This document shows, in pieces, positions 1-32,000 of a stretch of 32,000 nt of DNA. The notes beneath the pieces were generated by a model. That model searched no databases. It had not been told where the DNA came from and saw nothing but the letters and a program-made list of their open reading frames with translations. The DNA comes from Akkermansia muciniphila ATCC BAA-835 (GTDB lineage Bacteria > Verrucomicrobiota > Verrucomicrobiia > Verrucomicrobiales > Akkermansiaceae): positions 60,001 through 92,000 of the forward strand of contig NC_010655.1 in assembly GCF_000020225.1 (NCBI RefSeq). The letters run 5' to 3'. Numbering within the stretch: position 1 is the stretch's first letter; the number at the start of each line of letters is the position of its first letter. Position numbers and translations under genes: made by a program.

Positions 1-1533
1 ACCGGTTCCGGCAAGACGGAGGTTTACTTACAGGCCGTTTCCCAAATAGTAAAATCCGGAAAATCCGCCCTGATCATGGTGCCGGAAATTTCCCTGACGC
101 CCCAGACGGTTCAGCGTTTCAAATCCCGTTTCGCAGAACTGCCTTCCTCCGTGGCAGTGCTGCACAGCCTCCTCTCGGACGGGGAGCGCTTTGACGAATG
201 GCATGCCATCCGTTCCGGAAAAGCCCGCATCGTCATCGGTCCCCGTTCCGCCGTCTTCGCCCCCCTCCAAAATCTGGGCCTGGTGATTGTGGATGAAGAA
301 CACGACGCCTCTTACAAACAGGAAAGCTCCCCCCGCTACCACGGGCGGGATCTGGCCGTGCTGCGCGCCCATCTGGAAAATTGCGCCGTGCTTCTTGGCT
401 CTGCCACTCCCTCCCTGGAAAGCATCCATAACGCCCTGATTGGAAAATATTCCCTGGTAAAACTGACGGAAAGGGCGGACGGCCAGCAGCTCCCGCTCAT
501 TCGCATCCTGGACATGAAAACGGAAGGAAGGAACAAATCCGGTCCCAACGTTATCTCCGAACGCCTCAGGATGTCCATTGACCGGCGTCTCGACAAGGGG
601 GAACAGGTCATCCTGCTGCTCAACAGGCGCGGATTCGCACGCTCCATCCAATGCCCGGACTGCGGCCACGTAGTCACGTGCCTGCACTGCTCCCTGCCCC
701 TGACCTACCACCGTACGGAAGACCGCCTCATGTGCCACCTGTGCGGATTCAAAGCCCTCCCGCCCCGTTCCTGCCCGGAATGCCGGTCCGCCAACATCCT
801 GCTCCAGGGGTACGGAACCCAGAAAGTGGAGGAACTCCTGCGCCGCACCTTCCCTGCGGCGCGCATCACGCGCGTGGATGCGGACGTGGCCCGGCGGAAA
901 AACGCCGTCCGGACCATTCTGAACCAGTTTCGCGCCCATAAGATAGATATTCTCCTGGGCACCCAAATGATCGCCAAAGGTTTGGATTTTCCCAACGTGA
1001 CGCTGGTAGGCGTACTGAACGCGGACCTGGGGCTCCACATCCCGGATCCCCGTGCAGGGGAACGCACTTTCCAGCTCCTGACGCAGGTAGCGGGCCGCGC
1101 CGGCCGCGGCGATCTTTCCGGAGAAGTCATTATCCAGACTTTTACGCCCCAGTCCCCCTCCCTGCAATACGCCCGGCACCATGACACGGACGGCTTTGCA
1201 GCCCAGGAACTGGAAATGCGGCGTACTTTCGACCTCCCCCCCTTCACCCATATCGCCGTCTTGACCATACGTTCCCAGCATGAAAGCATGGCGGAATTCG
1301 CCACGCAAACCCTCGCGGCCCGCCTGCGCGGCATGCTCCCCCCTCCCGCCACGATGACCGACCCCATGCCTGCCCCCATCCCCCGTGCGCACGGACAGTT
1401 CAGATTCCAGATTACGGTCAAGGGGCCATCCGCCCGCATCCTCTCCCGCACTCTCCGGAAACTGGTGCAGGAAGCCGGCCTGGGGGAAGACTTGACGGCT
1501 GTCATTGATGTGGATGCCATGTCATTCATGTAA
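1..1533 (+). CDS. priA: Primosomal protein N' (PriA replication-restart helicase), 5'-truncated by the window edge
   Basis: Frame 1 is open from base 1 (TGSGKTEVYLQAV..., Walker A GSGKT) and runs into the 76..1533 ORF. It has a DEEH box (VIVDEEHD) and a Cys-rich zinc insert (CPDCGHVVTCLHCSLPLTYH..CHLCG..CPECRS). Helicase C-terminal motifs are present (LLGTQMIAKGLDFPNVTLVGV, QVAGRAGR). Confidence 0.9.
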   Translation, partial: TGSGKTEVYLQAVSQIVKSGKSALIMVPEISLTPQTVQRFKSRFAELPSSVAVLHSLLSDGERFDEWHAIRSGKARIVIGPRSAVFAPLQNLGLVIVDEEHDASYKQESSPRYHGRDLAVLRAHLENCAVLLGSATPSLESIHNALIGKYSLVKLTERADGQQLPLIRILDMKTEGRNKSGPNVISERLRMSIDRRLDKGEQVILLLNRRGFARSIQCPDCGHVVTCLHCSLPLTYHRTEDRLMCHLCGFKALPPRSCPECRSANILLQGYGTQKVEELLRRTFPAARITRVDADVARRKNAVRTILNQFRAHKIDILLGTQMIAKGLDFPNVTLVGVLNADLGLHIPDPRAGERTFQLLTQVAGRAGRGDLSGEVIIQTFTPQSPSLQYARHHDTDGFAAQELEMRRTFDLPPFTHIAVLTIRSQHESMAEFATQTLAARLRGMLPPPATMTDPMPAPIPRAHGQFRFQITVKGPSARILSRTLRKLVQEAGLGEDLTAVIDVDAMSFM

Positions 1534-1592
1534 GCCGCCTTGCCAAAACCGGCCGGGAACATTAGACTTTCGGCACAACACAACTTACTATT

Positions 1593-2417
1593 ATGCTGCT
1601 TCACTTCTACAAGATGACGGGTGCCGGCAACGACTTTGTCATGGTGGACAATCGTGACCTGAGCCTCTCCTCCGTGCTGGACAGAGAAACCATAGAAGCC
1701 CTGTGTGACCGCCGCTTCGGCATTGGGGCTGACGGGTTGATCGCCGTGGAACCTTCCCAGGGCAAGGGGGGAATTGTTCGTATGCGTTATTACAATGCGG
1801 ACGGCGGAGAAGCGGAAATGTGCGGCAATGGCGCCCGCTGCTTCGGCAACTTTGCCGCCGCCCTGCTTCATCACGACAAGACAGCCCCCCTTCCTTTTGA
1901 AACCATGGCCGGCGTCGTCACCGCAACCTTTGAAAAAGACGGCAACGTCACCGTAAACCTGACCAATCCCCACTCCATGCAGCTCTTCGTGCTGAATGCC
2001 GATCCGACTGTGGGGGCAGATGTCCATTTCCTGAACACGGGCGTCCCCCATGCCGTTGCGTTTCTGGACAAGCTGGAGGGCCTGGACATTTCCAGGCTGG
2101 GAGCCTATCTGCGTTACCATGAGGCCTTTTCACCCAAAGGCACCAATGCCAACTTCGCCAGAATCCTGTCTCCGGGGCACATTGCCATACGTACTTACGA
2201 ACGCGGCGTAGAGGATGAAACGCTTGCCTGCGGAACGGGAATGACCGCCTGTGCGCTGCTGCATGCCGTATTGACGGACGCCCCCTCCCCCATTCAGGTG
2301 GACGTGGCGGGCGGAGACACGCTTAAAGTCGGATTCCAACGCACAGGGGACCGTTTCACTGACGTCACGCTGACCGGACCGGCAGACCTTGTGTTCACCG
2401 GAGACATTCAGATCTAA
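1593..2417 (+). CDS. dapF: Diaminopimelate epimerase
   Basis: 274 aa. It has the N-terminal MTGAGNDFVMVDNR motif and two catalytic-Cys motifs (MCGNGARC and ETLACGTGMTA). Length is typical of DapF. Confidence 0.9.
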   Translation: MLLHFYKMTGAGNDFVMVDNRDLSLSSVLDRETIEALCDRRFGIGADGLIAVEPSQGKGGIVRMRYYNADGGEAEMCGNGARCFGNFAAALLHHDKTAPLPFETMAGVVTATFEKDGNVTVNLTNPHSMQLFVLNADPTVGADVHFLNTGVPHAVAFLDKLEGLDISRLGAYLRYHEAFSPKGTNANFARILSPGHIAIRTYERGVEDETLACGTGMTACALLHAVLTDAPSPIQVDVAGGDTLKVGFQRTGDRFTDVTLTGPADLVFTGDIQI

Positions 2418-2460
2418 ACAGCTTCGACCTGAAAAGGCGGACTCCTTCCCATCAGGGAAA

Positions 2461-3240
2461 TTATCTGTTCAGCAGGGAACATTCCGCCCGCACATAACCG
2501 CCGTAATTATTGCAGAACGCCTTGTACACGGCAGGGCCCATATTCGTTTCGCAATAGTACTTTACGGTAATACAGCCGTTTTCGCGTTCCATATTAAGAA
2601 AACGGCTGGACAGCAGTACCAGATTGCTCTGGTAATTCCACAAAGCCATGTCACGCTCCATTTCCTCATGAATCCTGTCGCATATAAAGCTCTCCGGAGG
2701 AGGAAACAGAATGGCGCTGACAACACCGATCAGACAGATTCCCGGAATGACCCCTACGGCAAGAACCCCGTGACATTTCCTGACCAGGGGAAGGTGATTC
2801 CTGAATTTCCGGAAAATGGTGAAACGGAATAAATAACCCGCCAGCAGCGCCACCGGGAAGAACACATTCACGTACTCAAAAGCCAGGCTCATTCCTCCAA
2901 GAACGAAAAAACCGATGCCCTTCCATACCTTCCGGTAAACAGGAATGCAGGTACAAAGAAACACGTACAGAAGATATCCCAGCAGGCAAAGGAAAGGCAG
3001 AAGCGTTCCCGTAAAAATATGCTCCACCATGCAGTCCCACGGATATTCCCTGCTGGGAGCGAAGGCTTCATGGAAAAACATGCATACCATGCTCAAAAGC
3101 ACCAGCGCGGCAAGAAGGATGGTCTTTACTTTTTTTGACTCATACAAAAGCCACAGCAAAACAACTCCGAACGGCAATAAATAGCAACCTATATTGTTGA
3201 ATACAGTGGACAACATGGGAATATGAGGAAAGAAATTCAT
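2461..3240 (-). CDS. Hypothetical polytopic membrane protein with a Cys-rich soluble C-terminal domain
   Basis: 259-aa ORF with about 6 hydrophobic segments, followed by a roughly 90-aa Cys-containing tail (..CDRIHEEMERD..CITVKYYCETN..FCNNYGGYVRAEC). G+C is visibly lower than in the neighbours. I recognise no family. Confidence 0.55.
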   Translation of the reverse strand: MNFFPHIPMLSTVFNNIGCYLLPFGVVLLWLLYESKKVKTILLAALVLLSMVCMFFHEAFAPSREYPWDCMVEHIFTGTLLPFLCLLGYLLYVFLCTCIPVYRKVWKGIGFFVLGGMSLAFEYVNVFFPVALLAGYLFRFTIFRKFRNHLPLVRKCHGVLAVGVIPGICLIGVVSAILFPPPESFICDRIHEEMERDMALWNYQSNLVLLSSRFLNMERENGCITVKYYCETNMGPAVYKAFCNNYGGYVRAECSLLNR

Positions 3241-3397
3241 GGAGCGGATACGGATGAATGAGCGGTTAACAACTAAAACGCAGCAGCGGCTTCAGCAACA
3301 ATAATTGGAAATAAAATAAATTCAAACACTCGTTTTCAAATAACCCATAAAAAATCATATTCTTTTCACGAAAAGACGTTCAGCCGGGCTCTCCCAC

Positions 3398-3685
3398 TTG
3401 ACAAAACAACCCTCTGAAAAGGATAGTAACGCTCTTGTGAAACACTACCTTTTCATCCAGGCCGTCCTCCTTCCGGTTCTCTTCTGCCTTCCCCAATGCA
3501 GCCGCAAACCGCTCCTTCCGGAATATACGCCTCTGTGTTCCGGAATGGTGCCGGGAGAACACACTGCCCACCGGGCCCTCCGGGCACGGGAAAACAGAAC
3601 CTACCGGGTCGGCCCGAAAGGCGGCGTATATTACATCAATTCCCATAATAAAAAAGTTTACATCAAATCCAGGAGGGTGCAATAG
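3398..3685 (+). CDS. Possible small secreted protein with a C-terminal GPxGGxYYI..KKxY motif
   Basis: 95-aa ORF with a TTG start. It has a basic N-region, a hydrophobic stretch (LFIQAVLLPVLFCLPQC, signal or lipobox-like) and the C-terminal RTYRVGPKGGVYYINSHNKKVYIK. I recall that last motif as a short basic module in many small bacterial proteins. A minus-strand ORF of similar length overlaps, so coding status is uncertain. Confidence 0.4.
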   Translation: MTKQPSEKDSNALVKHYLFIQAVLLPVLFCLPQCSRKPLLPEYTPLCSGMVPGEHTAHRALRARENRTYRVGPKGGVYYINSHNKKVYIKSRRVQ

Positions 3686-3803
3686 AAGACCACACGGTTT
3701 CTCCGCAATTTTCCAAATGGGAAACAAATAACCGTCCTATCATGTTCTCATTGTATAATTGAGAAAATATTCCGTCCAAAAAACTCATTAAACTCATTTT
3801 CTT

Positions 3804-3832
3804 CTTGCCAAAATGGAAGAGGACGGGTAATG
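3804..3832 (+). promoter_or_regulatory. Sigma-70-like promoter candidate for tRNA-His (TTGCCA-N17-TAATGT)
   Basis: TTGCCA at 3804-3809, a 17-nt spacer and TAATGT at 3827-3832. It lies about 24 nt upstream of the tRNA 5' end. Motif match only. Confidence 0.35.
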
Positions 3833-3855
3833 TCTGCCGCACCACAACACTAAAT

Positions 3856-3931
3856 GGTGTCGGTAGTTCAATGGTAGAGCCCCAGATTGTGATTCTGGTC
3901 GTTGCGGGTTCGAGTCCCGTCCGACACCCCA
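3856..3931 (+). tRNA. tRNA-His (anticodon GTG), with encoded G-1 and 3' CCA
   Basis: Hand-folded cloverleaf: G(-1) + acceptor GTGTCGG/CCGACAC, D stem GTTC/GAGC, anticodon stem CCAGA/TCTGG with loop TTGTGAT, T arm GCGGG-TTCGAGT-CCCGT. Discriminator is C3928 and CCA is at 3929-3931. The extra 5' G pairing with C73 is the His identity element. Confidence 0.93.
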
Positions 3932-3950
3932 TCCCCTTTCCTTCATAAAA

Positions 3951-3974
3951 AGAGCACTTATAGTGCTCTTTTTT
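3951..3974 (+). terminator. Rho-independent terminator after tRNA-His
   Basis: Stem AGAGCAC / GTGCTCT with a short loop, followed by a T run (3969-3974). An A run precedes it, so it could act in both directions. Confidence 0.6.
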
Positions 3975-3996
3975 ACTATCCCCCAGCCCTTTCCGC

Positions 3997-4668
3997 ATGC
4001 GTAATCCAGAATTCGTCAAAGCCGCTTTTTCCGCTATTGCCCCGCGCTATGTGGCTACCAACCATGTGCTGAGCATGGGTGTGGACCTGCTATGGCGCCA
4101 GCGCGTCGTTCAGCTTGTCTCCGAATGGAAACCGGAAAACCTTCTGGATCTGGCGACTGGAACGGGAGACCTGGCCCTGGCCATCCTGAACGCAATGCCG
4201 GAAATCCGCCTCACCGGGTCCGACTTCTGCCAGCCCATGCTGGACATAGCGGCCAGGCGGGGACTGGATCATCTGGTTTGCGCAGACGCCATGAACCTGC
4301 CCTTCCCCTCCGCCTCCTATGATGCGGTCACTGTCGCCTTTGGCCTGAGGAACATGGCCAGCTATCCGGACGCCCTGCGGGAAATGGGCCGTATGCTGCG
4401 TCCGGGGGGCCATCTGCTCATTCTGGATTTTTCCCTGCCTGAGAGCCTGTTGAAAAGCCCTTACCGGTTTTATCTGCACCGCATCCTTCCCGTCATCGCA
4501 GGGTGGATGACCGGCCACCGGGAAGCATACGACTACCTGGCGGACAGCATTGAAGCCTTCCCCTGCGGGCAGGCCATGAAGACTCTGCTGCGGGAATGCG
4601 GCTACAGCAACATCACGGCGGAAGCTCTGAACGGGGGAATTGCCAGCATTTACACAGCCCAGCGATGA
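3997..4668 (+). CDS. ubiE: Demethylmenaquinone/ubiquinone C-methyltransferase (UbiE/MenG family)
   Basis: 223 aa. Contains FSAIAPRYVATNHVLSMGVDLLWR, the SAM motif LLDLATGTGDLA, then AFGLRN and GGHLLILDFS, all characteristic of UbiE/MenG. Confidence 0.88.
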   Translation: MRNPEFVKAAFSAIAPRYVATNHVLSMGVDLLWRQRVVQLVSEWKPENLLDLATGTGDLALAILNAMPEIRLTGSDFCQPMLDIAARRGLDHLVCADAMNLPFPSASYDAVTVAFGLRNMASYPDALREMGRMLRPGGHLLILDFSLPESLLKSPYRFYLHRILPVIAGWMTGHREAYDYLADSIEAFPCGQAMKTLLRECGYSNITAEALNGGIASIYTAQR

Positions 4669-6170
4669 GTGCGGGGGACGCAAGAGAAGGCATCATACGC
4701 GGCAAGGCGGCACGCGCCCGCCTGGGCGGAAAACTTGCCGGACTATCCCTGCCCCGGCAAATCGCCGTGATTGCTTTCTGGCCATTCCTGGAACAGCTGC
4801 TGAGCTTTTTCGTCACCTCGTCCGACCTTTTCATCGCCACTAAAATAGGGGTGGACGCCCAGGACACCATCAACATCTCTGACGGCATGGGCGCCGTCGT
4901 CTTCATCATGTGGTTCGGCTTCGTCATCCAGGGGTCTATCATGATGGGAGCCACAGCCATCGTTTCCCGCATGACGGGCGCCAGGGACTATCCCCAGGCC
5001 CAGCATGGCCTGCACCAGGCCGCCATGCTGGGGCTCCTGGCAGGAACCATCTCCTGCGGACTTCTCTTCACATGCAGCGATTTCCTGGTCACGCACGTAC
5101 TGACCATGAATGAAACCGCCCGGGCCTACGCCCTGCAATACGTTTATATGGCCGCATTTGCGGCCCCGTTCAGCGGCGTGGTCTTTGCCATCAATGCCGC
5201 CCTGCGAGGCTCCGGAGACACGCGGCTTCCCTTCTGGATCATGATGAGCGTAGGCATCCTCAATGTCATCTTCAGCGTCATCTTCGTCTTTGCGGACGCT
5301 CCTCTGGGCGGCTGGCGCATCGGAGGAATTGCGGCAGGAACGGTCTGCGGCTACGGCATCAGCATGTGCATCCTGCTGTTCATCATGCTGCGGCGCAGAA
5401 AAAAAATCTTCACGGGCAGGAAAAATGAATCCCTGGAAGAACTTGTCCGGGAACGGGGAGAACACTATGCCCCGCCCCTGTACCTCAGCTTTTCCCATCT
5501 GCGGCCGGACATGGGCATGCAGAAGCGCATCCTGAAAATCGGGCTGCCGCAGGCCGTGGAAGTCTTCGGCATGTGGGGCATCCAGATGTTCTGCCTTTCC
5601 ATCATCAGTGAACTGCCTGTTAAAGGCGTGCTGGGCGTCCACAATATTGCCGTCCGCATTGAATCGCTCAGTTTCCTGCCCGGCTTCGCCATCGGCATGG
5701 CCGCTTCCACGCTCGTGGGGCAATACCTGGGCGCCCGGAACGCGCTTATGGCCCGCATCACCATCTGGAAATGCATGCGGTACGCCGTCATCTTCATGAC
5801 AGGCCTGGGAGTGCTCTTCAGCGCCTTTCCCGCCCTGTTCATGGAGATATTTTCCAACGGCAGCACGACCCTCATTGATACCGGAATCCCCGTGTTGCGC
5901 ACCATGTTGGTGGTGGAACCCTTCTTCGCCGCCTGCATCGTGATGAAAATGTCCCTGCGCGGCGCGGGAGACACCCGGAGAGTCATGCTTATTTCCTACG
6001 GCATTATGGGCTTTTTCCGGGTCGTCTGCACCTGGGTATGGTTCAGGCTGGCACCGGAAACCATGACTTTGTGGGGCATCTGGCTGGTTTTCGCCTTTGA
6101 AATGGCCGTTCAATCCGCCATCCTCTATAAAATCGTCAAGGGGCGGAGCTGGACGAAGCTGCAAGTCTGA
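4665..6170 (+). CDS. MATE-family efflux transporter
   Basis: About 500 aa with about 12 hydrophobic segments and an internal two-fold repeat. It has MATE-like motifs (..AAPFSGVVFAINAALRGSGDTRLPF.. and ..MKMSLRGAGDTRRVM..). I prefer the ATG at 4665, which overlaps the ubiE stop (ATGA), over the ORF-track start at 4596. Confidence 0.85.
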   Translation: MSAGDAREGIIRGKAARARLGGKLAGLSLPRQIAVIAFWPFLEQLLSFFVTSSDLFIATKIGVDAQDTINISDGMGAVVFIMWFGFVIQGSIMMGATAIVSRMTGARDYPQAQHGLHQAAMLGLLAGTISCGLLFTCSDFLVTHVLTMNETARAYALQYVYMAAFAAPFSGVVFAINAALRGSGDTRLPFWIMMSVGILNVIFSVIFVFADAPLGGWRIGGIAAGTVCGYGISMCILLFIMLRRRKKIFTGRKNESLEELVRERGEHYAPPLYLSFSHLRPDMGMQKRILKIGLPQAVEVFGMWGIQMFCLSIISELPVKGVLGVHNIAVRIESLSFLPGFAIGMAASTLVGQYLGARNALMARITIWKCMRYAVIFMTGLGVLFSAFPALFMEIFSNGSTTLIDTGIPVLRTMLVVEPFFAACIVMKMSLRGAGDTRRVMLISYGIMGFFRVVCTWVWFRLAPETMTLWGIWLVFAFEMAVQSAILYKIVKGRSWTKLQV

Positions 6171-6240
6171 ACCTTTCTCCGGCCTCTCCCGCCTCCCGGC
6201 CCATTCGCAAATCCAAAACGTTTACTGCAGGATAAAAACT

Positions 6241-6269
6241 TTGCTTTCCTCCTCCAATTCTGCTAGCAT
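6241..6269 (+). promoter_or_regulatory. Sigma-70-like promoter candidate for tRNA-Met (TTGCTT-N17-TAGCAT)
   Basis: TTGCTT at 6241-6246, a 17-nt spacer and TAGCAT at 6264-6269. It lies about 22 nt upstream of the tRNA. Motif match only. Confidence 0.3.
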
Positions 6270-6290
6270 CCTTTCACGTTGTTCTGCAAC

Positions 6291-6366
<76 letters not shown>

Positions 6367-6371
6367 GATAA

Positions 6372-6408
6372 CCCCCTGCAAGCTTTTCACTTGCAGGGGG
6401 TTTCCTTT
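6372..6408 (+). terminator. Rho-independent terminator after tRNA-Met
   Basis: 11-bp stem CCCCCTGCAAG (6372-6382) / CTTGCAGGGGG (6390-6400) with a 7-nt loop, followed by TTTCCTTTT. Confidence 0.8.
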
Positions 6409-6593
6409 TCCAGCGCAGAAGAAAAAGGCTCCTGTTGAAGACGCCTCTGCTTCCCCTCCTGCATATGACGGAGCTTCAAAACGACTGCCGGCAAATTCCC
6501 CGGTCGGCAAGTCCATGCCGAACACATCCCCATACAAATACAACAACCATCCGGAAATTCTGTGGGGAATTTCCGGGTAGTGGAAATTCATGC

Positions 6594-7443
6594 TTAAAGG
6601 GAGTCCACGAGGGCTGCCAAATCATCATCATATACGAACTTGCATCGATCTCCCCGTTTCTTGAACAGTTCAAACAGGCGCGGCATGTCCGTATCCGAAA
6701 CGGAGAGGCCCAGCGCACTCAGGCGCATTTTCACGGCGTGCCTTCCAGAATGCTTGGTCAAAGGCAGTTCCGTAGCGCCCCAGCCGATTTCCTCCGGGTC
6801 CATCACTTCATACGTGCTGCGGTTTTTCAGCACGCCGTCCTGGTGAACAGCCGAATGCGGTCCACATTGGGAACATGGGATTTCAGATAGGAAATCAGGC
6901 GGAAATATTCCTCCGGCATCGTGAACCCCACCGTATCCGGAATATTGATGACGGCAGCGCCCGCGTCAATTACAGACTCTACAATCTCCGCCAGGAATTC
7001 CGGCTCCGTGCGGGAAGCGTCCTCTGCGGAAAACTGCACTTCCCCGCACAAATCGGAAGCCATGGCAACGGACTTTACGGCCATGTTCCTGATTTGTTCC
7101 CGGCTTTTTCCCAGCTTGTATTTCCGGTGGATGGGGGAGGTGGCCACCACCAGATGGATGCGCTCCCGTTCCCCGGCTGCCTTCAACGCTTCATGGGCGG
7201 CGATGTCCTTTTCCACGCAGCGGGCCAGCCCGCAGACACGGCTTTTTCCGTGCGTTCCGCCACGGCCCGGACAACTCGGAAATCGCCGTCTGAAATAACG
7301 GGGAAGCCCGCTTCAATAATATCCACGCCCAGCGTTTCCAGCTGCATGGCCACCTGTATTTTCTGCTCCACGTTCATCGCCGCGCCGGGGCACTGTTCCC
7401 CGTCTCTCAGCGTCGTATCAAAAATATGTATTTGTTCTTTCAT
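6594..7443 (-). pseudogene. Decayed 2-isopropylmalate synthase (LeuA/HMGL-like) paralogue
   Basis: Three consecutive minus-strand ORF fragments (7443-7183, 7216-6827, 6833-6594) each align with successive parts of the intact LeuA at 27991-29547. Examples: [20 protein letters not shown].. and ERERIHLVVATSPIH..AEDASRTEPEFL..INIPDTVGFTMPEE. The third fragment is HQDGVLKNRSTYEVMDPEEIGWGATELPLTKHSGR..KFVYDDDL. Frame changes occur near 7230 and near 6845. About 100 codons, including the HxH metal site, are missing, as is the whole C-terminal regulatory domain. Confidence 0.85.
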
Positions 7444-7597
7444 TTACAGTAAAAATGTTAAGAGGTCGTTCCTTCGGGAACTGCGCACGGAAAACGTTCC
7501 TGTTACGGAATCATTCCTTTGGTGCAAATCAAGACAGCCGTTTACTTCCCTCGCCCCGGAACGGCTCACCGGCGCATATCAAGATATCTTCACGGAC

Positions 7598-7648
7598 TTA
7601 CCGTCCGAGAAGCAGCAATAGACGACCTTGCAGAAACAGGGTATTCAT
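7598..7648 (-). CDS. Candidate leucine leader peptide (16 aa, MNTLFLQGRLLLLLGR) upstream of the leuA-like pseudogene
   Basis: The reverse complement of 7598-7648 reads atg aat acc ctg ttt ctg caa ggt cgt cta ttg ctg ctt ctc gga cgg taa. Seven of 16 codons are Leu. Five are consecutive and use five different Leu codons. It lies 154 nt upstream of the pseudogene ATG (7443). The intervening RNA is rich in mutually complementary GGAAC/GTTCC and AGCCGTT/AACGGCT segments. Confidence 0.5.
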   Translation of the reverse strand: MNTLFLQGRLLLLLGR

Positions 7649-7981
7649 CTTGCTTGTTTTTACTATAAATCCACCCTGAATGGGGAACGGGACAGACAAT
7701 GCTCTTTAAAACCTGCTCTGTCAAGACACCTCAAATACATATGACATTGTTAGAGTTGTCTCATCCATTGAAATTTTGAAAGAGAGTGCCTTCCTTCACA
7801 AAAAAACTGCCTGTTAAACAAGGTTATAATGTACGAATAAACATAGAATTCCAATAACTGGAACTCATTCCTGAAATCAGTTCCAGATGAGAAAATTATG
7901 TAACCCCAAACTGGATAATACGCCTAATAACAATCTATTAAGATTACCATAGGATAAGGTTTGACACATTATTCACAACTC

Positions 7982-8017
7982 AACGGCCTATTGCTATTCA
8001 CAGCAATAGGCCGTTTT
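7982..8017. terminator. Strong hairpin immediately 3' of recJ (terminator-like)
   Basis: Perfect 14-bp stem AACGGCCTATTGCT (7982-7995) / AGCAATAGGCCGTT (8002-8015) with a 6-nt loop. The T tract (8014-8017) lies on the plus-strand side. On the recJ (minus) side no U tract follows, so its function as the recJ terminator is uncertain. Confidence 0.45.
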
Positions 8018-9757
8018 CTACATTTCCCGGTGGGAACGTATTTCCTGAATGGAAATGGACAGGGAGGCGCGGCCGCGGTACACGTTGCGGTCAATCGTGA
8101 AAGCGATATCCCAGGGAGGATTGGGAAGCTCCCGTTCCGCTCCGTTGAAGAAAATAGCGTCACGCTCCACGATGCCCTGGCGCATGAAAAGCTTCAGATG
8201 ATTGGTTCCCACGCGCTTGGGCGGTTCCGTGGGAAAAACGTCGGAACTCATGAAGAGAGGCTGTGGATTGGAGTTGCCGAAAGGTTCCAGCTTTTCATAG
8301 CTGTCCAGCAAATCCAGCGTCAACGCCTGGAAGGACACTTCCATGTCTATGTTGAGCACGGGGCTGCGCTGTTCCTCCGTCGTGGTTTCAGACACATAAC
8401 GGTTGAATGCCCGGCGGAAATCGTCCATGCGGGATTCTTCAATCACCAGCCCCGCCGCCATGTCATGGCCGCCGCCGGAAACCAGCGTATCCGCACAATG
8501 GTGAATGGCCTGCACCAGGGACACGCCGGGAATGGAACGGCCGGAGCCCTTCCCCACGCCGCTTTCGTCAAAGGCGATGACGAAGGTCGGCTTGTGGTAC
8601 CGCCTCATCAGCTGGGAGGCTACAATGCCCACCACGCCGGGATGCCACGCGCGGGAACCCAGCACAATGACGTTATCCCTCTCCGGGTCAAAGGAGTTAT
8701 GAAGCATTTCCACCGCATCCGTCCGGATGGCCTCCTCTTCCTCCTGCCGCTTGCGGTTGTGGGAATCCAGCATTTGGGCAAGCTGCACGGCCCTCCTGGC
8801 ATCCATGGTCAGCAGGAGTTCCAACGCATCCATGGGGGAATCCATGCGCCCGGCGGCATTAATGCGCGGGCCTATCCTGAACCCCACGTGGGCGGCGTTC
8901 AGGAAGCCCGCGTGGTTGACGGAGTCGGAAGGTCGGATGCCCGCTATTTCCGTCAGGGTTTTGAGGCCCGTATGGCGGCTGTGCGCCAGCCTGCCCAGGC
9001 CGTGGCGAACCAGAATCCTGTTTTCCGCCACCAGGGGAACAATGTCCGCCACGGTTGCCACGGCCACCAGGTCCAGATAAAGTTTCAGGTCAAAGGTTTT
9101 CAGTTTCCGCTCCTTCAGGAGGGCATGCGCCAGCTTGAAGACTACGCCCGCGCTGCACAGATAAGTATATGGGCTGTTTTCCTCAATTTTGGCATTGACC
9201 ACCGCCGCTGCATCCGGACGCCCCAAAGGGCCCGCCTCATGGTGATCCAGAATGATTACGTCTATCCCCAGACTGTTAAGCATGTCCACCTCCTTCACGG
9301 AGGAAGTGCCGCAGTCCACCGTAATAAGCAGGCTGGGAGGGTCCGCACATTCGCAAAGGCAACGCTTGATGCCGGCCTCGCTGAGTCCGTAGCCTTCCCG
9401 GGAACGGACGGGAATAAAATACTGGGGATCCAGGTCATAAGCCATCAAAATGGCCCGGAGAAGCGCCACGGAGGTGACACCGTCCACATCATAGTCCCCA
9501 TAAATGCACACGGTTTCCCCTTCATCCACGGCCCGGAAAATGCGGTCCACGGCAGCCCTCATTTCCCCCATCAGGAAAGGGTCGCTCAGGTGGGAGAGCC
9601 TGGGGTCCAGAAAGAGTTCCGTTTCCATTCCCCCGGTGAAGCCGCGCTGCAGCAGGAGCTGCTTGACCAGCAGGGGCAGTTCCGCAGGAAACGCTTTCAA
9701 GACCGGATCATCCTCCTTCACGGAAGGGCGTAGAGTCCAATGAAAACCCGGCGTCAT
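8018..9757 (-). CDS. recJ: Single-stranded-DNA-specific 5'-3' exonuclease RecJ
   Basis: 579 aa. DHH-family motifs are present (VCIYGDYDVDGVTSVALL, ITVDCG, VIILDHHEAG) along with DHHA1-type GGGHDMAAG. Overall RecJ architecture. Confidence 0.9.
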   Translation of the reverse strand: MTPGFHWTLRPSVKEDDPVLKAFPAELPLLVKQLLLQRGFTGGMETELFLDPRLSHLSDPFLMGEMRAAVDRIFRAVDEGETVCIYGDYDVDGVTSVALLRAILMAYDLDPQYFIPVRSREGYGLSEAGIKRCLCECADPPSLLITVDCGTSSVKEVDMLNSLGIDVIILDHHEAGPLGRPDAAAVVNAKIEENSPYTYLCSAGVVFKLAHALLKERKLKTFDLKLYLDLVAVATVADIVPLVAENRILVRHGLGRLAHSRHTGLKTLTEIAGIRPSDSVNHAGFLNAAHVGFRIGPRINAAGRMDSPMDALELLLTMDARRAVQLAQMLDSHNRKRQEEEEAIRTDAVEMLHNSFDPERDNVIVLGSRAWHPGVVGIVASQLMRRYHKPTFVIAFDESGVGKGSGRSIPGVSLVQAIHHCADTLVSGGGHDMAAGLVIEESRMDDFRRAFNRYVSETTTEEQRSPVLNIDMEVSFQALTLDLLDSYEKLEPFGNSNPQPLFMSSDVFPTEPPKRVGTNHLKLFMRQGIVERDAIFFNGAERELPNPPWDIAFTIDRNVYRGRASLSISIQEIRSHREM

Positions 9758-9883
9758 GGCAGTATTTTAGCCCCGCATCCAACAGGGTCAAGGTTGTTTC
9801 CGCAACAGACGGCCAAAGCGGAGAAAAGAAGCGTCCGCTTCCGTTTCCGGAAACAGTCCGCACGCCGCGCGCCCGGCCCTTTC

Positions 9884-9919
9884 AAAAAAAACTCCGCCCG
9901 GTTCGTTCCGGACGGAGTT
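9884..9919 (-). terminator. Rho-independent terminator of the GH84 gene
   Basis: On the minus strand: AACTCCGTCCGG-aacgaa-CCGGGCGGAGTT followed by T8 (plus-strand A run 9884-9891). It starts about 30 nt downstream of the stop at 9948. Confidence 0.75.
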
Positions 9920-9947
9920 CGGCGTAAGGCGCCAGCGCCTGAGACGG

Positions 9948-12809
9948 TTATTTCCTGGAGGAAAAAATCACTTCATTAATGATTGCATCCGGCTGGGGAG
10001 CCTTGTAGGTCAGGCGCACGGCGGAAGTTCCGGCAGGAATGGCAAATTCGGAGACTCCGGGACCGGCGTTTCTCTTGCCGACCAGCGTCCAGGCACCCTC
10101 GCCGCGGCGCGCCTGGATGGCGAAGGCGGCGGATCCCACTACGACTACCTTGGAAGCCCTGGGGTTGTCCAGATTGGGAACGACTACGTCCAACGGCTTA
10201 TCGGCACGGTAAACCGTCTTCAGGTTTCTGTCGCTCAGGGAGACCAGGCTGGTGCCAGGATCAGAAGGAGGAACGTCAAATTTAAACATGTTCAGAACAA
10301 TGTCCTGTTCCTTCCCGCTTTTATTGACCAGTTTCATGCCTTTGATCCCCTTGGGGAGCTGATTTCCCCTGGCAATGAAGTTCTTGCCCTGTTTGTCCAG
10401 CTTCTGGACCACGGGTTTGGAGGAACCTTCCACATCCAGCACTACCTCAGCCCAGGAGTTGACGTCATCCCGTTCCAGGTTGACTTCCAGCCAGGTGGCG
10501 TCCGTGGGGCCATCCAACCGCAGGGAAATAAATTCTCCGGGTTTCATCTTGTGCGTTTCCATTACGCGGTTGATTCGCACGATTTTGTCGGATTTCTGCA
10601 CGGAAACGCCCTCCAGCCCAGCCACGTTGGAGGAAGCCATAGCGGAAGGAGGCGTGTTGACGGCTATTTCCCTCACGGCAGTCCAGACGGCCCGTCCGTT
10701 GCCCGTTTTCTTCGGCTCAATGACGCGGTAGCGCACGGCACGGAGCAAAACCGGCTTGGGAGCCTTCCAGGCTACCTGCATTCCGGCGGTCTCCGGCCCC
10801 AGCGGCTTCCAGGTCTTGAGGTCGCGGGAGCCTTCCAGCTGCCCTTTCTCTACATAGTCACCGTCCTTGTCGTTGCGGCCCATCAGCACTTCCACGCTCC
10901 GCACGGGAATGGGCATTCCGTAGTCCACGCCATACCAGTCTCCCGGCTGACCATAAGCGCCGGAGTGCCAGAAGGAGCCGCGGTCCCCGTCACAGAAGAG
11001 TTCCGCCTTATCCATGCTGCCCCCCTTGACCAGAGGCTTGGGGGAAAGAGCCGGAGCGCCGGCAATGGCCGGGAAAACTTTTTTGGAGACAATATCCGCC
11101 AGTTCATTGACGGCGGGGGCCATCACCCGGGAACCGGTCTTTACCGCGGAACGGTACAGCTGCCCTTCCTGGTTATGGCGGCGGGAAATTCCATCCATGG
11201 CCGCCAAAGCCTGCGTGGCCTGCACCAGGTGGGTCGCGGCCTCTCCGGCGTTGTTTTCCTCCAGCGCCGCCACGGCATGCTGGCCAGCACGCCCCAGTTG
11301 TTCAAAGGCGTCCACCCACGCGCCGATTTCCTTCATCAGCCGGGGATTGTCGGCCTTGGCGCGGATGACAGGCGCAGCGGAAGCCATGCGAGCGAATTCC
11401 TTTTTAAGCAGAGCCGCATCAGCCTTCTCTATCCTGCCTTCCCGGGCGGCTTCCAGCACGCGCTTGACCACAGGTTCTATTTCCACGGATTCCTCACGCC
11501 GGTAACCGTGGCCGTTAGGCCCCTGGTCGGAGTTGTGGTTCACAAAAACCTGCATGGCTTCCGCCGCCTTCGGGAACAGGCGCCTGACTCCCTCCTTCCA
11601 GGATTCCTCCGACTTAAAGCCGTTGATATTCCAGGAGTAGTCCGCAAGACCGAAGAGGGAAACCTTGGAGGCCTCCGGCTTATCCATGGGGTTGGAGACA
11701 AATCCGCCCATGGATTCCCTGGCTCCCGGTTCCGTGGCAAGTCCGTACACGCGGCCCATGCACAGGTTGGAACGGCAGTAGTCCGTAACGGGGAAATTCC
11801 ACCAGACGTAGGAAGGGCGCTTGATTCTCCTGTTCACCCACTGCTGGCCTTCCAGCGTGATGTCATGGCAGACGGAATTCCCCGTCCACATAACGTGGAT
11901 GGAGGGGTCCAGGCGGTCGCCCAGAATATCCAGATAAGTTCCCGGCTTGGGATTGGCCCAGCCGCGGTTGTACTCCGTAGGGCACATGACCAGGGGAGTG
12001 ACGTCTTTCTTCACCTTGACAAATTCGTCATTGATTTTGTTCAGCAGAAGGGCCTGCATGTCCCCCCGCTTGCCCTCTCCGAAGATGTCGTCAAAAAACA
12101 CGGCAAAGGAACGGACGCCCAGCTTGTACATCATCTCAAACTTTTTGATGACGTTGTTCATGTCTTCTTCCGTCCACTTAATGTCTTTGCCGGGGTGGAT
12201 GGCCCAGACAAAGTCCACATGGTTTTCCTTCGCCACCTTCACCAGTTCCCTGATCTGGGCGGCCTGGTCTGCGGGATAGGGATCCCGCCAGTGGGGGGAG
12301 GAATGGTAGGGATCGTCCTTCGGCCCGTAGATGTATGTGTTCATTTTGTTCTGCCCGTAAAAGCGCAGCTGGCTCAGACGGGCTTCATGGCTCCAGGGAG
12401 TGCCGTAAAAACCTTCCACCGTTCCGCGGAATTCAATGTCCGGCCAATCCGTAATTTCCCCAACGGGCAAAATCACGCCTTCTCCGCCGGTCTTCGTTCC
12501 CAGCTGCCGCAGCGTCTGCATGGCGTAAAATGCCCCCCGTTCGTCATGGGCTCCTATGCCCACCTTTCCCTGCGGAGAAATCACCAGCTTGTAGGCTCCG
12601 GATTTTTCCGGAACCCCGTCCAACAGCTTGCTCCCGCCCGCCTTGGCAGAACGTATTGTCACGGAAGGCTTCCCGGAGAAAGCAACCGTCTGGGAGGTGA
12701 ATTTGGACTGCTGGGGGGACGGATATACGGCAGGAGTCGCCGCCAGAGCGGAGCCGGCCAGAAAGGCCGCCACGCTCAAGCCACATTGGAGAAGTTGAAA
12801 ACCATTCAT
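9948..12809 (-). CDS. Secreted GH84-family beta-N-acetylglucosaminidase (O-GlcNAcase/NagJ-like) with C-terminal discoidin/CBM-type domains
   Basis: 953 aa. Signal peptide MNGFQLLQCGLSVAAFLAGSALA. GH84 core is present: FRGTVEGFYGTPWSHEARLSQLRFYGQNKMNTYIYGPKDDPYH, VDFVWAIHPG, and FAVFFDDI with the catalytic Asp-Asp pair. The C-terminal roughly 350 aa is beta-rich and sugar-binding-module-like. Confidence 0.85.
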   Translation of the reverse strand: MNGFQLLQCGLSVAAFLAGSALAATPAVYPSPQQSKFTSQTVAFSGKPSVTIRSAKAGGSKLLDGVPEKSGAYKLVISPQGKVGIGAHDERGAFYAMQTLRQLGTKTGGEGVILPVGEITDWPDIEFRGTVEGFYGTPWSHEARLSQLRFYGQNKMNTYIYGPKDDPYHSSPHWRDPYPADQAAQIRELVKVAKENHVDFVWAIHPGKDIKWTEEDMNNVIKKFEMMYKLGVRSFAVFFDDIFGEGKRGDMQALLLNKINDEFVKVKKDVTPLVMCPTEYNRGWANPKPGTYLDILGDRLDPSIHVMWTGNSVCHDITLEGQQWVNRRIKRPSYVWWNFPVTDYCRSNLCMGRVYGLATEPGARESMGGFVSNPMDKPEASKVSLFGLADYSWNINGFKSEESWKEGVRRLFPKAAEAMQVFVNHNSDQGPNGHGYRREESVEIEPVVKRVLEAAREGRIEKADAALLKKEFARMASAAPVIRAKADNPRLMKEIGAWVDAFEQLGRAGQHAVAALEENNAGEAATHLVQATQALAAMDGISRRHNQEGQLYRSAVKTGSRVMAPAVNELADIVSKKVFPAIAGAPALSPKPLVKGGSMDKAELFCDGDRGSFWHSGAYGQPGDWYGVDYGMPIPVRSVEVLMGRNDKDGDYVEKGQLEGSRDLKTWKPLGPETAGMQVAWKAPKPVLLRAVRYRVIEPKKTGNGRAVWTAVREIAVNTPPSAMASSNVAGLEGVSVQKSDKIVRINRVMETHKMKPGEFISLRLDGPTDATWLEVNLERDDVNSWAEVVLDVEGSSKPVVQKLDKQGKNFIARGNQLPKGIKGMKLVNKSGKEQDIVLNMFKFDVPPSDPGTSLVSLSDRNLKTVYRADKPLDVVVPNLDNPRASKVVVVGSAAFAIQARRGEGAWTLVGKRNAGPGVSEFAIPAGTSAVRLTYKAPQPDAIINEVIFSSRK

Positions 12810-13251
12810 GATGATGCGCGATAATGGAACCAGAAAAAACTTTCCACCTCAAGAAAAAACCGTCCTCCGCCATCAGGGGAAGAACACGGGAAAAGACTTC
12901 AAGAAGAAACTTCCCCGCCTTCTCTTCCCTCTTCAGGAAGATCCCCCCGCTCCTCATGGAATATTCGGGAACTGTCATCACTCCATCACCCGGCTCATCC
13001 GGAGACCGCCCGGCGCAGCCGCCTCCCTGCAGGAAGCGGCATGTTGATGGATTTCCTGTGAAGGGCAATCGTCCCGCACGGAAATCCTGGTGGGGCTGGA
13101 TGCCGGGGGCGCCGCCTTCTCCCTTCTTGACCAAAAATTCACCGTAACGCTGAAAAACAAAAAAGGGCCGTGCAGAATCCCTGAAAAGTCAGCGTCATCC
13201 CATTTCAGAAGACAAATTTGACCATTGCATCACTTGAAGGGAAGGTTCATC

Positions 13252-14193
13252 ATGCGGAACATGCTCCGGCGCATTTTGATTCCTTTTCTGTGTCTTCTGG
13301 GCCTGTTCTGCTCTCTTCAGGCCCAGGATGCCCCAGTATTGAAAATCGCGGTTCTGCACCCCGTCTTGGGAGACATGGCCCGCGCCATCGGCGGCAGCCG
13401 CGTGCAGGTGGCGGACCTGCTGCGCCCCAACGGCAACCTGCACAGCTTTGAACCCTCGCCGCAGGACATTGCCGCCGCAGGACGGGCGCGCCTGGTGCTG
13501 GCCTCCGGCAAAAACCTGGAGCCGTACCTTCCCAAATTAAAGGACGCCCTGGGAGGCAGCGCGCAAATTCTGGATCTCGGAGCCTCCGTCCCGGATGTTC
13601 CCGTGGAGGAAGACACCGCAGACCATGACCACGAACACGACGGAGACTGCTGCGCCCACGGTCCCAACGATCCCCACTGGTGGCACACACCGGCCAATAT
13701 GAAACGCGCCGCCCGCACCCTGGCCGCAACGCTCACGCGGCTGGACCCGGACCATGAACAGGACTATAAAGTCGGCTTGTCCCGGTGGAACAGAAAGATG
13801 GACCAGCTTTCCTCCTGGGCCAGAAAGGAACTTGCGGACATTCCGGAAACGGACCGCGTCCTGGTTACGGGGCATGCGGCCATGAACCATTTCTGCAGGG
13901 AATTCGGCTTCCGCAGCATCAGCATCCAGGGGATAAGCCGTGAAGATGAAGGCAACTCCGCCCAGCTGGCCTCCACGCTGAAAAAGCTGAGGTCAGCCGG
14001 GGTAAAAGCCCTGTTCCCGGAATATTCCTCCAACCCCAAGAGCCTTACGGAAATCGCCAAATCCCTGAACATCCCCGTTGCCAGACCAATCAATACCGAC
14101 GGGCTGGCCCCTGAGGGCCACACGTTCGAATCCATGTTCAGACAAAACACAGGCATCATCAAGGAAGCCCTTTCCCCGTCTCCCAGGCCATGA
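13252..14193 (+). CDS. znuA: Metal (Zn/Mn) ABC transporter substrate-binding protein, ZnuA/TroA family, with a His/Asp/Cys-rich loop
   Basis: Signal peptide MRNMLRRILIPFLCLLGLFCSLQA. The ATG at 13252 is preceded by GAAGGGAAGG. Cluster-9 SBP motifs are present (HSFEPSPQD, DPHWWH, VTGHAAMNHF) plus the acidic/His loop EEDTADHDHEHDGDCCAHGPND. It heads an operon with ABC ATPase and permease genes. Confidence 0.85.
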   Translation: MRNMLRRILIPFLCLLGLFCSLQAQDAPVLKIAVLHPVLGDMARAIGGSRVQVADLLRPNGNLHSFEPSPQDIAAAGRARLVLASGKNLEPYLPKLKDALGGSAQILDLGASVPDVPVEEDTADHDHEHDGDCCAHGPNDPHWWHTPANMKRAARTLAATLTRLDPDHEQDYKVGLSRWNRKMDQLSSWARKELADIPETDRVLVTGHAAMNHFCREFGFRSISIQGISREDEGNSAQLASTLKKLRSAGVKALFPEYSSNPKSLTEIAKSLNIPVARPINTDGLAPEGHTFESMFRQNTGIIKEALSPSPRP

Positions 14194-14624
14194 CCAGCAC
14201 ACCCCTGCGGCAGTTTTTTCCCACTCTGGGAGTCGTCATCCTGCTGGGATTCTTCCTCTACAACATGACGGCACCCACCACCGGATCACAGGAAGCGGAG
14301 CATTCCGCCCCCACGGCGCAAACCGCGGATGTTCCCACGGTCATCACGGTCAGATGCGCCCACCGTCCGGAAGCCCTTTCCATCTCCTGCGGCGGCCGTC
14401 TTCTCTGGCAGCCCGAAACGCCCGGGCTGCATGAAGAAACGGAATGCGGCCTGCCGTTGAAAAACGGTTCCGTAACGCTTACCGTTTCCGCCCGCTGGCC
14501 GGAAAACACGCCGGACACCCCCGTCACGCTGGAACTGGAACCGGAGGGGAAAACCACCGTCTCCGCCACCCGCTGGTCCTTCGGCCCCTCCCTGAACGAC
14601 AGCTACTCCTTCTCATGGAAATGA
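14190..14624 (+). CDS. Hypothetical membrane-anchored protein embedded in the znu operon
   Basis: 144 aa. Its start overlaps the znuA stop (ATGA) and its stop overlaps the znuC start region. It has one N-terminal TM segment (LGVVILLGFFLYNM), then a roughly 100-aa beta-rich domain with 3 Cys. I recognise no family. Confidence 0.6.
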   Translation: MTSTPLRQFFPTLGVVILLGFFLYNMTAPTTGSQEAEHSAPTAQTADVPTVITVRCAHRPEALSISCGGRLLWQPETPGLHEETECGLPLKNGSVTLTVSARWPENTPDTPVTLELEPEGKTTVSATRWSFGPSLNDSYSFSWK

Positions 14625-15421
14625 ACAGCCCAGCCCCTCCCTGCACCCAGGACCACATCTGCTGGGGCGCGCACGCCAGCCACCCGGACCGCCACCGACT
14701 GGAAGTGGACAGCCTCAGCGTTTATTATGGAAGCCTTCTCGCGCTCAACGGCATCAGCTTTTCCATCACCTGCGGCCACACGCTGGCTCTGATGGGTCCC
14801 AACGGTGCAGGAAAATCCACGCTGATCAAGGCTCTGGCCGGGCTGATCCGCCCCGATTCCGGAAAAATCCTGTGGAACGGATGCCCCCTGCACGACACGC
14901 CGGGAGAAATAGCCTACCTGCCCCAGCGTTCCGACGTAGACTGGTCTTTCCCCATCACCGTCCGCGCGCTGGTGGAAATGGGCCGCTATCCGTCCCTGGG
15001 CCTGTGGAAAAAATTCGGGAGGCATGACCGGGATATTGTGGAAAAATCCCTTCACGTTCTTGGTATGGAATCCCTGGCGGACCGCCAGATTTCAGAACTC
15101 TCCGGCGGCCAGCAGCAGCGGGCCTTTCTGGCTCGGGCCCTGGCGCAGGAGGCCCATGTCCTCCTGCTGGACGAACCCTTCACGGGCCTGGACGCCCCCG
15201 CCAGCCAATCCCTGGGGAGGCTACTGGATTCCCTGTCGGCGGAAGGGCGGCTGGTCATCGCCTCCCACCACGACCTGAACACGGCGGCAGACATCTTCGA
15301 CACCATCCTGCTGATGAACAGGGAGCTGGCCGCCTTCGGCCCCCCGAAGGAAGTGCTTACCCCCGCACGCATCCGGGAGACATACGGAATGGAACCTCAA
15401 CCGGAAACCCAAGCTTCATGA
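14615..15421 (+). CDS. znuC: Metal ABC transporter ATP-binding protein (ZnuC-like)
   Basis: Walker A GPNGAGKST, Q-loop, signature LSGGQQQR, Walker B LLLDEPFTGLD and an H-loop. I chose the start at ATG 14615 or 14621 (MEMNS..) rather than the ORF-track 14444, because of the overlap with the upstream ORF. Confidence 0.88.
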   Translation: MEMNSPAPPCTQDHICWGAHASHPDRHRLEVDSLSVYYGSLLALNGISFSITCGHTLALMGPNGAGKSTLIKALAGLIRPDSGKILWNGCPLHDTPGEIAYLPQRSDVDWSFPITVRALVEMGRYPSLGLWKKFGRHDRDIVEKSLHVLGMESLADRQISELSGGQQQRAFLARALAQEAHVLLLDEPFTGLDAPASQSLGRLLDSLSAEGRLVIASHHDLNTAADIFDTILLMNRELAAFGPPKEVLTPARIRETYGMEPQPETQAS

Positions 15422-16281
15422 TGGATGATTTTCTCCAATTCCTCCGCGAACCCATCGCGCAGCGGTCCCTGCTGGCCTGCGTCATGATCGGCTTCGCCAA
15501 CGGCTTCGTCAGCGGGCTGGTAATCCTGAAAAAATCCGCCCTCCAAATCGGCACGCTTTCCTGCGCCCTGCTGCCGGGCATTGCGGTGGCGGTGCTCCTC
15601 TTCGGCCTTACCCGCTGGAGCCTGCTGACGGGGGCTGTGGTGGCCGCCCTGCTGGTGGGTCTGGGTTCCCTCTTCGTCTCCCGTACATCCCGGCTGAACC
15701 AGGACACCGCCCTTTCCATCCTGCATACCACGGCTTTCGCTGCGGGCTTCATCGTGCTGGTCAGGCTAGGCCTGCAGCAGAAAATTGACGACTGGCTGTT
15801 TGGCTCCATCATGAGCCTGTCCGACTCCGACCTGTGGATCGCCTTCGCCATCAGCTCCGTCAGCGTCCTGATCCTGCTGCTCTTCCGCCGCCCCATCCTG
15901 ATCTGCCTCTTTGACCCGGACATCGCCACCACGCTGGGAATCCCCTCCCGCCTCATCAGCTACGGCATTTTCACCCTGATCATTCTGGTGCTCGTTTCCT
16001 CCCTGCAGGCCGTGGGAGCGTTCCTGACGCTGGGGCTGCTTGTCGGCCCCGCCGCCACGGTGTACCTGCTTACCAACAAGCCGTCCCATCTCTTCTGGGG
16101 GGGAGGAATCATCGGAGGGCTGGGCTCCCTGCTGGCTTTTTACCTGTCCTTCCCCCTGGGCTGGCATCTGGGCGCCACCATCATTCTGGTGCTGGGCGTC
16201 ATTTTTTGCACAGCCTATTTGTATTCATCACGGTGCGGACGTTTGAAACAACGCGGGAAGAATTCTTCTCAAGTACAATAA
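15418..16281 (+). CDS. znuB: Metal ABC transporter permease (ABC-3/ZnuB family)
   Basis: 287 aa with about 8 TM segments. The start overlaps the znuC stop (ATGA). Composition and length are typical of ZnuB/TroCD-type permeases. Confidence 0.85.
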   Translation: MMDDFLQFLREPIAQRSLLACVMIGFANGFVSGLVILKKSALQIGTLSCALLPGIAVAVLLFGLTRWSLLTGAVVAALLVGLGSLFVSRTSRLNQDTALSILHTTAFAAGFIVLVRLGLQQKIDDWLFGSIMSLSDSDLWIAFAISSVSVLILLLFRRPILICLFDPDIATTLGIPSRLISYGIFTLIILVLVSSLQAVGAFLTLGLLVGPAATVYLLTNKPSHLFWGGGIIGGLGSLLAFYLSFPLGWHLGATIILVLGVIFCTAYLYSSRCGRLKQRGKNSSQVQ

Positions 16282-16348
16282 CAAAGCCCATTTTCATGAC
16301 AATCCATGACACGCAGACTACTAGTCCGCCACAGGGAGCGCCATTATA

Positions 16349-16885
16349 ATGCGGGTTGTGAAAAAATGTGAGATATGCTCTGCACCGGCAACGGTGTTCC
16401 TGACACAGATCATCAACGGGAAGTCCACCAAATTCTGCCTTTGCGCCAAATGCGCCCAGGAGCGGGGTCTGCTGGATCCAGATGCCTTCGATCTGGCAGA
16501 GAAACTGTTCCCGAACCTTCAGGGCCAATTCGGCAAGGAAGGCGCGGCGGGGCCCGCCGCTCCCATTCCGGCCCTGCAATCCCTGCCCCTCACAAGCTGT
16601 CCGATCTGCTCCTTCACCCTTCAGGATTACAAAAACGTAGGACGCCTGGGCTGCAGTGAATGCTACAACGTCTTTGAAGAAGAAATCCTCCCTCTTCTTA
16701 CCCAGATCCAGCCTGATTCCCACCATCACGGGAAAACGCCGGAACGGGCCGAAAAACGCGAAACGGAAACCCATACCATCAGCGATCTGGAACAACAGCT
16801 TTCCCTGGCAGTGGCAAGAGAGGATTATGAACGCGCCGCCAAACTCCGCGATCAAATCAAACAATTGCGCACGCCGACCAATTAA
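16349..16885 (+). CDS. mcsA: McsA-like activator of protein-arginine kinase (zinc-finger + UVR-domain protein)
   Basis: Two CxxC pairs at the N-terminus (CEICSAP..FCLCAKCA) and a second zinc module (CPICSFTLQDYKNVGRLGCSECYNVF). The C-terminal UVR motif is LSLAVAREDYERAAKLRDQIKQLR. It sits immediately upstream of mcsB and clpC. Confidence 0.8.
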   Translation: MRVVKKCEICSAPATVFLTQIINGKSTKFCLCAKCAQERGLLDPDAFDLAEKLFPNLQGQFGKEGAAGPAAPIPALQSLPLTSCPICSFTLQDYKNVGRLGCSECYNVFEEEILPLLTQIQPDSHHHGKTPERAEKRETETHTISDLEQQLSLAVAREDYERAAKLRDQIKQLRTPTN

Positions 16886-16890
16886 CATAC

Positions 16891-17946
16891 ATGCTCTTTG
16901 ACGACTTACTCAACAACCCCGCCAAATGGATGGTGGAATCAAGGGATGAGCACGACATCGTCCTCACCTCCCGCATCCGCCTGGCGCGCAACCTGACCGC
17001 CACCCCCTTTCCCGGCTGGGCCACACGCCAGCAGAGGGAGGAAACGCTGAAGCTCACTTCCGGAGAAGCGCGCCAAATCCCCGTCATGAAGGGAGGCTAT
17101 TATGCGGAGCTCTCCGGACTTACCCAGCAGCAGAAACAGTTGCTGGTGGAACGCCACCTCATTTCCCGGGAACTGGCGGCGCGTTCGGAAGGCTGCGCCG
17201 TCCTCATCTCCCGCAGCCAGAATGCCAGCATCCTCTTTAATGAGGAAGACCATCTGCGCCTGCAGTATATCCTGCCCGGCATCCAGCTTAAAAAAGCATG
17301 GGGGGCCATCTCCAAAATAGACTCCGAACTGGAGGCCAGGCTCCCATACGCCTACAATACGCGGCTGGGCTACATTACCGCCTGTCCCACCAACCTGGGC
17401 ACGGGCATGAGGGCCTCCGTGATGATGCATCTGCCAGGCCTCGTCATCTCCGAACAGATGCAGCAGGTCGTTCAGGCGGCCGCGCAGCTCAACATTACCG
17501 TCCGCGGCCTTTACGGGGAAGGGACGGAAGCCACCGGTAACCTTTTCCAGATATCCAACCAGTCCACGCTGGGGGACAGTGAAGACCAGATTGTGGAACG
17601 CATGACCCGCTTCACCTCCGACCTGGCCCATCAGGAATGGAACGCACGCAGGCGGCTGCTCCAGTCATCTTCCCTGCAGGTGAAGGACCGCGTTTCCCGC
17701 GCCTACGGCCTTCTGACCAATGCCACTCTGCTTTCCACGCAGGAGGCGCTGGCCCTGCTCTCCTTCCTCCGGATGGGAGCGTCTCTGGACATCTTTTCCC
17801 ACCAGGCATTAAAAAACGTCAATAAAACCATCATGAACATCCAGCCGGCCCATCTGGCCCGCCTGTCCACCACGGACCAAACCACTCCGGAACACAGGGA
17901 CCAGATCCGCGCTGATATTATTCGGAAAGAACTTTCCGGCAACTAA
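16891..17946 (+). CDS. mcsB: Protein-arginine kinase McsB (ATP:guanido phosphotransferase family)
   Basis: 351 aa. Phosphagen-kinase catalytic motifs are present: NEEDHLRLQ, GYITACPTNLGTGMRASVMMHLPGL, RGLYGEGTEA.GNLFQISNQ. Confidence 0.88.
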   Translation: MLFDDLLNNPAKWMVESRDEHDIVLTSRIRLARNLTATPFPGWATRQQREETLKLTSGEARQIPVMKGGYYAELSGLTQQQKQLLVERHLISRELAARSEGCAVLISRSQNASILFNEEDHLRLQYILPGIQLKKAWGAISKIDSELEARLPYAYNTRLGYITACPTNLGTGMRASVMMHLPGLVISEQMQQVVQAAAQLNITVRGLYGEGTEATGNLFQISNQSTLGDSEDQIVERMTRFTSDLAHQEWNARRRLLQSSSLQVKDRVSRAYGLLTNATLLSTQEALALLSFLRMGASLDIFSHQALKNVNKTIMNIQPAHLARLSTTDQTTPEHRDQIRADIIRKELSGN

Positions 17947-17974
17947 TGCAACCAAACAATTTTTTTGACCATCC

Positions 17975-20557
17975 ATGAATAATTTTACGCCTAGGGCGCA
18001 ACAAGTGCTGGCGCATGCGCGCCGGGAAGCGGACCGCTTCAATCATCATTACATAGGAACCGAACACCTTCTGCTCGGCCTGCTCAAGCTGGGCAAGGGC
18101 GTGGCCGTCACCATCCTGGAAAATCTGGGCGTGGAGCTTACCGCCGTGCGCAAACAGGTGGAGGAACAAATAGGCCGGGGCACGGAACCCCAGGCGGAGG
18201 GCAACATCCCGTACACCCCCAGGGTGCGCAAAGTCCTGGCAATGGCAAACAGGGAAGCCCAGGAACTCAACCACACGTATGTGGGCACGGAACACCTGCT
18301 CCTGGGCCTCATCCGTGACGGCGACGGCGTGGCCGGACAGATTCTGCGCCACTTCGGCGTGGATTTGGAACAAGCGCGGCGCGAATTGCTGGACGTGCTG
18401 ACCCCCAAATACCAGATGGATGCGGATGAAGACAACATCATCCCGGACGACGATGACGACGAGGAGGAAAATGAATCCCCCGCCATCCCGACGGACGAGC
18501 CTTCCTCCCCCTCCTACTCCAGGCAGCAGAAATCCAAGACACCCGCGCTCCAGGCCTTTGGCCGGGACATGACCCAGCTGGCCCGGGACGGCAAGCTGGA
18601 TCCCGTCATCGGCCGCGCCTCGGAAATTGAGCGCGTCATCCAGATTCTGTGCCGGAGGAACAAAAACAACCCCGTCCTGCTCGGTGAAGCCGGGGTGGGC
18701 AAAACCGCCATCGTGGAAGGGCTGGCCCAGGAAATAGCCCAGGGCCATGTTCCGGAGCTCCTGCGCAGCAAGAGGGTCATCTCCCTGGACCTGGCGCTGA
18801 TGGTGGCTGGCACCAAATACCGCGGTCAGTTTGAGGAACGGCTTAAGGCCGTAATGGATGAAATACGCCGGGAAGGCAATGTCATCCTTTTCATTGATGA
18901 ACTGCACACCATCGTAGGCGCCGGCTCCGCGGAAGGCTCCATGGACGCCTCCAACATCATCAAGCCCGCCCTCTCCCGGGGTGAGCTCCAGGCCATAGGC
19001 GCCACCACGCTCAACGAATACAGGAAACACATTGAGAAGGACGCCGCCCTGGAACGCCGCTTCCAGCAGGTGCAGGTAGGGGAACCCTCCGTGGAGGACA
19101 CCATCCAGATTCTTGCCGGGATCCAGCCCAAGTATGAGGAACATCACAAGGTGCATTATACGAAGGAAGCCGTTGAAGCCGCAGCCAAGCTCTCCCACCG
19201 CTATCTGACGGGCCGGTTCCTGCCGGACAAGGCCATCGACATCCTGGATGAAGCGGGCGCGCGCAAGCGCGTCTCCCAGATGACCCGCCCGGACCACATC
19301 AGCAACATGGAAATCCGCATTGCGGAAATCAAGGAACGCAAGGACAAGGCTGTGGAAACCCAGCTTTTTGAAGAAGCAGCCCGCCTGCGCGACGAGGAAA
19401 AACAAGCCAAGGCGGAACTTCAGAACATGCTGGAAACCTGGCGCAACTCCTATGAGACCAACTACGTTCCCGTGACGGATGAAGACGTGATGAGCGTACT
19501 CGCCAAATGGACGGGCATCCCGCTGGCCCGGATGGAGGAAAAGGAAACCACCAAGCTTCTGCGGATGGAGGAAGAGTTGAAAAGCAAAGTCATCGGCCAG
19601 GACGAGGCGGCTTCCGCCATCGCCCGCGCTCTGCGGCGCAGCCGTGCGGATATCAAGGATCCGCGCCGCCCGATCGGCTCATTCCTCTTCCTGGGCCCCA
19701 CCGGCGTGGGCAAAACCTATCTGGCCCGCAATCTGGCGGAAATCATGTTCGGTACCTCGGACGCCCTGATTCAGGTGGACATGAGCGAGTACATGGAAAA
19801 ACACACCACGTCCCGTCTCATCGGTTCTCCTCCCGGCTATGTAGGCCATGACGAAGGCGGACAGCTCACGGAAGCCGTCCGGCGCAGGCCCTACTCCGTC
19901 ATCCTCTTTGATGAAGTGGAAAAGGCCCATCCGGACGTCATGAACCTGCTTCTCCAGATTTTGGAAGAAGGCAGCGTAACAGACTCGCTGGGACGCAAGA
20001 TCAACTTCCGCAACACCATCATCATCCTGACCTCCAATGTGGGGGCCGCTTCCGCCAAACGGCAGAGCACCATGGGCTTCGGCGCCATGGCCGCCGACAA
20101 CGCGGACTACGCCGCCATGAAGGAAAAGATTCTGGAAGCGGCGCGCAAGCAATTCCGGCCGGAATTCCTGAACCGATTTGATGACATTTCTGTCTTCCGC
20201 ATGCTGGAACGGGACGACCTGGAACGCATCGTGCATCTGGAAGCGGACAAGCTCATCTCCCGTCTCAAGACCAAGAATATCACGCTTGCCCTGAGCCAGG
20301 AAGCTCTGAGCCTGATCATCAAGAACGGCTATGACCCGCAGTACGGCGCCCGCCCGATGCGCCGCGCCATCGAACGCCTGCTGGAAGACCCGCTGGCGGA
20401 ATCCCTGCTGAGGGGAGACGTGAAACCCGGCGATAAAATTGAAGCCGTGGAAACGGACGGGACGGAGACGCTCACCTTCCTGCACATCAAGGACAAAAAA
20501 CCAGCCAGGCCCAAAGCGCCGCGCAAGAGAACGCCGCGGAAACCCAAGGCGGAATAA
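17975..20557 (+). CDS. clpC: ATP-dependent Clp protease ATP-binding subunit ClpC (class I AAA+, two NBDs)
   Basis: 860 aa. It has the repeated Clp N-domain ([13 protein letters not shown] / [13 protein letters not shown]) and D1 Walker [13 protein letters not shown]-like middle motif ([11 protein letters not shown]) and D2 Walker A GPTGVGKT are also present, as is the sensor motif GARPMRR. It follows mcsA-mcsB. Confidence 0.92.
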
Positions 20558-20580
20558 ACGCTTTTAGGCTTTTCAACCAG

Positions 20581-20612
20581 GGCCCCTGCATGTTGACATG
20601 CAGGGGCCTTTT
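20581..20612 (+). terminator. Rho-independent terminator after clpC
   Basis: 12-bp stem GGCCCCTGCATG / CATGCAGGGGCC with loop TTGA, followed by TTTTC. Confidence 0.8.
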
Positions 20613-20687
20613 CATTGGGCCGGATTCCGCGGAACTGCCATTTCCATCCCCTGAAAGGACAATGACCCTCCCTGCGTATTTACGGGC

Positions 20688-23234
20688 ATGATCTCATCCT
20701 TTCCCAGAATTCTGATCTTTCTGATGATGGCAAGCCTGCATGTATTCGCGGAAGACATGCAGAAAAACAGGGAACGGGAAGCCGCCCGCGCAGTCATCAT
20801 GCGGACCGTGCCGTCTCTGGCCGCCTCCCCGGAAAAACTGCACCTGGAAACCATTGAAAAAGAAGACGGATATGATGTTTTCGAGACGAAAGCCTCCGGA
20901 GGAGTGCTGACGATCCGGGGAAGCAGCGGCACAGCCCTTTGCCGGGGATTCTATGATTTTCTGAAAACGAACCGTCTGGGAATGGTATCCTGGGAAAACA
21001 AAGACATTCGCTGGCCGGCACAGCTGCCGGACACCGCGCCGCGCCGCATCGTTTCTCCTTTCCGCAACCACTATTATTTCAATGTGGTCACCTATGGATA
21101 CACGATGCCCTACTGGACCTGGGAACGCTGGGAAAAGGAAATAGACTGGATGGCTCTGCACGGCATCAACATGCCCCTGGCTCTGGTTGCCACGGAGGGG
21201 ATCGCCGTCCGGGTCTGGAAGCAACTGGGGCTGACGGAAAAAGAAATAGAAGAATTTTACACGGGGCCGGCCCATCTTCCCTGGCAGCGGATGGGAAACA
21301 TCGTCAATCATGACGGCCCCCTGCCCGCCAGCTGGCACAAGGAACAAATCGCCCTGCAGCACCGCATCCTGCACAGGATGAAATCCTTGGGCATGACCCC
21401 CATTTGTCCCGCTTTTTCCGGTTTCGTTCCCCGGGGAATCCTCCGCCTTTATCCGGAAGCGAAGCTTCACCGGCTGGGGTGGGGAGGCTGGCCTCAAAAA
21501 AACCACGCCCATTTTCTTTCTCCGGAAGAGCCCCTTTTCCTTAAAATAGGACGCCTGTACATGCAGGAATGGCAGAAGGAATTCGGAAAAAACACCTATT
21601 TTCTTGCGGACTCCTTCAATGAAATGGAACTTCCCGAAAACAAAGGAGGCGTCGAAGCCCGCAACAATATGCTCAGCTCCCTCGGGGAACAAATCTACCG
21701 CTCCATTTCCTCCACCAACCCGGATGCGGTATGGGTCATGCAGGGATGGATGTTCGGATACCAGCGCAATATCTGGAACGCAGATACTCTGAAGGCTTTG
21801 CTCAGCAAGGTTCCGGACGATAAGATGCTCCTTCTGGACCTGGCGGCGGATTACAACAAGACTTTCTGGCGCAACGGCATGAACTGGGACGTCTTCAAGG
21901 GTTTTTTCAATAAACCGTGGGTTTACAGCGTGGTTCCCAACATGGGCGGCAAATGCGCCATGACCGGGGTAATGGATTTTTACGCCAACGGCCATCTGGA
22001 AGCCTTGAACTCTTCATCCAGGGGGCGCCTCTCCGGAATGGGCATGGCCCCGGAAGGAATAGAAAATAACGATGTGATCTACGAACTGATCACGGATGCC
22101 GCATGGAGGAACCGCCAGGAAAACGTGGAACAATATCTGGAAAATTATTGCCGTGCCCGATACGGAAATTATCCGGACAGCATGAAGGAAGCCTGGAATC
22201 TGTTCCGCCGCACAGCCTATTCCAACTTAAAGGACCATCCCCGTTTCAACTGGCAAATGAAACCCGGCACCCGCGGCTGTTCCGTAAACACAAGCGAAGA
22301 TTTTCTGAAAGGCCTCTCCCTGTTCGTCAACACCCGCGGCCTGGAACAATCCCCCCTGTTCCGCCAGGATGCCGTTGAGATGGCAGTCCATTATCTTGGC
22401 ATACGCATGAATGAAGCCATCCGGGCCGCCCAGGAAGCTCTGGACGAACAGGATCAGGAAAACGCGGAAAAATGCATGGCCTATTTCCGCAAATACGCCC
22501 TTCTGGCAGATTCCCTTCTGGAAGGGCACCCCACCTGGAGGCTGTCGCGCTGGATATCGTTTGCCCGGTCTCACGGAACTTCTCCTGAGGAAAAAAACAA
22601 GTATGAACAAAACGCCAGAAGGCTGGTGACCAGATGGGGGCCTCCCGTAGACGACTACGCCGCCAAAATATGGAGCGGCCTTATCAGGGACTACTATCTG
22701 CCGCGCTGGGAACACTTTATTCAGAGCCGTCTTTCCGAAAAAAATCCGGATATGGGAGCATGGGAGGAAAAATGGGTCCGTTCCACTGGCGTAAGCGCTG
22801 CGCACGCTCCCGGAGATCTGGTCAACGCCTGCCGCCAGGCTATCCGGGAGGCGCCGCCCCTGCCTTCTTCCCTGAAAAGAAAAGCAGCCGGATCAATTAT
22901 AGGAAACTGGACCTCCGCGACGGTATCCACGGAATGGAGTTATCTGGACTGGCCCGTTTCTTCCGCTGATCTTGAAAAACTCCGGGGGGTGCGCTTCGTC
23001 TTCACTTCCGGCAGCCATGCCCTAGAAATAGACGGCGTCGAACTCCTGGAAAACGGCAAAGTAATCGCCCACGACCGGCACGCCGGATTGGCAGGCAAGC
23101 CTTCCCGCGGGAATTTCTACAAACTTTCCCTTCCCAAGGGAATCCATGCCAACAACGGATGCTCCCTCAGAGCCAGGGTCCGCTCCGTGGGCGGAAAATC
23201 CTCCAATGGGAAACTGGAACTGATTAAAGAATGA
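20688..23234 (+). CDS. Secreted GH89-family alpha-N-acetylglucosaminidase (NAGLU-like) with an extra C-terminal beta-rich module
   Basis: 848 aa. Signal peptide MISSFPRILIFLMMASLHVFA. NAGLU-type core is present: YYFNVVTYGYTMPYWTWERWEKEIDWMALHGINMPLA, GPAHLPWQRMGN, FSGFVP, ADSFNEM, WVMQGW, VPNMGG. The last roughly 130 aa look like a carbohydrate-binding module. Confidence 0.85.
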   Translation: MISSFPRILIFLMMASLHVFAEDMQKNREREAARAVIMRTVPSLAASPEKLHLETIEKEDGYDVFETKASGGVLTIRGSSGTALCRGFYDFLKTNRLGMVSWENKDIRWPAQLPDTAPRRIVSPFRNHYYFNVVTYGYTMPYWTWERWEKEIDWMALHGINMPLALVATEGIAVRVWKQLGLTEKEIEEFYTGPAHLPWQRMGNIVNHDGPLPASWHKEQIALQHRILHRMKSLGMTPICPAFSGFVPRGILRLYPEAKLHRLGWGGWPQKNHAHFLSPEEPLFLKIGRLYMQEWQKEFGKNTYFLADSFNEMELPENKGGVEARNNMLSSLGEQIYRSISSTNPDAVWVMQGWMFGYQRNIWNADTLKALLSKVPDDKMLLLDLAADYNKTFWRNGMNWDVFKGFFNKPWVYSVVPNMGGKCAMTGVMDFYANGHLEALNSSSRGRLSGMGMAPEGIENNDVIYELITDAAWRNRQENVEQYLENYCRARYGNYPDSMKEAWNLFRRTAYSNLKDHPRFNWQMKPGTRGCSVNTSEDFLKGLSLFVNTRGLEQSPLFRQDAVEMAVHYLGIRMNEAIRAAQEALDEQDQENAEKCMAYFRKYALLADSLLEGHPTWRLSRWISFARSHGTSPEEKNKYEQNARRLVTRWGPPVDDYAAKIWSGLIRDYYLPRWEHFIQSRLSEKNPDMGAWEEKWVRSTGVSAAHAPGDLVNACRQAIREAPPLPSSLKRKAAGSIIGNWTSATVSTEWSYLDWPVSSADLEKLRGVRFVFTSGSHALEIDGVELLENGKVIAHDRHAGLAGKPSRGNFYKLSLPKGIHANNGCSLRARVRSVGGKSSNGKLELIKE

Positions 23235-23559
23235 ACGGCTTAAATTCAGTTAGAATTATCCACTTTAGGTTTGACAAATATCACCAAAATTAACTTATAA
23301 ATAGTCATAAATTATTTTGAATTAAAATAGATCTATATTTCAACCATTGTAAGTCAGATCTTCTACATCAAGGGAACGATTTTTGAAAACATCTATCTTG
23401 ACTTATGTATGTTGTTGTATGCAGATAAATCATCTACACGAAGTATATTGCACTAGATACACAAAGCAATGGAGAAAGAGGAATACAAGTAAATATTTGA
23501 AGCTATTATTAAAGTGAACGAAAACCATGTAGTGGATAAACCTTGCTAAGACAATAAAC

Positions 23560-23781
23560 ATGGAGAAACAAATGGATAAGGATGACGAAAACAAACCAAA
23601 GACAAAACGAGGCAAGAGGACATACACAACTACTTTGATTGGGGCGAAAGAATATAATACCGAAAAAATCCATGCAGTAATTTCAAATTTTAACAAACCC
23701 GACAATCTATTAAGTGGAAAACAATATCTCAATATTTCCAAAAAAGTTCGCAAAAAAATAACATCCATAATAATTGACTAA
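23560..23781 (+). CDS. Hypothetical small basic protein (73 aa) at the left end of the islet
   Basis: Lys-rich ORF (MEKQMDKDDENKPKTKRGKRTYTT..). Its purine-rich sense strand is typical of AT-rich coding DNA. There is no recognisable motif and no clear RBS. The overlapping antisense ORF 23430-23768 looks like a shadow. Confidence 0.3.
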   Translation: MEKQMDKDDENKPKTKRGKRTYTTTLIGAKEYNTEKIHAVISNFNKPDNLLSGKQYLNISKKVRKKITSIIID

Positions 23782-23949
23782 TCTTCAGTCTACAACATAC
23801 TTGATAAAAAAGGAATGTGCTTTTATGTAGTTGAAAATTGACCATTCCGTAACTTTTTCTCTTGAAAGCAGGATACACATGAATGGAATTGAGAGCTTTT
23901 GAATACTGTTCACAATGGTTTTTGATAAATTGGCCGAGTTGTTCGTGGC

Positions 23950-23978
23950 TTGATAATTTTAGAAGATGGTATTATAAT
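23950..23978 (+). promoter_or_regulatory. Sigma-70-like promoter candidate for the methyltransferase (TTGATA-N17-TATAAT)
   Basis: TTGATA at 23950-23955, an exact 17-nt spacer and a consensus TATAAT at 23973-23978. It lies 39 nt upstream of ATG 24017. Motif match only. Confidence 0.5.
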
Positions 23979-24016
23979 TCTTGACATCTATTTTCGTACT
24001 AACTAATCACACGTCC

Positions 24017-25335
24017 ATGCAGGAAGCAGGAAGCAGGAAGCAGGAAGCAGGAAGCAGGAAGCAGGAAGCAGGAAGCAGGAAGCAGGAAGCAGGAAGCAGG
24101 AAGCAGGAAGCAGGAAGCAGGAAGCAGGAAGCAGGAAGCAGGAAGCAGGAAGCAGGAAGCAGGAAGCAGGAAGCAGGAAGCAGGAAGCAGGAAGCAGGAA
24201 GCAGGAAACGCTTCCTCTCCAATGTGATGATTTCGAATTAACTAACGAATATCTAGATTATTTATCAGAGCAAATAATCACATATATAGGAAACAAGCGA
24301 TCCCTGCTTGATTTTATAGGAAAAGGGATAGAAGTGGTTTGTAAGAGGTTGGGAAGGAACAAAATAAGCAGTTTGGATGCTTTTTCTGGTTCTGGGGTGG
24401 TTTCCCGATATTTGAGACGCTTTTCTTCAAGCCTCCATTGTAACGACTTGGAAGATTATTCAAGGGTTATCAATGAGTGCTACATGACCAATGAATCTTC
24501 TGTAGATATTATCTTGCTTAAAAACGAGCTATCTTGCCTTCATAAAAGAATTGAAGAATCTTGGCATGAAGGAGTTATTACAAAAATGTATGCTCCTGCC
24601 GATGAAGATAATATAACACAAAATGATAGGGTTTTCTACACAAAAAGGAACGCTATGTACATTGATACAGCAAGGCAAGCGATTGATGAACTTGCTCCTG
24701 ATCTAAGAAAGTTCTTCTTGGCTCCACTGTTGTATGAAGCCTCTGTGCACAACAATACATCAGGTGTTTTCAAGGGGTTCTATAAAAATCACGAAGGGAT
24801 TGGGCAGTTTGGGGGACATGGGAAAAATGCACTAAAACGCATATTGGGAAATATTGAACTGAAACTCCCTGTTTTTTCTCGATTTGATGTTGACTGCTAC
24901 ATTCACCAACAGGATGCACGACAACTAATGGAAACAATACAGGCGGTTGATCTTGCATATTTTGACCCTCCTTATAACCAACACCCCTATGGCTCAAATT
25001 ATTTCATGCTCAATTTAATAGCAAATAATAAAAAACCACTGTCATTTTCCCGAGTTTCTGGAATCCCTGACGACTGGAACCGTTCTCTCTATAATAAACG
25101 CCAATCAGCTCAGAATGAATTGTTTTCAACCGTCCAAGCCTGCCCCGCAAAGTTCATCCTAATATCTTATAATTCAGAGGGATTTGTGAAATACAACGAC
25201 TTTATCAACTTCCTCTCCAAAATAGGTAAATTGCAATCCTTACAAACTGATTATAACACATTCAGAGGGTGCAGAAATCTTAACGAACGCCCAATAAAAG
25301 TTAAGGAATTCCTCTTCCTTGTCGAAAAATTCTAA
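24017..25335 (+). CDS. N6-adenine DNA methyltransferase (Dam/D12-like, motif I before DPPY), with its 5' end interrupted by the heptamer tract; ATG and enzyme body are out of frame as sequenced
   Basis: The enzyme frame is open from 24007 to 25335. It encodes ..EQIITYIGNKRSLLDFI.. (24268-24318), motif I LDAFSGSGVV (FSGSG at 24382-24396) and motif IV FDPPYN (DPPY at 24964-24975). The C-terminal motif is FILISYNSEG. The only upstream ATG (24017) enters the repeat in a different frame and terminates at TAA 24239-24241. The first in-frame start in the enzyme frame is GTG 24334, downstream of the conserved N-terminal motif. Confidence 0.8.
24019..24207 (+). repeat. Perfect tandem heptanucleotide repeat (GCAGGAA)x27
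   Basis: Counted by hand: 189 nt with 27 uninterrupted units. The G of ATG 24017-24019 is the first base of the tract. It is stop-free in all six frames: (AGSRKQE)n forward and (FLLPASC)n reverse. Confidence 0.98.
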
Positions 25336-26056
25336 TAGCCATCTCACTATGTCTCATAAAATTGCATTGCGTACCCAGCGGGAAGGTACAATTATTAATA
25401 CTACTTCATCCAAGCAGGAAAAATTATTACGTCAAGCTGTGAAATCTGTTTCTATGCGTCTGAAAAAGAAATTTCCCGGAATCACCCTTGAATGGGAACC
25501 ACAAGCTAAATTGATAGATATTATTGTCCACCTTCGAACCCAATTCCCTGATGTTGACTTTGCAGCCCCCTCGTGCGCTTCTTCAATGAAACCAGACGGT
25601 GGAATTCTTTATATGAAAAGTGAAGATGAACGGCGATTTCCTATCCTCATATCAGAAAAGAAAAACCAAGGTACAAATGATATGAGGGCAAAGGAAGGAA
25701 AAAAAAGACAAGCTCAGGGGAATGCCATAGAAAGATTAGGAAAAAACGTCATTGGTTTCCGAGCTTCCATGATTAGAGAGTCAATTTTTCCCTTTGTTTG
25801 TTTTGGAGATGGTTGTGATTTCGTTGAAGGTTCATCCATAAGAGACCGTGTCATCACCATAGCCATGTTCGGTCAGCTCAACAAAGAATATGTTTATGCT
25901 CAAGGTCGAGGAGAACTTTTTAACAGGGGATCTTTCTATTTCCGAGAAAAACAATGGACTGAACAAGAAATGGCAGACATCTCGTTCTCTATAGCCAGCA
26001 AAGCCATCTTCTATTATTTTTCCAGATATGGAGAATCAACTTTTTTCGATAATTGA
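25319..26056 (+). CDS. EcoRI-family Type II restriction endonuclease
   Basis: It matches the EcoRI sequence as I recall it. SSMKPDGGILYMK..ILISEKKNQG corresponds to SSIKPDGGIVEVK..VLVAEAKHQG (PD..E.K catalytic motif; D at 25595-25597, E at 25655-25657). QAQGNAIERLGKNV corresponds to AAGNAIERSHKNI (extended-chain recognition motif, 25718-25735). FPFVCFGDGCDF corresponds to FPYVLFLEGSNF. The start is either TTG 25319 (overlaps the MTase stop; N-terminus MSKNSNSHLTMSHK resembles EcoRI MSNKKQSNRLTEQHK) or ATG 25349. Confidence 0.8.
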   Translation: MSKNSNSHLTMSHKIALRTQREGTIINTTSSKQEKLLRQAVKSVSMRLKKKFPGITLEWEPQAKLIDIIVHLRTQFPDVDFAAPSCASSMKPDGGILYMKSEDERRFPILISEKKNQGTNDMRAKEGKKRQAQGNAIERLGKNVIGFRASMIRESIFPFVCFGDGCDFVEGSSIRDRVITIAMFGQLNKEYVYAQGRGELFNRGSFYFREKQWTEQEMADISFSIASKAIFYYFSRYGESTFFDN

Positions 26057-26368
26057 TTGGAGCACATTTTTAAAATTATTCAAAAAATATTCTAGATTTT
26101 AATATTTAGCAAATTACTCAGATGAAAAAACAGAGAAGCTCAATAAAACTAGACTAAAATAAACAATCTCGATATTTTACAGAGAATTTCGACTCAAAAC
26201 GTTCAAAATCAGTCGATTTTAAATTAAATAATTCTGAATTTAATTTGCTTATTAGGAAAAACCACATCCATTCCGTGCCTTTTACGTTAGAAAATTCCGC
26301 CGTCCGAACCAGGAAACAGCATGCCCGGCGCCTTGCGGAATCCCCGCACGGAACAATCGGGCGGAAAG

Positions 26369-26737
26369 TTACATTTCGAACCGGTGCAGGTTTTCCACAT
26401 GGGAATAACCCATCTTCCTGAGCGCTTCCAGCGCCTTGTCCGCTCTCTTTCCCGTACGGCAATACAGCATAATCACGGCGTTCTTATCGGGAAGAAGCCG
26501 GGGGGCCAGTTGTTCCACCTCATCTGCCGGAATATTCAAGGCGCCCTCCTTATGTCCCGTGCGGTACTCATCCAGAGTCCGGACATCCACCAGCACAACA
26601 GGACGCGCGGCGGCGCCTTCCGGAGACACAACCATGGCGGAGGAAGCAGGGTCACGTTCCGCATTCCTGCCTTTCAGCCAAACGAAGAGGGCCGTCAGCC
26701 CGGTCACCATGACCACGTACAAAACCACGTTTTTCAC
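26369..26737 (-). CDS. Membrane-anchored single-domain rhodanese (sulfurtransferase)
   Basis: 122 aa with an N-terminal TM segment (VVLYVVMVTGLTALFVWL). Rhodanese motifs are present: LVDVRTLDEYRTGHKEGALNIP and the active-site loop YCRTGKRA. Confidence 0.8.
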   Translation of the reverse strand: MKNVVLYVVMVTGLTALFVWLKGRNAERDPASSAMVVSPEGAAARPVVLVDVRTLDEYRTGHKEGALNIPADEVEQLAPRLLPDKNAVIMLYCRTGKRADKALEALRKMGYSHVENLHRFEM

Positions 26738-26885
26738 GCGGCCACTTCACTAAACCGCGGCGAAGTAATCAAGAGAAAACAACGCCCTGCCCACATGCGC
26801 AGGCGTCATTTGCCGCCCACGCAGCACCGGCGGCTCCGTTCCACGGGAAAACAATGCGCCGGATACAGAAGAAATACGCAGAAGC

Positions 26886-26911
26886 GGGAAGGGACAGAGC
26901 TTTCCCTTCCC
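26886..26911 (-). terminator. Hairpin 3' of the FAH-family gene (terminator candidate)
   Basis: 9-bp stem GGGAAGGGA (26886-26894) / TCCCTTCCC (26903-26911). On the minus strand it is followed by a moderately T-rich GCTTCTGCGTATTTCTTC. Confidence 0.4.
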
Positions 26912-26945
26912 CCTCCACATTCAACAAGGCCGGAGAACCATTCCC

Positions 26946-27824
26946 CTACCCCTCATCATCAATTACCACAGCCTGGGAAGCGAAGCCAAAAGCGGGGCTT
27001 CCCCATTCCACCACATCCCCGGGTTTCAAATATACCGGAGGCTTCATCCCCATCCCCACGCCTCCCGGAGTGCCGGTGGAAACCACATCTCCGGGCCATA
27101 AAGTCATGAACCGGGAAACATAGGCAATCAGACGCGGAACAGGCCAGATCAAGCCGTCCGTATTGCCGCTCTGGCGCACTTCCCCGTTCACTTTCAATTC
27201 CAGAGGAATGCCGGAGCCGTCCCCAAGTTCATCAGCGGAAATGAACGTGGGCCCCATCGGGGCAAAGCTGTCATAGCTCTTCCCCTTGGTCCACTGCCCG
27301 CCATGTTCCAGCTGGTTGGCCCTTTCCGAATAGTCGCACATCAGGGTATAGCCGCTGATAGCCCGTGCGGCCTCCTCTGGGGAAGCGTTTTTCAGCACAT
27401 CCTTAATCACTACGGCCAATTCAATCTCATAATCCAGCTTGTCGCAGCCGGGCGGATACAAAACAACATCACTGCAGGAAGTAATGGCGGAAGGCGACTT
27501 CAGAAAAACAGCCGGTTCCTGCACGGAATCCCCGTCAAACTCCTTCGCATGGTCTGCATAACTTTTTCCCAGGCACACCAGCTTGGAAGGGGAACAGGGC
27601 AGCGCGGTATCAATCATCCATTCAGGGTTGACAGCTTTGGCGGCGGCACTATCCAGAAACGCGACAATGCGCTTCATTTCCTCTCCGCAGGAACCCGTTT
27701 CTCCGCAAATGCAGGCATCAGCCTCGGCAAGCACGGAGTCCGCCGCCAGGTATTCCCCGCGGCTTTCGCTCCACAGAGCCATGATGCGCTCCGCCTGGTC
27801 ATTCAGGTAAAATCTGATCTTCAC
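26946..27824 (-). CDS. Fumarylacetoacetate hydrolase (FAH) family protein
   Basis: 292 aa. Contains CLGKSYADHAKEF, PAVFLKSPSA, DYEIELAVVI, and WPGDVVSTGTPGGVGMG..YLKPGDVV, which is typical of the FAH / 2-keto-4-pentenoate hydratase fold. Confidence 0.85.
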   Translation of the reverse strand: MKIRFYLNDQAERIMALWSESRGEYLAADSVLAEADACICGETGSCGEEMKRIVAFLDSAAAKAVNPEWMIDTALPCSPSKLVCLGKSYADHAKEFDGDSVQEPAVFLKSPSAITSCSDVVLYPPGCDKLDYEIELAVVIKDVLKNASPEEAARAISGYTLMCDYSERANQLEHGGQWTKGKSYDSFAPMGPTFISADELGDGSGIPLELKVNGEVRQSGNTDGLIWPVPRLIAYVSRFMTLWPGDVVSTGTPGGVGMGMKPPVYLKPGDVVEWGSPAFGFASQAVVIDDEG

Positions 27825-27990
27825 CCTTCCATCCTACAAAGCTCCTCCTTTTAAGCAAAGAGCGGTTCCGTCATTCTTCTCTCCGGCGGCCCTCTTCCGC
27901 CGCCCGGACGCTCTGTGAAAGCATGCAGCGCGTAGGGCTTGCGTTACTGGAGCAAAACATTATCATGCCACTGCTTAACATCATTAACCT

Positions 27991-29547
27991 ATGTCCGATC
28001 AAATCTACTTTTTTGACACTACCCTGCGCGATGGAGAACAATGCCCCGGAGCATCCATGAACCTACGCGAAAAGCTGGAAGTGGCGCGTCAAATGGAACG
28101 GCTGGGCATGGACGTGATTGAAGCCGGCTTTCCCTGCATCTCCGACGGCGACTTTGAAGCCGTGCACACCATCGCCCGCGAAATCAAAAAATGCCGCATC
28201 GCTGGTCTGGCCCGCTGCGTAAAGGCGGACATTGAAGCGGCGGCCAAAGCCCTGGAACCCGCCGGGGAACGTGCCCGCATCCACATTTTCCTGGCCACCA
28301 GCAAGCTGCACATGCAGTTCAAACTGAAAAAAGCGGAATCCGAAATCCTGCGCATGGCCGCGGAAGGCGTATCCTATGCCAAACAATTTGTCCAGGACGT
28401 GGAATTTTCCCCGGAGGACGCTTCCCGCACAGACCTGGACTTCCTGACCAAAGTCGTGGAAACAGTCATCGACGCCGGCGCCACTACCGTCAACATTCCG
28501 GATACCGTGGGCTACACCACACCGGACGAGTTCTACCGCATCATCCGCCACCTGAAGGAAAATGTGCCGAACATCGGCAAAGCCGTCATCTCCGTGCATT
28601 GCCACAATGACCTTGGCCTGGCCGTAGCAAACTCCCTGGCAGCCGTCCGCGCCGGAGCCCGCCAGGTGGAAGGAACCATTAACGGCATCGGCGAACGCGC
28701 CGGAAACGTGGCTCTGGAAGAGGTCATCATGGCCCTGCGCACCCGCGCCGGACAATTCGGAGACGTCACGGACAACATCAACACGAAGGAAATCGTCCGC
28801 ACTTCCCGCATCGTGGCCCGCATGAGCGGCATGCAGGTGCAGCGGTCCAAAGCCATCGTGGGGGAAAACGCTTTCGCCCACTCTTCAGGCATCCACCAGC
28901 ACGGCATCCTCAACTGCCGGGAGACCTATGAAGTCATGGACCCGCAGGCGGTCGGCTGGGGAGCCACGGAACTCCCGCTCACCAAGCATTCCGGACGCGC
29001 TGCCGTCAAATCCAGGCTGGAACAGCTGGGCCATGTCCTTACGGAAGAGGAAGTCAACACCGTCTTTGAACGCTTCAAGAAAGTGGGCGACTCCAAAAAA
29101 TTCGTTTATGATGATGATCTTTCCGCCATTGTGGACGACTCCCTGCATGCCTCCACCGGTCTATGGGAACTGGACTTCCTGCAATTCGTGGCAGGCAGCC
29201 ACGCGCGGCCCACGGCTACGGTGGGACTGCTCAAGGAAGGCAAGAAATTTGAAGACAGCTCCACGGGCAATGGCGCCGTGGACGCCGTTATCAAAGCCAT
29301 TGAGCGCATCACCAGGCGCAAAGGCACGCTGAAAGGCTACAGCGTCAACGCCGCTTCCGAAGGGAAGGACGCTCTGGGAGAAGTAACAGTGCATGTGGAC
29401 TTCGGCCAGCCCAAGCCCATTGTGGGCAAGGGAGCCTCCACAGATGTCATTGAAGCTTCCGCCCGGGCCTACCTGAACGCGGTCAACCGTTCTATCCGCA
29501 TGGAAAACATGCCCCAGCCCAATAATCTGGATGCAGGAACCATCTAA
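27991..29547 (+). CDS. leuA: 2-isopropylmalate synthase (intact, with C-terminal LeuA regulatory domain)
   Basis: 518 aa. Contains [47 protein letters not shown] and HSSGIHQHG, plus a C-terminal roughly 130-aa LeuA dimerisation/regulatory domain. Confidence 0.92.
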   Translation: MSDQIYFFDTTLRDGEQCPGASMNLREKLEVARQMERLGMDVIEAGFPCISDGDFEAVHTIAREIKKCRIAGLARCVKADIEAAAKALEPAGERARIHIFLATSKLHMQFKLKKAESEILRMAAEGVSYAKQFVQDVEFSPEDASRTDLDFLTKVVETVIDAGATTVNIPDTVGYTTPDEFYRIIRHLKENVPNIGKAVISVHCHNDLGLAVANSLAAVRAGARQVEGTINGIGERAGNVALEEVIMALRTRAGQFGDVTDNINTKEIVRTSRIVARMSGMQVQRSKAIVGENAFAHSSGIHQHGILNCRETYEVMDPQAVGWGATELPLTKHSGRAAVKSRLEQLGHVLTEEEVNTVFERFKKVGDSKKFVYDDDLSAIVDDSLHASTGLWELDFLQFVAGSHARPTATVGLLKEGKKFEDSSTGNGAVDAVIKAIERITRRKGTLKGYSVNAASEGKDALGEVTVHVDFGQPKPIVGKGASTDVIEASARAYLNAVNRSIRMENMPQPNNLDAGTI

Positions 29548-29555
29548 CACGGGAA

Positions 29556-29581
29556 GCGCCCCGTTTGCCCGAACGGGGCGC
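29556..29581 (+). terminator. GC-rich hairpin after leuA (terminator-like, no U tract)
   Basis: 10-bp stem GCGCCCCGTT / AACGGGGCGC with a 6-nt loop, starting 9 nt after the leuA stop. It is followed by AACTCC, not a T run. Confidence 0.35.
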
Positions 29582-29668
29582 AACTCCGCCCATCAGCCTG
29601 CCAGCCTCTGCGGGGCTTGCTTTTCCATTGCTCCCATGCCATAAGGTTCAAAACTCTTACACCACCCC

Positions 29669-30583
29669 ATGAAAGCGACATTACTCCTTCTTTGCCTGGC
29701 GTGCAGCGCGCTGGCCGCGCCGCCGACAAAAAAACAGCCGGCCCCCGTTGAACCGCTGCCCGCCCTGGAAAAAAACACCATTGCCATTGACGGCCATCCG
29801 GAAAGCGTTGCAGCGGATGCCGAGGGCAATATCTATTTCACCTGCATCGGCTCCAGGCTCACGCCTACGGAAAAAGACAAGGACGGCTACCTGGGCGTCA
29901 TTCCGCACGGTTCCACAGAGCCGAAAAAAATCACGGACGTAGATACCCTGGACGCGCCGAAAGGGTTGCTGTATCAGGACGGCTTCCTTTACTGCACGGA
30001 CGTGGACATGGTATTCAAAATAAACGCCAAGACCGGCGCTATTGAAGGATACGTGGACTTGTCCCCATCCCGCATGAAATTCCTCAATGACCTGGCGTTC
30101 ATCAATGGCAGGCTCATGGTTTCCTCCACGGATACCAACCAGATCTTCTATGTGGACACGAATACCAGCTCTTATGGGGAACTGGTCACCAAACAACCCA
30201 TCTACAAACCGAACGGCCTGGCCTGGGACCCGGAAAGAAAGGTCATTTACCTCTGCGAATACGCAACGGATGAAAAAGGCAAACCCAGCGGACGCCTGCT
30301 CTCCATTAACCCCGTTTCCCGGGAAGTTACGGAACTTTCCAAGGAACGGGGACAGTATGACGGACTGGTTTACCGTGACAACGCCCTTTACTACAGCGAC
30401 TGGTCCAAGGATAAAAAACCGGAAGCTGTCCGCAGGCTGGATTTGAAGACGGGGCGTTCCGCCCCGGTAGCCACTGGCCCTGTTGAAGGGGCGGCGGACT
30501 TTATCCTGTATGACTCCATGATGGTGGTTCCGGGCATGACGGAAAAGAAAATCCACATCATGCCCATTGGCGGAAAAAAATAA
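29669..30583 (+). CDS. Secreted beta-propeller protein (SMP-30/gluconolactonase/NHL-like), function unknown
   Basis: 304 aa. Signal peptide MKATLLLLCLACSALA. Repeated blade-like segments are present (GNIYFT, GFLYCTD, GRLMVSS, KVIYLCE, NALYYSD). The family call is tentative. Confidence 0.6.
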   Translation: MKATLLLLCLACSALAAPPTKKQPAPVEPLPALEKNTIAIDGHPESVAADAEGNIYFTCIGSRLTPTEKDKDGYLGVIPHGSTEPKKITDVDTLDAPKGLLYQDGFLYCTDVDMVFKINAKTGAIEGYVDLSPSRMKFLNDLAFINGRLMVSSTDTNQIFYVDTNTSSYGELVTKQPIYKPNGLAWDPERKVIYLCEYATDEKGKPSGRLLSINPVSREVTELSKERGQYDGLVYRDNALYYSDWSKDKKPEAVRRLDLKTGRSAPVATGPVEGAADFILYDSMMVVPGMTEKKIHIMPIGGKK

Positions 30584-30616
30584 ACACGGCTGTTCCGTTT
30601 TTATTCCCCTTATCCG

Positions 30617-30653
30617 GGCCGCCGGCGGCATTCCCCGCGCTGGCGGCCTTTTT
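30617..30653 (+). terminator. Rho-independent terminator candidate after the beta-propeller gene
   Basis: Stem GGCCGCC (30617-30623) / GGCGGCC (30642-30648) followed by TTTTT. The loop is large (18 nt). Confidence 0.45.
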
Positions 30654-30702
30654 CAATTTACGGCTTGAAGTACACCTGGGGATGCGCTTAGTTAATGGAG
30701 AT

Positions 30703-31158
30703 ATGAACACGATTTCCGACCAAATCATGGAGGGGATGAAAACCGCCATGAAAGCAAAAGACTCCGTTACCCTCAATACCCTGCGCGCCCTCAAGACGGC
30801 TCTCACGAACACGGCCATCGCCAAGGGAGGCTTGGGAACCCGGCTGGAAGAAGCGGAAGAACTGGCCGTGGTCCGCAAGCAAATCAAGCAGCGTGAGGAT
30901 TCTGCGGAACAATTCCGCGCCGCCGGACGCCCGGAACTGGCGGAAAAGGAAGAGGCAGAAATCACCGTTCTCAAGCAATTCATGCCCGCAGAGCTTACAG
31001 CAGAAGAAACGGCGGCCATTCTGGAAACCGTGATGAAGGAAACGGGAGCCTCTGCCAAAAAAGATATGGGGCAGGTCATGAAACTCATGCAGGAACGCAC
31101 TGCCGGCAGAGTCAACGGCAAGGAGTTGGCCCGCATGGTGTCAGCCAGACTGTCATGA
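30703..31158 (+). CDS. yqeY: GatB/YqeY-domain protein
   Basis: About 151 aa. Contains MKTAMKAKD..LNTLRALKTAL..RKQIKQREDSAEQF..RPELAEKEEAEI..L..FMP and ..KDMGQVMKLM.., typical of YqeY. The ATG at 30703 follows GGAG (30697-30700). Confidence 0.85.
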   Translation: MNTISDQIMEGMKTAMKAKDSVTLNTLRALKTALTNTAIAKGGLGTRLEEAEELAVVRKQIKQREDSAEQFRAAGRPELAEKEEAEITVLKQFMPAELTAEETAAILETVMKETGASAKKDMGQVMKLMQERTAGRVNGKELARMVSARLS

Positions 31159-31850
31159 AATGCTGCGCCGCCATCATCGTTGCGGCCGGGTCCTCCCGGC
31201 GTGCCGGATTTGACAAGCTGCTGGCCCCCCTGCACGGCGTCAGGGTGCTGGAACGCAGCATCCGCGCCTTTGCCAACTGCCGGGAAATCACGGAAATCGT
31301 AGTCGTTTGCCCGGAGGAACGTTTTCATGCCATTAACGGCGCAAACCTGGAAACGGAAATACCCGTTACCCGTGTGGACGGAGGGGCGGAACGGCATGAA
31401 TCCGTGCAGAACGGACTGGCAGCCCTGCTTTATACCCCGGAATTCGTGGCCGTGCATGATGGAGCCCGCCCGCTCATTACGGTGGAGCAAATCTCCCGCT
31501 GCATTCAAACCGCCAGGGAATATGGGGCGTCCGCTTCCGCACATCCCGTAACGGACACCCTGAAGCGTGCGGACAAAGAACACTTTACGCTTCCGGAACA
31601 GGTGGAACGGGACGGGCTGTGGTGCATGGAAACCCCGCAGGTCTTTCAATATCCTCTTCTCCTGGACGCCTATGTGGAAGTCACGGAACGGAATATTCAG
31701 GTAACGGATGAAGTAACCGCCCTGCAACTCATCGGCCATCCTACGCGCCTGGTGCATAATCATGAGCCCAATCCCAAAATCACATGGCCGGAAGATATTT
31801 CCCGCGCTGAAATGCTAATGGAACTCAAGCACCTCCGCAATGACTCATGA
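31155..31850 (+). CDS. ispD: 2-C-methyl-D-erythritol 4-phosphate cytidylyltransferase
   Basis: 231 aa. Contains AAIIVAAGSSRRAGFDKLL (the P-loop-like IspD motif), VHDGARPL, and ETPQVF. The start overlaps the yqeY stop (ATGA). Confidence 0.9.
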   Translation: MKCCAAIIVAAGSSRRAGFDKLLAPLHGVRVLERSIRAFANCREITEIVVVCPEERFHAINGANLETEIPVTRVDGGAERHESVQNGLAALLYTPEFVAVHDGARPLITVEQISRCIQTAREYGASASAHPVTDTLKRADKEHFTLPEQVERDGLWCMETPQVFQYPLLLDAYVEVTERNIQVTDEVTALQLIGHPTRLVHNHEPNPKITWPEDISRAEMLMELKHLRNDS

Positions 31851-32000
31851 CCGGCCTTCTGTGTAAGAATCCCCGCATCGTTCTCATTCTGGGAACAGGG
31901 TATCTGGGAAAAGCCCTGGCGGAAAGCCTGCGGAAAGCGGGACATACGGCCCTGACGGCGGATATTGACCCGCAAAAAGCCATTTACGAAGCAGACGTTG
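31847..32000 (+). CDS. NAD(P)-binding Rossmann-fold protein, 3'-truncated by the window edge
   Basis: The ATG at 31847 overlaps the ispD stop (ATGA). Translation is MTGLLCKNPRIVLILGTGYLGKALAESLRKAGHTALTADIDPQK.., with a GxGxxG dinucleotide-binding motif. The frame is open to the end of the window. Confidence 0.6.
   Translation, partial: MTGLLCKNPRIVLILGTGYLGKALAESLRKAGHTALTADIDPQKAIYEADV

Follow-up and report, generated by a model that had tools for sequence, protein, structure and literature searches.

A heptanucleotide repeat beginning in the start codon as a probable frame switch of a Type II methyltransferase gene in Akkermansia muciniphila

Type II restriction-modification (R-M) genes of Helicobacter pylori, Neisseria gonorrhoeae and mycoplasmas are phase-variable through homopolymer or dinucleotide tracts; there, as in the locus described here, a short repeat switches the frame of an R-M gene, and such switching is proposed to modulate the barrier to foreign DNA. 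The Type III mod phasevarions (modA, modB and modD of Haemophilus and Neisseria; modH of H. pylori; PMC5909438) likewise share with our locus a non-triplet simple-sequence repeat (SSR) in the 5′ coding region of an N6-adenine methyltransferase gene, a tract length that sets the ON or OFF frame, and lengths that vary between strains. SSR switching also extends beyond Type III, as it does here, to Type I hsdM and hsdS genes (REBASE survey, PMC7383803), in which the hsdM tracts occupy the 5′ region, with ON/OFF switching as the predicted outcome, and to the poly-G Type IIG gene Cj0031 of Campylobacter jejuni (PMC4889913).

A next-generation probiotic has A. muciniphila MucT as its reference strain, whose genome earlier accounts describe as highly stable. 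Phase variation has nevertheless been reported in the species. The exopolysaccharide export gene Amuc_1413 of MucT carries a 9-G homopolymer that works by the same slippage and frameshift mechanism as proposed below, with out-of-frame stops nearby (PMC13055324, 2026). Inverton-driven switching of Type I specificity in A. muciniphila and other gut bacteria also yields clonal methylome heterogeneity, for which a bet-hedging role has been proposed, and site-specific methylation shifts were observed when a probiotic strain colonised mice (PMC11741434). A preliminary description of the DNA analysed here, which placed it in a Verrucomicrobia-like genome, correctly as it belongs to A. muciniphila, had held that no SSR phasevarion was described in that group. 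The Amuc_1413 report narrows this statement to methyltransferases: we found no published SSR tract switch for the present gene and no published SSR-driven methyltransferase switch in Verrucomicrobiota.

The repeat tract and its reading frames

The window, that is, the whole 32-kb stretch analysed, contains the following elements around the tract.

23950–23978, + strand: promoter-like TTGATA-N17-TATAAT, 38 nt 5′ of ATG 24017 (consensus match only, 11/12 positions)
24017–24019, + strand: methyltransferase start codon in ON alleles, whose G is base 1 of the first repeat unit (sequence; ON proteins elsewhere start MQEAGSRK)
24019–24207, + strand: (GCAGGAA)27 simple-sequence repeat, the frame-setting element (TRF; 1–28 units between identical flanks in further A. 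muciniphila sequences)
24208–25335, + strand: body of an alpha-class (Dam-fold, Pfam D12) N6-adenine DNA methyltransferase, 375 codons (Pfam, PADLOC, AF2 model)
24225–24241, + strand: stops closing both OFF frames, TGA 24225–24227 for n = 2 mod 3 and TAA 24239–24241 for n = 0 mod 3, the state of this window (sequence)
24268–24309, + strand: conserved N-terminal motif EQIITYIGNKRSLL, the motif X equivalent (compare Dam KWAGGKxxLL), 5′ of the first canonical internal start (44 homologues)
24334–24336, + strand: GTG, first canonical start in the methyltransferase frame, giving a 333-aa product that lacks the N-terminal motif (ORF reading)

TRF analysis identified the tract as the sole tandem array in the window, with period 7, 27.0 copies, 100% matches, 0 indels and a score of 378. 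A perfect 189-nt array of this period lies far beyond chance. Reading from ATG 24017 yields M(QEAGSRK)9RFLSNVMISN and then the TAA at 24239–24241, while the methyltransferase frame, open from 24007 to 25335, reads ...(SRKQEAG)n..TLPLQCDDFELTNEYLDYLSEQIITYIGNKRSLLDFI... The distance from 24017 to 24208 is 191 nt, which is 2 mod 3, and the ON alleles are therefore those with n = 1 mod 3. Real alleles follow this arithmetic: full-length annotated proteins of 413, 406 and 385 aa correspond to n = 16, 13 and 4, respectively. Thus, the main elements of the preliminary description are borne out by TRF, direct reading, a frame scan and the annotated alleles: 27 perfect units at 24019–24207, an ATG out of frame with the methyltransferase body and hence an OFF allele as sequenced (n = 27), a frame restored at n = 1 mod 3, a third frame closing at TGA 24225–24227, and no ATG, GTG or TTG in the methyltransferase frame between the stop TAA 24004–24006 and GTG 24334. 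The tract, the frames and the length polymorphism predicted for a slipped-strand ON/OFF switch were all found, and the locus shows the usual features of SSR contingency loci, namely a perfect repeat in the 5′ coding region, a unit length not divisible by 3 and close out-of-frame stops.

Among the start codons near the tract, ATG 24222 runs directly into TGA 24225–24227, and GTG 24224 and ATG 24227 share the frame of ATG 24017. The promoter-like site at 23950–23978 is the top-scoring one within 23200–26400. The AGGA core in each repeat unit, earlier noted as Shine-Dalgarno (SD)-like, is probably irrelevant, as an SD motif precedes 0 of ~25 long ORFs in the window.

Three other readings of the tract were rejected. 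The unit contains no slippery heptamer for programmed frameshifting, and none of its frames offers a start codon, canonical or near-cognate, from which translation could begin inside the tract. An antisense 71-aa ORF over the tract (24007–24222), annotated as a gene in some genomes, is an artefact of the stop-free repeat.

The methyltransferase body matches Pfam PF02086 (8.7e-18) and PADLOC MTase_II (1.3e-115), and its AF2 model (pLDDT 84) has E. coli Dam as the best PDB fold match; searches of the PDB by sequence, with a single query or a profile, gave no match. With 18.5 bits against a cut-off of 114.85, it falls outside the Dam family TIGR00571 (NCBIfam); its affiliation extends to the wider Pfam D12 class and the Dam fold only. 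DAFSGSG (AdoMet motif I, FxGxG), DPPYNQHPYGSNYFMLN and DPPY (catalytic motif IV) are invariant among homologues. In the N-terminal motif, residues Q, T, Y, G, N, K, R, L and L are invariant in 44 homologues (56–81% identity), and in 44 of 44 the invariant block QIITY[IL]GNKRxLL is preceded by 15–45 residues. GTG 24334 falls after this block, and a start there would drop the invariant residues E, L, Q, T, Y, G, N, K, R, L and L. Conserved sequence ahead of GTG 24334 had been proposed earlier and is present, although its coordinates need correction: ITYIGNKRSLLDFI occupies 24277–24318 rather than 24280–24318.

The partner endonuclease and the low-GC island

Three further features define the cassette to which the methyltransferase belongs.

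23235–26368, no strand: low-GC island carrying the whole cassette (composition profile, ~38% GC versus ~58% around it)
25067–25095, + strand: weaker promoter-like site within the 3′ part of the methyltransferase gene (consensus match only, 10/12 positions)
25349–26056, + strand: EcoRI-family Type II restriction endonuclease, 235 aa, beginning 13 nt past the methyltransferase stop (Pfam PF02963, 3.3e-15)

The endonuclease is a homologue of EcoRI (phmmer against EcoRI structures, E = 2e-12) that retains the catalytic PD...ExK and the AATT-reading GNAIER; its PDGG...SEKK aligns to EcoRI D91/E111/K113. Separate adjacent M and R genes on the same strand, a 13-nt gap and the expected motifs characterise an orthodox Type II R-M system. 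The enzyme earlier called Type II-like is indeed Type II; rather than a solitary mod-type methyltransferase, however, it is the M gene of such a pair, with an intact EcoRI-family endonuclease. The tight M-then-R order recurs in 18 of 80 distant homologue loci. The methyltransferase body (375 codons) is intact in every locus examined, and the endonuclease in every locus long enough to hold it (30 loci), in each case whatever the frame state; the exact 235-aa endonuclease protein is present in 5292 blocks of the sequence collection. The promoter-like site at 25067–25095 could drive the endonuclease independently.

The recognition site of the endonuclease probably has an AATT core, because the GNAIER that contacts AATT in EcoRI is kept. 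RAATTY is a plausible site for the cassette as a whole, since many homologues occur in Treponema and Campylobacter, in which RAATTY is methylated, and the RAATTY methylase of C. jejuni has 367 aa. The names of 120 endonuclease homologues gave nothing finer than “EcoRI family”, and site counts in the window revealed no avoidance of RAATTY, GAATTC, CAATTG or AATT.

The island lies between a GH89 alpha-N-acetylglucosaminidase gene and a rhodanese gene. It shows 0–4 mismatches between haplotypes whose flanking core genes diverge by 2–8%, and this comparison indicates that it is young. Because the whole island is nearly invariant, we do not take the intact ORFs as a sign of purifying selection.

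According to published work, the type strain carries RA6mATTY methylation, as do two in-house isolates and three infant samples, and for gut-metagenome genomes the value is 94.1%. This methylation was assigned to AmuORF1905P (a name used only in the mEnrich-seq preprint), which was stated to be conserved in 112 genomes. As the name points to Amuc_1905, and the cassette adjoins the GH89 gene Amuc_0060 at ~80 kb, AmuORF1905P appears to be a gene other than the cassette methyltransferase. If the cassette enzyme is also RAATTY-specific, switching would be silent for the methylome. The earlier comparison with phasevarions is supported for the slipped-strand architecture; the methylation-dependent regulon that the label implies is putative. 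RA6mATTY is reported in all isolates examined, and those data show no ON/OFF methylation phenotype.

Tract length in other genomes and alternative explanations

Tract length differs between genomes on otherwise identical DNA, as had been predicted. Over 16.6 kb, CP174100.1 has n = 27 and 0 differences from the window, whereas the independent assemblies CP071807.1 and CP198990.1 both have n = 26, and tract length (a single gap in CP071807.1) is the sole difference. CP072050.1 carries about 28 units on an identical 16.6-kb background and is annotated in frame (440 aa); two defective units in its tract resemble long-read deletion errors. The sister genomes CP027006.1 (n = 16, ON, 413 aa) and CP027005.1 (n = 17, OFF) show 1–2 mismatches to the window. 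Besides one complete genome, three metagenome assemblies from different assemblers have n = 16. Overall, ON alleles with n = 1, 4, 7, 10, 13, 16 and 19 and OFF alleles with n = 3, 5, 12, 14, 17, 26 and 27 were found, each with the remaining ORF intact; short-read assemblies can gap or collapse the tract, in which N runs occur at five loci, and the complete genomes alone are fully trustworthy in this respect. An exact look-up of the predicted in-frame proteins for n = 1, 7, 10 and 19 recovered all four in public data, beside those for n = 4, 13 and 16. In five of seven complete genomes the consensus is OFF with an intact endonuclease, and the OFF state is thus compatible with viability. A metagenome scan with a flank-plus-tract pattern returned two contigs only, and a genome-contig scan, which did not return the A. 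muciniphila representative, yielded no A. muciniphila tract length.

In a sister Akkermansiaceae species the sequence is ATGAACA-GCAGGAA-GCAGGAG, which amounts to about two in-frame units and indicates that the tract expanded from coding sequence. None of 80 species-level homologues has an SSR at its 5′ end, and by this comparison the A. muciniphila tract is specific to its lineage. The tract is thus a real hypermutable frame switch: its length varies on an identical background, in-frame proteins exist, the sister species is in frame, and a start at GTG 24334 deletes an invariant motif. We consider it probable that (GCAGGAA)n, beginning at the G of the start codon, forms a contingency locus that switches the frame of the methyltransferase of this Type II R-M cassette.

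It is unlikely that the tract is instead a hypermutable microsatellite evolving neutrally in a gene that is redundant, with AmuORF1905P keeping RAATTY-type sites methylated, the cassette's own methyltransferase dispensable and the endonuclease constitutive. The reported ubiquity of RA6mATTY and its assignment to AmuORF1905P are consistent with such neutrality, as are the OFF state of five of seven complete genomes and the absence of RAATTY avoidance in the window; the probable AATT core would be covered if the site were RAATTY, GAATTC or AAATTT, and intact ORFs on so young an island do not demonstrate selection. However, the match of the two cassette enzymes to RAATTY is itself a prediction, ON alleles are common, with every in-frame length from 1 to 19 found, and the tract is wholly pure across 27 units. 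Furthermore, a start-proximal position and a non-triplet unit are hallmarks of selected contingency loci, and the separate endonuclease promoter is a weak consensus match only.

We give little credence to a second alternative, that the methyltransferase is made at any tract length from ATA 24274 or 24286, CTG 24304 or GTG 24334, possibly by reinitiation, so that the tract is a variable leader which at most tunes expression. NCBI annotation does use starts 3′ of the tract, including near-cognate ATA and CTG, for products of 349, 353, 343 and 333 aa, and the 333-aa form starting at GTG 24334 is annotated in many OFF genomes and found in 89 contigs. Moreover, the leader ORF ends 33–47 nt before ATA 24274 in an organism that does not rely on SD sequences, and a downstream start would be demanded if the cassette gene were the RAATTY methylase, given that the type strain is methylated despite n = 26 or 27. 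Low-level initiation at ATA or CTG is possible, but such starts are very inefficient in bacteria. No canonical start precedes GTG 24334, whose product loses the invariant N-terminal residues; all 44 homologues and the sister species begin 5′ of the motif; and AmuORF1905P by its name is Amuc_1905, not the locus beside Amuc_0060.

That the tract length or its variation is an assembly or sequencing artefact can practically be dismissed: short-read assemblies do gap or may collapse the tract, and CP072050.1 bears its two suspect units, but n = 27 recurs in the independent complete genome CP174100.1, n = 26 in two others, and n = 16 in assemblies produced in different ways.

Proposed mechanism and comparison with known systems

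Based on these data, we propose that replication slippage adds or removes whole 7-nt units at high frequency. Three does not divide 7, and ATG 24017 is therefore fused to the enzyme at n = 1 mod 3 only, where the repeat would be translated as an N-terminal (QEAGSRK)n/3 extension. At n = 0 or 2 mod 3, translation would end after about 70–75 codons. The invariant N-terminal motif is not rebuilt from any canonical start, and the enzyme is therefore OFF; such alleles are predicted to yield no active enzyme. The differences between assemblies suggest that switching may be reversible within one culture.

In a Type II system, the OFF state of five of seven complete genomes with an intact endonuclease would be expected only if the DNA were otherwise protected, and it calls for an explanation such as a second, protective methylase or joint silencing of the endonuclease. 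We suggest that the endonuclease, 13 nt downstream, is co-silenced through lost translational coupling and transcriptional polarity. The tract would thereby toggle the whole restriction barrier, instead of or besides a methylation regulon, which could serve as bet-hedging between defence and DNA uptake, and self-restriction may be further buffered by the RA6mATTY methylation attributed in the literature to another methylase. The switch may mainly toggle restriction. More tentatively, we can envisage a “licensed” restriction barrier, in which one tract switches an entire cassette that would otherwise be lethal when unbalanced, and does so safely because AmuORF1905P, acting as a constitutive orphan methylase, pre-protects AATT-core sites with RA6mATTY; alternatively or additionally, the ON state might add methylation at under-methylated RAATTY-type sites. 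If true, the latter could underlie the methylation shifts seen on mouse colonisation (PMC11741434) and would constitute a true phasevarion in Verrucomicrobiota.

Control of restriction by the switch would mean that DNA uptake, the efficiency of conjugation and sensitivity to phages vary by stock and clone, which bears on the still-difficult genetics of A. muciniphila; control of methylation would make it a hitherto unrecognised contributor to epigenetic heterogeneity among clones of a gut commensal. A general question is how an orthodox Type II system tolerates an OFF methylase. The locus is a blind spot of short-read resequencing, because the 189-nt repeat exceeds a 150-nt read.

Compared with the Type III mod phasevarions, the A. 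muciniphila enzyme is Type II and alpha-class (Dam-fold) rather than Mod, its tract begins inside the start codon and has a 7-nt unit, and its gene is followed by a separately encoded orthodox EcoRI-family endonuclease; a methylation regulon is only predicted. The Type III and Type I SSR surveys make no mention of heptanucleotide units (PMC5909438, PMC7383803). The Type I and Type IIG systems involve other enzyme classes, and an OFF state is inherently safe in them because restriction there requires the methylase or specificity subunit, whereas the endonuclease here is an independent protein.

Relative to EcoRI itself (277 aa), the 235-aa endonuclease has a divergent C-terminal half, and only the AATT core of its site is predictable. 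Its partner methylase belongs to the Dam-fold alpha class (Pfam D12), M.EcoRI is absent from the Pfam, PADLOC and PDB matches of that methylase, and the gene order is M then R.

Within A. muciniphila, the homopolymer of Amuc_1413 differs from the heptanucleotide methyltransferase tract in both unit and gene. That study used 2×150-nt Illumina reads, which cannot size a 189-nt tract, and the methyltransferase locus is unreported there (PMC13055324). The invertons act by inverted-repeat recombination in hsdS, which alters specificity rather than switching ON and OFF, and were found by screening for structural variants, not SSRs (PMC11741434).

Known phase-variable Type II R-M genes belong to small-genome pathogens and have short tracts, for the most part of mono- or dinucleotide units; the tract of A. 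muciniphila is a 189-nt heptanucleotide array in a verrucomicrobial gut commensal. The length-switch mechanism itself is well known; in the literature consulted, we found it reported neither for this gene nor for any other methyltransferase of this organism.

Repeat tract and reading frames

In the 32-kb window, Tandem Repeats Finder detected just one array, at 24019–24207, with a period of 7, 27.0 copies of the unit GCAGGAA, 100% matches and 0 indels. The first unit shares its G with ATG 24017, the tract thus starting inside the initiation codon. From this ATG the frame reads M(QEAGSRK)9RFLSNVMISN and ends at TAA 24239–24241, whereas the methyltransferase (MTase) frame is open from after TAA 24004–24006, reads the tract as (SRKQEAG)n and continues to 25335, with GTG 24334 as its earliest ATG, GTG or TTG; the third frame is closed by TGA 24225–24227. 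Because 24208 − 24017 = 191 = 2 mod 3, ATG 24017 is fused to the enzyme only when the unit count n equals 1 mod 3 (ON). The preliminary description, which proposed a phase-variable methyltransferase that is OFF as sequenced, is borne out by these analyses in all its coordinates except those of the conserved ITYIGNKR block, which were off by 3 nt.

Features of the locus (window positions)
23235–26368: low-GC island of ~3.1 kb (38% vs 58% GC), with a GH89 alpha-N-acetylglucosaminidase gene on one side and a rhodanese gene on the other
23950–23978: promoter-like TTGATA-N17-TATAAT, the best sigma-70-like match of the region (11/12 positions), a consensus match only
24208–25335: MTase body, D12-class N6-adenine methyltransferase (Pfam, 8.7e-18; PADLOC Type II MTase, 1.3e-115)
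25067–25095: weaker promoter-like site that could serve the endonuclease, 10/12 positions, a consensus match only
25349–26056: EcoRI-family endonuclease (REase), 235 aa, beginning 13 nt past the MTase stop (Pfam 3.3e-15; E = 2e-12 against EcoRI structures)

In the proposed mechanism, slippage would alter n in steps of one unit or a few, as supported by ±1 differences between sister genomes. Tracts with n = 1 mod 3 would yield the complete MTase carrying a variable (QEAGSRK) extension at its N terminus, and all others a peptide of ~70–75 aa and no active enzyme. We are highly confident that the tract is a hypermutable frame switch, and consider it probable that the whole operates as a functional ON/OFF switch of the MTase. 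On the opposite strand, some complete genomes (L105, L106) carry a gene annotation for a 71-aa ORF (24007–24222, −) that consists wholly of repeat (..LLPASCF..); the stop-free repeat has almost certainly created it as an artefact.

Tract length among strains

Tract length differs between strains, a comparison that the preliminary description had proposed: n is 26 or 27 on backgrounds otherwise identical over 16.6 kb, and 16 or 17 in another pair. The complete genome CP174100.1 (2,663,782 bp) is identical to 16,652 nt of the window.

Tract length in complete genomes
CP174100.1: n = 27; no other difference from the window over 16.6 kb
CP071807.1: n = 26; the tract is the single gap, with no other difference over 16.6 kb
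CP198990.1 (L118): n = 26; apart from an unrelated 700-bp deletion, no other difference from the window over 16.6 kb
CP072050.1 (L109 1667–1859): 28 units, two defective (GCGGAA, GCAGA), net −3 nt; annotated in frame, 440 aa
CP027006.1: n = 16, in frame, 413 aa; 1–2 mismatches to the window
CP027005.1 (accession consecutive with CP027006.1): n = 17, out of frame; 1–2 mismatches to the window

The defective units of CP072050.1 are probably long-read deletion errors and not real interruptions. The 700 bp absent from CP198990.1 correspond to window 26420–27119; the rhodanese gene is gone and the FAA-hydrolase gene is altered at its 5′ end. Across 30 loci, the flanks CACACGTCCAT (before the tract) and ACGCTTCC (after it) are unchanged, while n takes the values 3, 4, 5, 12, 13, 14, 16, 17, 26 and 27. 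The frame rule was tested by exact-sequence look-up of proteins built for n = 1, 7, 10, 19, 22, 25, 28, 31, 34 and 37. Those for n = 1, 7, 10 and 19 exist, as do those for n = 4, 13 and 16; those for n = 22, 25, 28, 31, 34 and 37 were not found by this look-up, as expected because few assemblies span more than ~150 nt of repeat. Runs of N follow 7–8 repeat units in five short-read scaffolds (L009, L011, L103, L108, L112). Illumina assemblies systematically fail to resolve long tracts, and de Bruijn assemblers may collapse period-7 arrays; the published 1,000-generation MucT stability study used 2×150-nt reads. Long tract lengths are fully trustworthy in complete genomes only; n = 13 and n = 16 recur with different assemblers, the latter also in a complete genome.

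The MTase of a sister Akkermansiaceae species (81% identical) starts ATG AAC AGC AGG AAG CAG GAG GTT (MNSRKQEV), which holds two in-frame units, one perfect and the other imperfect; the tract thus grew out of ordinary N-terminal coding sequence. No simple sequence repeat was present at the 5′ end in any of 80 species-level homologue loci. In Lentisphaerae loci, (AAGTGTA)x4–7 heptanucleotide arrays lie 1–2 kb upstream of the homologous MTase gene (L063 2026–2056; L076 1181–1232).

Predicted consequences of the OFF frame

All 44 homologues (56–81% identity) share the invariant block [E]-x4-L-x2-Q-I-I-T-Y-[IL]-G-N-K-R-x-L-L, which always follows 15–45 residues and corresponds to the Dam N-terminal element KWAGGKxxLL. 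GTG 24334 lies downstream of it, and the 333-aa annotated form (P0121, 89 contigs) would therefore be without the block. In none of its frames does the GCAGGAA unit offer a start or near-cognate start codon, and no slippery site was seen in it. NCBI models of 349, 353 and 343 aa start at ATA or CTG, and others at GTG (window 24274–24336). The ATA and CTG models are annotation rescues, not evidence for initiation, although low-level initiation at these codons is conceivable. OFF alleles appear publicly as 353-, 349-, 343- and 333-aa ‘DNA adenine methylase’ entries, which hides the frameshift. No Shine–Dalgarno-like motif precedes any of ~25 long ORFs in the window; A. muciniphila seems to start translation mostly without such a motif, and the AGGA in each unit is thus probably irrelevant.

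The MTase body is 100% identical to a ‘DNA adenine methylase’ of A. muciniphila. It scores far under the Dam equivalog cut-off, and E. coli Dam is the best PDB fold match of its AlphaFold model (44 homologues as input, pLDDT 84). Compared with EcoRI, the REase keeps the catalytic PD...E-x-K and the GNAIER segment, which in EcoRI reads the inner AATT. Judged from sequence, the locus is a Type II cassette of the orthodox kind, with the order M then R, and the conserved GNAIER makes an AATT core very probable for its recognition site. The M–R pair also occurs in 18 of the 80 homologue loci, in unrelated phyla, indicating a mobile cassette. The REase is intact and identical everywhere (exact protein in 5292 blocks of the collection), including in the five of seven complete genomes that are nonetheless OFF by frame. 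While the frame switch of the preliminary description is real, the restriction–modification context, with its intact REase and the resulting viability puzzle, had been missed.

Around 40 RAATTY sites per 29 kb of window show no avoidance. The island holds nine, two of them GAATTC (sites include 25306–25311 and 25602–25607), and one GAATTC lies 22 nt upstream of the MTase stop. The adenine at the third base of RAATTY is the same one whose methylation blocks EcoRI-type cleavage of GAATTC. RA6mATTY methylation, falling on this third base, has been published for MucT, further isolates and infant samples; a separate study put RAATTY methylation at 94.1% in A. muciniphila genomes from gut metagenomes. 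The first work assigned the activity to AmuORF1905P, a REBASE ORF described as conserved across all 112 genomes; by name this would be Amuc_1905, not the window’s MTase locus. Should the site of the cassette be RAATTY, GAATTC or AAATTT, such a constitutive methylase would render OFF harmless and hide the switch from the methylome. For the MTase family, RAATTY is a plausible site, since homologues abound in Treponema and Campylobacter, genera listed as methylating RAATTY, and the RAATTY methylase of C. jejuni has 367 aa. Alternatively or additionally, the REase may be silenced together with the MTase in OFF cells, given the 13-nt gap, the lack of a strong promoter of its own and ~1.1 kb of untranslated upstream RNA, which would invite Rho polarity.

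We favour a switch that controls the restriction–modification system as a unit; control of extra methylation and a regulon, the phasevarion of the preliminary description, is a possible alternative, as is a switch controlling nothing seen by selection. Bearing on the last, a comparison of A. muciniphila haplotypes gives 0–4 mismatches for the island against 2–8% divergence for the flanking core genes, pointing to an island recently acquired and spread through recombination, or to a sweep; in so young or recently spread a segment, intact ORFs alone are no proof of purifying selection. The locus lies at ~80 kb in matching complete genomes, adjoining the GH89 gene, which would fit Amuc_0060. The island also holds, ahead of the promoter-like site, a 73-aa lysine-rich ORF (23560–23781, +); called as a gene in many genomes (66–73 aa), it had no match in Pfam, NCBIfam or PADLOC and is not obviously a controller protein. 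GC dips (46–48% vs ~58–60%) at window 2500–4000 and 7000–8500 may be further acquired segments.

Relation to known phase-variable systems

Some Type II genes of H. pylori, Neisseria and mycoplasmas fit a phase-variable design. The mechanism here is likewise the classic contingency-locus methyltransferase design, like that of Type III mod (PMC5909438), Type I hsdM/hsdS (PMC7383803) and Type IIG Cj0031 (PMC4889913). Descriptions for A. muciniphila cover Type I switching by invertons (PMC11741434) and, in Amuc_1413, a poly-G tract (PMC13055324); neither paper mentions the (GCAGGAA)n tract. The latter used 2×150-nt reads, which cannot size it. Literature searches on the repeat sequence and neighbouring locus tags returned nothing relevant. 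Thus, the mechanism is already known, and we found no earlier description of a (GCAGGAA)n switch in A. muciniphila. Distinctive of the tract are its 7-nt unit, its length of up to ~190 nt and its beginning inside the initiation codon; distinctive of the locus are its orthodox Type II system, in which the endonuclease is independent, and its host, a verrucomicrobial gut commensal of applied importance.

Follow-up and report, generated by a model that had tools for sequence, protein, structure and literature searches.

A repeat-switched DNA methylase paired with an EcoRI-family nuclease gene in a strain-variable island of Akkermansia muciniphila, with an orphan paralogue as probable safeguard

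A low-GC island with a methylase and a nuclease gene

The window analysed here, a 32-kb stretch of the genome of Akkermansia muciniphila ATCC BAA-835, contains a strain-variable genomic island of approx. 3.0 kb (positions 23246–26261), located between a GH89/NAGLU gene and a rhodanese gene. The GC content of the island (36–42%) differs markedly from that of its flanks (55–60%), and genomes devoid of the island align with the window up to position 23245 and resume from position 26262. The NAGLU gene is directly followed by the rhodanese gene, with no island, in 9 of 10 distinct complete-genome places retrieved through LeuA. This 3-kb island, predicted to encode a Type IIP restriction-modification pair, was probably acquired by horizontal transfer. 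The window belongs to a strain of the type-strain clade, and its best protein hit (P0121, 100% identity) points to A. muciniphila. All genes and motifs given by position below lie on the forward strand.

Upstream of the methylase gene, the island features a small lysine-rich ORF of 73 amino acids (23560–23781) which many assemblies annotate as a gene. No Pfam match was found for the small ORFs of the island, and a controller (C) protein among them was for this reason dropped as a candidate. The best sigma-70-like promoter match (TTGATA-17-TATAAT, 23950–23978), 39 nt upstream of the methylase start, agrees with the consensus at 11 of 12 positions; it is a match to the consensus, of which the whole region contains 14, compared to 10.0 ± 3.8 in shuffled sequences.

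The body of the methylase gene (24208–25335) encodes a D12-class (alpha) N6-adenine DNA methylase with a predicted RA(m6A)TTY specificity, which scores 65.4 bits against Pfam MethyltransfD12 (PF02086; gathering cutoff 22, E = 8.7e-18). Motif I (FSGSG, 24382–24396) lies 194 codons N-terminal to motif IV (DPPY, 24964–24975), an arrangement of the D12 class, and both motifs are present exactly where an earlier note, made from the letters of this DNA, had placed them. All 94 invariant columns of the 26-member family are retained, including those that lie between motifs I and IV.

The adjacent downstream gene (25349–26056) encodes a predicted EcoRI-family Type IIP restriction endonuclease of 235 amino acids, an assignment drawn from Pfam, fold and homologues. 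The protein scores 56.3 bits against Pfam EcoRI (PF02963; gathering cutoff 22) and hits the chains of EcoRI crystal structures (E = 6.6e-13), with the PD (25592–25597), E.K (25655–25663) and GNAIER (25718–25735) motifs aligned. EcoRI is also the sole PDB fold match of its AlphaFold model (pLDDT 80.8; Foldseek, E ~1e-14, TM 0.72–0.75), the next-best match having E>0.03, and the protein retains each of the 69 columns that are invariant among 30 homologues. Profile score, fold and the PD..(D/E)xK residues thus place the protein in the EcoRI family, and its description as a stand-alone EcoRI-fold nuclease with intact PD..E.K and GNAIER motifs is borne out by both sequence and predicted fold.

Likeness to EcoRI itself (PDB 1ERI, 1CKQ) extends over the whole length of the fold, the PD..E.K catalytic motif and the GNAIER recognition segment, with which EcoRI reads AATT. 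Unlike EcoRI, the window nuclease is about 40 residues shorter, at ~22% identity, and the alignment puts Gln at the two EcoRI residues flanking A138, just before GNAIER. Its partner is an alpha-class DPPY methylase, whereas that of EcoRI is M.EcoRI, and its specificity is probably the degenerate RAATTY.

Methylase and nuclease have thousands of relatives each at ~60% identity, often both on the same contig. Of 80 sampled species genomes, 11 carry the nuclease gene immediately after a gene of this methylase family, in one case (L047) as a pseudogene, and the methylase is an orphan at the remaining 69 loci. The pairing, which had been considered unusual, is therefore a widespread cassette.

Switching of the methylase by a heptanucleotide repeat

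The ATG start codon of the methylase gene (24017–24019) contributes its G as the first base of a heptanucleotide repeat, (GCAGGAA)x27 (24019–24207). TRF reports 27.0 copies of the unit with 100% matches (score 378), and the 32-kb window holds no other long tandem repeat. A unit of 7 nt, not divisible by 3 and situated inside an ORF just past its start codon, is characteristic of SSR contingency genes. At n=27, translation from ATG 24017 proceeds in frame 2 (ORF 23981–24241) and ends at a TAA (24239–24241), and the third frame, which is the other OFF frame, ends at a TGA (24225–24227); the stops at 24227 and 24241 proposed for the OFF frames are thereby confirmed. The methylase is ON only at n = 1 mod 3. 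The gene of the window is OFF, because at n=27 its body (frame 1) is out of frame and devoid of a usable start before GTG 24334, which falls past the conserved YIGNKR motif. Proteins of ON alleles are on record (P0245, P0252 and P0254), with the N-terminus M-(QEAGSRK)n-QETLPLQ...

The proposal that the repeat switches the methylase is upheld by the alleles of other strains. Repeat copy numbers from 3 to 28 are seen across A. muciniphila genomes with identical flanks, with ON alleles (n=4, 13 and 16) and OFF alleles (n=3, 5, 8, 9, 12, 14, 17, 26 and 27) in DNA that is otherwise identical. Over 9.4 kb of flanks with 0 mismatches, for example, n is 27 in CP174100.1, 26 in CP071807.1, 17 in CP027005.1 and 4 in strain An78. 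Genome CP027006.1, with 1 mismatch in 7.2 kb, is ON (n=16) and the near-identical CP027005.1 OFF; CP198990.1 (n=26) has in addition a separate 700-bp deletion downstream. Trustworthy copy numbers come from complete or high-quality genomes alone (27, 27, 26, 26, ~28, 17, 16 and 4), and short-read assemblies, which are broken, gapped or possibly collapsed at the tract, yield no unbiased ON:OFF ratio. A repeat number that varies among otherwise identical genomes and brings the gene in or out of frame is the mark of a contingency gene. The tract is hypermutable, and the switching of the methylase by this SSR is real. Repeat units gained or lost by strand slippage would shift the gene among one ON and two OFF frames.

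The long tract is specific to the A. muciniphila island allele. No SSR longer than A8–9, (AG)6 or (CCG)5 was found in other family members at 80 loci, and the nearest relative of the window methylase, the orphan P0122 (81% identity), carries merely a two-unit proto-repeat, AGCAGGAAGCAGGAG. P0123 is a mosaic allele.

Long repeats can promote slippage, and it is conceivable that the OFF gene is leaky, with enough methylase to protect the genome arising through slippage of RNA polymerase or ribosomes on the repeat or from near-cognate starts (ATA 24274, ATC 24277 and ATA 24286). NCBI annotations of OFF alleles do use non-canonical starts (P0121, MGNKR...; P0246, MITYIGNKR...). Such starts, however, are annotation heuristics and not evidence of translation, and proteins begun at the near-cognate codons would lose the invariant residues L19 and Q22 together with part of the conserved N-terminal motif. 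With GTG 24334 as the first canonical start past the upstream stop, we give this explanation hardly any credence.

Besides the window, at least 15 loci combine an intact nuclease gene with a methylase that is out of frame, and the pair is not a canonical self-contained Type II restriction-modification module, in which the adjacent methylase is always on. All loci examined (>30), ON and OFF alike, have an intact nuclease gene, which is at least 99.7% identical across all ON and OFF loci compared. If A. muciniphila did not express the nuclease, or if the enzyme lacked catalytic activity there, the state of the methylase would be irrelevant; genomes in the OFF state are viable and often found, and loss of the nuclease is frequent in the family, as seen from the 69 orphan loci and the pseudogene in L047. 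An intact gene in each of more than 30 loci, the retention of the PD..E.K and GNAIER motifs and of every invariant column, and a confidently predicted EcoRI fold all argue against a dead enzyme, which we consider highly unlikely.

The junction between methylase and nuclease genes

The best start of the nuclease gene had been proposed to be TTG 25319, preceded by AGGA (25304–25307), such that methylase stop and nuclease start would overlap. The nuclease ORF is indeed open back to this TTG. However, no paired relative has an extension homologous to the in-frame segment 25319–25348: the counterpart of ATG 25349 (MSHK...) is the nuclease start in each of the 10 paired relatives that are intact, several of them leaving no room for an N-terminal extension, and TTG 25319 was rejected as a start on the basis of their aligned junctions. 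Similarity of the TTG-started extension to EcoRI residues 5–16 is likewise not backed by the family. The AGGA carries little weight because no Shine-Dalgarno motif was found before any host gene in the window, and start reasoning based on such motifs was dropped. With ATG 25349 as start, the two genes do not overlap in the window but are 13 nt apart (methylase stop, 25333–25335). In the 10 intact paired relatives, the ATG of the nuclease lies at most 14 nt ahead of the methylase stop and at most 12 nt behind it, and tight junctions of this kind are a family trait.

The genes are co-directional, with the nuclease ATG 13 nt past the methylase stop, and all ten junctions of the relatives, from 14-nt overlap to 12-nt gap, have the geometry of coupled translation. 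Synthesis of the nuclease may then depend on ribosomes that finish the methylase ORF, by termination-reinitiation and with no Rho-dependent polarity; methylase and nuclease would switch together, and a second methylase would be unneeded. Ribosomes in the OFF frames stop ~1.1 kb upstream of the nuclease gene, which would suit coupling as well as polarity, and polarity would also be favoured by C-rich, G-poor stretches at 24952–25050 (20–21 C versus 5–6 G per 80 nt) of the kind preferred by Rho. Several points speak against such dependence. The overlap created by TTG 25319 is not conserved, and the missing Shine-Dalgarno motif before the nuclease gene does not imply a need for upstream ribosomes in a window whose host genes do without one. 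A promoter-like site in the 3' part of the methylase gene (CTGACG-17-TATAAT, 25067–25095), which is a 10/12 match to the consensus 254 nt before the nuclease gene, could make the nuclease independent of the methylase. Moreover, coupling is seldom absolute, even slight leakage of nuclease would put DNA with about 1.5 RAATTY sites per kb at risk, and the orphan paralogue described below makes coupling unnecessary. We therefore regard coupling as an unlikely sole explanation; coupling or polarity may act on the nuclease as an added layer, which is not needed.

An orphan paralogue and tolerance of the OFF state

According to the mEnrich-seq preprint (10.1101/2022.11.07.515285), from whose Supplementary Table 3 its sequences were taken, M.AmuORF1905P mediates RA6mATTY methylation in A. 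muciniphila and is conserved in 112 of 112 isolate genomes; the RAATTY assignment is that of REBASE, second-hand via this preprint. M.AmuORF1905P and the window methylase are 56% identical over 358 residues with 0 gaps, and each variant of the former is present on at least 1000 recorded contigs. Both enzymes belong to the same D12-class family, with the same motifs and host species, and strain An78 (GCA_002161325.1) possesses both the core methylase and the island in the same genome, a cross-match made in this single strain, which is ON; the other island-bearing accessions looked for do not occur in Supplementary Table 3 of the preprint. Unlike the window methylase, which is part of a strain-variable island and has a nuclease partner and a 27-unit SSR, M.AmuORF1905P is encoded by a core gene followed by that of a XerD-like recombinase, with neither nuclease partner nor repeat tract; no EcoRI-like gene was found within 5 kb of it. 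For the genome of the window itself, the presence of the orphan gene rests on the 112/112 statement, on An78 and on the identity of the window to type-strain-like genomes.

A second member of the family, Cj0208 of C. jejuni (M.CjeNI/CtsM), makes RA(m6A)TTY (PMC3526280). It differs from the window methylase in being an orphan that is not phase-variable, and it provides the self-DNA mark for natural transformation (PMC10046745), a role not known in Akkermansia. Cj0208 is 51% identical to the window methylase, and the two RAATTY enzymes, at 55% identity, are no closer to each other than either is to the window methylase. The C. jejuni family member is located after thrS-infC, like Cj0208. Full-length homology to RAATTY-assigned members places the window methylase in this family, and the family taxa (Campylobacter, Treponema, Spirochaetes and Akkermansia) coincide with taxa listed as RAATTY-methylated. 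Identity of ~55% does not by itself guarantee identical specificity for the island methylase.

Given a methylase of the RAATTY family and a nuclease with the EcoRI fold, we take the system most likely to be an isoschizomer of the ApoI type, which would cut RAATTY, or some of its forms such as GAATTC, when unmethylated. It resembles the Type IIP systems ApoI, XapI and AcsI (R^AATTY), to which it is likened by description, in inferred recognition sequence and in separate methylase and nuclease. We know of no phase-variable methylase in any of these three. The window shows no avoidance of RAATTY sites (49 observed versus 57.7 ± 7.2 expected), and protection is therefore needed. In gut metagenomes, 94.1% of A. 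muciniphila RAATTY is methylated (PMC12118455), and some sites are merely partly methylated in a probiotic strain (PMC11741434); such sites would be endangered by an active nuclease if that strain carried the island.

The explanation we favour, and hold to be probable, is that of an ApoI-like (RAATTY) Type IIP island whose own SSR-switched methylase is redundant. The constitutive orphan M.AmuORF1905P, in every A. muciniphila genome, would methylate RAATTY genome-wide. With the chromosome protected in advance by this paralogue, the OFF state would do no harm, and the island methylase would be free to act as a contingency gene or to drift. This supposes a common specificity of island methylase, nuclease and orphan methylase, and a nuclease that is both made and functional. 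The combination of an OFF methylase with an intact nuclease, which the earlier note had called apparently suicidal, is thus probably not so. The second protecting methylase which that note had considered as a possible objection has in substance been found, in the paralogue that accompanies the island in An78, its RAATTY role coming via REBASE. One point against mere redundancy is that decay would be expected, yet apart from its frame the methylase ORF shows no damage, and the repeat is long and free of imperfect units; the island copies differ too little for a test of selection.

A further reading of the switch has two forms. The repeat may switch restriction and not methylation, with the orphan protecting RAATTY and the frame of the methylase ORF gating, by coupling or polarity, the nuclease gene that begins 13 nt past it; or extra methylase in the ON state may fill partly methylated RAATTY sites, and so give rise to the site-specific epigenetic heterogeneity reported for A. 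muciniphila. We consider this reading rather unlikely.

In Type III mod phasevarions and in the Type IIG gene cj0031 of C. jejuni, a methylase is likewise switched by frameshifts in an SSR inside the ORF, with a copy number that differs between isolates (PMC5909438, PMC4889913). There, however, restriction needs Mod or is fused to the methylase, and OFF is intrinsically safe, whereas the nuclease of the window is free-standing and safety probably comes from the paralogue; the heptanucleotide unit is also unusual. A phasevarion-like change of the methylome by ON/OFF switching is unlikely, because the paralogue, probably of the same specificity, would keep RAATTY methylated.

The apparent toxin-antitoxin paradox dissolves if a resident orphan methylase pre-protects the genome, and pre-protection would explain how the nuclease gene could enter and persist in a host where the methylase of the module is unreliable. 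Few Type IIP systems with a free-standing nuclease have a phase-variable methylase, and this locus would be one of them. The searched literature contains no report of SSR phase variation in Akkermansia, and as far as it shows this would be the first SSR contingency locus described in the genus. Akkermansia is a leading next-generation probiotic. Enrichment of A. muciniphila DNA from stool makes use of RAATTY methylation, which is independent of this island. An ApoI-like restriction barrier is probably present in strains of the type-strain clade and missing from most others, which matters for transformation and genetic tools. If the repeat does switch restriction, it would provide the population with a risk-free, phase-variable barrier to foreign DNA.

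Repeat tract and its variation among genomes

An island of low GC content (23246-26261; 36-42% versus 55-60% in the flanks) is flanked by the GH89/NAGLU gene (20688-23234) on one side and a rhodanese gene on the other. It carries the methylase body (M, 24208-25335) and the nuclease gene (R, 25349-26056), both on the forward strand. Directly after ATG 24017 stands the heptanucleotide repeat (GCAGGAA)27 (24019-24207), with all units perfect (TRF, 100% matches) and the sole long tandem repeat of the window. The frame of ATG 24017 terminates at TAA 24239-24241 and a third frame at TGA 24225-24227, the two stops that an earlier note had assigned to ribosomes in the OFF frames. M occupies the remaining frame, in which the first canonical start, GTG 24334, lies past the conserved YIGNKR motif. 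M is therefore OFF at 27 units; as read from the sequence, it would need a unit number n of 1 mod 3 to be ON. The best promoter-like match (23950-23978, 11/12) is located upstream of the tract. Also within the island, 5′ of M, is a Lys-rich 73-aa ORF (23560-23781, forward strand), annotated in many assemblies (66-73 aa), with no Pfam match and no resemblance to an HTH controller protein.

Proteins with 100% identity to the M body are annotated in Akkermansia muciniphila, and exact-protein look-up yielded more than 30 copies of the M-R locus. R is intact in every copy, and repeat number differs among them despite near-identical M and R (99.7-100% at the DNA level). Among complete or high-quality genomes, M is OFF in the window and CP174100.1 (n=27; 100% identity across 10 kb, flanks without mismatches), CP071807.1 (n=26, 0 flank mismatches with the window), CP198990.1 (n=26, flanks identical except for a 700-bp deletion downstream) and CP027005.1 (n=17, 0 mismatches); it is ON in CP027006.1 (n=16, 1 mismatch in 7.2 kb) and strain An78 (n=4, 0 mismatches). 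CP027005.1 and CP027006.1, which differ by one unit, are near-identical in size and at the M-R locus. The deletion in CP198990.1 (loci L004/L131), an otherwise identical complete genome, corresponds to window 26420-27119; the rhodanese gene is lost in it, together with the neighbouring end of an FAA-hydrolase gene. CP072050.1 (n ~28; locus L133, 6829-7026) is annotated with an in-frame 440-aa methylase, which is untrustworthy as an ON call since two imperfect units (GCGGAA, GCAGA) are probably long-read indel errors. ON proteins with the N-terminus M(QEAGSRK)nQE... are recorded in the database. Metagenome assemblies gave further values (n=3, 5, 8, 9, 12, 13, 14), of which the low ones may be assembly collapses, as many such assemblies are gapped at the tract. 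Copy-number variation of this kind is the hallmark of hypermutable contingency tracts.

The methylase-nuclease pair and its junction

M belongs to the D12 class (Pfam PF02086, 65.4 bits versus a cutoff of 22), and its FSGSG and DPPY motifs were found exactly where the earlier note had placed them. R matches the EcoRI family (PF02963, 56.3 bits versus 22), and the PD, E.K and GNAIER motifs previously recognized in it all align with EcoRI crystal chains (E=6.6e-13). The predicted AlphaFold structure of R, built from 30 homologues (pLDDT 80.8, pTM 0.82), had EcoRI as its sole match in the PDB (E ~1e-14, TM 0.72-0.75; next best E>0.03).

The pairing is not unusual, contrary to the earlier note. 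M and R each have thousands of relatives at ~60% identity, frequently on one contig. Scanning one genome for each species gave 80 methylase-family loci: in 11 an EcoRI-family gene comes immediately after the methylase in the same orientation (a pseudogene in one case), and in 69 the methylase is an orphan. Paired and orphan methylases are intermingled in a neighbour-joining tree, and the closest relative of window M (P0122, 81% identity) is an orphan in another Akkermansiaceae genome. These comparisons fit a single methylase family with the nuclease repeatedly gained and lost. The pseudogene, in Treponema (L047, ~5113-5200), directly follows the methylase, has a stop after 17 codons and may be an intermediate towards an orphan methylase. 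Two proteins without a repeat tract are almost identical to window M in part: P0123 over its C-terminal ~60%, apart from the last ~30 residues, and P0250 over ~290 aa in its centre. Their N- and C-termini come from another allele, and such mosaics suggest recombination among RAATTY methylase genes. The P0123 gene (L134, 3501-4601) may be part of a mobile element, as its neighbours are small ORFs on the same strand that match nothing in Pfam or PHROG, with no nuclease among them. A 57-aa "EcoRI family" fragment in the window-nuclease cluster (P0256), labelled Acinetobacter baumannii and sharing at least 90% identity with the nuclease of Akkermansia, is probably from a contaminant contig.

The nuclease start in each of the 10 intact paired relatives is an ATG homologous to ATG 25349 of the window (MSHK..., MAKK...), placed between a 14-nt overlap with the methylase stop and a 12-nt gap after it; in several of them an N-terminal extension would not fit. 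R in the window thus starts at ATG 25349, 13 nt after the M stop (TAA 25333-25335). The start proposed earlier, TTG 25319, which would overlap the end of M, is unsupported by these junctions. The AGGA preceding it means little, because Shine-Dalgarno motifs are absent from ClpB, NAGLU, LeuA and the window's other long ORFs. Tight M-R junctions are nevertheless a family trait, and translational coupling or polarity between M and R is possible as an additional layer: 1.1 kb of mRNA is untranslated in the OFF frames, and C-rich, G-poor stretches occur at 24952-25050, but the second-best promoter-like match (25067-25095, 10/12) lies inside M and could drive R independently. Two RAATTY sites, 25306-25311 (GAATTC) and 25327-25332 (AAATTC), are found in the end of M, 17-43 nt 5′ of the R ATG; they are not conserved in other paired loci, so control of R through their methylation is no more than speculation.

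Specificity and the orphan paralogue

The Campylobacter jejuni family member (L111) sits after thrS and infC, a position which we take to be that of Cj0208. Cj0208 (M.CjeNI, CtsM) makes RA(m6A)TTY (PMC3526280; PMC10046745). It is 55% identical to M.AmuORF1905P, the orphan methylase of A. muciniphila that is likewise assigned RAATTY; window M is 51% identical to Cj0208 and 56% to M.AmuORF1905P (358 residues, 0 gaps). Across 26 family members the stretch from motif I to motif IV is densely invariant, the taxa in which the family occurs (Campylobacter, Treponema, Spirochaetes, Akkermansia) coincide with those listed for RAATTY methylation, and the nuclease retains GNAIER, the AATT-reading segment of EcoRI. 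From these features we infer an ApoI-type system, specific for RAATTY or for part of these sites, for example GAATTC; in either case the nuclease would be blocked once the second A of RAATTY is methylated.

RAATTY is not avoided in the window (49 sites versus 57.7 +/- 7.2 expected), so that an active nuclease needs a methylase. The earlier note had considered M OFF with R ON suicidal. M OFF beside an intact R gene does occur, and the genomes bearing this combination are plainly viable, probably owing to a species-wide RAATTY methylase paralogue. REBASE, as quoted in the mEnrich-seq preprint, credits M.AmuORF1905P with the RA6mATTY methylation of A. muciniphila; the enzyme is conserved in 112/112 isolate genomes, and the methylation in each strain examined (10.1101/2022.11.07.515285). 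In gut metagenomes, 94.1% of A. muciniphila RAATTY is methylated (PMC12118455). NAGLU is followed directly by rhodanese, without the island, in 9 of 10 distinct complete-genome places fetched via the neighbouring LeuA, and Supplementary Table 3 of the preprint, from which the M.AmuORF1905P sequence was taken, includes an island-free genome, strain 139 (GCA_004319565.1 = CP036293.1). M.AmuORF1905P variants each occur on at least 1000 contigs. At its locus a XerD-like recombinase gene follows, and the surrounding 5 kb hold nothing EcoRI-like. This tyrosine recombinase gene (L029, 6279-7166; L030, 6116-7003) always lies 20-25 nt 3′ of the methylase gene, and the two products share one database protein cluster. 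In type-strain-sized genomes the island is found at 75-95 kb, adjoining a GH89 gene. Of the two such genes of ATCC BAA-835, Amuc_0060 and Amuc_1220, it is Amuc_0060 that suits this position, a long way from Amuc_1905. The orphan methylase gene and the island occur together in strain An78. A second methylase, such as the earlier note had suggested seeking, thus exists; it probably shares the specificity of M and protects the genome, in which case M OFF would not be suicidal.

A proposed cost-free switch

We propose that the resident orphan methylase keeps RAATTY methylated, and that a subset of strains acquired a restriction-modification island of the same specificity, whose own methylase would be redundant. 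A two-unit proto-repeat, still seen as AGCAGGAAGCAGGAG in the nearest relative P0122, could then have grown into a long tract that would flip the island methylase ON and OFF without cost. A comparable tract was found in no other family member (80 loci).

According to reviews, methylases that switch ON and OFF typically belong to Type III and Type I systems and have "limited representation" in Type II, where the main example is the fused Type IIG cj0031 (PMC13076061; PMC4889913). Our literature search turned up no report of phase-variable SSRs in Akkermansia. A study of epigenetic phase variation in A. muciniphila deals with Type I specificity genes that invert and with RAATTY sites that are methylated only in part (PMC11741434) and does not concern the GCAGGAA tract. 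The tract is a real contingency locus, apparently undescribed so far, and the paradox of a methylase switched OFF beside a nuclease left ON probably has an ordinary solution.
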